Assembly (NCBI RefSeq): GCF_009914755.1
Contig: NC_060933.1
DNA length: 64,000 nucleotides
Reading direction: 5' to 3' (one strand)
From: the human T2T-CHM13v2.0 reference genome, Homo sapiens
Shown: piece after piece, positions 1-64,000 of the stretch
How positions within the stretch are numbered: the stretch's first letter is position 1
Layout of the letters: each line of letters opens with the position of its first letter
Translations under genes and position numbers: made by a program
The notes under the pieces: generated by a model
The model's database searches: none
What the model saw: only the letters and a program-made list of their open reading frames with translations
Told to the model about the DNA's origin: nothing

Positions 1-1604
1 CTTCTTCAAATACAGTGAATTGTTACAGCTAAAGGACTCAGCTACTGAGTACAGAGACACAATTTGATCTAAAATTTGTAAGTATCATTCTTAAATAACA
101 AATACTAACATACTTAAAAGGAATTTATTGATATTTGGCAGTCAGGTGAGATTCTGTCCATCTGTGCCCCTCACCCAGAGCCAAAAACACAAAGACACTC
201 AAGTACACCAAGTGGCAATCACTTTTTAAAATTCATTTCATGAATCTGCTCTACAATTTTAAGAATTATGTATCTGGCCCTTTTTGAGCTCCACAACACT
301 GCTATTTCTTGTAGAGAGAAACTTTGCTGTCAATCACTGCTCCCTTTTGCCACGCAAATATGTGCTGCAGCTTTCACTTGTCATTCCTATTATATGTAAT
401 GTAGGCAGCTTAGCACTAAATCAATTTAAGGAACTGCAGGAGTTAAATACATACATTATTATTTTGATGACAGAAAAGGCAATGAATGTCTTGCAGCTCC
501 ATTTGCTTTCTTTGTTAAGAAAGAAAAAGCTAATTATCTGCAGCTGTCAACCATGAAGACCTAGACCTATTTAAGTCAACATTAGCCTTGGACAACTGAA
601 AATATTTCTCAGATTTTTACCCGATTGTTTTCCTTTTGAAAAAAAAAAAAAAAAGAAAAAAGAAAAAAAAGAAGAAAAACCGCATACTTTCATTACAAAA
701 TATTAAACATTCTAAAGGGCAATGTAAAAACAAGTTGAAAAATGTAAAACTACATAGTTGTATCCCTTTTCAAAACCAATTCATTTAATATTTTTTAAAA
801 CTGCCTGTCAGTTTTTCGTAATACCCACTCTCTAATTAGTGTAGCCAAAATTTAGAAAAATGCAAAGCATCTCCAGATAAATTCATTAAAAAAACATTCA
901 AGTGAAAGCCCAGACTATTGGTTACAATGAAACTATGTTACAGATGATCAAGGGATAAATTCTGTTCATTTATTTAACAAAAAGAGAAAGAAAGAAATAC
1001 ATGTCCAAAGTTGAACTGCTGCAAAAAGACAGAAAATGCATACTGAATTTGTGTTCAATGTAGGAACACAAATACGTTATGCTTCTGTGTTCATATACTA
1101 TTTCATATACATTATTTTCTTTACCTACCAATCTTCTATTTTCTAGTCTAGTACCATTAGAATCTAGAAATACTTCGTTCTGAATTTTCTTTTTTCAAAT
1201 TTAAGGATCAACTTGGGTATTTTTCCAGGACACCCAATAAGGATGAAAACAATATTTTCAATAAGTCAAAGATAAAGTCAATATATAAACTACGAAATCT
1301 CTCAATACTGGGTTCTAAAAAGTGCAGAAAGGTCATTATTCTTGATTGTGAACATAAATTTGTTTTGCACTTGTTTTTACTGGGTCAATGATAAAATATT
1401 ATTTTCCTATTATTTTCTTTGGAACAGCTCTTCTCATGGGAATACACTTAAAACTATTTTACAATTTCACATTAAAATACTGTCCAGTTAGCTTTCAAAT
1501 AATTTTTTAGACACCAATATAAATTCAACCGTACAAAATCAACAATGAAAGAAAAACAGGACATATGACCCAAAATAATTATAGTTTTAAAAATTATAGA
1601 TCAT

Positions 1605-1685
1605 GTTGCAGTGAGCTGAGATCGCGCCACTGCACTCCAGCCTGGGTGACAGAGCGTGACTCCGTCTCAAAAAAAAAAAAAAAAA
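1605..1685 (+). mobile_element. Strongly 5'-truncated Alu (3' end only, AluY/S-like)
   Basis: TTGCAGTGAGCTGAGATCGCGCCACTGCACTCCAGCCTGG...TCCGTCTC plus poly(A); TSD AAAAATTATAG(A/C)TCATGT at 1589-1606 and 1681-1698. Confidence 0.92.
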
Positions 1686-2047
1686 TTATAGCTCATGTGT
1701 AAGTCCCTAAACCAGCCTTAAAAAGGAAGCCTTTTCGAAGTACACCTAACCGACAACTCCAAGATGCTGATTTGCCACAAGCACCCCTGCAATATTCAAG
1801 GATCACTATTGTAATCCCAAGTCTCAAATGTGTTAGAGACAAGAAAGAGAAGGTCAAGAACCATTAGTATAAATAGCATAAAAATCAAACACATCTCAGA
1901 TCCAAAGAATGATATGTAAAAATGAAGAGCCAGTCAGGTTTAAGTATAGACACAGACATAGCCTATGTGGTAAGTTAAAACAACAATGGTAGGTTAAAAC
2001 AACAACAAAAAAACAGCATAGCTATGTGGCCACAAAATACTAAGTAA

Positions 2048-2450
<403 letters not shown>

Positions 2451-3996
2451 AAAGCCCAAATTCTTTTCACAGCCCGATACTAGCTCCAGAGTTCTTCTCT
2501 GACATGGCTTTACATTTTCAGAAATCTGTATCTATTGTGATTGAGAGACAGTTGCTATCCTTTACAATTGATGATGCTGGTGAGATGTTATCATCTATGC
2601 ATATAAACAGAGTACAACTGACAAAAGTATTAGGAGGTGATCCTTGTCTTTAAATGAGCAGGATAAGATAGATGACCTTCACAGGGCTCTTCTAGCATTC
2701 TAACATTCTATGAGTAATTTATCTTATTAAGATGTTTGGGAACAGATAAAAAATCTCTGGCTATTTCTTTTCTAACTTTCTGAAATCTGTTCAAGATAAT
2801 AACTCCTACCCCATCACTATTTTACAAAAATTTAAATATAGTATCTACATTAATGTAATTCTCACAAATCTGTGATGTTGATTATTTTATACAGATGAGA
2901 GTACTGAAATTCAAAAAGATTGTGGTGCTTTGGCCCAAAGCACCAAATTACTAAACAGCAGAGCAATTCTAAAGGCAAATCTGTCCCACTCACAGCTCAG
3001 GACATTTACCCTTATATATATTAGATGCTGCCATAATAACAGCATCCATTTGTACATCACTGTACCTTTGTCACCTGTTCCCTAACTTTGTCCTCAGAAC
3101 AACCCTGCAATAAAATAAGGCAAGTAATATCATTCTGGCATCATTTTACAAATAACTGAGTCTTGGAGAATTTAAATCACTTGCTCAAGGATCCTTACAG
3201 AGTAATGGTAAAGCCAAGTCTCAAACAGAGGTCTCCTAATTCCAAGTCTAGTGTTTCTTTTGTCACTATATCTGACTGTCAATTACAAGTTTGGCTTCAA
3301 CATATCTTTGAAACATTTCTATGCCTACCCTGCTTAAACTTGTCTCTCTAAGTGTGAAATTCATTAAGTATAATTGAACTCATGAAAGCATTGTTTATGC
3401 CTATGTGTGGCATAATCACTTATGTTCCCAATATAGAATTACGTTTAAAATATATCTGTCTAAGACTTTTAAGAAAATTCTCACCCAGATTTTGAATGAT
3501 CAAGAATAAGGTGGCTAGTTATTAGAAAAAATCCTCCTTAAATCCCAGCAAGGGGGAAAAAGGGATGCCTAATTTGGGAGTTTGTTGAATTATAAATCAG
3601 CCTTCTCCTTACATCCAATTTATAGAACAGACAGCAGTACTGCCTAGAATTCTGTCTTCACTTCTTCAGAATCTTTCTACCAAATGCACTGCGATTACTG
3701 AATGATCTTATTTAGTAAACCAGCTTCTTGCCCCTTCATTAGGTCCTAATCTAAATTATAGTATAAAGACATAGGTTTTCTACTCGTGGCTGACTTATGA
3801 TAAACAGCACTGGCTGGCCATGTGGCCTGATGAGGTCCTGGGACACAGAAGGGTCTTTTTTTGGACTTTATCAGTCTTAGGGCAGGCAATTTATTTTGAG
3901 CCAGAAAAATAAAATATAATCTTAGGCCATCTGGTTCTGTAACGCACTGTATTTGTTTAGAAAGGTCACTGTTGTCAAGTTATTGAATGTTATCTC

Positions 3997-4468
3997 TGGA
4001 ATTGACAGGAAGAGGGAAGTTTTTGAAAGAAGGCCAAGAATATTAAAGCACCGGATATTAAGGTGTAAAGCAGTATTTAAAAGCTTGGGCTTTAGTGTTA
4101 AACAGACCACAGCTCAAATCCTAGCTCCACCACTTACTACTTAAATGACCTTGGGCAAGTCACTTTCTTTCTTAATTCAATTTTCCCCATCTATAAAATC
4201 TAGATAACACACCCTAGTGAGATACTGTAATGAGAAAATGATGTAATACATATATGTCACTAGCTCATAGTTATCATTCAAAATTTATGTAATAATTATT
4301 TTCAGTATAATTTTTGTTCTAATTTTTGTTTTACCTGAAACCAAAATTTTCATTACTTTTATAAACACTTCTCCAGACAGCAAAGTATAATTCCAATACA
4401 GAATCACAATTTATACTATACAAAAGATACGGATTTAGAGCCTATCCCTAACAAAAACTTCAATCTAT
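3997..4468 (+). repeat. Donor copy of a 472-bp dispersed duplication (includes a MIR fragment at about 4060-4260)
   Basis: Matches 8584-9055 with 3 substitutions and no indels by manual comparison. Confidence 0.95.
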
Positions 4469-5769
4469 CGTAAGGATTTAAGCAACATTCATTTCTTTGT
4501 TAAATCAGATATGTAGCAACCATTATTTTGTCAGTGAAATGATTGAGTTACTGTGTCAGTGAAGAATGAATACTAGGCTTATCAAATCCCTATCTGAACA
4601 ACTTCAGGGGGACCAATACTGCTGTTTTATTGGACAACTGCTATAGTATCCTGATGTTCCTATGCAATAGTTATTTTCTGTACATTATGTAGTTTTCTAT
4701 TAATGTTGCACAGCAGTATTATGATCCAACTACTGCAGTAACGAGATGATCCAGAGTTGACTTAGACAGGCTATTCAGGCCCTTTCCTTTTGTGAGATTA
4801 GCAATGTGGTTAAAAATATAGTAATAATTAAAACACTCATTAAAAAATAGCTCAATCAAAACTCCATCTAGAATGTTGCTGAGGAGCAACAGTTTCGATT
4901 CAGCATGCCAGAGTCTGGATCGACTTATATATCCCTTAAGAATCTCAATGGTAGGCAAACACTTCACCTGTGGAATTATCTCCACACATAATTGGATTTC
5001 CCAAATCAAAGTAGGCACTATAAGCCAGGGCAAAAGCTGCAGTCTTAGGCTAGAGAAGAAGATTTCCATCTGTTTTCTACTTCAAGTATTAGCTGCTACA
5101 GAGTTTCCCCTTTGGTGTCATAATAACAGGCACATATTTTTCATATGAACTACTGGGTTCTCTTATTTCTCCACAATACTGAACTGAGAGATCTGAAAAT
5201 CACTAAAAACATATTTCTAACTCTGGGGTCTAGCCAAGAAGACTACCTACAGACTAACAAAAGTCTAAAACATGCGTACTGAATTAGGGGTTATAAAGAT
5301 AAATGGATCCAAGAAATATATAAGCCTACATAGAATAATACACATGAGAAGCTCTCTTGATCAAGCTTCACTTACCCAGCTTGCTATGTAAACCCACATT
5401 GTTCATTTCCTCTTTAACCATACTGACAGATGCCCACAGAATACTGAAAACTCACAGCCTGCAGGAGTCTCTCTAGCATGCCCCTCAACACTTCTGCTCC
5501 CAACTGCTGAGCTGTATATTCACTCAGAACAATATTTGTTCCAAAACCTCAACAGGGGAGTTTTATTGTTATTGTAATTAGCTAATTTAATTAAATATCA
5601 CATAAACCATAAAAGCAAAAATAAAAGGTCTTGTATCTTTAAAAACTAAGTCAAACGCATTGAAAAGACTTGATAAAGGCAAGTCACTGCAAAATACTGC
5701 TGTTGAAATAGGCAAAGATAAGAGAAATATTTTTAAACCTGGGAAAAATAATAAAATATAGAATATAAT

Positions 5770-5932
5770 GTTTCTGAAAATGTAGCATGGAAGCCAAGCA
5801 TAGAATACTGAGCCCCACCTTCCATAGTTTCTGATTCAGTAGGTCTGGAGTAAAACCAAAGAATTTGCATGCTATGAAATTCCCATGATGCTGAGGCTGC
5901 TGGGCTGGGAACCACACTTTGAGAACCACTGC
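5770..5932. mobile_element. MER5A-like hAT-Charlie DNA transposon fragment
   Basis: GTTTCTGATTCAGTAGGTCTGG...GAATTTGCAT...ACCACACTTTGAGAACCACTG. Confidence 0.75.
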
Positions 5933-6637
5933 TCTGCAAGTGTCTCAATTTTTTAATCTATATTAAAGAAATAAAGCATAAACTGGATATGACTTGTTAT
6001 AGATGTAGATTTATATAAGACTTGCAGTTCCAATCAGCAAGCCTATATTGAAAAAAAGGCCCTTGGTCCTAGTCACAAAAACAGTCTATTTATACATTTT
6101 GCACATTTCAAGTTAAAATGTTAGTGAGAAGTATGCAGCACTTTTTATGACCTACTGTTTTAACTTTTTCTATTAACAGTCAAACTACAAGAACCAATCT
6201 CATCAGAAAAGATCCCTTGTCAAATACAGACTATGAAAGTACCACTGAAGTTTCAAAGTTCCTTTACCTACACCATTTGCAAGAAGGAAATTCCGTGATT
6301 GTCTCATTGGTTATAAGACTTCCCCGAAACACAAACTCATAGAAGCTCATAATATCAATGACGCTTTTAAAATTAAAGTTAAAAGGTTTAGTATCACTGT
6401 CTCCAATTTATAGATGAGATTACTGACTCAGAAGAAACATATCTAAAAGTAAGTCAGCCAACAAGTGGCAGCCAAGACTCTGAATACAGATTTGTCTCCA
6501 GAAACAGTGCTTATTTGCCCAAACCACAAAATATTGCAGTATAATCTTTAAAAGAATCAAAGACAGGTTTGCAACAATACACCATTAGAACCCTAATCAA
6601 TCTAAATGTCTGTGAAACAGAAAATGACCAAACTAGC

Positions 6638-6970
6638 AGCCAGGTATGGTGGCTCATGCCTGTAATCTCCGCACTTTGGGAGGCCAAGGAAGGAGAATCA
6701 CTTGAGGCAACCAAGAGTTGAAGACCAGCCTGGGCAACACAGGAAGATCCCATCTCCACAAAAAGTAAAAAATTAGCTGGGTGTGGTGACACATGCCTAT
6801 AGTCCTAGCTACTCGGGAGGCTGAGGCAGGAAGATTGCTTGAGCCCAGGTGATCTAGGCTGCAGTGAGCTATAATTGTGCCACTGCACTAACAGCCTGGG
6901 CAACAGAGCAAGACCCTGTCTCCAAAAAAAAAAAAAGAAAGAAAAAGAAAAAGGAAGGAAGGAAGGAAGG
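6638..6970 (+). mobile_element. AluJ with A/GAAG-rich tail
   Basis: Dimeric Alu with J-type diagnostics (TTGAGCCCAGG, GTGAGCTAT). Confidence 0.92.
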
Positions 6971-7035
6971 TAGGTTGCCAACTATAAACAGTTATAAATG
7001 GATGCTTATAAGCATTATATCTTCATCTTGAACAC

Positions 7036-8152
7036 TGTAGGGTCCAGCCCCACAGGGTCAGTGGGTTTTTCTCCCCGTGTGCAGAGACGAGAGATTGTAG
7101 AAATAAAGACACAAGACAAAGAGATAAAAGAAAAGACAGCTGGGCCCGGGGGACCGCAACCACCAAGACGCAGAGACCGGTAGTGGCCCCGAATGCCAGG
7201 CTGTGCTGTTATTTATTGGAAACAAGGCAAAAGGGGAAGGGTAAGGAGTGTGAGTCATCTCCAATGATTGACAAGGTCACATGAGTCACATGTCCACTAG
7301 ACAGGGGGCCCTTCCCTGCCTGGCAGCCAAGGCAGACAGAGAGAGAGGGAGAGAGAGAGGACAGCTTATGCTACTATTTCTGCATATCGCATATACAGCG
7401 TATGCAATAGCATACGCTATTATTTCTGCATAATATTACAATATTGTTTCTGCATATCAGAGACTTTTAGTACTTTCACTAATTTTGCTACTGCTGCCTA
7501 AAAGGCAGAGCCAGGTGTACAGGATGGAACATGAAAGTGGACTAGGAGGGTGACCACTGAAGCACAGCATCACAGGGAGACAGTCAGGCCTCCAGATAAC
7601 TGTGGGCAGGCTTGACTGATGTCAGGCCCTCCACAAGAGGTGGAGTAGAGTGTCTTCTCTAAACTCCCCTGGGGAAAGGGAGACTCCCCTTCCCAGTCTG
7701 CTAAGTAGTAGGTGTTTTCCCTTCGCACTGACGCTACCACTAGACCACAGTCTGCTTGGCAACAGGCATCTTCCCAGACGCTGGCGTTACCGCTAGACCA
7801 AGGAGCTCTCTGGTGGCCCTGTCCAGGCATGACAGACGGCTCACACTCTTGTCTTCTGGTCACTTCTCACTATGTCCCCTCAGCTCCTATCTCTGTATGG
7901 CCTAGTTTTTCCTAGGTTATGATTATAGAGCGAGTATTATTATAATATTGGCATAAAGAGTAATTGCTACAAATGATTAATGATACTCATATATAATATA
8001 TATAATATATACATATAATTCATATGATATTCATATATAATCATGTCTATGTAGATCTAGTATAACTCTTGTTGTTTTATGTTCTTTATTACACTGGAAC
8101 AACTCGTGCCCCTGGTCTCTTGCCTCGGCATCTGGATGGCTTGCTGCCCACA
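7036..8152 (-). mobile_element. LTR13-family solo LTR (ERVK; HERV-K13/HML-4)
   Basis: Minus strand starts TGTGGGCAGCAAGCCATCCAGATGCCGAGGCAAGAGACC and ends GTGGGGCTGGACCCTACA (TG...CA); AATAAA at 7217-7212; diverged 6-bp TSD GAACAC/GAATAT. Confidence 0.88.
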
Positions 8153-8399
8153 GAATATAATCATAAACATCATCTATAAGCTGAACTTATTAAGTGCCAA
8201 GAGAGGATCATCAAATATAGGGCACTGGAAGGTAGCTAGTTTATCAGCATTGATGCAAAGTTTAGTATTTATGGACTGCTTGAAAACAGGGGAAGAGATG
8301 AAGTAGCTCAGTGACAGCAATCACCATTAAGATGATGCCATTAAACCAAGTCAATTTTAGAAACTAGAGGCACAGACAAACAGCACCTTATCTCTGCCT

Positions 8400-11150
8400 T
8401 ATAAGGTAGTGATGCATTCATGTTGTATTATAAATTCCAGAAGAGAACCATATCTGTAAAACTATGAAGGAATCCATCTTTTATGTATCATAAGCCCATC
8501 AATACAACTTTATAAGAATTGCTTTATTCAGTTGTGTTTTAAATAACTGGAGAAAAAAATGTTACAAACAAAAACGCATTTATTGGAATTGACAGGAAGA
8601 GGGAAGTTTTTGAAAGAAGGCCAAGAATATTAAAGCACCGGATATTAAGGTGTAAAGCAGTATTTAAAAGCTTGGGCTTTAGTGTTAAACAGACCACAGC
8701 TCAAATCCTAGCTCCACCACTTACTACTTAAATGACCTTGGGCAAGTCACTTTCTTTCTTAATTCAATTTTCCCCATCTATAAAATCTAGATAACACACC
8801 CTAGTGAGATATTGTAATGAGAAAATGATGTAATACATATATGTCACTAGCTCATAGTTATCATTCAAAATTTATGTAATAATTATTTTCAGTATAATTT
8901 TTGTTCTAATTTTTGTTTTACCTGAAACCAAAATTTTCATTACTTTTATAAACACTTCTCCAGACAGCAAAGTATAATTCCAATACAGAATCACAATTTA
9001 TACTATACAAAAGACATGGATTTAGAGCCTATCCCTAACAAAAACTTCAATCTATTATTCAATCTATTTGTACATGTCTTTCATAATGCCTGTAGTTACC
9101 TTTAACCATTCCTCTTTATTTCTTCACACGGATTAAAATTTACCATTAAGTGTCCTTTCATTTCAACCTGAAAGACTCCCTTTAACATTTCTTAGAGTTC
9201 GTGAGAATCCTTTCAGTTTTTATCTATTTGGAAACGTCTTAATTTCACTTTCAGTTTTGAAGAAAAGTTTAGCTAAATAGAGAATTACTGGTTGACAGTC
9301 TTTTACTTTCAATGTTGAAAATGTCTTCTAGCCTCCAGGGTTTCTCGTAAGTCAGCTATTAAGCCTATTGAGGATTCCTTGTAACAAGTCATTTTTCTCC
9401 TGCTACTTTCAAGATTTTTCTTTAAATTCAACTATGATGGGTCTAGGTATGGATCACTTTGGGCTTATTCAACTTGGATTACAGTGAGCTTCTTGGATGT
9501 GTAGCACAGAGTAATATTTTTCAGCAAGTTTGGAAAGTTTTCTGCCATTTTTTTTTAAATATTCTTTCTGCCTCATTCTCATCTTCTGGGAATCCTATAA
9601 TGTCCATGTTGGCACAACATTTAATGGAGTCACATAAGTCTTTTGAGACTCTGTTCATTTTTCTTTCTGATCCTCACATTGAACAATCTCTATTGACCTA
9701 ACTTCGAGTTAAAAGATTCCTTCATTTGCCAATTTATATCTGTTGTTGAGCTCCTCTAGTGAATTTTTCATTTCAGTTATTATACTTTTAAGCTCCAGAA
9801 CTTCCTTGTTTTTTAATAATTTCTATCTTTATTGATACTCTTTCTCTGGTGAAACACCATTCTGATGCTTCCCTTTAATTCTTTAGACATGGTTTCATTT
9901 AGTTCTTTGAATGTATTTGTAATAGCTAACTTAAAGACTACAAAGTCTAAAATCTAGGCTCCCACAGGGACTTTTTTTGTTCGTTTTTTATTATTTGTCT
10001 CTGTGTGTTTTATTTCCTGTTTCTTTGCATTTCTCAATTTTTGTTAAAACTGAACATTTTAGGTAATATATTTTAACAAATCTCATATCAGATTGCTCCA
10101 CATTATTCCCCTAAATTTTTTAATCATCAGTGTGTTGTTTTTCTTGATGCTGATTCTTTAGTACTTTCATGAACGAATTTTACAGATCCTGTATTCCCCG
10201 TAGTGTGTGGCCACCGAGTTCTCTGCTAGAACTCTTTTTTTTTTTTTTTTTAGGATCTTGTTTTTATTTGTAAGCCTGGCTTCCAAGAAGTCATACCTGG
10301 ACCAGTAAAATGTAGTAGTCAACCAATGATCATTTAAAAGATTTCCTTAAATGCTTTGCCTATATGTCTTCTACCTTTTGCCAAAGAAATCTTCATGAGA
10401 AGTCATACCTTCAAACTTCAGGAAGCTTACAAATAGCACTGATTTTCACTTCCTGCTTACACAGTGCCTCAAGATCAGTCAGAGGTGACATTCTCCTTTC
10501 CCAGGTCATTTCCGGGCATGTGTACAGACTTGCACATTGTACAGCCTTTTAAATACCCAGGAATATGCCAGAGCTTTCCAAAGTTCCCTATAGTTGGCTA
10601 GTTCTCCAGACTTTCCTTTTAAATTCCTGGCCAGATTCTTCCTTTGCCTCAACTGAAATCACAGCCTTAGGCAATTGACATTTTGCCAACAGTTTGCTAT
10701 TGTTTCAGTAATGCCCTGGGGGTAAGCTTTTTCTTCCCCCAACTGAGCTGAGTTCAGAGTCAAATCAAATATCCAGCCACTCTCTCTGAAAAGAGTTTTC
10801 CCAGGGAGCTGCAAGTTGGGACAAAATATTAACTGTGCTCTGGGGATAGTGCCTTCAATGGGGCTCCAGAAGTGGTCAGCTCTCTCCATTGTCTGCAATA
10901 CTGCCAGCTTTTAGCTACACCACTAAGCTGGAGAGAGAGATGAGAATAACCCCAAGTTAAAATATCGCAGACCCCACTGGTCTTCCCAAGATTCACTAGT
11001 TTTCTCTTGGACAGATGATTTTCAATTCATACTCCTGCTTAATTGCCAGAATTCTAAAATGGCTGATTTTCATTATTTTACCCATATTTTTGTTGTTGTA
11101 TAGGCAGCACAAATTCACTGAGGCCCTCACTCCACCATTCTGGAAGTTGA
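8400..11150 (-). mobile_element. Old L1 (L1M-class) fragment, interrupted by the 472-bp insertion
   Basis: Typical antisense L1M text (GTGTCCTTTCATTTCAACCTGAAAGACTCCCTTTAACATTTCTT; GAATTTTTCATTTCAGTTATTATACTTTT). Boundaries approximate. Confidence 0.72.
8584..9055 (+). repeat. Inserted copy of the 472-bp duplication
   Basis: Offset 4587 from 3997-4468; interrupts L1-like sequence. Confidence 0.95.
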
Positions 11151-11894
11151 TCAAGTTCTGTAATATTCTGAATTTATAATTTTCAGGACAAAAAGATCTT
11201 AACCAAAAAAAACAAACCCTCACTTAGTTTGATTTTTTAAAAATATACTTAAAATTTTTAGATCACTGATTCTTATCTCTAATAGAAACTTATGAAAAAA
11301 ATCTGTATTTCAGTACTTAAATGAGAGTGAAACAGATCTGTGAGACAGGAAAAAATAAACTGCATAAACAATTTATCACATCTTTCCTGTTAACTAATAT
11401 GTGAATCATCAAAAACAAAGGTGATTACTGGTCTCAGAGCCACTCTCAGTCCTAAACGGCCTCTCAAATCTTTTGGGGACAACAGAAACAAGTAAAAGTG
11501 AGGAGGAAAGCCTAGTCCATCTTGTCTTACTTGGCTGACTGAGGCCAAAACCAACTATACTCTGATAGTAAGAAATTTTTTTAAAACCACAGAAAACTGG
11601 AAGTGGGAAATCGACAGAAAAGAAGAATCAGATACTTGACTTAGGAGGCAACCCTATCTCTTGAGATTTCTCTGAAGAGACTCAGAACAGAGATTGAGTT
11701 TACCTCAGATTCACCCAAGTATAGGCCAAAATCGCGGGCTTCTGGAAGAGAAAAGAGTTGTTCATTACTATTTCTCTTTTGTTAGCTGGTATTGGCAAGC
11801 CAAGGAAAGACCAAAACTGTCAAGGTAGGCCGAGAAAAGTAAACATCTTTTAGCAAGGCTTTTATTTTCAAGAATATTGTCGCATGTTTCTTTT

Positions 11895-12360
11895 GCTTTT
11901 CTTTTGTTGTGTAACAAACCACCCCAAAACTTACTGGCACAACAACCACCATTTTATTTGGTCATAATTCTGCAATCTGAGCAGGGCTCAACTAGGCAGT
12001 TCTTACAGTCATCTTGCTGGTGGTCATTCATACTACTGCTTTCAGCCAGCAGGTGAGAAATGAGATCAGCTAGGATACTAGCATGGCTAAGCATCTCTCT
12101 CCATGTAATCTCAGAAATTCTCCCTCTCCATGTGGCCTCTTTTCCACTGGGTCTCTCTAGGAGAACGGTCAGATTCTTACATGATGATCCTCTCTCTCGA
12201 AAACACAAAAGCATAAGTTGTCGGGCCTTTTTGCACCCAGACCTGGAAGAGCTTTAATCCCTTTGCATTCTCTTTGTTAAAACAAGCTACAGGCCCAACC
12301 CAAACTGAAAGGAAAGTGACTTCACACGAGCATGAATGCCATCAATGTAATAGACAACTA
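11895..12360. mobile_element. MLT1-family (ERVL-MaLR) LTR
   Basis: TTGTGTAACAAACCACCCCAAAACTTA...CATAATTCTGCAATCTGAGCAGGGCTCA. Confidence 0.72.
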
Positions 12361-13489
12361 AAACATTCAGGCCAATGTTCAGATGACTGGAATGGACACA
12401 ACCACAAGAAACTATAAAATGGCTAAAGCTTGAAGACTGAGCAATTATAGTCAGATTCTATTCTCTGTTCTTTCCCACAATGAGAGTCAATCTACGTTCA
12501 CCAGGAATCTTAATTATAAGTGGAACCTGTTAATCACTTAAAAGCCATATGACCTTAGACAAGTCAATTAATCTCTCTAAGCTTCAGCTGCTGTATTGTA
12601 AAACAGGAAAAATTATACATGCCCTGCCTGTCTTAGAGGAACGCTGTAGAATAAATAAGAGCTTTGAAAGCTGTAAACTGCTATACAAATATAAGGAAAT
12701 ATTATTTAGCTGACAGGATGGTAAGTATAATCAACCTAGCTAGGCTCCATTCTCCTCCCTATTAATAAAATTATAACCATCATCAATTACCCTATATGCT
12801 AAATGACTACCACAGCAATATTATATATAATAGCAAGCTAAAATTACATTATGTTTTGTTACTATGAAGAATAATAACACTAACTACAATTTATTATTGT
12901 CCAATTATATGTCAGGTGCTGTTGGTTACTTTGGATAATCTATAACCCTTACAATAACTCAATACGGTAGGTATTATCCCTCATTTACAAATAAAGAAAC
13001 TGACACTTGGCTACTTTAAGTAACCTGCCCATAGTTACACAGCCAGCAAATGAAAAATCCATTCTTAGCATCTAATGCCTAATAGGCACTTGATAAATAT
13101 TTGTTGGATAAATTAAAGAACAAATAAAGCCAAGGCTATCTGGCTTTAATGCAACGTTGTTCAAATATATCAAAGGATTTCTCTCTCACAATCCTTATTT
13201 TTATATACAGCTATTAAAACTGTAATCATAGCAAACACATCTAACTAACATGAACAATTTAACCTTCCACATCAAGAAAATAGTTTCCCATCTGAAAAGT
13301 ACATTTTTTAAAAAAAAAAATCTAATATTTAACCTATCTAATGAATTATTTTGAATTATAATGATCATGTTATAATGTGGGGACATCAACTGGAATAAAA
13401 AGCAAAAAAAAATTACATACAAAAATCACTAAAACAAAAAGAATCATATTTTTAAACTAAAAAAAAGGTGCATTATGGATCACAAATTT

Positions 13490-14340
13490 CCATATCCTAT
13501 AATATGAAGAGATCTTGAAATTTAAGAAGAGGAAAAGAAACTGCCCAGCAGAAAAACAGATGGAAGATATAAATGGAAACTCAACAAAAGAAATATGAAC
13601 AGCTAATGAATTCTTTGTATTTTTGTCATTAGTTATTGAAGAAATGCAAATTCAAATAGATTTATTCAACTATTCGATTGCCAAAATAAAAAAAATAAAT
13701 AAAAAGACTGATTATATCCAGTGTCAGAGTAAACAAAGAAACAAAACATTAAAGCATTATTGCTGGGCATATGAAATGGTACAACCTTTCTAGAGAACAC
13801 TCTGATAATTGATAAAAATATTCTAAATGTACCCAGCATTTACTCAGCAATTCCACACCTAGGAATTCATATAAAGAAAATAATTGGACAGCTACACAAA
13901 GATGCACATACATGCCAAAATACTGTATAGGATACCACCCAAATGTCTACGTAGAGAATTGTTTAAATACATGATACATACATACAATGCTAATAAAGAT
14001 ACAAAATTTTATTCATTACCATTAAAAGATGTTCAAAATATGAGTGTGAAAGTAAAAAAAAAATGGTATGACCCAATTTTCATAATAAACTTTGATTTGT
14101 AGGAGAAAAGAGCACATACACACACAAGCAGAAGCACACCCAAGAGTGCCAGAGTGAGCACATATGCACTCACGGAGAAATCCCGAGAAGACATGACAAT
14201 AATGCTCAAGCAGATATGTAGTCATCTGTGAGCACAAGAACATACATATTTTTACTTTCTTTGTACGTTTCTGTATTTTCTGAATGCTTCCCATTAAGCA
14301 TATATAAACTTTTATAATTGCAATTTAATAAAATTGTTTT
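13490..14340 (+). mobile_element. Old L1 (L1ME-like) 3' region
   Basis: AAATGGTACAACCTTTCTAGAG...CTCAGCAATTCCACACCTAGGAATT motifs. Confidence 0.65.
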
Positions 14341-16625
14341 CACTTAAAATAATGTCAACTGTCATAAGCATGAACAGGTTCTGTGAACTTTGAATGTTAA
14401 TTACGTTTAATATAAAATATTGCCCAAAAAGCAGCTGATATGGATACTGAATGAAGATTTACATTTTATTCCTTTTTCAAACGATGGATTCAAAATCATA
14501 AAACCCTCATAGTTGTTTCTATTCACATATATTAGAACTGGGAATTTACTGTAAAATGTCACTTAAAAATGAAAATGAAACAGATATGTATAAGTGTTAC
14601 AAGATATGCTAAGTGTGCTATATTATATGTCTTTGAATAACTTGCATATGTAAGGGCCTAGAGACCTTGATTCTGTAACTGAAAAAAAAAATCCAGCATC
14701 ACTTGGTATGTCCACTTGGGAGCTTATTAACTTATGCTTATTATTTACACAGTATAATGGGAATTCTCAATTAGCTATGGGTAGACTATCCACAACCAAT
14801 CTTGCTTTTGAGTTTAGCCATTGTACCAAGAGTATAAGCAGTTTAGCTATTTGCTTCATAGATCTCTCAGCTGTTTATTTTGCATTATGCCAGGATTCAG
14901 CAAAAATAAATACTTAAAATCAATTATTCCACTTGGATAGTGGATGGGCAGGCAAGTGGGCAGCTACTACTCTCAGGGCTGAGCCTGAGTATCACCCAGA
15001 TACACCACTACCCGACCCCCAAACAGAAGACTTTGGGAAATGTTTAGGGTCATTTTAGTTGTCACAATGATGCAGGGAGGGGAGTGATTCTAATGCCATT
15101 TTGGCCCAGAGATGCCAAATATGCTGCAACATGGGGTACCCCACCAAGATATGTCCAATCTATAATAACAATAGTGTCCCTGTTGAGACAGGTACCATTT
15201 TCTTGCTCAATGTTGTATTTCCAGACTACTGCATAACAGGTATTAAATAAATATTTGTTGAATAAAACCAATATATGCAATTTATGGCACTGAATGAGAC
15301 ACAGATAATACAAAGGAGGGAAAAGAAGTGACAACAGAGAAACCAGATTCTACCTCTACCTAAGACAGGCCATAGTGGCCGGGCTCTGTTATACTTAGGG
15401 GAACTCTATAATCAGACACATTGATACCTAAGATACTTATAAAAGCACAATAATTCACATTGAAATCCAGATTATAGATATCCAGGTATATGCTTTCCTC
15501 TATTAGTAAAGATCAGCAACTGTATCAGTTGAAGACATACATACCAGTGCCAATCTTGCCGTGGCAACACTAGTTTAAGAATACGGTTTCTGGGGTAAAC
15601 TGCTGGGTTTGAGTCTGATTTTATACATGCATTACCTGAGTAAATTACTTGATATCTTAACATAGTATTTATAAACTTGGGAATTTACCTCATGTCTTCT
15701 AGTATAAACCTTCTCATCTACAAAAATGGAGTAACGAAACAAGTTCACCACCCCCTACTCTAAATCTATGGGCCAGATATATTACACAACTCAAAATTTT
15801 TTGAATTTTGTGAATACCAAATATATATATAACATCCCAGGTGAATATAGGGCAGCAACTCATAATCATACACACTAATGTTTCTGTAGCAAAAAATAAA
15901 AACAATGTTGCAGATGTAGGATATATAAAGACCTTTACATAGCTTCATCTCACTTAGTTCAGGTTTTTCAGCCAAATTAGTTTGCTATAAATATAGGAAA
16001 CCATTTTCAAACCCTTTGAATTTCAGAAATGAATATAAAAGATCATGGATATATAGAACCTACTGCCCTCGGAGACAGCACATAAAAATTAAATGAGTTC
16101 ATATAAGGTGCTTACCTCAGTGCCTGGCACACAACTAGCACTTAATAAATACTAGTTATTGTTATGAATGTTAGCTAGCTAGTGTATGAAATACAAGACA
16201 ATGCAAGGTAGCTAAAGGAGTCAGTAGACTTACAGAGAAAGGGGTGGGTAGGGATGAGGAGTGGTCAGAGGGACCTAAGATAACTACGCTAATCAAAATA
16301 AAACAAAATGAGAGCTGATTAACCATAAATTGCAAGAAAATAATGTATCTGCCACATTTAACTCTTAAGTACACATTTACTTCCTTTTGATAGATGGGAG
16401 TTTCTCCAGAAGTTAGTATCTGAAAACATTTAGTATTTTCTACTTCACATGTGGTTTTCTACTTACAACTCTGTGTAGCTTTCTTACTAAAAGCGGATCA
16501 AGTTTTTGAAGATTTTTAATCAAGGTAGGACCAAAACTGGTTTCTCCCTAAGGTAATAAAGCAATTAAGTTTTTGTTGCCTACCACAGAATATAGTAAAA
16601 TTTGGGCAGTTAAATAGTAAACAAA

Positions 16626-16943
16626 GGCTGGGTGCAGTGGCTCAACCTGTAATCCTAACCCTTTGGGAGGCCAAAAAGGAAGGCTCACTTGAGGACAGGA
16701 GTTCAAGACCAGCCTGAGCAACATAGGGAGACACCCCCCCCCACCCCATCTCTACAGAAAGAAAAGGAAAAAAAAAAGCTGGGCATGATGACACACCTCT
16801 AGTCCTAGCTACTTGGGAGGCTCAGGCAGGAGGCTGAAGCGGGAAGACTGCTGGAGCCAGGGAGTTCAAGGCTTCAGTGAACTATGACGGTATCACCGCA
16901 CTCCAGTCTGGGAAACAGAGCAAGAGCCTATCTCAAAACAAAA
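16626..16943 (+). mobile_element. AluJ
   Basis: Diverged dimeric Alu. Confidence 0.9.
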
Positions 16944-17665
16944 TTAATTAAATTAATAGTAAATACAAAAAATAAAAATAAAAAACATACTGAAAACCAT
17001 TTCCCCTTGGAAATGACTGGAGTTAAATCTGCCCCTATACCACCTCCCTGTTCTATTGGTTTTTCCTAACCCAATCTACTGAAGAAACTTTTACATTTAT
17101 ATAAGAAATGAATGAAACTATTACTTCTGAAGCACTATTCTGTGCCAGGCACTGGATTACACACTTTGCATAAGTCCTTTACTTAATTTTCACAAGTCTT
17201 CAAGGTAACAATTAATGTCCTCATGTTACATAAGAATATTGAATTAGTAAGTGAGTGAACCAATAGTCAAACTCAGGTTTGACTCACTCAAAAAGCCATG
17301 AGCTGCTTACGCTAGACCACTTTGCCAAAGGATACTGCTTCATTCTAACATTGTTGACTAATTTTTTGCTTCCCTCTGTATTTGTTATCAATTATTTTTA
17401 AAGTGTACATAATACGGAATTTGTAATCTCTCTCAGAATAAAAGAATTTTAGTTCTGTCTATAATCCCAAATTTGAAATGAACTTGTAATTTTTATCTTA
17501 GTTTATCTCTGAAAAACAATTTAAAATCTGCAAAAATTACATGCATCATCTTTAGTTATAAGAGAATATTCATAAATACATAGCAATACATTTCCAAGCA
17601 ATTAGCATCAGAATTATAATCCAAGAACTTTAAACCTGGTAAAGACTTTAAGAATAATAGATATT

Positions 17666-17994
<329 letters not shown>

Positions 17995-18849
17995 TTAGAT
18001 GAATTACTAACTATTCTGGTCTTAAAAGATTTTTGTGGGGTATGACCTACCAAATATCCCTCTCTACCCTACTCCAGAGCCCAGTGAACTTTTAGGGACT
18101 GTCTTTTTTATGACAAATAAAAATCACCCTTTCTAAAAGCTTTCAAGGCAACAAGTTACGGCTCTCTTTAACATATTATGCTGCTTTTATCGATTTTAGC
18201 TGGGAGTTTGGAACAAAGAGTAAACAGAAATACAAATAAATTTGAAAACTAATTTTAAGTTCTTTCCCCTCCTTTCCTATACAAAATAGTTTCCATGGCT
18301 CCAATCTTTTCTCACTGCTGTCAATACCCATTTTTTCTGCCCTTTTCAGTGTCTCTCCAACTGCTTTATGTCCAGAATAAGCTATGGACAAAATAATGAA
18401 ACTTTATTAGTTCAGAGTGTTTAGTTTAGTACTCTCAACTAAATGCTCAAAGACCAAGTTAAAGAAAAATAATAATCACCAGCTTTTGAATATTAAACTC
18501 CGGATTCATGCTCATATCTAAAAGTACAAAATTGCTAATACATATTCAATTTGTAGAATGCTATGATTTGAGTCTAAACAGTTACTTCGAATTTGTGTGA
18601 TTAACTTCTAACCCTTATTAAACGTTATCATGTTTTTGATGGGCCCCAGATACGATTTATTTTCTATGTGCACATAAGTAATTTCATAGACTGTTACAAT
18701 AAGATTTAAATGCACATTTGGGTAAAGTGAAAACATATTTTGGAACTCATTATTATCAAAGACTCTAGAATTCTACAATATGAAAAGGGAGCCATTTCTA
18801 GAAACTATTACCATTACTCATAAATGCTATCATAACCTAGAATTTTCTC

Positions 18850-18978
18850 TTTTTTTTTAATAGAGACAGCCTCTCCCTGTGTTGCCCAGGCTGGTCTCCA
18901 ATTCCTGGGCTCAAGGGATCCTTCTACCTTGACATCCCAAAGTGCTGAGATTACAGGCACAAGCCACCATGCCCGGCC
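18850..18978 (-). mobile_element. FLAM-type Alu monomer
   Basis: Single left monomer with T-tail; TSD TAGAATTTTC. Confidence 0.85.
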
Positions 18979-21191
18979 TAGAATTTTCAAAGTTCTATAA
19001 ACAGACAATAGCTTATGGAAATTACTTTTAACAACCAATGTACTTAATTAAATACCAGGCTTGGGGTTATGAAATTCAAGCAATATTTTAAGCTGTACAA
19101 AGAATGAGGATATTTACTAATGTCATTTTAAGCCCAAGACATGCTATGTTTAATATGGACAGTTTCTATTTTGATTTTTATAATTTTTCACATTTACATT
19201 TTTAAAACTATACTACTCTTTAAAGACCAATTGTTATTGGCCCTGGTAAAAGGTTAGTAACTTGTATATCCTGTGTACAGTATTAAGTCAGAAACTATTA
19301 GTTGGAAAGCAATAAAAGTAAAGTAAACTGCCAAGAGTGTAATTCTTATTTCTATATCCACGATGCCATTAGAAAAAGCAGCATATAACTTTGATCATCA
19401 CTTCTAGCAACTGCAATAACAAAAAGAGAGGTATAGATTACTACTCTAATTTACAGTCCTTCCACCTAGAAAAGCAATATAGAGAGCAGCTTCGAAACCC
19501 TGTCTCCCAGTAAAGTACTACTCAGAGTCCTAATTTAAGAAAAGACAAAAATGGACCTGCTCTGCTTCCAATTATCCCTCCAAAGGTGTCCCCTGAAAAT
19601 TCAAGTTATTAAAAATATGATTTAAAAATTATTAATAGAGTAGATACAAATTCTAGAGTAAGAGTCAAAAGATCTGGAAAAGTGTTTCTTGACCTTTCTA
19701 TCTCAAGTTTCCTCATCCTAAATTTGGAAACAATTCCTTCCCCATATAACTTACTGTTGGGAAAAGCTAAATAAGATGCTACACACAAAAGAGCTTTGTA
19801 AAGCATGACCTTTGTGTAGCATGACCTATTGAAAATATGAGGCGTATTATAATTACTGTTCTATAGGCTAGGCAATATTTTAAAATAAACGTGCTTCTTT
19901 TCCTACCACTCCCGTTCCCAAGATACTTCCTTACTTCACATACTACAAAGGAGTTTAATGTTATCAAAATGAAAAGAGGTCCAAAAATCAAATTGAAAGA
20001 GAAAAAGAGGGAAGGAGAAACACATATAGAATTGTTCTCTACTGCTTCTCTCAGATAATTTAAGATAAGCTCATTTCCTATTACTTTACCAAGAGAAGGA
20101 CTTCACCAACACATCTATTGATTAATTTCCTCTAAACTATTTTTGATAAATAAGTTTGTAAGTACTTTTAATAAAAGTATACTATGGAAACGCTTTTCTG
20201 CAAATCCATAAAAAGATTCACAATTATTAGGTATAATATCAATGTCCATAGTCAGATATCTTCAATCATGAAAACTCAGTGATAAGGGAAAAGAACGTCC
20301 AACTGGTTTGTTTGACACAGACAACTCAAATGGTTTGAGAAATATAATAAAACTGTAATTATTTCCTAGGAAAACTACTTAAAAGAGTTAGTACTAAGTC
20401 CCTTTAAATATACTACCTATGATAAAGATTATTGTAACTCTGAAATTGTAACTTCTATACATAAATGCAATTACTAACTATAAATAATGTTGTCAAGGCC
20501 TTAGACACAAAACTACTCAATTTCTCTTTCAACCTTATATCCATAAAATTGTAGAAAATGCATAGGGGAATTTTTGATGTACTTTACAGAGGACTTACGC
20601 AGAACCACAAGTTTGAAATGGAGGTTACAGCTTCAGCTTATTTCTCTTGAGCTTTGTCTCTTAACTAGCAGATTGAGTGTTTATCTTCCCAAAGAAACTA
20701 GAGTATCCTCCATGGCTGCTAAAACAAAGACCATATATCAAATTGAAATAAGGAGTACCTTGTTCCCTGTGAAGACTGATGGATTCTATTTCATCATCAC
20801 ATCTTTGATTGAAACAACATGAACACAATTTTTAGAACTTAGAAATTAAAGTGTAGTATTTAAAGATAAATTATTAATACTTTTCAAAAATTTACCAGAT
20901 TATACATGCTTAAAAAAAAGTAAATCACATGATTATTTTTAAATAATACCAATTTTAATAATATAAGCTTCATTTATTAAAAATTAAGAAACATTAAAAT
21001 AGCAATGTTTGATCATCCTCAATGGGCTGGCAATTGCATTTCAACTCTTTGGAAAGGTAAGGAAGTAATTTGGATGCAAACATAACCTCAAAGACCAATG
21101 ATGACAGCTTACAAGTACTCACAGACACTATGCCTATCCCTCTGACACCCTTCCCACCTATCCACCCCACCCTGACTCCTGCTTTTTTCAC

Positions 21192-21277
21192 CTTTCTGAA
21201 TGGCAGTGGAAGGCCTGTCTTTAAAGTACTGTTTGTAGTGGAAGCAGAAGTTCACACAAACAAGCTGCTGCATCTTC
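21192..21277 (-). other. RFX3: Candidate 86-nt alternative 5' cassette exon of RFX3 containing an ATG
   Basis: Acceptor TTTTGTTATGTAG|GAAGATG, donor AAG|GTGAAA; an alternative donor TCT|GTGAGT would end the exon at 21123. Unique sequence. Confidence 0.55.
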
Positions 21278-22101
21278 CTACATAACAAAACTATTATTGA
21301 GTAGTAGAGTAGGGGAATTATGACATCAGCAGTATATTAACCAATTACTCTACCAAATACTTAATATCTACTGATAAGCCTGCTACTGTATCATTGGCTT
21401 AATTTCATAAAGTCAACTATTATTTTTCTACCTTTAATTGAAACTTCCTTTGATATAGGCTTAATGTTTAGTCTATGAAACCACTATGAAAATATATGTG
21501 GCATATACACTTATTTGACTGCCATTTTAGAATGACAAACCCATACATCACACAGGGTCACATATGGGTATCAAAGGACAGGAAAAGACTAACCTATGAG
21601 TCTCATATTTGTGCTCTCAAAGCACTCTGAGTAGTGCCTGAAAATTTTACATTATTGGAGTTCCAGTGCTCTTTCTTTATTGTTCCTCTATAAAACTCTG
21701 TGTGGCAGTTATGACTTTTAAATGCAGCATGACCTTAATCCTACCTGGGGCAGGATTGGTTGGGATGGGAAGTTGGTAGGTGGAAAGGAAGGAATTCTCT
21801 TCTGGTTTTTACAGCACCACCGAAAGCTAGGTTAACTGAAGCATTTAAAAATATAAACTGAAAACACATAACTATGTAAATAATACTGTTTTCTTGAAAA
21901 CATATATAGTAGTGATAGAAAATAAAGTTCTTCACCATATTAACTATTGCCAACCATCAAGAAAGGAAAAACATCAAAATATGAAAAAAGAAAATTACTA
22001 TTGAAAAAATTCAGACATGAGACTCCATATATGACATCTGAAAATACTCTGTATTATGTACACACAGTTCATTATTTATAAAGAACATGTGTTCAAATTA
22101 C

Positions 22102-22168
22102 CTCATATTCCTTCCAGAGCCAAACTCAACGTATTCTCTACCATAAAATGCCAGAATGACCAAGTGGC
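22102..22168 (-). other. Candidate 67-nt alternative 5' exon
   Basis: Acceptor TTCTTGCTTTTAATATTTTAG|G and donor GAG|GTAATT. Confidence 0.4.
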
Positions 22169-25100
22169 CTAAAATATTAAAAGCAAGAACAATTAGTTCA
22201 CATTAAAAATGAATTTTTTGATATGTAGAAGCCATGTGACTATTTAAAATTATTAAGTTTATAGATAAGTATTAATTATATTAATTACATAACTGAATTA
22301 TTTTAGAAGTATTTCTTCACATGAATGCACTGATATTTTTAGATGTTTCTGATTTAGCCAAAAAAGATACTGTTTTTGATTTTACATGAGAGAATTTTTA
22401 GTTTTCAAAGAACTATAATTCAAAGAATAATCATAGTATTGTAATAATAAGAAATATAAATTAGGGGAAATCTCAGAAAAAGCATTCTTTAAAAGAATAT
22501 GTGCTTTTAAACTGTGAAGATGAGAGAGCAAACAATTCTGAAAATCACCCTGCTAATTTCTTGTAGAGAAGCAAAAGTGAGAATGATTTAGCAGCTGACA
22601 TGCATTTGCTCATTCCTTAAAAATAATTTAGTTTTATAGAAATTTTTAAAAGAAAGATCTTTTGTTCAAGGAAGGAGAATACACAAGTTATTTTTAAACT
22701 AATGATCTTTATTGGCTAATAAAGTAAATGTGGAGTAGCAATGATATACAAACATACTTACATGTATGTGTTTATGTATGTTCCCTAAATTTGGCCCATG
22801 ATATCAGAGATCAACTTATTACAACGTATATCTGATAATTTAGTTAACTATAAAGAGCATCGTAGTTACCCGGCATGATTTGGCTTTACCTTTTTTCTTT
22901 AAAGGTAAAGGTGACATTAAGTGACAGTTGCCATAAATTTTTATATTGCTCCATTAGACATAGAAAAGTAACAAAGCAAACAGGCACAGCTGAGTATATA
23001 TGAATAGGCAACAGTCTAAATACACATATTTGAGATTACTTGAAGAAGACAGGACAAGGATCACTAAAACAATCACAGGTGTTTGCTGTGTATTTAGGTG
23101 ATAACAAACCAGATACATCAAAAATGTAATAATCTACAATAATCAACACACTTGGATTCTCGAAAAGAATTTGGCAATTTTAACCATATTATTACATTTT
23201 CTTACTTTACTCTCAGTATATTTTCTGACATGAGGCCTTATATGTTATTAACTAAACGACTACACAATACTTCTTAACAATTTTGAGCAACATGAGTCAA
23301 ACATATCTGCAGTTATAAATGTTTATAATTCACCCTACTCCATTACTTCTAATCCTTTTCTCCTACTACCTTTCCCTATATACACCTTGCAAATATCAAG
23401 TGAAAATTTTAGGCCAGTCTACAGTCATCTGTGTTCTTCTTTCCAAATAGGTTACAAATAAAACCTATTCTTTGAACATATCTTTCACTGTTTCATATCT
23501 CATTGTGAGCAAAAACCACAGTTGCTTAGGATCTCTTTGTTTTTTATGATTACAACTTCCTCAGGTATACCAGTTTACTGATGATACAAATTTCTGTCAC
23601 TCATCTTAACTTTAAAATCCAATTCATTTCTTAAAAGTTCCTTCTTGTATATTATTCAATTATTCATTTAAGAAAGACTAGTTGTTTGGTATCACACATA
23701 CAAAAATTAAATATATAATACAGTCTCCCCATACTAATAGTTTACAGATGACCATGCTAATCGATGCTATCTACCTACAATCCAAAGTGCTACATTGGCC
23801 TCACCCACAAGACCTTATTTTCCTTGTTTCTTTCTATATTCTACAATGACTTTATTTTCATCTCTGGCACAACTATTCAAAATATCTACTCTGCCCTTCA
23901 AAATTTATTGAATCAGTACTAGATGCTTGGCAATGTGCTAGAAGGTAATTAGGTGCTGGAGGATATAACGGTGAGCAAAACATGGCTATTCTACATTCAG
24001 GTCCCATTCTACCAACTCCCAAATACTGTCCTACTTTCTCAGTGGCTCCATAATTCTCCTGAAACCCAGTGATCTTTCATCTTTTTTCACTCACATTTTC
24101 TCATACCCCATAACTAAGAGTAAATAAGCCCTGCTCATTTGACACTCATGTCAGATGTCCCTTCCAGCACAACCGTGAGACTCAGGCGAGAGGGCCCATT
24201 GCCCTTGGGCCACTCACTTTAGAGAGCTTGCTTTGGCCCTCTGGCCAGGTACCTCCTTGGGAGGCAAGAAGTCTGCACAGCCCAGGGCCATGCTCCCCGA
24301 GTCCTTCAGACTCTACTTCAGCACATTCCCAGGACCCCAAATTCCCATGCAAAGTTCTTGACTATACTCCTCATGACAGATGGAGATTCAGGCATACTCA
24401 ACTCTACGCCTACAGGGTAGTCAACAGATAGCTTGCAAGGGGTGGGGCAACATTGCCTGCAGGATGATCTTGTGGGCATGCTATGGCAAAGAGCCCAGGA
24501 TATGAAAAATGGAGGTAGACTGCAGGACACAGATGAGGTGACAAAGGGTCAGCTCTCCCTTTGCCACTATGCTCTAGAACAGAACTGCTAAAAAAATCTG
24601 AGAATTCTAAGTGGTCATTTATCTCATTATAAAGCTGTTTCTGGTCAAGTTAGGAGGTCAGAGGATGTTTGATTTAACCACTTCTTTACTGATATGCAAC
24701 ATTTAAGTATGGAGAAATATAGTGAGTGAGCTTTCATTTGTATTCTTGCTCTTATTGGTGTCGGGGTGGGCCTGATTCCCCACATCCTATTTACAAGGAT
24801 GGTTGCCCAGCCTGAATCTTCATTATAACTCATCAAATAATAACAATATTATTATTATAGTAGTAGTAGTCATAAATGTTGTATTGATAATAATTTACTG
24901 AGGGTCCTAGCATGGTGCCAGGCATCTAACCTGTTGTAGGCTCTTTCACACCCTCAGTAATATTTACAACCCCACTGGCTAGTTGTTATCTACATCTTAT
25001 CCATGAACTGAAAGTAAAAGACTAGCAGAAAAAGGATTTCAACCAAAGTCTTTCTCAATTAAAAGCCCAAGTTCTGTACCATATGCTTCCTTTCAGATGA

Positions 25101-25225
25101 TTGAGAGAGGTTCCCCTGACTTCTGATCCACTCTGCTATCTATCCTACACAGATGTGCCAGATTAATCTCCCTAAAGGGCCACTTTCATCTAAACACGTG
25201 ATCCATTTTTAAAAAATATACACTG

Positions 25226-25505
25226 GGCCAGGCGCGGTGGCTCACACCTGTAATCCCAGCACTTTGGGAGGCCGAGGCAGGCAGATCACGAGGTCAGGAG
25301 ATCGAGACCATTCTGGCTAACATGGTGAAACCCCATCTCTACTAAAAATACAAAAAATTTTCCGGGCGTGGTGGCACGCGCCTGTATTCCCAGCTACTCA
25401 GGAGGCTGTGGCAGGAGAATGGTGTGAACCCAGGAGGCAGAGCTTGCAGTGAGCCAAGATGGCGCCACTGCACTCCAGCCTGGGCGACAAAGCGAGACTC
25501 ATCTC

Positions 25506-25522
<17 letters not shown>
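25226..25522 (+). mobile_element. AluY-like, followed by a (TA)n(CA)n microsatellite to 25567
   Basis: GATCACGAGGTCAGGAGATCGAGACCAT and GAGAATGG.GTGAACC diagnostics. Confidence 0.95.
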
Positions 25523-25552
<30 letters not shown>

Positions 25553-26104
25553 CATACACACACACACTGGCTGGTTATCCTATAAACTTAGTTAAGGTCC
25601 AAATCCTAAGCCATTTCCTTTCCAGTCCATCTGCTTCACAATTTCCCAACAAGCTCTTCCAACTCTTTATACCAAAATCATACTTGCCTCTATGCCATTG
25701 TATGCTTAACCTCTTCCTCACAGCCAATAAACCTCCAAAACAACCTTTTAAGATCCATGTCCTGCTTTACCTCATCTCTGAAGGTTTCCCTAACCACTCA
25801 AGCCCATAACCCTTTTTCTTTCCATTTTTCTATACCCCCATAATACTGATAGTCTCAAAGCAGTCAACAAGTAATTAATCTATGTACTTAGTATGATGAG
25901 AGCCACAGAAGATATCACGTATCTTTTAACTTCAAATCACTTTGTGGAATTAATCTTGTTAGAAGACACTATAGAAAAAAAGACTGGTAAAGTGGCTCTA
26001 GAGACAGAGTACCTGGCTGAAAATTCTGCCTCAATCATATATTTGCATAGACTCTGGTGTTAAATTTGCATAGTATAGTAACAAGCAGCAGTTCTTTTGT
26101 GATA

Positions 26105-26725
26105 AGCAGAGTTGTTGACCTGGAACCCCTTCAGATCTTAAATTTTTTGAGAATCCCAAAGAACTTTTGTTGGGATGTGTTATATCCAGTCATGTACTGA
26201 TAAATGTTTAAAACCAACATTCCACTCTTTCCCTCCCCACCAAAAAAAGTCAGATTTGTGATTTCTACTAATTTCCATGGTGTGTATACTTCTGGAATGG
26301 CTACTTTTCAAGCTAGAAATGTGACATTCTGAATGCAGAATTAAGAAGAGATGAGCAACAGTGGCTCTCTCCAGCTGGTAAGGCTTCAGTAAATCATAGT
26401 TGTATCTATCTATACCCATCTGATTAGAAAATAAAACAGAGAAATATAATAAACATTCATTAATTTAAAATAATAGTAATCATTCTATGTTAATGTTTTT
26501 AAATTATAAAATAATCTAAATTTTCCAAAATAAAATTTGATAACTATGGAACTGGTGTACATTTTTATAAAATCCATTAATGTCTTGCTTAATAGAAGAC
26601 AGATTCTCACATCTAGTTCTGCACTCAATCTGCTGTTTTGTCTGAAGTTATGAAGAAAATGCAGCCTCACACAGGGAATTGAAAAAGGGCCTCCAGGGGT
26701 CTTCCATTCACACTTTGAGAAGCAT
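26105..26725. mobile_element. hAT-Charlie-like DNA transposon with a nested MER63-like element (about 26187-26400)
   Basis: Outer element ends CACACTTTGAGAAGCA; inner element starts CAGTCATGTACTGATAAATGTTTAAAACC, resembling the MER63 terminus. Confidence 0.5.
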
Positions 26726-29700
26726 TTATATATAGTGTACAGTTTGCATAAAAGATTTTGGTGTTAAAAGGCCTTACCAATAGTGAGAGTCTGGACAAGT
26801 TTGGTAGTTTAATTAGTTTTTCTCACCTAGTAATTCTATCAATATGAAGAATTCTAACTTTAAATTGCCCTGAAAAGAAAGTCCACACTATTTCATATGT
26901 GTATGTATTTACATATGTATGTATATTAATGTATATGTATATATATATATTATACTTTCCCCTATTCAACCATTCAAAGTGCTCAGAATATCAAGGAAAA
27001 AAAGATAACCATAAAGCAAGAACTTCTCCATTTTTAGGAAAAAAAAATTCTATGTAGCAAGAAAATTTATGAAGCTAATGTATGAATCGTCACTGAGCTA
27101 GACATAATATGCAATTAAGCATAAAAGGTAAAATTATGTTCTACATTTCTACAAGTGGTCAACTGTACTGTACCATCCATAAGTCAGACATTGCACCACA
27201 CAAAATACATCAGAATTACATATTCATTGATGTAAAAAAATGGCAGCTATCAATAGAATATATTTTAACTCTGAAATTTAACATTTCTGGATTTATTTTT
27301 GGCAGTATTTAATTCTTTAAAATGTCATTAAATGGCTTAATAATATGCACACATAAATTGTACTCAAGAAAAAAATGATTAACTTAAAATGTGCAGAACA
27401 ATAGAATCAGCTAGTGGTTTTAGTTGAAAGACTGTATCTGCGTAACTATATCTGTGTAAGTACTGTTTCCCCTGGCTCTAAAAGTATCACTTTAGCCTGG
27501 TTTTCTTCCCACTCTTAAAATATCAAGGCAATGTTAAGCATGTTCTGTGCCTCTTCCTTTCATTAATCTTAGGCTGGATTTACTCTCCTCAAAGAATTGA
27601 AATAGGATAGCCACTGCCTAAACCAGTTTAATCACACTAGCTACTTCAAACCATTATTATATTTCAAACCACTTCTATTCTTTTAAACATATTACCTTCT
27701 AATTAAATTAAATGCCTTTATGGTCACTTAAGCAACAACAGAATATATTCAAACATAAACCATATTTTGTAAATCAATGATGAGCACATTAAATAGCTTT
27801 AAGGGGTGGGCCAAAAAGTGCCAAAGGTAATCAAACTTTTATGTGACTCCACTGTTACTTTACTGCTTCTAAGCAGAAGCTATATTCATTTTCAGTTCTC
27901 TTATATCAACATTGTAAGGTGCTTACACAAGCCTGGGCAGTTTAGTCACTTCTGCTCATACAGATTTTTACACGGAAGAAAATTTTAAAGACAGGCTATT
28001 TAATACGAACCTCGTTGTATATATTTACTAAAATAACTAAACTTGTTCTGTTAATGAAATTTTACTCCTTGTGCAAAGTAGTAAGTATTTCATCTCTTAG
28101 TGCATATTTTTTTCTATTACTGCTCCTGTAATCTTTAATGATCCTGCCCCAAGATTGAAATCTGAATGAGAGGTCATTTTATAAAAGTTTAAAGAATTCT
28201 TAATCACTTACCAATACTGAAAATGACTTAACATACAGTACATAACATTCCTCTTTGAAAACAATTTTGTTTCTGATTGTCTACTGCCATGTTACTATTT
28301 TCAGCTGCTACCCTCTCCTGCAAAACTCTCCTCATATCCTATACCACAAAGACTAAGCCAGAAAGATGAAAATAAGAATACTAGCTTCCACAGTTCAACT
28401 ACTAATTCTGTACTATCACGTTAAGCTCTCTCTATACGCTTATCTCATTTTCCCTTTCACTTTATCTTTCAGGTAATATTCCCATTTTTACATTAAAAAT
28501 CTGGGATCAAGGCAGTTAAGGAACTTATTTAAGGATAATTAGCTATCAAATGACAAAACCAGGATTTGAACTCTGGTTTCCCTTATTCAAAAGAACCCAC
28601 ATTTTTCCCTAACAATTTTGCAAGCTAACACACTTCATGCAAGATGCATCAGATTAAAAAAATTACACTAAATATGTAAGTTAAAGATACTTGTGTATGT
28701 GGAACTGGCATACAACTGTCTCATACAGCACAGTTTGCATCTTTGTGGAAATTTCACAGATCCATGCAAGTACTACAACAAGCCTTCTATTAATGTTGTG
28801 ACAGTCCTGACAAAAATCTACATTCAAGATTAGTTGCAGGAGGTAATCTTCCCACAAATCTGCTTCATACTGAACCTGTGTTTGTGTCTTCAAGAGTGAG
28901 CTGTGATTTGATACTCACAGGCTGATCTACAGTGTTTATGCCATACCTCGTGATGTGAAATATAGTGACAAAGTCTTGAAATGTTACAATATGTACCAAT
29001 TCAGGCTACTTAACTGCTAAACTACAATCTGAACAATTGATAGGCAGTACTATTCTATAAAGTGCTACAGTCACTATACTATATAACAAAGTAAATAGAA
29101 ATATCTTGAAGGTAACAAGTGCCACAAGGAATTCTTCTCTAAATAAGCAAACAATTAAATGTTCTGAAAGTGATGCCCAAATTTAAATATTAAATTCACA
29201 GTGGCTCCAGTGGATTATTAAAGGATAAAGAAAAAAACTGATAACCTCGTGGTGAAACTTCCAAAAATTAGAGTTTTTGCCTGGTAAAGGCAGTATTTAC
29301 ATTGAACTGGAGCTGTAACTCATCACTTAGCAGGAAAAAGATTTTTTGGTGAAGTCATGCTGATCTCTCGAACTAGGATGCCTCATACTAGTAGGAACTA
29401 GTATGATATCAGATGGGTGTATAAAAATATCTCAATGGGAAATGCCACTGTGGACAAACTATTATTACAGGAATGTGAAAGAATACACCACTTAATCACT
29501 GACAAACATCTCTACCTCAAGCAAAAGTGTTACAAAAAAATTGCTTACACTATACCATTTACTTGTTCTATGCCATAAGCTTGCTTAAAGAGGCTGATTT
29601 TACCTTTAGCTGAAGCTGTGTATTTTCTAATCTGTTTAGGGCAGCTGTCAAGTAATCAGAGTAAGCAGTGCCATTTTAATAAGGAAGTCTTTTAATGAAA

Positions 29701-30584
29701 TATAATAGGTCACAAATACCTAATTTCTGCTCTTTACTGTAATTGCCCGTCTTTACTATAACTGCCACTTTAACAATCTTTTCCAAATGCTGACACAAAA
29801 GATGAACAAATCAAGGGTATTAGCATGTGTGTATATTTACAGCTTATTGCTGTCAAAGACTGTAGTTCCAACTCTAGCAGCTATATGAGGATCTGATTCT
29901 TTTGATGGAAGCATCTTGTTTCAGGTTGTGAATGTATCTGAATTAATCTCCTTTTCACGTCTACATTAGCAATCACATACTAAAGGACACAAAGGAGAAA
30001 TGTTAACTTACAGCACAATGTTACACTCTTAGGAATATCACCGATACTTTTACTGTCGCTGTAAAGGATTATATATTTTAACACTTTACTCTTCTTTAAT
30101 AAATTCTGTGCTCCACTACTTATTAGTTCTTAATTTCAAAAAATGTTGTTCATGTACAGTTCAAATAGCCTGTTTTCTTAGATAAATTTTAAGTTTATCA
30201 TAATCATCAGTTTTATATGAACATCCCTTGAATCACATAAAACTACAAGGAGCTGCTGCAAAGTGAAACAGAGGGCCACAGCAAGAGTGAGAAAACACAA
30301 ATATCAGTTTTATTTCTAAAAAGCATTATTTTGCTACAGTACACTTTTAAGTTGTTGATAAACTGTTTAAAAATACTTCCCTGAAAACTTCTTTACGTGA
30401 TATCCTTTTTTTGTTGTTGTTATTTTGGGTATATTATTTTTAAGCAGTAGCTGTTTAAATTTGGTACTATTATTGCTATTTTAATACCACAAGTCCTGTG
30501 CACAAACAGCAGTAGTTTTATAAGAAGGTTGCCCATTTTTGAAAAGCTAAGCTTTCCCAAATCAAACTAGCTTACCGTGAAAAG

Positions 30585-30690
30585 AAAACCATGACAACTG
30601 TTTGTACCTCTTGCTTTATTATTACATCCGGCCTGGTCACTCTTAGAAATTCAATCTATTACGGTTGCTAGGAGTCTGTTGCTGTGCAAC
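30585..30690. promoter_or_regulatory. Cluster of RFX X-box-like motifs (candidate intronic enhancer)
   Basis: GTTGCTGTGCAAC at 30678-30690, GTTGCTAGGAGTC at 30664-30676, minus-strand GTTGTCATGGTTTT at 30598-30585. Confidence 0.55.
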
Positions 30691-33364
30691 CTAAAAGGGT
30701 ATGCTGTGCTTTCAGGATAAGGAGTACTAATAAACCTGTAGGCTTCCCTCTATGGGTCCAACCAGTGTGTTTAAAGGGCTTAATACTTTTCAGGAGTGAT
30801 TGGCCTACAATTCAAGACACATCCTATTAAAAACAAGTCACACTGAGAGATTTCTAACAAAGGGACAAAATGCTAAACATACACAAATATTCAAAATGTA
30901 TCCTCAGAATCCCTAACTAATTTGGTAAAACAAACAATGAACAGATTATCATCTACATTTCAATTATACCACCTACCAATCCCAAGTTTTTATTTTCATA
31001 CAGTCTCCTAAAAGGTCATAATGGATATAAATGAACTGAGCAAGTTTTAGGGAAAAAAGCAGCACTAAGTACCTTCAACTTTTATAAACTTCAATAATAG
31101 AAAAATAAGTTAAAACTAGGAATCCCAGAAATCATGAAGTTGGTAAAAATAAAAACCATTCCCCCAAAAAAATTATTTTAAAAATCAAGAAGTTCAACAT
31201 TTCATTATAAAAACAGATTTTTTTCATCACTTTTGGACAGTAATAATTTTATATTAATTATAAAATCTATACCAGCCTATCATATGCACATTCTATAACT
31301 TTAAAGATTAACACTTAATAAATTATTCACATAAATTTACTAAAATTAGATAGCATTATTTGAATGTAAATGAGAAGAAAAGCACAGCAGAGTTTATAAA
31401 TGAAATACTGTTAAGTCAAATTGTGGGAAATGGATTTTGAAAAGTGGGTAGACATTAAGGGACAGCTTCTGATTCCTTTAGAAACTGTACTAATTTGTAT
31501 TACTTATTTTTAAATAAGCCTTTTTCATAAGATATTTGGAGACCAAGATAAAGGTGTTCTATCATAAAATACCAAAGACCACACACACAAAAATAATAAT
31601 CATCTTAACTATGAAAATCTATCCAGGACTTTCCACGGATATTTTTGCTATATTAATATTACCTGCAACTTTGGAAAGTTAATTTTTTTTAAGTGAGACA
31701 TTTTCTCTACATTCTTGGAACCATTTAGCCCTTCAACTTAACTATTCTGAGCTGGGAACCCTTTAAATAACCTGTCAACTGCACTACCTTATTCCTTTTT
31801 AAAGAGCCAGTTATCTGTCCTTCAATGGTTGCTTTCATTTCTTCTCATTACACACTACAGGAAGCAGAGTAAAAGAAATTAACTATTTCTCTAAAAGTAC
31901 CCCAGAGCAACAAACAGAGGAATGTGGAACAACTATCCAAAAAAGAAAGGCCAAGAAATCAACAATAAAGGAGAGCTGAAGTACACTGAGAGGTGTAAAG
32001 GCAACATCTGACCAAAGAACTGAGGATGAAGCAAGAAGAGAATGGGTTCACTAAGGTGGTTTAGAACTGAAACAGCGCATAGCAAAGCAAAGCACAGCAC
32101 AGCAGAGCAAATGGGAGAAAAGAGGTAGAAGAAAATGACGGACAAGAACGTGTTAGAAAGAGAACTGAAAGAGGATTTGTTAAAAGAAATGTGGATTCAT
32201 TTTCCGGATGAAAAGAAAAGGAAAAAAGAGAAAACAAATATGAAAGTTTATATTCAATAATTATATATTCCTTGCTTCATCCTTCTTAAAACAAATGCAA
32301 CTCAGAAAAAAAAGTTCTTAAAAGATTCAGTGATGTCAGCAGACACAATGTAAAAACCAAGATTAGTAACTTAAAGGCTCCACTTAATTTTACAAAGAAT
32401 TAATTTGAATACTTTCTAGTTCTCCTGTATGACAAGAAAAATTTAACTTGATTCCATAGGGCCTAATGTATGAACACCTTTTAAAAGTAATTAAAATTGA
32501 TATTTCCCAAATAAGAACAAATCATTCAAACACACGCACTACACATACACACACACTAGTCAATAAAGTTATTAAAGTCAGATTCTACTGAGGAGTATAC
32601 TAGTCACAAGGCACGTGTTAGGCAAATGTGTTAACTTCCAAAACAGTTATTTAATACTTAGTCAATTATTAGTTGAGTATATTCAATAATTCTGTTAAGG
32701 ATCTGATCTTAAAGAATCAAAGTTCTAAACTGGTTACATGAATACTTAGGACCCTGTCAATACTATTAACTAAATGGCAAAAATAAAACCAACAGGTATG
32801 GATATCTATATTGGCAGTGTCATTGGAATGTGCCTTCTGGTATTCATTGGGTCCTTGTCTCCTCAAGGCTACAAAGCTTCAATATAATTAAGTGTGGCAT
32901 TCGTAAAAGAAACTATATACTATGTAGCTATATAAAATAACATATTCCACCATGCAATTAGCCTCTTTTTGGCAAATTCCAGTTTTCTTGGACTAGTAAC
33001 ACCCTATTACATTTGCTTCATCTCCATTTACCCACCTTCCTAAAAGAAAATTTTTAAAAATCAAAGATCCTCAGTAAATGTTGCCAAATAGAACAGATTT
33101 TTCTTAATTTCATAATTTTTATCAAGAATTGTAAATTCTTTGATATATAAATAGAGTTGGTAAACAAGAACTTGACTTACAGGTTAGAATACTTTTCTGT
33201 ACACATGTATTACCAAGTATAAAAAGAAAAATAAAATTACTCCGAGGGCCATAAAAATATTATTTCTCCTGACAGACTATTTCCTTATTTTGTTTCTTCA
33301 AATTATTTCAACAATTTGTTTAGCCAAGATCAATAAGGATGTTGATATACAAAAAGATACATAT

Positions 33365-33753
<389 letters not shown>

Positions 33754-33756
33754 TAA

Positions 33757-34095
<339 letters not shown>

Positions 34096-35919
34096 ATCAC
34101 TTTCACTTTTTAACTACTACCATTCACCTTTATATATCTAAAAACTTGAGATACTGAAATGAGCTGATTTTTGAAATCAATAATTGAGGATAATGAAAAG
34201 GTACCTTGAAGTACATTCTATAAATCCAAAGGATAATTTCAGCCACATCATATTATGAATGCCAAAAACTCACTTATATATTTCACAATTTTTAGTGAAA
34301 GAAAAATACACAGAAAATCTTTCAAAAACATAAAAGCCATCTTAATAAAGAGGTAAATAATACCATCTCACAGAACTTTCAGTCTTTGTGCAGTCAACAC
34401 TAAATTTGAAAAATTATACAGTATTCAATTCCAACTCTAAATCTAACATCAGACATATGACACTTCACAATTCAAAATATTAAATTTAACACTTGTTTAG
34501 AAACTTTCATTATTTTCACGATTTTTTTTTCCTCACCCTTCCATCCACAGGGTAGATAACACAACATACAAGGCAGAGCAATGGACTGGCAATGTGAATG
34601 TTAGCCCTGAGTCATCTATGTCGGTTCTCTTTCCAAAGGTAAAAAGCAATGGGAATAATAAGATAGGTGGGGAATAAATGATTATAGCTGGAACCAGATT
34701 AACCATAAGTTGTTAACTTTAAAGGAGAGTGATGGATACATGGAAATTCACTTCATCATTTCATCAAACTGCTCTATGCTGTAATATGCTTAGATGTTTC
34801 CTAATCAAAAGAGTTACGAGGAAAAACATGAGAGAAGACTCATTGGTCACCAAAGTCTCTTATACCTCACATATCTTTTCATAAACACAACGGTGGTACA
34901 AACAAGTGGAGATACTAAATTTTGCTTAATTTTTTACTTTTTTAATGTCAGAAATAACCAGGTACTCGTCTTCAACAGACTCTGGCCCACAGCTTGAGAA
35001 AATGTGTGCACAGCTGACTCACTTCAGACATAAATGCCTGGGCATATTTGCAAGTATAATCATTGAACCGGCCTTTCAGGATAGAAACCTAGATTAAAAA
35101 TAAATATTGTATATATAATTGTATAAGTTCAAAGAGAGAAAGATGGTTTTTTGCTTTGCTTAAGGTTCCATAAAAATGTCTATTTCCTTAAATAACTTAA
35201 ATGTATACACATTTATGTTATATTTATTATATTTTATTTTGTACCATTTTTTAAGTAGTCCAATACAGTAGAATAGCCTCGAATACTGTGAAACTGTACA
35301 TTTCATAATGGATGACAGGCACATAATGCTGAATATTTGACACCAAACTGAGTATCTGACACCAAACTGAAATGGAAAATATGGTTGTGACACTAGTACA
35401 CAGAAAACCCCATTCTAAAAATATCAGTATGACAATCTATTTGTCAAAATAATAGAATTCAAGACAATTTGCCTCCATTAGTAACTTTTATTTAAATAAT
35501 CTCTCATTTGCCTTTTATGTCTTTTTACATGTACAAAGTTTTACAAATAAATACAATTCATAAATTACTATCAAAGATGACTAGATGATAGCTATGCTAT
35601 ATAAACAATGACATTGTTTCATATAAAACACTGAAGAGCATTTTTATCACAGAAGCCATCATATGCAAAGATTCTGTCAAATTTAAATTAGCCATAAGTA
35701 AACTAAGGGTATAACCAACCAAATTAGCAGTCTGGCTAACTCTAATTTCTATTTGCCTATTATTGTAATTTTTACTTTTAACACTTCATGTGCACACGCT
35801 GTTCAATTTTTTAAGTGTTTCCAAAGAGCCTCCAACTTGGAAGCAGGTAGGGTGGACTTCAAGAATTTAATTTTGAAAATGGCTCAATCGGCTCGATTCC
35901 TTAGTTTTGATCAATACAT

Positions 35920-37887
35920 CTTTCTCTCTCTCTCTCTCTCCCTCTCTCTTTATATATATTATATATTATACATATTATATATTATATATATTATATATTA
36001 TACATATTATATATTATATATATTATATATATTATATACTATATTATATACTATATATTATATATATATTTTATATATAATATATACTATATTGTATATA
36101 ACATATAAAATATATATTATATACCACATAGCATATATTATATATAAAATATATATTATATGCCACATAGCATATATTGTATATAAAATATATATTATAT
36201 ACCACATAGCATATATTGTATATAAAATATATATTATATACCACATAGTATATATTGTATATAAAATATATATTATATGCCATATGGTATATATTGCATA
36301 TAAAATATATATTATATGCCATATGGTATATATTGCATATAAAATATATATTATATGCCATATGGTATATATTGCATATAAAATATATAGTATATGCCAT
36401 ATGGTATATATTGCATATAAAATATATAGTATATGCCATATGGTATATATTGCATATAAAATATATAGTATATGCCATATGGTATATATTGCATATAAAA
36501 TATATAGTATATGCCATATGGTATATATTGCATATAAAATATATAGTATATGCCATATGGTATATATTGCATATAAAATATATAGTATATGCCATATGGT
36601 ATATATTGCATATAAAATATATAGTATATGCCATATGGTATATATTGCATATAAAATATATAGTATATGCCATATGGTATATATTGTATATAAAATATAT
36701 AGTATATGCCATATGGTATATATTGTATATAAAATATATAGTATATGCCATATGGTATATATTGTATATAAAATATATAGTATATGCCATATGGTATATA
36801 TTGTATATAAAATATATAGTATATGCCATATGGTATATATTGTATATAAAATATATAGTATATGCTATATGGTATATATTGTATATAAAATATATATTAT
36901 ATGCTATATGGTATATATTGTATATAAAATATATATTATATGCTATATGGTATATATTGTATATAAAATATATGCTATATGTATATATTGTATATAAAAT
37001 ATATATTATATTATATATAAAATATATATTATATATAAAATATGTATAAAATATATATATTATATATGATATAATATATATTATATATATTATATATAAT
37101 ATAACATATATTATATATATATATAATATAACATATATTATATATAATATATATAATATAATATATATTATATATAATATATATTATATAATATATATGT
37201 TATATATATTATATAAAATGTATAATAAAATATTTTAAATAATATAATATATTTTATATTATATATAAAATATATAATAAAATATAAAAATAAAATATTT
37301 TATATATTTAGATTTATTTTATATTTTATTTTTATATATTTATATTTATATATTATATGAATATATGAAATATATTTTATATTCATATAAATATATATAT
37401 GAATATATATTTATATATATATGAATATATATTTATATATGAATATATATTTATATATATATGAATATATATTTATATATATATGAATATATACATTTTT
37501 ATATTTATATATATATAAATATATATTAATGTATATTTATATTTTATATAAATAAAATATTTTATATTTATATAAATATAAAATATTTTATATTTATATA
37601 ATATAAAATAAAATACTTTATATTTATATAAAATATAAAATAAAATACTTTATTTTATATAAATATAAAATAAAATACTTTATTTTATATAAATATAAAA
37701 TAAAATACTTTATTTTATATAAATATAAAATAAAATACTTTATTTTATATAAATATAAAATAAAATACTTTATTTTATATAAATATAAAATAAAATACTT
37801 TATATTTATATAAAATAAAATACTTTATATTTATATAAAATATAAAATAAAATATTTTATATTTATATAAAATATAAAATAAAATAT
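35920..37887. repeat. Compound AT-rich minisatellite: (CT)n, (TA)-rich DNA, about 22-23 copies of a 39-bp unit (about 36085-36975), about 20-bp units (about 37360-37495), about 30-bp units (about 37545-37887)
   Basis: 39-mer TATGGTATATATTGCATATAAAATATATAGTATATGCCA (13-aa periodicity in the ORF track); 30-mer TATTTTATATAAATATAAAATAAAATACTT. Confidence 0.97.
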
Positions 37888-38069
37888 TCAGGGAAAGGCA
37901 TATAAAAATGATAAAAGGGGGTAAAGAGAAAGGCAGAAAGTGCTGTGTGAGGACAGATGTAAAAATTAGGACTCTTTAACAGGAAGGCCAGCAGCTACCA
38001 AAGTATCAATATTATATTATAAATATACAAAGCCACATTTGAAGACATATTCAAAACTTCCTTCAGGTC

Positions 38070-38400
38070 TTTGTTCAAATGTTACCTTATCTGCAAGGTG
38101 TTCTTAATCATCCTATTTAAAATTACAACCTTCTCCACCCCCATCATTTACATATCATTTACACTCTCTACCCCCCTGCTTCTCACATTTGTTTTTTCCA
38201 TAGCATTGACAACCATCTATTATAATACATACTCATTTATCTTCTCTCTCCCTCACCCCCAATTGTTTGAATGTGAGTTCCTTCAAGGGCAGAGGCCCTT
38301 GAAGAATGATCAGTTTTATTCATTCTTGTATCCTTCACAGCAGTTCACTTCTTGGCCCCTACTTTATGTGCCAATATTTGCTCAAGAAATGAATGAAATA
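38070..38400. mobile_element. L2 3'-end fragment
   Basis: TTCAGGTCTTTGTTCAAATGTTACC...TGTGAGTTCCTTCAAGGGCAG...AATATTTGCTCAAGAAATGAATGAA. Confidence 0.65.
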
Positions 38401-39968
38401 ATTTTTAAAAAGTGAAATGAGCATGTATATTAAAACTTACAGAAATTGAAGAGCACTCCTTAAGTCTGGAAAGAGGTTAAGATGACTTCACAAACGGCAC
38501 TAAATTCAGCAACTCATCATCTCGAGAGATGGTATACAATGAATATACACTAATTAAAATGAGGGCTGGATAGATTTATGAAGGACAACTGTTTTTTTTT
38601 TTTTAAAAAAAAAGGTTTTTCAGGGTAAAGTCTCTGTAGCAGACATAAAGGCAGATAATCATACCTTCGCATAGTGCAACCCTAATTAAAATATCACAAA
38701 TGCAAACATGGATCTCACTACTGTAGTAATTCCATTCTGATACTACTGGTTGCCTTGGTGTAACCCTGGAACTGAAGTCCTGATCCTCTACTTTTGACAT
38801 CCCAGCAGGCACAGTAAAGTTAGGCAGTAGAAGGAAAAACCCAAAGTTTGGGATATTCAAAGTAGTCCCCCAAAGCAAGGTTCCCATAATGCCCCGCATG
38901 TCTCTCCTATATTAAGGAATTCTTGCACCCTGTCACAACTAGAAAATAGAAATAAGGTATAGAATCCTTAAAGGCATTCCCCAACTTCTGAAAGTAAGAT
39001 ATTAGCCTTGTTGGATACTAAGAAAATCCAAACAAGTCTGGAATTATATCTATATATAGATATATGAGTCTAGAATTTCACATATAGAGAAATGTATATA
39101 TATAAATATAGAATGAGGTGACAGAATGTCATTTGAAAAGGTAAGAAGAAAAAGACCTGGATTAAGGTCAGCCCAATCCACTGCCAGCTACATGATACTC
39201 TATTTGAAGAAATATCCAGAAATTCATGAATTCATGCCATTAAATTCATTTTGGAAAAAAAAGAAGTAAATAAATCCAATGGAAATAATAAAAGTAAGAC
39301 TGCATTGCTTGAAAGGTCATTGTAAAATCAGAACTAGACAAAATTTTTAAATAGTGAAATGTGTTTTCTAAAATTTGATTAGAGATTCCAAATTGACAAT
39401 CTGAAGCTTAAACAACTATTCATTGTTTCTACTAGAAAAAGACACTGGGTCTCATGCTGAGTTCAAAAACCTTGATTATGGAGTCTTCTGCCCTCAGTAA
39501 GCTTATAAACAATTTAAAAAGATTAAGCATTTACAACTGAACAAACAAAAATCTAAATCACAATTTCCAATTAGCAGAGATAATAAGAAATTACTAGAAA
39601 TGAACCCATCAAGTTAGGGACCACTCAAATTTTAGAAGAGATTAATTGAAGTAGGGTAGAAAACACATTCTAATAGAATAAAGGATGAGAACTAAGTTTT
39701 AGAGAAAAGAAATGACAAGGCAGAATTCAGACCATATAGGATAATAATAGCAATTGCCATTTATTAAACACTCACATGTCAGGCACAGTGCTATTTTGAC
39801 TATGTCATATACTGTCTTTGAAACAATCTTTTCAGGTTGATTTTATTAATCCTATTTCACAGAATTTAAGTAATCTGCCTAACATTAAACTGCTAGTCAG
39901 TGGCAGAGCTCGAATTCACACCCAGGGCTGTTCATTTTGAAGTTCATGCTCTTAACCAATACATAATA

Positions 39969-40277
39969 CAGTTGTCCCTCCGTAACCATGGGGAATTGGT
40001 TCCAGGACCTCCATCTTAAAAAAGGGTGCCCAACTCTCTTATATAAAATAGCATAGTATTTGTGTATAGCCTGTACACATCCTCCCGTGTATACTTTAAA
40101 TCATCTCTAGATTAATTATAATTCCTAATACAATGTAAGTGCTATATAAAGTTGTTATACTGTATTTACTTTTTTTATTGTTGTGTTGTTATATATTGTT
40201 TTCTTTTTTCAAGTGTTTCCCATCCTCAGCTGGTTGAATTCACAAATGCAGATCCCACAGATACGAAATGTAGACTG
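39969..40277. mobile_element. MER2 (TcMar-Tigger) MITE
   Basis: TA|CAGTTGTCCCTCCGTAACCATGGGGAATTGGTTCCAGGACC start; degenerate inverted end ...GATACGAAATGTAGACTG. Confidence 0.8.
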
Positions 40278-41341
40278 GTCAAAAAAGGGGAAGTACAGAG
40301 AAAAGTGGTGAAATACAAGTTTGAAAATGGACATGAGACTATAAGCTTCCTAACAGCAAAGACTGTGGTTGTTCTGTGGGACACTGTGATAACTAATAAA
40401 TATTTCTTAAACGACTCTGACGAAGAGGCAATGAGGAATCCTGAAAAGATTCTGACAGAGGGAAACGTAAAACTCTGAGCTATTTCTAAAAATTCAAAAA
40501 AACCTTCTTTTTAGAGGACTCTATTAATCTGAATTTTAAAAGTTAAGTAAAAATGATTCATAAGACATTAAGACCACGTTCCATATTTGAGTTTCCTTCT
40601 CTGCACATCCAACAAATACAGCAGTCTAGTATTTAGTTACTCTGGTAACTCAATCTCTATATTCAAATCCCAATTTAAGGCTTGCAAGTATTTAGCACTT
40701 TCTATTCATTTGAATTACACTTTCAATATTTGTATTTTCCATTCTAATTTATGAGTCAGTATATATGTTGATATATCAGAAATATAGTTCAATCTAAAAG
40801 TATATTATTTAGATCTCTCCCCCTAAAAACATTAACAGAAAGTAAAATGAATGTAATGCATTATATTCTGACTCTCTCAATTCATCTGAAACAGCGGCAT
40901 TAAATTTTAAAAAATGATAAAGAATAAAAAAGAGGAACTTCTAGGCAAAAAATGCAAGAGCTAACTAATATTTCATCATACTTTCGTTTATTACATCTCC
41001 CTTTTTGTTGAAGGTGAGGCTAAATCCAAAGGGAACAGTTTTACAAGAAGGTTTATCTGTGGGGATTTACACCTTGTTAAAAGCAAATGACAAGCGGTTT
41101 TCCCCCACAGGAAACATACTCCTGTTTTATATAAATGTATCCTTTCATATTTGTTACCACAAATGAGGCTGCAGAGAGCATCAGGTTACATTGGGAAGTT
41201 CAATTGCCATATTCTTGGTTTCTCTTAAATTGACTGTTTCAAATAATTAACAGGGTTAGGGCTCAAACTGCTCATCTTTAGCACAATACCGAAACTAATT
41301 CAAGTCTGAGCTCACTGATTTACTTCTAATTGTAAAACACA

Positions 41342-41395
41342 GACACACACACACACACACACAGAAAGAGAGACACAGAGAGGAGAGAGAGAGAA
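41342..41395. repeat. (CA)n followed by GA-rich microsatellite
   Basis: Seen directly. Confidence 0.9.
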
Positions 41396-44277
41396 ATAAT
41401 TAGACAAAATCTTGGTAATTACAATTCCTGCCACAGTCCCATACTATTAAAAAGTAAACAACATAACCTTCCAAAAACTCAGATTAAGAAAATAAAAAAT
41501 CAGATAATAGCATAGTTGCCAGTATTGCGTCTGGTTGCTATGGAATAAAGGGCAGTCCGTTCATATATTCATTCTGTTCATTCACTGCTACTTAAGAGCG
41601 CTGCTACACTTTTAAAGCCCAGCTGGGCAAGTCTCAGCTTGTACCACCTATATCAGCTGCCAGTATTTTACTTTTGTTCCACAAAAGAGTGACCTACAAG
41701 AACAAAGATTTCCATTTTTAAAATTCATAATTAAATGAATGTTTACAAAAATTCTTAAAACAATTAAAAGCACCTTTACCCTCATCAAAAAAGTAAAGAC
41801 GTGCATACCAGGACTGAAAATTATTTACACTAATACATTGATTATGACATACATCATTAATTCCCAATAAGAGGAAATACAAATAATAGGAATTAAATAT
41901 ACAATATTTTTCTTTTTAAAAAACCTAGTAAGTATGGCATTTCTCCTTAAAATAAAGCCTACTGATGGTTTGGAAAACATTTTTAAATTTTATTTCTACG
42001 TCATTCTAAAAATAATCCATATACCAAAAATTACATTTGGAAATAATTAGAACATTAAGGTATTTATGCAAACTTTGAATGCAGATTTATAAAACTTGCT
42101 TTTTCTAGAAAAAAATATGGAGTTCAAAATTATAGATAAACAGTTACTTAAAACACTAAAGGCAGTACATTTGAGTTCTTTGCCTTTAAAAAAAGTTTTG
42201 TATTAGCCCTAAGAACATTTGCGGAGGAGTGTGGAGGCTGGAGTTCGACAGTCCTAATTCTGATGTTCTATGTCATTGTACAAGTCACTTACCCTCAGTT
42301 TTCTTACCTATAAGAAGTGGGGAGGAGGAAGGAGGGGTTCAACTTGATAACTTCCCAAGTCCATTCCAACTAAAAGAATCTGACTCTAAAATAAAACATT
42401 CTAATTATGTTTCTACTGAAATCCTGTATATTTGGGCCATTTGGAAACATGTGTGACTCTAGTGAGAGACCTTTTCACCTCTCTAATCTGCTGTAGTCCC
42501 ATGGCTGTCTCTTTTGGTCTGCTGTGCAGGGCCAGACATAGTAAACGGAAAGTGGAATATGGCAGTAAAATTAGTAGAGATAGGAAGAAAGGCTGAAGTT
42601 GGCCACTGAGAAAGAAAGATACTCATCACAGGGGATTTGAAGTTCCAGACCCAAAAGTTTAGCTGCTATGCAAACAGGGCCAGGTTATAAGATACAGATC
42701 ATTTCTTGCCCCCCCCAAAAAAAGCAACAAACAAACAAACAAAACTCTCCTTTAAATGTGAAGAGACAGTGTTCTTCCAAATTACAGCATTAAGTTATTG
42801 AGGAGTTACTCAAACATAGAATAAGTGGATCAATATTATTATTCCCACACTGAAAATGGCTGATTTTTAAATTATATCCTATAACGCAAATGTAGTACTG
42901 GTCAAATTTAAAACTAAACAACTTTGAAACACTAGAATAAAACTGCCTGTGCTTTCATTGATACTAAACAGAATGTAAAATAATAAAAAGCCAAATAAAA
43001 TTATACTTTGATTTTAAGTACAAGGTATCTAAAAGCACAGAAAAAGTTACTACTGTAAATGTTGAAACTCATCTTGCATTAAATTCATAAGGAAATCTAT
43101 AAATATTTCTGAAAATAACATGTACATTCTATAATCTTCTGTTTTGCAGGGTTACATTTACGTTTTATTCACATATTGTTTGGCTCATTAAACTTTATAC
43201 TGGTGTTTTCTTCATACACTGTATCTTCTATTTACTTTTGAAAAGTATAAAAATCTAATAGGCAGAATTACATAATGAAGATGTTTCCTAATGTCAGTTA
43301 GAATTATATATAACCCTTTGAGAAAAGAAACAGTTTAGTTCTAAAATAAGATCATTTAATTAGTGTATCACTTTGGTTATTTTGTATCACTTTACTACTC
43401 AGTTTGTCTAGTGACTCTGTACAGAAATATTTTTAAAGACCGCCACAAAATATATTAAGTCATACACAATTCCACTGAACCCTTTGGATCATAATGAAGT
43501 TTGGCAATTAAAGTTATTATACAAACAAAAAATGCAAGCTTATTTAATGCACTGTATTTACCTCTTCATATCTTAATCATTTAATTAGGTTCAAACAAGG
43601 AAACATCAGCTTTTAAAAAGATTTAGGTATAAATTTTGTGTTGTTTATTAAAATGCCATTAATCACTATTTGTTATAATACTAGTCTGCTCATTATAGAA
43701 TAGTTTCATGTAGTAAGACCATTATTACATGAATAACGATTTTTTTTTGGCTATAGATTTTAGAATTGTAAAATAAACTTCTTTCATACCAGTCTGGCCT
43801 CAGTCAAATAAAAAAACTAAGAGAAGGAACCTCCTCATTCCCTGAAGATACTAAACCACAAAATATTAAACTGCTTTGAGTGATATCATAAACTATCAGT
43901 ACATTAGCTCTTAGATGTCTCTTCCTTTATGTTCTATTAGAAACAAAATGAGTAGCAAACTTTGAAGGAAATATTCCAGAAGAAGCAGAAGATAGTTGGT
44001 TCTCTTCCCTCATCAACTTACAAAATGACTCAACTGTTTACTCAAATATACCCACAAACAAAGTTAAAAGAATGGCAGACAAAAGATAACCCCATTTCAC
44101 CCTTGGGAGAGTTAGTCTTCAACACAGGTTTCTTCAAATATGGGCTACTGTCCCTGGACTTTCTCCCTTTCTTAACAATGGGTCAGGATTCAAGTAAAGG
44201 AGACTTGAATTCAATTACTAAACAAAAGATATGACCGGAAACCAAGAACAAACTTCCTGATTTAGAAATGCTGTGCT

Positions 44278-44496
44278 TGTAGGGTAACTACAGTCAACAG
44301 TAATTTATTGTACACTTTAAAATAACTAAAAGTATAATTAGAATGTGTGTAACACAAGGAAATGGTAAATGCTTAAGGTGACAGACACCCCATTTACTCT
44401 TACGTGACTACTATGCTTTGTATGCATGTATCGAAATATCCCGTAAATATATACCCTTAACATGTACCCATAAAAACAAAAATAATAAATAATAAG
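44278..44496 (+). mobile_element. 5'-truncated L1MA-type 3' end
   Basis: L1 3' UTR text with A-rich tail; perfect 14-bp TSD AGAAATGCTGTGCT at 44264-44277 and 44497-44510. Confidence 0.85.
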
Positions 44497-46826
44497 AGAA
44501 ATGCTGTGCTGAGAGAAAAAACAAGATCATTTTTAAATATTTTGTTTTAAACATAAGCATTTTTTCAAGTATACATTGAATCTGTTGTTAGCATAAGATT
44601 TAAATATTTTCAAAGCAACACAAAGTAAAGAATGATTCAAGGTTATTTCAATATGCAAATATTTCAAATTATATAGCTTTAGAGCAATAGAAGGTACTAC
44701 TTTGTTAAATCCATATAATGGGCATATGGGAGTTTATTATACTACTCCAGTGTAAGTTTTAAATGTTCCAAAATATAAAATGTTTTAGGAATATATACAT
44801 TTATGGTACACAGTTTTTTACTATATACTGACTTTACAACTGTAGGCTGCTTTAGATATCAGATAAACTAATCAGATATCCCAACTGGATATGCTAATTT
44901 TGTGTTTTTTATATATTAATATATTACCTTGTAATAATAAAATAATTACAAGAAAACTCTGAGGCAACACCTCAATTTAATCTTTTCTATATACAATGTC
45001 TAGAAATAGTCAAACCTCATACAATACTAGTCAAAGATCCCAGCACCTTGTTATAAAAATTTCCAACAAACAAAAAAACAAATGTGGTGCTCAAAAAGAG
45101 GCTAAGTACAATCTTTTTCCTTGGGTCCTCCCATTAGGTAAAAATCACAGTAAAGATTTTAAAAAGAAATTGTTCATTCAATAAATTATTTCACCATTCA
45201 TAATGTAATTTTTCCATCTTATTTTTATCTTTATTTCCAAATTCTCTACTAATTTCATTCAACTCCACTTTTCAGTATCTCTTCCAACACTTTTTTATCC
45301 TTCTTGATTCCCAAATATCGTTATGTCCTTTTTGTAACCCTCTACAATTGGAAACCTTAAAAAATATGTCCACATAGCTGAGAATATGCAATTTTGTATC
45401 TAATAACCCATTTCTCTCATTTCTTTATGCTCCTTAAAACTCAATGGAAATCTAAGTCATTTCGGGATTCCTACATTAACCAAAATAGTACTGCACTAAA
45501 TATACATTGATATAAATCCTTTAATTCCTCATTCAAAATTAAAGCTAAAAGACAAAATAAAAAACCAAAAGCTTAGAGACTAATTTATCCAATTATCTTA
45601 GGTCTCTGCTAGAATGTTTTTGAATCAAATATTAGAAATGTCATCAGTCATAGCAGTGATATTATTACTAGATATGCAGAATATGCAGAATATGGTGAAC
45701 TGGGATTCATATTTAGTCCCTGAAATGATATTTCTTTTTCTCTACATTGTACTAGTCACTGTTCATACTCTAGTTTTTCAAATTATATGATCCTGCACTT
45801 CATTTTTTACCCCATTCCTTCAGATTAAGGTGTTGTTCTGGGCATGGGGTGCCATCTATTGGCATTCTTTCTAAGGTTTATAATCCAGAAGGTAAACTGG
45901 AACTTCCAAAGCTCCCAGATAATGTACATTTGGGAAATTCCAGGCAGCAATGAAAATTAACAAAACACATTTTAATAGAGAGGCTTACATCATTAAAGAA
46001 GGAAGTCTTTACTTCAAAGTTTATCACGGGCAGTAGGACTGGAAGTGAGTGTTGCATCAGGATCGCTACAATTACCTCCTCTCACAAATTACTCTGATCT
46101 GTATCTCCAGTCCATAGTCATTTGCATTTCTATCAACCCCCAAAAATGCTCAAGCAAACCTAACCCAATCAAAATATTAAAATAAATCTCTTTCCAAGTT
46201 CCAAGATAAAAGAATCCCACCTTACTTCCAAGACATATGGCACTCAAATCTTTGCTGAAATATAAACCCACAACTACTATACAGCTCTACTCATTCAATA
46301 TTATTTAAAAGGTTTTACAATTCAAAACTTGGCAGACTTCTAAAAATAAGGAGATCAAATGTTGATCCAACAGCACAATATTTTAACCTCCTATAATTGG
46401 AATGAATTACAATTTTTGTCTTTAACTACAATTTAATTCAATTTCAGCATTCATGGCCTTTATTAACTGAAAGTAGCCTCTAAAAATCATCATACAATGT
46501 GAGACACTATTAAAAATTGCTCACAAAACTACACGAAGGTCATTCAAAGAACTTCATCAGACAGTTCCCCTAATCTTTCTTTGCCTCAAGAAAATAGCAC
46601 TAAGGTGGAAATACTAAATGTTCCTAATGATCCTCCAAGAGATGGATAATGCAAAAATCAGTGCACAAAAACAGTATTGATTGTTCTACAACACCAAGCA
46701 AAATGTAAATTAAAATGACTTTCTAAATATCTACATACACATACACAAAACACATTAAGTTAAACTCCATTTTTCTTAATATATCTACTACACTCTAATT
46801 GAAAAGTAATTTTTTTAACCAAGTTG

Positions 46827-47121
46827 TGTTTTGTTTTGTTTTGTTTTGTTTTGCTTTGTTTTTTTGAGACAGGGTTTCCCTCTGTTGCCCAGGCTCCGGG
46901 TTGTCTACAGCCTCCAGCCTCCACCTCGAGGGCTGAAGCAATACACCCACCTCAGTCCTGAGGGGGTGGTACTACAGGCAGGCACCACTGCACCCGGCTA
47001 ATTTTTTAATTTTTTGTAGAAACAGGGTCTCACTATGTTGCCCACACTAGTCTTGAACTCCTGGGCTCAAGGGATTCTCCCATCTCAGCCTCCCAATGTG
47101 CTGGGATTACAAGTGTGAGCT
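46827..47121 (-). mobile_element. AluJ with (TTTTG)n tail
   Basis: Diverged antisense Alu. Confidence 0.88.
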
Positions 47122-48441
47122 AAACAAAGTATTTTAAAATGCTCCTAAGACACATGCAATATAATCATTTTATGAAACAAAGAATCTAAATTTATGGGTT
47201 TCCGTGTTATGTACTGATTTTTCAAGTTGGGTTTTCACCATGGCACGTAAAATACATATTGTGCTTTTAAAGTTGTAAAGGTGATTTTCAGATTACTCAT
47301 ATAATAGCTTTTCATGTTTTTTATTAATGACCCTTAAACTGACACGTCATCAAAATTCATCTCTGAGACTGTCATTAGATATAATCAGATGCCAATCAGC
47401 AAATGCCTGATGTGACAGATTTTACTCTTTGGTTATTTAAAATAGCATAAATAGTATCAGGGGAAAACCTAAATTCTAATGCAAAAACATATATCCACAA
47501 AACCATTTATCCAAAGCAAAACATAAAGAGGTAGATTTAAGGCATCACTACTGTTACCTTGCTTATGAACTAGATTTTCTCACCAGTCTTTTTAATTCCT
47601 TTCTAAAATTTGTGCATGACTAAATCAAAATTCAGGTTCCTTAAAAAAGAAAGATATTATTTTCCATCTACTAATATACTAATGGATAGATATATACAGA
47701 TATATTGATTCTTTGGAAAAAAGGAATCACTAACAAAATTAAACAGAATGCCCGTCTTCACAAAAATAGATGTATTCTGCACAATATTACAGTAGGTAAG
47801 GAAAGAAATCTGGAAGAAATACTGGATCACCTGAGTCTTCTGTCTCCCACCTCCCTACGCCCCGTAAGTCCCACCTCAAGCCCCCACACCCGCCTAAACT
47901 TAATGGTCCAGGAAAATTAACTGGGGAAAATATGTAATGCACTGATGTCTAACAATAGAAACAGGATATGATTCCTAAATGTATCTGCTTTTCCTGCCCT
48001 TCTACAGCAACCTCCCCCATTCCTCCACAACTAAAACATGGAGGAAACTTAACTGACAAGCAAAGAATCTCTAAAATGGTTTTGAACATTAAAGTAAACT
48101 ATGCTGACTGAGACTGAAGGGGATGAGATATATTTTAAAGATGAAAGTTATACTGAAATACACAAATGCTATTAGGCATGCAAATCTGAATGTAGTCCAG
48201 AAACTTGAAAATGTCTAAGTTAATCAGTAAAAAACAAAGCATTCAAAAATAAATTTTTTAAATCAATAATTACAATCTAAGCTTTAATATACTCCCCTAT
48301 TAGGCTGGTAAAAGAGTTGAGTTACAGCAGAATATATGACTTATCCTGAATAAATGCAAAAATGCTTCCTCTTTTAGCCTGCTATGTTCTAAAATCTTGA
48401 GAAGTCTACTAACCAAAGTAGTATTAAAGTAAAAAAAAAAA

Positions 48442-48733
48442 TTTTTTTTTTTGAGATGGAGTCTTGCTCTGTTGCCCAGACTGGAGCGCACTGGCGTGAT
48501 CTCGGCTCACTGCAAGCTCCACCTCCTGTATTCACACCATTCTCTCACCTCAGCCTCCCGAGTAGCTAGGACTACAGGCGCCCGCCACCACGCCCAGCTA
48601 ATTTTTTGTATTTTTAGTAGAGACGGGGTTTCATCGTGTTAGCCAGGATGGTCTAGATCTCCTGACCTCGTGATCCACCCGCCTCAGCCTCCCAAAGTGC
48701 TGGGATTACAGGCATGAGCCACCGCACCCAGCC
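48442..48733 (-). mobile_element. AluY-like
   Basis: GCAAGCTCC, CCATTCTC and GTTAGCCAGGATGGTCT diagnostics. Confidence 0.93.
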
Positions 48734-50261
48734 TAAACTAAAAATTTTTTAAAATTTAAGAAAATGTATACTTCTTAAACAAAAGACTATTTTTCTGCTA
48801 CCAAAGCTGAATTAAAAGAATGCTTATCCAAGTATAAACAATATTAAGAAAAAGAAAAGCAGTAACTATTACCGATGGAAAAATATGAGACTAGTGTGGA
48901 GGATAGCAATGCTTTCCAGACCAGGGACCCCAAAGTAGTCCAAAGGCTCTCGGAGCTTGTCTAGACCTTGACGGGATTTTTAGCTCTTCTTAAAAACCAG
49001 TTGAATAGCTTCAATAATTGGGGAAGAAATGTCTTAAAAATGAGATCAACAGAAACCTAAATTAATTTTTATTCTGATCAGAGAGCACACATGCACTAGC
49101 TCGCTTTCGCACTCTCTCTCTCTCTCTCTCTCTGTTAAATTGCCTATCCACATACTCGGGAAATTATGTCCTGTTTTAAATATCTCATTGGTGAGCAACA
49201 GACAGGAGGAGCCCCAAATGTCAGACACTTGTCTGGCACACACACATAGAGAAGCTGGCTCCGGCAGGAGCTCAAGCTGTGAGACTCAGCTAATTCCTAT
49301 GTGGGTGAGAAAATGAGGGCACTTGGCCACCACTCTCTACAGAAGCCATTGAAATGGTGGAACCTTCTGAGACTTTGCTATAGGTATGGCCATTATGCTA
49401 GCACCAGGCTGTGGGTTTTCTTTCTTTCTTGTTCTTACCAGAAGAAACAATAAGCAAACAACTTGCTAGCCTTTGAGAACATGAGTAAGGGAAATGCCAA
49501 TTCCTGGCTCCATGTTATTGGCATGTTTCCTTCCCTTTCCCAGTGTCAATCTTGCTACAGAATCATAGATTGGAAAGGGCTTTAGAAATCCCATAGCCCT
49601 ATTGTTTCATGTTACAGATGGAGAAACTGAGACCTATAGGGTATAAGTGACCAGGCTAAGGTTTTACAGTTAGAAATAGAGTGAGAACCTTTATTTTCTC
49701 TTTAACCTCCTTTGGCTAGCATTTTTGAAGTCCTTTATATCTTGGCCTGGTCACTCGCTGTCCTTTCTCCTTTTATCATCTTTCACTGTATCTGTCTCCT
49801 CTTACCAACTAACACACTATTATTTTGAGGACAGCTGTCTCACTCTATTAGTTTTCCTAAGCTCAACTCCTATTACCCAATACCTCATTTTTGCCTAAAC
49901 AGGAATTACCAAGAACCTCCAGAAATCTTGACCAAGCACTCTAAAGCAAAGGCAAGCAGTACTAGCTGGGTATTACTGCTTCTAATAAAAGTGAGAAAGG
50001 AGAATCCAGGAATTAAAAGTCAACAACAGCAGGCATCTGTGATTGTGCAAACACAGTATTTATGGACTACAGATTTAACCCTAAGGTACTTAGCCAGAGG
50101 CCAGTACATAGCCAGGACTAAGAAGGGAGCCTTCTGAATCAAAACCACACTCAAATTACATAGTTAGTGGAACAAGGTTATAAATTTGTCCAAGAGGACA
50201 GTCAGATGAGTAGAAATTGTAAGATAATAATAGACTATCGGAAATGGTAAGAATAACCATA

Positions 50262-50639
50262 CAGTCACGCACCACATAACATTTCTGTCAACAACAAACC
50301 ACATCCCATAACAAAATGGAGCTCAAAAATTCCTATAGCCCAGTGACATCATAACCAACTAAACATCTTGACACAATGCATTACCTTTTCTACGTTTAGA
50401 TATGTTCAGATACACAAATACTTATCTCTGAGTTACAAGTGCCTACAGTATTCAGTCCAATAACATGCTACGCAGGTTTATAGACGAGAACAATATGCTA
50501 TACTATATAGCATAGGCGTGTAGCAGGCTATACCATCTAGGTGTGTGTTGGGTACACTCTATGATGTTCACACAATGATGAAATCACCTAACTACGTAAT
50601 TCTCAGAACATATCCATATCATTAAGTAATGTATGACTG
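50262..50639. mobile_element. Tigger3/Golem-family MITE
   Basis: Terminal inverted repeats CAGTCACGCACCACATAAC ... ATTAAGTAATGTATGACTG; internal GGCTATACCATCTAGG. Confidence 0.8.
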
Positions 50640-51879
50640 CATAACCTGACCATCCAAATCACATTTCCTAAACTTTTCCCAAAAGTTCCTTTTAAATCTG
50701 TGTCAAATTCACTGGCGAAAGGAAGCAGAGGAGGTGGCTAAGCTGAGAGTCAGTCTAATTGATATGTTGGGGCTAATTATCTACAAAAATAACGCAAAGG
50801 GGGTCATATAACTAAACACTTAACGGGAGTGGGGAGAATGGTGAAATGAGTGACACAGACAAACATCTGTACAATATACAATGCTTTGGCAAAAAAGAAA
50901 AGACATATAGTATCAGGTAAATTCTCAACTGAAATATATAAGTCAAATTTCCAGTTTGAGAAAGATTAGGACTGTTTATAGATCACTCTAAAATGAGAAA
51001 AGTATTTCATTCTGATGAAAATGTTCAGGAAAAATATAGAAATAAAGGAAATTACTGAATAGCAACTTTAATAATTAAGCAGCCAACTTGAAAATGTTAC
51101 TTAAACATCTTTAATATCTAATGAAAGGAAGCCACAGGTGATATATTTCCTCTATGATTTCATATTATATATTACACTAAATAATGTTCCAAGGTTACTT
51201 TACAACTCAAGATTGGGATTGACAAATCATCCCAAAATTATTTATTGCTGTAGGTACACAAGTAGTAACCTCACACATTTTTCTACCCTTAGTAAAGTAA
51301 CAATTCTAAGCAACGCATTATAAAAATGTAGAATAATTCTTTGATAAACTCATCTTTACACAACTGACTAGACTATTTATTATTATTAAACTTTACTGAC
51401 TACATTCAGTATAAAGTTTATAAATAGGGCTCAGACTGTTTTCAAATAATTCATGTATAACGTGAAAATAAAAATATAAGTGGGACAATGAACTGGACAA
51501 TGGGAGTATAACAGATAATGACATATTACATCATTAGTTCTTAATCTAAAATCCTTTGACCAGGAGAGTTATGCAAACCTAGTAAAAGGAGCCCATTATA
51601 AGGCTGCAGAGTAAAACTAAAACATAACTTTGGGCTAGCATTCTATTAATTCAGTGTGATAAGACTGGTTATCAAATGATAATCCAAGCCTGTGATTGGC
51701 AGCTTGTCTGTGCCTTATTTTTTAAAGTGGAGGAAAAAGAATAATTATTATTTAATGAGTATAAATTGGTAAGCAAAGTCTTTCAAAACTTTTTGGGCTC
51801 ATTAAAAAAGGGATGGTCAAAGGATTCTTAGGTAGCAAAAAGATTAGAATAGGTATTTTCTCAGCCTTCCCTAAAAATA

Positions 51880-52100
51880 AAGCCAACGCGTATTGAACAC
51901 ATATTGTGTCAAATACTGAGCAAAGTACGTTACATAAATTATCTCCTTTAATCCTCACAAAACCCCATAAGGCAGGGAAGATTGATCCTATTTTTCAAAT
52001 GAGAAAACTGAGGTTAAGTGAAGGTAATAACTTGTCCAAAGTCACACAACTAATGAGATTATCTGAAATCTGACTCCAAAGCCTGTTATTCACCAGTATA
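51880..52100. mobile_element. MIR (one of many MIR remnants in the window)
   Basis: TTAATCCTCACAAAACCCCATAAGG...ATGAGAAAACTGAGG...AACTTGTCCAAAGTCACAC core. Confidence 0.78.
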
Positions 52101-52287
52101 CTTATTCTATCCATCTATTTAAAGAACAAAACCTATTTATACCTATTTATTGATACTCTAAACACGTTTCCATTTTTAACTGATTTGTTTTCACTAAGAA
52201 CACTCTGCATTTGATACGAAATAAAAACTACAAATATAAAGATTTTGAAGCAATACAACTTGCTATAAAGTATACTTTCAAAAATCT

Positions 52288-52508
52288 AGCCTGGGCAATG
52301 TAGCAAGACCCTGTCTCTACAAAAAAAAAAAAAATTGAAATGTTTTAAATTTTAAAATGATGGCAACAGCCTGTAGTCCTAGCTACTCAGGAGGCTGTGG
52401 CAGGAGGACCACGTGAGCCCAGGAGATTGAGGCTGCAGTGAGCTATGACTATGCCACTGCACTCCAGCCTGAGTGACAGAGCAAAACCCTGTTTCAAAAA
52501 AGGAAAAA
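52288..52508 (+). mobile_element. 5'-truncated AluJ
   Basis: Starts late in the left arm; TSD-like AAAAATCT on both sides. Confidence 0.85.
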
Positions 52509-53064
52509 TCTTAGTGGCAAAAACTAACTGGTAAACTGTAGGACTATATTTTTAAAGAAAAATGCCTAACCTATTTTAGCAAGACCAGTATTTAAACATA
52601 GTGTTACTTTAATAAATGTTTTGGATTCTTTGAGGCAGTCTAACACACATGAACTACTATGCCTTGTAAGCTTACTTTATAAAAATATCACAATTAACTA
52701 ATTATAGTAAAATATGGACTAGTACAGATAAATCCATTATCAAGATTAAAAAGTTTATATGCTGTAACTGTATCTTTCTAAGCTTACTTAAGGAAGGTAT
52801 CACTGTTTCAGTATGTCTTTTAGAGTATATATTGCTGTGAAAAGAGTCGATGATACAAGAAGTAGCCCAAGATTGGATTCAGTATTCTCCTAAAAATCTC
52901 TCACTGAACAAATAAAATACAAAAAGCAATATAAGATCACTCCCAGTTTAAAAGTATATGGCACACAGTAGGGCTGGGAACCTAAAAGTTTTCAGATAAT
53001 AAGCCAAATTAAACAATCAAACTAGCCTATTCCAACAGCATGAAGTACGGATTGCATTCGTTTC

Positions 53065-53364
53065 TGTTTTTGGTGTTTTGAGACAGGGTCTTGCTCTGTC
53101 ACCCAGGCTAAAGTGCAGTGGCATGATCATAGCCCACTGTAACCTGAAACTCCTGGGCTAAAAAATTCTCTCACCTCAGTCTCCTGAGTAGCTTGAACTA
53201 CAGGCACGCACCGGCAAGGCTGGCTAATTTTCTTTTACTTTTTTTTACAGAAATGAAATCTTGCTATGTTGCCCAGGCTGCTCTTGAACTCATAGCCTCA
53301 GGTGATCCTTCTGCCTCAGTCCCAAAGTGTTGGGATTATAAATGTGAACCAATACAACCAGCCA
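53065..53364 (-). mobile_element. AluJ
   Basis: Diverged antisense dimer. Confidence 0.88.
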
Positions 53365-53890
53365 GAATTATCTAGATAATGTCAATACTATTTTATTATG
53401 AATTAGCCTGATAACCACTATTGCCATTTATTTTTCCAGTGGTTTTTTTAAAGATTATACAATAAAAAGCATATCACTATGCCATGTAAAAGTGTTATAA
53501 GAATGGACAATTATTGATATGTGCTAATCATATGAAATTTAAGAAGTATAAAGCCACATATCGCCAAATAGTATGATTCTCAGGGTAACCTAAGTTTTGA
53601 AATAAAGATTAAAATATCTACATAAGATAATCAACATATATGCCTATAGGACTAATGCCAGACAGTGCCAAAGATATCAATCTTTATATTGTTATATGTT
53701 GCGGTAATATGTATTAGTACACGAAGTTAGGTTCTGATGTAAAACTGCCAATTAAGATAGTATGTTAAACTCCATAAAAATAAGCCTATTATATGCTTCA
53801 ATGCATATATAATTAAAAATTTTTTTCTTTAAATAAAAGTTCTAGTGAGTTCACATTCTTAGTGATAATAATCTCATGTTGCAAACAGCA

Positions 53891-53907
53891 CAGCACCCTC
53901 TGGTGCA
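53891..53907 (-). promoter_or_regulatory. CTCF-like core motif
   Basis: Minus strand TGCACCAGAGGGTGCTG versus core CCACCAGRGGGCGC. Confidence 0.45.
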
Positions 53908-54932
53908 TCTGTTATAAGAAATATAAAATTCCCACAGAAAAGGACAGAATTGTAGAGTAAAAGTGAACCTTAGAAATCAATAGGTTGATAGTTTTTTTAT
54001 TTACTGCAGTACATATTTTTGAACATTAATACTTAAAAATATTATCATTTTAAAAGATCACTATAAACTTTATAGCAGTAAATGAAGTCAGGAAATGTCT
54101 TAGTTTGAAAATACTTAACCAACAAAAACAACACCTATTTCCAACATATAAAAAATGCTGTCAAAAAATTATTTCAGTAAAGGATGACAAAAGTTAACTT
54201 GTCATGTTAACCAAATTTCACTTTATTCAAATTGGCCTTGGGGTTTGACTTGGGTGTGTAAAATGTTCCTGTGTACTTTTTCTGGATTCAAAGGGAATTT
54301 ACCATTATTTATAAGAATTGATAAGTGTTTTGTGAAAGAATCTGCAGGTTCTACCACTTAAAAATAGAATATTCAGAAATAAAAGTTATGTTAAATTACG
54401 AATCTTGAGTAGTTCAAAACTTTTACTTTAAAAAAAAAAAACTTTTCCTAGAAAACTCTAAAAGTAGATTTTACTAACAACAAAAGCAAAGGATGCCACC
54501 TGCTTTAGACAGCCCTTTTGTCAACCACTGGAAGTCCCAACACAATGCAGTAAAAAATGAAAGTGACACCTGTTTAAAGCAGCCATCTGTCCCTAACAAG
54601 CCAGATTTAGTCAAATCCACTTAATCTTGGATTTCCAAAATATGGGAACACTATGTATCTGTGAATAGAGAGGAATTTAAAACATACTTTGTCATGGCCA
54701 CTGGGAATATATACCAAAGAGTTAAAGGCAAATTACTCAGTTATGAAAACTGTTTTTAAGGTAACTGAGCTCAAATAGAGGATTTTTAGCCAAAGGTTCA
54801 GCATTAAAACAAAATAACCAGGAGCCTCTCAAAAATGTTAAAGTTTACTTCTTCCCTATTCTCATTTCTTGTAACACATTCTCACTATGGATACTAAGAA
54901 CAAAGTAATATTCCTATTACTGTTCTGGAAAA

Positions 54933-54935
54933 GTG

Positions 54936-54974
<39 letters not shown>
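54933..54974. repeat. (GT)n microsatellite, about 21 units, one interruption
   Basis: Seen directly. Confidence 0.95.
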
Positions 54975-54976
<2 letters not shown>

Positions 54977-56967
54977 CTTTTGCCACACATCTGCTGCTAT
55001 GCCCACCCATTTAAACACAAACACACACACACACACAGACTTTAAAATCTGAAAACCAAAAATCATTATATTCTGCCTGCTAATTTCTTCAGCTGGAGAA
55101 TACCAACACAATATCAACTTTCTCAAGAAATGAAAAATGTTACCAAAAAGTAACATACATTATCATTTAAACGACGCATAAAATCCAACTTGCCTTTAAG
55201 ATTCATTCATTTTTTAATTGCTATTGTTAATGGTAAAAAAATTAACCATAATAAATTGTTTAGGGTAAAATAAACTGTTCCAGGTTAAAGCACAGTAAGC
55301 TTATAAACTATAACCTTTTATTTGAGTACCAAAGCAGAGTACAAGACTATTTGAGTACTGGAGGAATAATACAAAAAAAACTAACCATCACTACAACCTT
55401 TAATGAAAACATTGTGAAACGATGCAAAACTTCTAGAAATTCATTAGTTTGCCATATATGTGTATATGTATGATGCCTACACCATTTAATACAATTCATA
55501 GGCAAAACACACCAAAACGACTGAGTTAGGCATTATGACATACATTGAATCACAGACATTTGACTATTCAAAACAAGTTACAAGTGACTTCTATTTAATA
55601 GTTTTAGTTTCAAAGCATGATCACTTTTACAAATTTCTATTAGTATAAAAACTGAAAACACAAGAGAGTATCAATACATAACATAGTCCCTTCTAGGAAA
55701 AATATTAAGAAAGAATAAAGTAAATGCTAAGTATCTATCCTTGTGTTTAATTTTTAAATTTACCATTTCTCAGTGTTTCTGATTATTTAATCAATTCCAC
55801 AGCAGCTCTAATAGCAATTTTATCCCACATATATGCTTCAAAAAATGGAAAAGTAATGAAATTCAATTTAAGTTCTGCTCTCAAATCAACTTGTGAATGA
55901 AAATCTAAATCACAGAAAACCTGAGCTATACATGAGTGAAATGCCTCAAAAAAAGTTCTCAGACACTGTAAATAAAATATTAAACCATAACATTATAGTA
56001 TATAATTTACTTAACTGAAAACCTATTATGTAAATGGCATAAGGTCTGAAACTGTCCCAAGACAGCAAAACTCCTATTAACTTCAGAGAGAGTTTATAGG
56101 ACCCAGGAGCTTCACCATCCAAAAGTGTTCAGGCATTTGACACTCATCTGAACAGAAAAAAAAATACAAGTTAGTATTAGAGATTTGCATGGAACCCAGT
56201 TTGGGGAGAGGAGGAATAATTATAAACAAATCTGAGTGCTCTGAGAAAGACTTCTTTCAGAACAAAATATCGTCTTCATTTAAAATAGCAATCACAAGGA
56301 AATGAATTGAAAAAGTTTTTTTAAAATCCCAACTCTTATTTTACAAAATATTAGCCTTAATAGCATTATAATTACCCACCCTGCTCGTTGACAATCTCAA
56401 GAATAATTAGTACTGTCACATTATTCACAAGCTGCTGTGTCAGTTAAATCAATATATGTTTGCTGTTAGAAAGAAGACTATTTGAATAAGCATTTTAAAA
56501 CTGTAAATTTAAAACTTCAATATGTGCAACTACAATAGTACATTATATTTGTTTTAGCACACATTCATTATCAAAACTCTACTGATAAATCTATTAACTA
56601 AAAGTTAAGCTGAAAAAAATGAACAAATTTAGGGGATCTGTAAAACTGGGTTAACGTTAACCAAGAACCTACTATATAAGGACTAATAAGTATTCAAATC
56701 TACAGAGAAAAATAATTTTTAAAAGAAATACTTAAAAAGGAAAAAGTTCTCTCTCCTGAGCAGGTTCAAGTCACTGTCCAAAGAAAATCAAAAAGTAAAT
56801 AAAAAGAATATGTTAAGTACACACATGCCTAGATCTTAACCAGAAAGAAAGTGAAATATACACACGTTTCAAGTTGAGAACCTTCATACATTCTTTATGA
56901 ACTTGACTTGAATTTCAACTCTCAAAGGAAAATGAGGAGATTAAAAAAAAAAAAACTCTTAAAGTAC

Positions 56968-57190
56968 CATAACTGTCACAAATAACACTGTGAACTGAGT
57001 TCTCACAAAGCTTCCTTGTGTCCCTTCCCTGTTCATCACAAAGTCTCATAATCACAATGAAAATTGTTAACACTCTACTGCGGGGAAGGAGGATCATCAA
57101 AGTGAAACGGAACCTCACTACTCCCCCTCCCACCTCCACATGAAGGATAAAGCACTGTCAATAACTACTAACCCAAGTATCACAGATGCC
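56968..57190 (-). other. Candidate alternative or cryptic 5' exon
   Basis: Donor ATG|GTACTT (exon end 56968) followed by a U-tract; possible acceptors start the exon at 57190 or 57154; (UG)21 just upstream. Confidence 0.4.
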
Positions 57191-57211
57191 CTGCATCCGG
57201 TTTAAATCACA

Positions 57212-57213
<2 letters not shown>

Positions 57214-57255
<42 letters not shown>
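57214..57255. repeat. (CA)21 microsatellite
   Basis: Seen directly. Confidence 0.95.
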
Positions 57256-57257
<2 letters not shown>

Positions 57258-58165
57258 AAAGAAGAGAGAGGAGACAGACTTTAAAAAAGAAAAACATCTT
57301 TCCCAGTACAGCAAAGAGGGCCCAACGAACAGGCCCCAGGTTTCAATATGTGTGCAAGGGGTGTGTGGGGGGGGGGAGAAAGAGGGGGAGGGAAGAGTGC
57401 TGAATGGATGTTAAGACTGTTTGCCGCACAAAGAAAATACAGTTTTAAAAAGAAAAAAGAAAACCATGAAGCTGATGATGGTGAAAGAAGAGCAGCCCAT
57501 TCAGCACCAGGCAAAGAGGGGCAAAAATGAAGGGAATGGGCGGTGGGAAAAGTTCACCAACGTATGAGGATTAAAAATAACAAAACCCATAACAAGGCCC
57601 CACAAGTGAACAACAACAACAACAAAACACCACCTCTTGGGTCCCCCCCTTGCACACTGTTGTCTATTTCGGCTTTGAAAGAAGCAGGAAACAGCAGCGT
57701 TGGAAAAGAAGAAAATTAAAGAAAGAACAAATTCTTATCTCTTCACCTGACCCTCCTCCTCAGACCAGACCTAAGGGAAAGATCCAGCATCCGCATCGGA
57801 AAACTGTGGCTCCCTCTCCCGCTCGGCTCGCAGCCCCCCAAGCTCCCGCTCCATCCCTGAAGTGCGGCCGGCGCAGGGCCGGGGCCGGCGGGCGGCGCGG
57901 CGCCCACACCCCCGACCCAGCCGCGGCGCGCAGGGTCCATTGTAAACAAGCCCGGGGAACAGAGCCCCTCGGCGGCGGCGCCGCAGCGGCAGCCCCCGTG
58001 TCAGGAGTGAGACCCCAGCACAGCCACACTCGGCTCGCACACACGAACACACACACGCACGGACACACGCGTTCACACGCAGCCACACGCTCCCACACAC
58101 ATGTAGAGACCGAAGAATATTCACCTTGGCTGTGGATTATTGTGGTGTTGTTGGTGGGTGATGGA

Positions 58166-58230
58166 GATGGTGGTGGTGGGGAGGAGGAGGAGGAAGAGGA
58201 GGAGGAGGAGGAGAGGAGTAGTTGTTGTTG
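58166..58230 (-). repeat. Trinucleotide repeat cluster in exon 1: (CAA)3, (TCC)n, (CCA)n
   Basis: Plus strand TGG, GGA and TTG runs. Confidence 0.92.
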
Positions 58231-58304
58231 ATGGGTAACAGTCGCCAGGACTACGGTGACTATGGCGCTTGATTCACAAGGCAACGGTTGCTATAACTCA
58301 CAAA

Positions 58305-58351
58305 AGAGAGAGAGAGAGGGAGAGAGAGAGAGAGCGAGAGGGAGAGGGAGA
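58305..58351. repeat. (GA)n/(CT)n tract in the 5' leader
   Basis: Seen directly. Confidence 0.92.
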
Positions 58352-59099
58352 CACTCGCACGGGGAGGGGTGGGGGAGGGAAGAGGGGAGGAGGCGGGCCC
58401 GGCCAAGCCGCCGGAAGGGGAGGGCGCAGCGCTGTGACTGACGGCCCCCAAACCCGGGTGGGGTGGCGGGGCGGCGGGGTGACGGGGCACGAGGCCGGGA
58501 TTCCACCGCAGGACTCCGAAGAGGTGCGCCTATGCTTGGCTGGGGCTGAGGTCACCAAGAGTCCTCTCGGAGGGACGTTACTACACGCGCTGGCGAGGCC
58601 CAGGAGTCGTGGTGCGAGGGGTACTATCTGTGAAACGAGGGCTGCCTGTCCCAGCAGCCAGCTTTGTACAGAGACGTCCCGGAGCCACGAGAGAGTAACG
58701 GCTAACCCGGGGGAGGGGGTGGCGAGGGTGATTCCAGGCACTTTGTGAAGAAACGAGCTATGGCGAGGGAAGAATCCACTTTGAAGAGCGGCCCCCGCCC
58801 TGCCCGATACGTTACTTCCGGGGCGGGGCGGGCAGAGGGGCCCGGATGTGCCGCCGCTTTTTAGTTTCTGAGGCGCCGGCGGTGTTCCTGGTAGCGTCAG
58901 CCTCCTGGCTTTTCCTTTTCCTGGACGCTTCAGGGCTCCGCGGCCTGCGCTAGACTGGAGGGTCCGCGTCACTCTCGCCCTCCTGCTTTCCGCGCTCTCA
59001 CCCGCTCCCGCCTCCTGAGGGCACGACTTGTGGAGGAGCGCGGGCGGCGGGGCGTGAGCGAGCTGCCTCTGCCGCCATCTTAGAGAAGGCGAGCGTGGG

Positions 59100-59155
59100 G
59101 TGTGCGTGGGCGCGAGTCGGCCTCCCGCGGTGCCGCCGCAGCGTGGCGCGGAGAG
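59100..59155 (+). ncRNA. RFX3-DT: First exon of divergent lncRNA RFX3-DT (RFX3-AS1); start approximate
   Basis: Strong donor GAG|GTGAGG (GT at 59156-59157) at the distal edge of the CpG island. A divergent lncRNA is known at RFX3 (recall). Confidence 0.65.
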
Positions 59156-60521
59156 GTGAGGTCCAAGCGTGTCCGGCCCTCACTCCATAACGAAAAAGCG
59201 AGGTCATCACTCCCTATCTACAAGGGATGGGAGTAAGTGCCTGTAGAGAGCAAGAAATTGCCCTGCCCGGAGGCTGAGAAAGCGCATTTGGCGGTTCCCC
59301 TCGACGGAAGGCGTAGAGGGGCGGGGTAGCTTACACCTGCCTGCGATACCATCCTGTTAGTTTCTAGTTCTGTTAGTTTCAGCCCTTAAGTGCTCACCCC
59401 TCTTTAAAGACCGAACTGGGAGTTGAGCTCAAGCCCGGATCCTGTTACCTGCCGTGCTCTCATCCCCCGTTACTCAGCCTACTGTAGCTGAGGGTCTTGC
59501 TGTTTGTGGCTGTATTGAGATAGACGAATGGCTTCCGTCTGTGTTGAATGTTGTTAACACAACCTGCCATCTCAAACACCCGTTGATAAGGCACAGCCTG
59601 TAATGCCTCATGGTTCAAACAGACTCCTCCAATTCTCTGCAGACTCGAGTCCAGCAGGCACATGCCCCCAGGCCCTGCCAATACCCAAAATCTCCCAACA
59701 TTTGCCGCTAAGCTGCTTAACCAGGACAATGACATAGTAGAAGTAGAGCCTTAGGAAGTCAGTTCTCCTCTTGAGGCTTAATTTTTGCACCTGCAAGTAA
59801 GGGATTTGGGCCGGCATGCGTTCACCAGCGCTAAAATAATACTGAGCTCATTCTGTGTCCCAGAACTGGTGCTAAGTGTTTTACATACATTATCTCATGT
59901 AATCCCAACAACACCAGTGTTAGGTAATATTCGCATTTGAGGAAAAACAGGCCGAGAGTCCTAAAAGTCGGTGGTTTTAGTTTATGGCTGCGTGCCATAG
60001 AATACAAGGTTACCTTGTTTTAGGAACCAGCTACTTTGGGTACGTTTTTAAAAGTAATATTGTTGCCTTTGATAATCTCATGAGTTAGAGATGTTCTTAC
60101 AATAATAATGTGTTGCAGTAGTGAACAGTGGTGAGCCTAGTGCTAAAGCTAAAAGGTTTCCTGACCCACTGTGGTAGTAAGGGCTTCTAGTCAGACAAAT
60201 GATTGTGTGGTGACCAGTGTGGGTCCCATTTGACATACAGATGGGAAATGAGGTATACGTTCCAGCTTTATGAAAACTGGTAGTCGTTATGAATATTCTC
60301 TTTATTATATTTACTGATAAAGTCCTCATTCCTATAATGGTGTGTAGGGCTGTATGTTCACACTACATGGCTCTCTGAATAGCTTTGTTTTTTTAAATTC
60401 CATTGTCTGTTATAGTTTGCCTGTCCCGTCTTTCATTGTCAGCTGTTGCTTTTTATTTTTGTCAGTGAACATAGTTCTATTATCCTTACCGCCCTTTTAA
60501 TTTATTGCTCTTAATCTGCAG

Positions 60522-60577
60522 GCAAGAAAACCACATAGTGAACCTTGTGCAAAACTGTATCTCAAGAGTATAAATAG
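60522..60577 (+). ncRNA. Candidate 56-nt internal exon of the divergent lncRNA
   Basis: Acceptor TTGCTCTTAATCTGCAG|G and donor TAG|GTACTT. Confidence 0.4.
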
Positions 60578-60651
60578 GTACTTCGAGGGACTATTAAAAA
60601 ATAAGTGCAACCCTTGTGCTAGGACATTATAGAATCAGTTTTAAGCTGCTT

Positions 60652-60685
<34 letters not shown>

Positions 60686-60847
60686 CTTACAGATTTGGTC
60701 TTTTCCAGAGTTAGGAATAGATAAATTTCCTGAAGTTAATTCTTGAAAATTTAGAATTTAGAATATTTTCCCATGTTTTAGGATACTTGATGATGATACA
60801 ATTCTAACCATATTGAGGTTAATATTTGAAATGTTAGTGTTACTGCC

Positions 60848-61233
60848 TGATAGGGTTTGGCTTTGTGTCCCCACCCAACTCTCATGTGAAATCGTAATCC
60901 GAAAGTGTTGAAGGAGGGGCCCTGTGGGAGATGATTGGATCCTGGGGGCAGTTTCTGATGGTTTAGCACCATCCCACTAGTGCTGTTTCAAGAGTGACTT
61001 CTCACGAGATCTGCTTGTTTAAAAATATTTACCACTACCCCTCTCTCACCTGCCACAATGTGAAGAAAGTCCTTGTACCCTTCGCCTTCCGCCATAATGG
61101 TAAGTTTCCGTGAGACCTCCCAGTCATGCTTCCTGTTAAGCCTGCAGAACTGTGAGTCAGTTAAACCTCTTTTCTTCATAAATTACCCAGTCTCCGGCAG
61201 TTCTTTATAGCAGTGTGAAAAGGTACAAATACA
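60848..61233 (+). mobile_element. MSTA-like (ERVL-MaLR) solo LTR
   Basis: TGATAGGGTTTGGCTTTGTGTCCCCACCCAA...AAACCTCTTTTCTTCATAAATTACCCAGTCTC...AATACA; 5-bp flanks CTGCC/CCACC. Confidence 0.88.
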
Positions 61234-62602
61234 CCACCACACTGAATCAGATGACCAAGATACCAGTTCAAGCTATAGAATCGAAAATACGGATTTTATA
61301 TGCATGTATTGTTTAATACTGTAATTAGTTACAAAAGAACCCAGAAACCTTTTAACCCATAGTTATTGCTTGTAGGATTTTTTTTAGCCATTTTTTAAAG
61401 CTGCATAGATGCATCTTCACATATGTTGCATGTATGTTTCAGAAATAAATTATTTGCTAAGAAGTCACAGAAAAGACCCAGTATTGGACCACTCTAACAG
61501 TTATCACCTATTATAGTGCAAAACACACTGTGTGATCAATAAAAAAAGGTACATAACCAAGCTAAAATTGGGCAGACATAGTTCCTGAATGTAAAATGTT
61601 CAACATTATCTATTAATTTAGAATGTTGTGTTTTAACTTGGATTGTTTTTTTCTCTCCGATCAGAATGATTGGAAGAGACATGGAATAACACATTTGTAT
61701 CTGAACTACTTGAAGAAAAATCTGAAGCCCTGATGATATATATAGATTGTGTATTTCATAAGTTACTTTAACACATTCGTAGTGGTAGATTTCTGTATTA
61801 TCTATTAGAGTGTTTTTGCCTATTCATATCTACTCCATATTCAAGGACTAATAAGTTATTTCATTATTATACTTTAAAAAAGAAAGGATGCATATGAAAA
61901 GATAAAATAGTGCTATGTGATAGGCTTGCTTCTGAAAAATAGTATGAGAGTTTGAAAAGTAATGTATGCTGTGGCACCTTATTGTTGAATTTGTGGTGAA
62001 TCTTTTTATGAGAGAAATCACACCTGTTTTAAATTTTTTCATTTGATTATATCCTATTTTCTTCAATTGAGAGAGAGATGTAGAGTCTTGGGTTCTCTTA
62101 TATAAAATGAATGGTTTCATTTGTACCAATATTTATTGAGCACTTATGTGGAATACTGGATAATTTTATTACTCGATTGCTAATTCCCTTTACTAGATCT
62201 GAAATTCTGTGGATATGTGATAATTATTTAAAAATGATAAGAGAGTGATAGGGGCCAAGGTAATTCAAAACTGAACATAATTTGCCACTATTCTCTGGAG
62301 CACCCTCAAGCCTCCCTATCCCCACCTAAAGTATGATTTGGTTTTGAAAACAGTGCAATAATTTTTTCTGGTAGATTTGTCTTTCTGTGTTTTCTTTAAG
62401 TAATACAAACCAGCTGATTACTCGGCAGTTCTGAAGAGTGTGTGTGGCTATGTGTACACACGTTTGTGTGCATGTGTATGTCTTGGAATTACATTTTTAC
62501 TCCAGCACAGAAAGATGATTATAGAATCATAAGTTGACTACCTTTGCTTAACACCAAATTACCTTTTGATGTACACATGCAGCTTTAAAAAAAAAAGTCT
62601 GG

Positions 62603-62896
<294 letters not shown>

Positions 62897-62951
62897 TAGT
62901 CTGGAAACAATTCAAATGTATATCAATAGGAGGATGGGAAGACAAATTGTG

Positions 62952-63245
62952 GGCCCAGCACAATGACTTAACACCTGTAATCCCAACACTCTGGGAGGCC
63001 AAGCCATGAGGATCACTGGAGGCCAGGAGTTTGAGACTAGCCTGAGCAACATAGCGAGACTCTGTCTTTACAAAAAAAAATTAAAACTTAGCTGAGCATG
63101 TTGGCACATGCCTGGAGTCCCAGCTACTTGGGAGGCTGAGGCAAGAGAATTGCATGAATCCAGGAGTTCAAGGTTGCAGTGAGCCGTGATCACACCACTG
63201 TACTTCAGCCTGGGTGAGAGCAAGACCTTGTCTTTAAAAAGTAAA
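62952..63245 (+). mobile_element. AluJ inserted into an old L1 3' fragment (about 62897-63520)
   Basis: TSD ACAAATTGTG on both sides; flanks join into L1M text (AATGTATATCAATAGGAGGATGG...AAATTGTGATAC). Confidence 0.88.
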
Positions 63246-63519
63246 AGAGTAAAACAAATTGTGATACAGTCATACGATGGAGTATTATTGAGCAAGTCAA
63301 AGGAAAGGACTGCTGATACAACACGGACAAATCTCAAAAACATTGCATTTGGCAAAAGAAGCCAGACACAGAGTACATAGCATATGAATCCATTTATATA
63401 AAATTTAAGAACAGGAAAAAGTAATCTGTGTTTAGTATCTTCTTATGGCAGAGGCAGTAGGTTGGGATTTTAGTGGAAAGGATTATGAGGGAACATGGTA
63501 GGATGGTGAAAATGTTCTG

Positions 63520-63705
63520 CACTGTCTCAGCTGCACTAATGACATATAGCTATTAAAATCTATTAATTAAAACAAAATTCATTTCCACTGTCACATTAGC
63601 TACATTTTAAATGTTCAATAGCCACATGTGGCTACTGCCTACTAAGTTGGACAGTGCAAATACAGACTTCTGTTATCTCAGAAGTTCTACTAGAGAGTTC
63701 TAGTC
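63520..63705. mobile_element. MER3/MER33-like hAT-Charlie fragment
   Basis: CACATTAGCTACATTTTAAATGTTCAATAGCCACATGTGGCTACTG...TTGGACAGTGCA. Confidence 0.72.
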
Positions 63706-64000
63706 TAGACCTTGTTTTATGCACATGTTTACATTTTTCAAAATTGTAATTAATATGCATTGTATGCCAGTAATACCTGCCCCCAAACCCTATAAATCAT
63801 TAATAGAATTTTTATTACTCTATTTTAATCTACTAATTAGCCCATGTTTTCCATAATATTTTTGTTCAACCCTGGGGAGAAAGGATAAATAGTAAAATTC
63901 TTGGCAAATTTTCAAATATGTAATTGTGACATACAATAGATAGCATTGATTTTCCGCTCCAAAAAATGAGTTCTGCTGCTTTATAATTTTGAATGCATCT

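What the first reader, a model, noticed from the sequence alone, without database searches (positions are those of the whole stretch)
58125..58248. CUG-initiated open frame in the 'non-coding' first exon: candidate N-terminally extended RFX3 proteoform
Seen: on the minus strand GTAGTC-CTG-G (CTG at 58248-58246) has G at -3 and G at +4, the optimal context for non-AUG initiation. The frame is stop-free for 41 codons to the donor, (L/M)ATVTHQQQLLLSSSSSSSSSSSPPPPSPSPTNNTTIIHSQ, plus 1 nt (phase 1). Every simple repeat inside this frame is a triplet (CAA, TCC, CCA), whereas the repeat upstream of the in-frame TAG at about 58293-58291 is a dinucleotide. Recalled, not visible here: the next RFX3 exon starts 8 nt before the AUG (AGACCATC-ATG). 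If so, G+AGACCATC reads E-T-I and the frame joins MQTSETG..., a 44-aa extension. Inference: a low-complexity Q/S/P tail typical of transcription-factor activation regions, whose poly-Ser length could be polymorphic. I do not know whether it is already reported.
Basis: partly seen in the sequence, partly recalled or inferred. Interest (0 to 1): 0.8.

Follow-up and report, generated by a model that had tools for sequence, protein, structure and literature searches.

The report
In-frame CUG in RFX3 leader
The first, non-coding exon of the human RFX3 gene holds a CUG codon in a strong start context that joins the normal start codon in frame, so a slightly longer RFX3 protein is possible, but nothing available here shows that it is made or matters.

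Summary
CTG sits at 58248-58246 (minus) with G at -3 and +4. There are 41 stop-free codons plus 1 nt to the donor, and an in-frame TAG at 58293-58291. The recalled junction is also right. The ATG exon lies at chr9:3399375 (T2T) and starts AGACCATC-ATG after ...tttcag, so CTG-to-ATG is 132 nt with no stop, a 44-aa extension.

The arguments for coding are weak. This stretch has 6 G in 124 nt, and 61-64% of 5000 dinucleotide shuffles are stop-free in any frame. Two of the three real frames are open.

The real strength is context. AGUCCUGG scores 24.7 in a published reporter table (optimal AUG = 100). Six other near-cognates tested in the exon score 0.2-2.3.

The G of the CTG and the +4 G also belong to an RFX half-site. 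That half-site is part of the densest such cluster in the window.

RFX3 is absent from the published conservation, Ribo-seq and peptide lists I could read. I could examine neither Ribo-seq data nor orthologous sequence.

Verdict: a legitimate, testable candidate, probably a minor by-product. Interest is modest.

The parts
58246..58248 (-). CTG (CUG) candidate start codon, with G at -3 (58251) and G at +4 (58245)
   Evidence: The context AGUCCUGG scores 24.7 in the supplementary table of PMC5778536.
58125..58248 (-). 41 stop-free codons plus 1 nt (phase 1), running from the CTG to the exon-1a donor. The partner ATG exon lies outside the window at chr9:3399251-3399375 (window -72749 to -72625, minus strand): acceptor tttcag|AGACCATC, then ATG and 39 codons, then the donor gtaagg.
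   Evidence: Of 5000 shuffles, 61-64% are equally open. The ATG exon is shown.
58291..58293 (-). In-frame TAG that bounds the frame upstream. The largest possible extension is 58 codons.
58125..58379 (-). RFX3 exon 1a (NM_001282116.2). It has no ATG and its donor is AAG|gtgaat.
   Evidence: Hub table.
58180..58218 (-). (TCC)n array, 13.3 copies, read as LLL then S11 in the CTG frame. It contains one TCT and one unit short by a base.
58142..58179 (-). Imperfect period-3 array (CCA/CAC), read as PPPPSPSPTNNTT
58305..58351 (-). (CT)n dinucleotide array upstream of the TAG
58234..58292 (.). Cluster of six GTNRCY (RFX-type) half-sites, the densest in the 64-kb window. The half-site at 58241-58246 holds the G of the CTG and the +4 G.
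   Evidence: Of 63,926 windows of 75 nt, 22 hold 6 half-sites, and the ten listed as best all start at 58219-58228. The window mean is about 0.4 per 75 nt.
58227..58239 (-). X-box-like 13-mer GTTACCCATCAAC, one mismatch to GTNRCC-N1-RGYAAC (consensus recalled)
   Evidence: It is one of 13 such matches in 64 kb, counting both strands.
58238..58263 (-). Predicted 9-bp RNA hairpin. The C of the CUG lies in the loop and the U and G lie in the 3' arm. No structure is predicted downstream.
   Evidence: Whole-exon fold: -25.2 kcal/mol, z -2.39.

Best explanation
Exon 1a is an ordinary G-poor 5' leader. It is built from a cluster of RFX-type DNA half-sites followed by CT, TCC and CCA microsatellites. 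By geometry it holds one strong-context CUG in frame with the RFX3 AUG.

Scanning 43S complexes meet no AUG and only weak near-cognates before this CUG. A minority probably start there and make RFX3 with 44 extra Ser/Pro/Thr/Gln-rich residues. Most would scan on to the AUG, which has A at -3.

I take this extended form to be a minor, unselected by-product, not a conserved functional isoform. The frame, the phase and the context score are shown. Use of the CUG and the lack of selection are inferred. My odds are about 0.5-0.6 that initiation at the CUG is measurable, and about 0.1 that it has a selected function.
For: The frame and phase are confirmed.

The direct exon 1a to ATG-exon junction is inferred from the exon count. 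A cetacean RFX3 model (P0015) gave 15 exon-sized matches on chr9. Its 14 residues FGDLNAVSPGNLDK were missing from the two flanking exons. That makes at least 16 coding exons, and the selected transcript has 17.

Predicted RFX3 models in the protein database use the same acceptor in the same phase. Of the 13 proteins I fetched from 111 hits, 11 are long models that read straight through the two leader codons and the Met. Nine of those read ETIMQTSETG, one reads ATIM and one reads ENIM. The human X4 start exon ends ATGAATGGAG|gtaagg at chr9:3424607.

Context scores: AGUCCUGG 24.7, against 0.7, 2.3, 0.4, 0.6, 0.4 and 0.2 for six other near-cognates of the exon. Of the 19 near-cognates listed, these 7 were looked up. 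There is no ATG in the 263-nt leader.

For 'unselected', openness equals chance. RFX3 is not in PhyloSET (60 genes), the recalculated PhyloCSF list of the addendum, RiboSET (390 genes), or a list of 192 peptide-supported upstream regions.

The half-site cluster overlaps the CUG. One passage states that RFX1 represses the RFX3 promoter (PMC5760533).
Against: I examined no Ribo-seq track, no orthologous exon 1 and no population data, so neither use of the CUG nor lack of selection was tested directly.

Absence from the published lists is weak evidence. The relaxed Ribo-seq list (Supplementary Data 2 of PMC9789052, 3451 genes) was too large to read and one xlsx file was unreadable. The pipeline of that paper also removes transcripts whose extension overlaps coding exons.

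Peptide lists cannot see this extension. There is no K or R in the 44 residues, nor in the first 72 residues of RFX3.

The one TCT inside the TCC run is synonymous in the CTG frame. This is a single observation that leans towards coding.

The CUG lies in a predicted 9-bp hairpin, which could lower its use. No hairpin lies downstream of it, and such a hairpin would raise its use.
Confidence: 0.55

Rival explanations
1. This is a true, selected, CUG-initiated N-terminally extended RFX3 isoform. Its Ser/Pro/Gln-rich tail modifies activation, stability or localisation, and its poly-Ser length may vary between people.
For: The CUG has a strong context, 24.7 on a scale where the non-AUG maximum is 50.4. 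It is in frame with no stop. There is no competing upstream AUG. All simple repeats inside the frame have period 3. The TCT interruption is synonymous in this frame.
Against: Openness is expected by chance in 61-64% of shuffles. The triplet arrays carry 5% indels. RFX3 is absent from both PhyloCSF-positive lists and from RiboSET. No database protein carries the exon-1a peptide: 0 hits at E <= 10 among 1866 candidates, and in the HMMER scan 7 of 8 hits cover only intron-derived residues (from residue 42 on) while the eighth is a weak match (35% identity, E 8e-5) from residue 24. The G of the CTG and the +4 G are explained by an RFX half-site.
Confidence: 0.1
2. The leader is purely non-coding and the CUG is effectively not used. 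The sequence around it acts as DNA, as an RFX-binding auto- or cross-regulatory X-box cluster just downstream of the start site, and the repeats are neutral microsatellites.
For: The region holds six GTNRCY half-sites in 75 nt, the densest cluster in 64 kb, plus a one-mismatch X-box-like 13-mer at 58239-58227. The palindromic arms fold into a hairpin that encloses the CUG. One passage states that RFX1 represses the RFX3 promoter. RefSeq lists silencer and enhancer elements that overlap the two ends of exon 1a (hub table). RFX3 is absent from the Ribo-seq-based RiboSET.
Against: A DNA role does not stop ribosomes from using the CUG in the mRNA. A score of 24.7 in a reporter table predicts appreciable initiation. 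The hairpin is short. RFX occupancy was not tested here, and the X-box consensus I used is recalled.
Confidence: 0.3

Closest known systems
Non-AUG-initiated N-terminally extended proteoforms (e.g. PTEN, MYC and FGF2, as recalled; catalogued in PMC9789052)
   Same: It has a near-cognate CUG in a favourable context upstream of the annotated AUG and in frame with it, no intervening stop and no upstream AUG. The expected mechanism is the same: leaky scanning with partial initiation.
   Different: There is no ribosome-profiling, conservation or protein evidence. RFX3 is absent from the lists of that paper that I could read. The extension is almost wholly low-complexity repeat.
AUG-initiated N-terminal RFX3 extensions in predicted gene models (human isoform X4, P0018, and 10 other mammalian models)
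   Same: They use the same acceptor and the same phase-1 junction, giving ...ETIMQTSETG.
   Different: They start at AUGs in other, alternative 5' exons. Their extensions are unrelated to each other and to the exon-1a peptide. None of the 13 proteins I fetched contains it.
RFX X-box cis-elements and RFX auto/cross-regulation (RFX1 represses the RFX3 promoter, passage in PMC5760533)
   Same: There is a cluster of GTNRCY half-sites and a one-mismatch GTNRCC-N1-RGYAAC match over 58227-58292, immediately around the CUG.
   Different: Binding was not tested. The consensus is recalled. The element lies inside the transcribed leader, not upstream of the annotated start.

Membership tests
Non-AUG N-terminally extended proteoform | Near-cognate start codon in a favourable context upstream of the annotated AUG | tested here: met
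   CTG at 58248-58246 with G at -3 and +4. AGUCCUGG scores 24.7, against 0.2-2.3 for six other near-cognates of the exon.
Non-AUG N-terminally extended proteoform | In frame with the main ORF in the spliced mRNA, with no stop between | tested here: met
   124 nt plus 8 nt makes 132 nt with 0 stops. The direct exon 1a to ATG-exon junction is inferred from at least 16 coding exons out of 17 (hub table).
Non-AUG N-terminally extended proteoform | Ribosome initiation peak and in-frame footprints over the extension | not testable with these tools
   No Ribo-seq data are at hand. RFX3 is not in RiboSET (390 genes). The relaxed list was unreadable.
Non-AUG N-terminally extended proteoform | Coding-type conservation of the extension (PhyloCSF > 0, 3n indels) | not testable with these tools
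   No vertebrate genomes are held. Scans for orthologous contigs found none. Indirectly, RFX3 is absent from PhyloSET and from the recalculated list.
Non-AUG N-terminally extended proteoform | Detection of the extended protein | not testable with these tools
   RFX3 is absent from the supplement of PMC11317171. That is uninformative, because the first K/R lies at residue 73 of RFX3, so the N-terminal tryptic peptide would be 117 residues long.
RFX X-box cis-regulatory element | Palindromic GTNRCC-N(0-3)-RGYAAC motif or clustered half-sites (consensus recalled) | tested here: met
   Six half-sites in 75 nt, the highest density in the window. One 13-mer with one mismatch at 58239-58227.
RFX X-box cis-regulatory element | Occupancy by RFX proteins and an effect on transcription | not testable with these tools
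   The only support is a passage saying that RFX1 represses the RFX3 promoter. The sites used in that work were not seen.

The most novel reading that the evidence does not exclude
RFX3 is a dosage-sensitive neurodevelopmental and ciliogenic transcription factor (recalled). In this reading it is made in two forms from its main transcript. The longer, CUG-initiated form would carry a 44-residue Ser/Pro-rich tail of variable poly-Ser length that changes its activity. Its share would be set by start-codon stringency factors. The CUG itself would be embedded in an RFX-binding site, so that the same bases serve as DNA operator and as translation start.
Probability: 0.07. Interest if true: 0.6.

Novelty: new member of a known kind. 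Interest (0 to 1): 0.3.

Why it matters
RFX3 is a dosage-sensitive gene (recalled). If the long form exists, variants in exon 1a would have to be read as coding changes. These include CUG to AUG, new stops, and non-3n changes of the TCC array. Antibody and western data would also need re-reading.

Published work finds thousands of such extensions without signs of selection (title and abstract of PMC9789052). One more candidate is therefore of limited surprise until translation is shown.

The practical value here is a precise, cheap test and two warnings. Trypsin-based proteomics cannot see this extension. Much of it is simple repeat, so short ribosome footprints may not map uniquely there.

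Tried and rejected

2. Cross-species comparison of exon 1a failed.
- The 55-aa exon-1a peptide found no protein of 98-2000 residues: 0 hits at E <= 10 among 1866 candidates.
- The 176-aa genomic frame found 5 ORFs and 8 ORFs from unnamed contigs. All strong hits cover only the intron and exon-1b part, from query residue 68 on, and they switch frame between species. One weak hit (P0119, 35% identity, E 8e-5) reaches residue 24 and is probably low-complexity.
- Scans for contigs encoding that conserved part found none: genome contigs gave 138 pattern matches with 0 confirmed, and viral contigs gave 35 with 0 confirmed. The first attempt failed for lack of a conserved stretch.

3. Literature. [quoted passage not shown] The two I opened were irrelevant: one concerns an intronic repeat (PMC11488627), the other an unvalidated cassette exon (PMC3411717). 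PMC12804389 was seen only in the search listing. A looser search listed 12 of 492 papers, and none of the 12 mentions RFX3.

4. Another TIS dataset (PMC8287933) could not be read because paper reading closed.

5. A downstream hairpin as an enhancer of CUG use is not predicted.

6. Repeat-associated non-AUG translation was considered and set aside. The arrays are short (about 13 units) and a conventional strong-context CUG lies upstream.

7. My first search for the human X4 start exon used a motif in the wrong phase and found nothing. The corrected motif found one site.

Full report
**What is there**

On the minus strand, exon 1a of RFX3 (58379-58125) holds no ATG. It has a CTG at 58248-58246, flanked by G at -3 (58251) and G at +4 (58245). 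From that CTG the frame runs 41 codons, LATVTHQQQLLLSSSSSSSSSSSPPPPSPSPTNNTTIIHSQ. One base is then left before the donor AAG|gtgaat. The nearest in-frame stop upstream is TAG at 58293-58291.

Tandem Repeats Finder reports two period-3 arrays inside the frame. One is TCC at 58180-58218 (13.3 copies, 89% matches). The other is an imperfect CCA/CAC array at 58142-58179. A period-2 CT array lies at 58305-58351, upstream of the TAG.

The assembly is held, and the window is chr9:3472001-3536000. A Pfam scan placed RFX3 coding exons at chr9:3350440-3350547 and 3334108-3334293. I fetched chr9:3350001-3472100.

The quoted 11-mer AGACCATCATG occurs once in that stretch, at 3399375-3399365 on the minus strand (window -72625 to -72635). 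It follows ttaatctatttcag and opens MQTSETGSDTGSTVTLQTSVASQAAVPTQVVQQVPVQQQ, which ends at a gtaagg donor. The single leftover G of exon 1a plus AG-ACC-ATC reads E-T-I and then the ATG. An in-silico splice from the CTG is 249 nt long, divisible by 3, with no stop and the first Met at residue 45.

Two results argue that exon 1a joins this exon directly in the selected transcript.
- A near-identical cetacean RFX3 model (P0015) gave 15 exon-sized matches on chr9.
- Its 14 residues FGDLNAVSPGNLDK are missing from both flanking exons.

Together these give at least 16 coding exons. The selected transcript has 17 exons, one of which is non-coding exon 1a (hub table). This is an inference from counts, not a read of the RefSeq record.

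Independent gene models use the same acceptor in the same phase. A search with the exon-2 peptide gave 111 proteins at E <= 0.001 among 116 candidates. I fetched the 13 that cover the two leader codons. Eleven of them are long models that read through into MQTSETG:
- nine read ETIM;
- one reads ATIM;
- one reads ENIM.

The other two are short ORFs from unnamed contigs. The human isoform X4 model begins MNG-ETIM. Its start exon ends ATGAATGGAG|gtaagg at chr9:3424607, again phase 1 with a G. None of these extensions resembles the exon-1a peptide, and they do not resemble each other.

**Does the open frame mean anything?**

It does not. The 124 nt contain 62 C, 31 A, 25 T and only 6 G. In 5000 dinucleotide-preserving shuffles, 62.8%, 61.2% and 63.7% were stop-free in the three frames. 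For the full 166 nt after the TAG the figures were 37-40%.

Two of the three real frames are open to the donor. The CTG frame also stays open for 121 more codons into intron 1. The triplet arrays carry 5% indels. Read by eye, the TCC array begins with a unit short by one base, which is why the frame reads Leu-Leu-Leu and then Ser. Triplet periodicity of a microsatellite is not a coding signal. The one mild point for coding is that the single TCT inside the TCC run is synonymous in this frame.

**What does stand out**

In the supplementary table of Diaz de Arce et al. (PMC5778536), AGUCCUGG scores 24.7. According to the text of PMC9789052, that scale sets the optimal AUG context at 100 and non-AUG starts range from 0.2 to 50.4. 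I looked up six other near-cognates of exon 1a, out of the 19 listed. Their scores are:

| Context | Place or frame | Score |
|---|---|---|
| UUG | 58284, in frame | 0.7 |
| AUA | 58263, in frame | 2.3 |
| CUG | 58241, out of frame | 0.4 |
| GUG | 58360 | 0.6 |
| GUG | 58354 | 0.4 |
| AUC | 58273 | 0.2 |

The CUG at 58248 is thus the only strong start signal in a 263-nt leader without an AUG. The lack of an ATG is itself unremarkable, since 28% of mononucleotide shuffles also lack one. The main AUG has A at -3 and C at +4.

The exon folds somewhat better than shuffles (-25.2 kcal/mol, z -2.39). A 9-bp hairpin spans 58263-58238, with the C of the CUG in the loop and the U and G in the 3' arm. 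No structure is predicted downstream, where a hairpin could enhance initiation.

**A second reading of the same bases**

I counted GTNRCY half-sites on both strands (consensus recalled). The stretch 58234-58292 holds six. Only 22 of 63,926 windows of 75 nt reach six, and the ten listed as best all start at 58219-58228. The window-wide mean is about 0.4 per 75 nt.

The half-site at 58241-58246 is GGCGAC on the minus strand and contains the G of the CTG and the +4 G. A 13-mer, GTTACCCATCAAC (58239-58227), matches GTNRCC-N1-RGYAAC with one mismatch. It is one of 13 such matches in the window.

A passage in PMC5760533 states that RFX1 represses the RFX3 promoter (passage only). Part of the favourable start context, and any conservation of this segment, could therefore reflect a DNA element.

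**Published catalogues**

In the supplements of PMC9789052 that could be read (8 of 9 spreadsheet files), RFX3 does not occur. These hold PhyloSET (60 genes), RiboSET (390 genes), the untranslated control set and the localisation sheets of the relaxed set. RFX2 occurs once, in a sheet I did not identify.

The relaxed list itself (Supplementary Data 2) was too large to read. One xlsx file and the PDFs were unreadable. The pipeline of that paper scored up to 50 codons upstream of every annotated AUG on a 120-mammal alignment, after removing extensions that overlap coding exons (section 6).

RFX3 is also absent from the recalculated list of the addendum PMC10764858. It is absent from the supplement of PMC11317171, which lists peptide-supported upstream regions. 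That last absence says little. The extension and the first 72 residues of RFX3 hold no K or R, so the N-terminal tryptic peptide would be 117 residues long.

[quoted passage not shown] A looser fifth search did not either. Supplements are not covered by those searches. Paper reading closed, before I could open a further start-site dataset.

**Orthologues**

No vertebrate genomes are held. Protein searches with the exon-1a peptide and with the 176-aa genomic frame found only ORFs from unnamed contigs. These cover the conserved intron and exon-1b part and shift frame between species. Scans for such contigs found none. Coding-type conservation of exon 1a therefore remains untested here.

**Verdict**

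The sequence observation is confirmed, including the recalled phase.

My best reading (0.55) is an ordinary leader in which a strong-context CUG probably yields a minor, unselected, 44-residue-longer RFX3. The rivals are no use of the CUG at all, with a purely DNA-level role (0.3), and a selected functional isoform (0.1).

It would be a new member of a well-known kind. Interest is modest until Ribo-seq, an alignment or a CUG/CUA/AUG reporter decides it.

Noticed in passing
window 58227-58292: This is the densest cluster of RFX-type half-sites (GTNRCY) in the 64-kb window: six in 75 nt, plus a one-mismatch X-box-like 13-mer. It lies inside the transcribed leader of RFX3 itself. It is a candidate auto- or cross-regulatory site.
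   Followed up: partly
window 57747-57885: The annotated exon ends 57885 and 57882 have no AG upstream (gccgcccgccg|GCCCCGG). They are therefore alternative transcription starts (exon 1b), 240 nt downstream of the exon-1a donor. Exon 1b carries three upstream ATGs (57854, 57796, 57790), all out of frame with the main ORF. Spliced directly to the ATG exon, they stop after 27, 40 and 38 codons.
   Followed up: partly
window 57763-58100: The start of intron 1 and exon 1b is conserved in ORFs predicted on unnamed contigs (P0113-P0118, 56-85% identity in the HMMER scan). The reading frame switches between them, which marks conserved non-coding DNA, not protein.
   Followed up: partly
chr9:3424607 (window -47393), minus strand: This is the start exon of the predicted human RFX3 isoform X4. 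ATGAATGGAG|gtaagg gives MNG and then joins ETIMQTSETG. Other mammals have unrelated AUG-initiated extensions on the same acceptor, which looks like prediction noise rather than a conserved isoform.
   Followed up: partly
PMC9789052, supplementary file 9: The paralogue RFX2 appears once in the localisation sheets of the non-AUG extension study. I did not establish which gene set it belongs to.
   Followed up: no
window 58038-58098: Imperfect GT/GC-rich repeats (periods 8-12) lie just inside intron 1, on the minus strand gtgtgcgtgtg....
   Followed up: no
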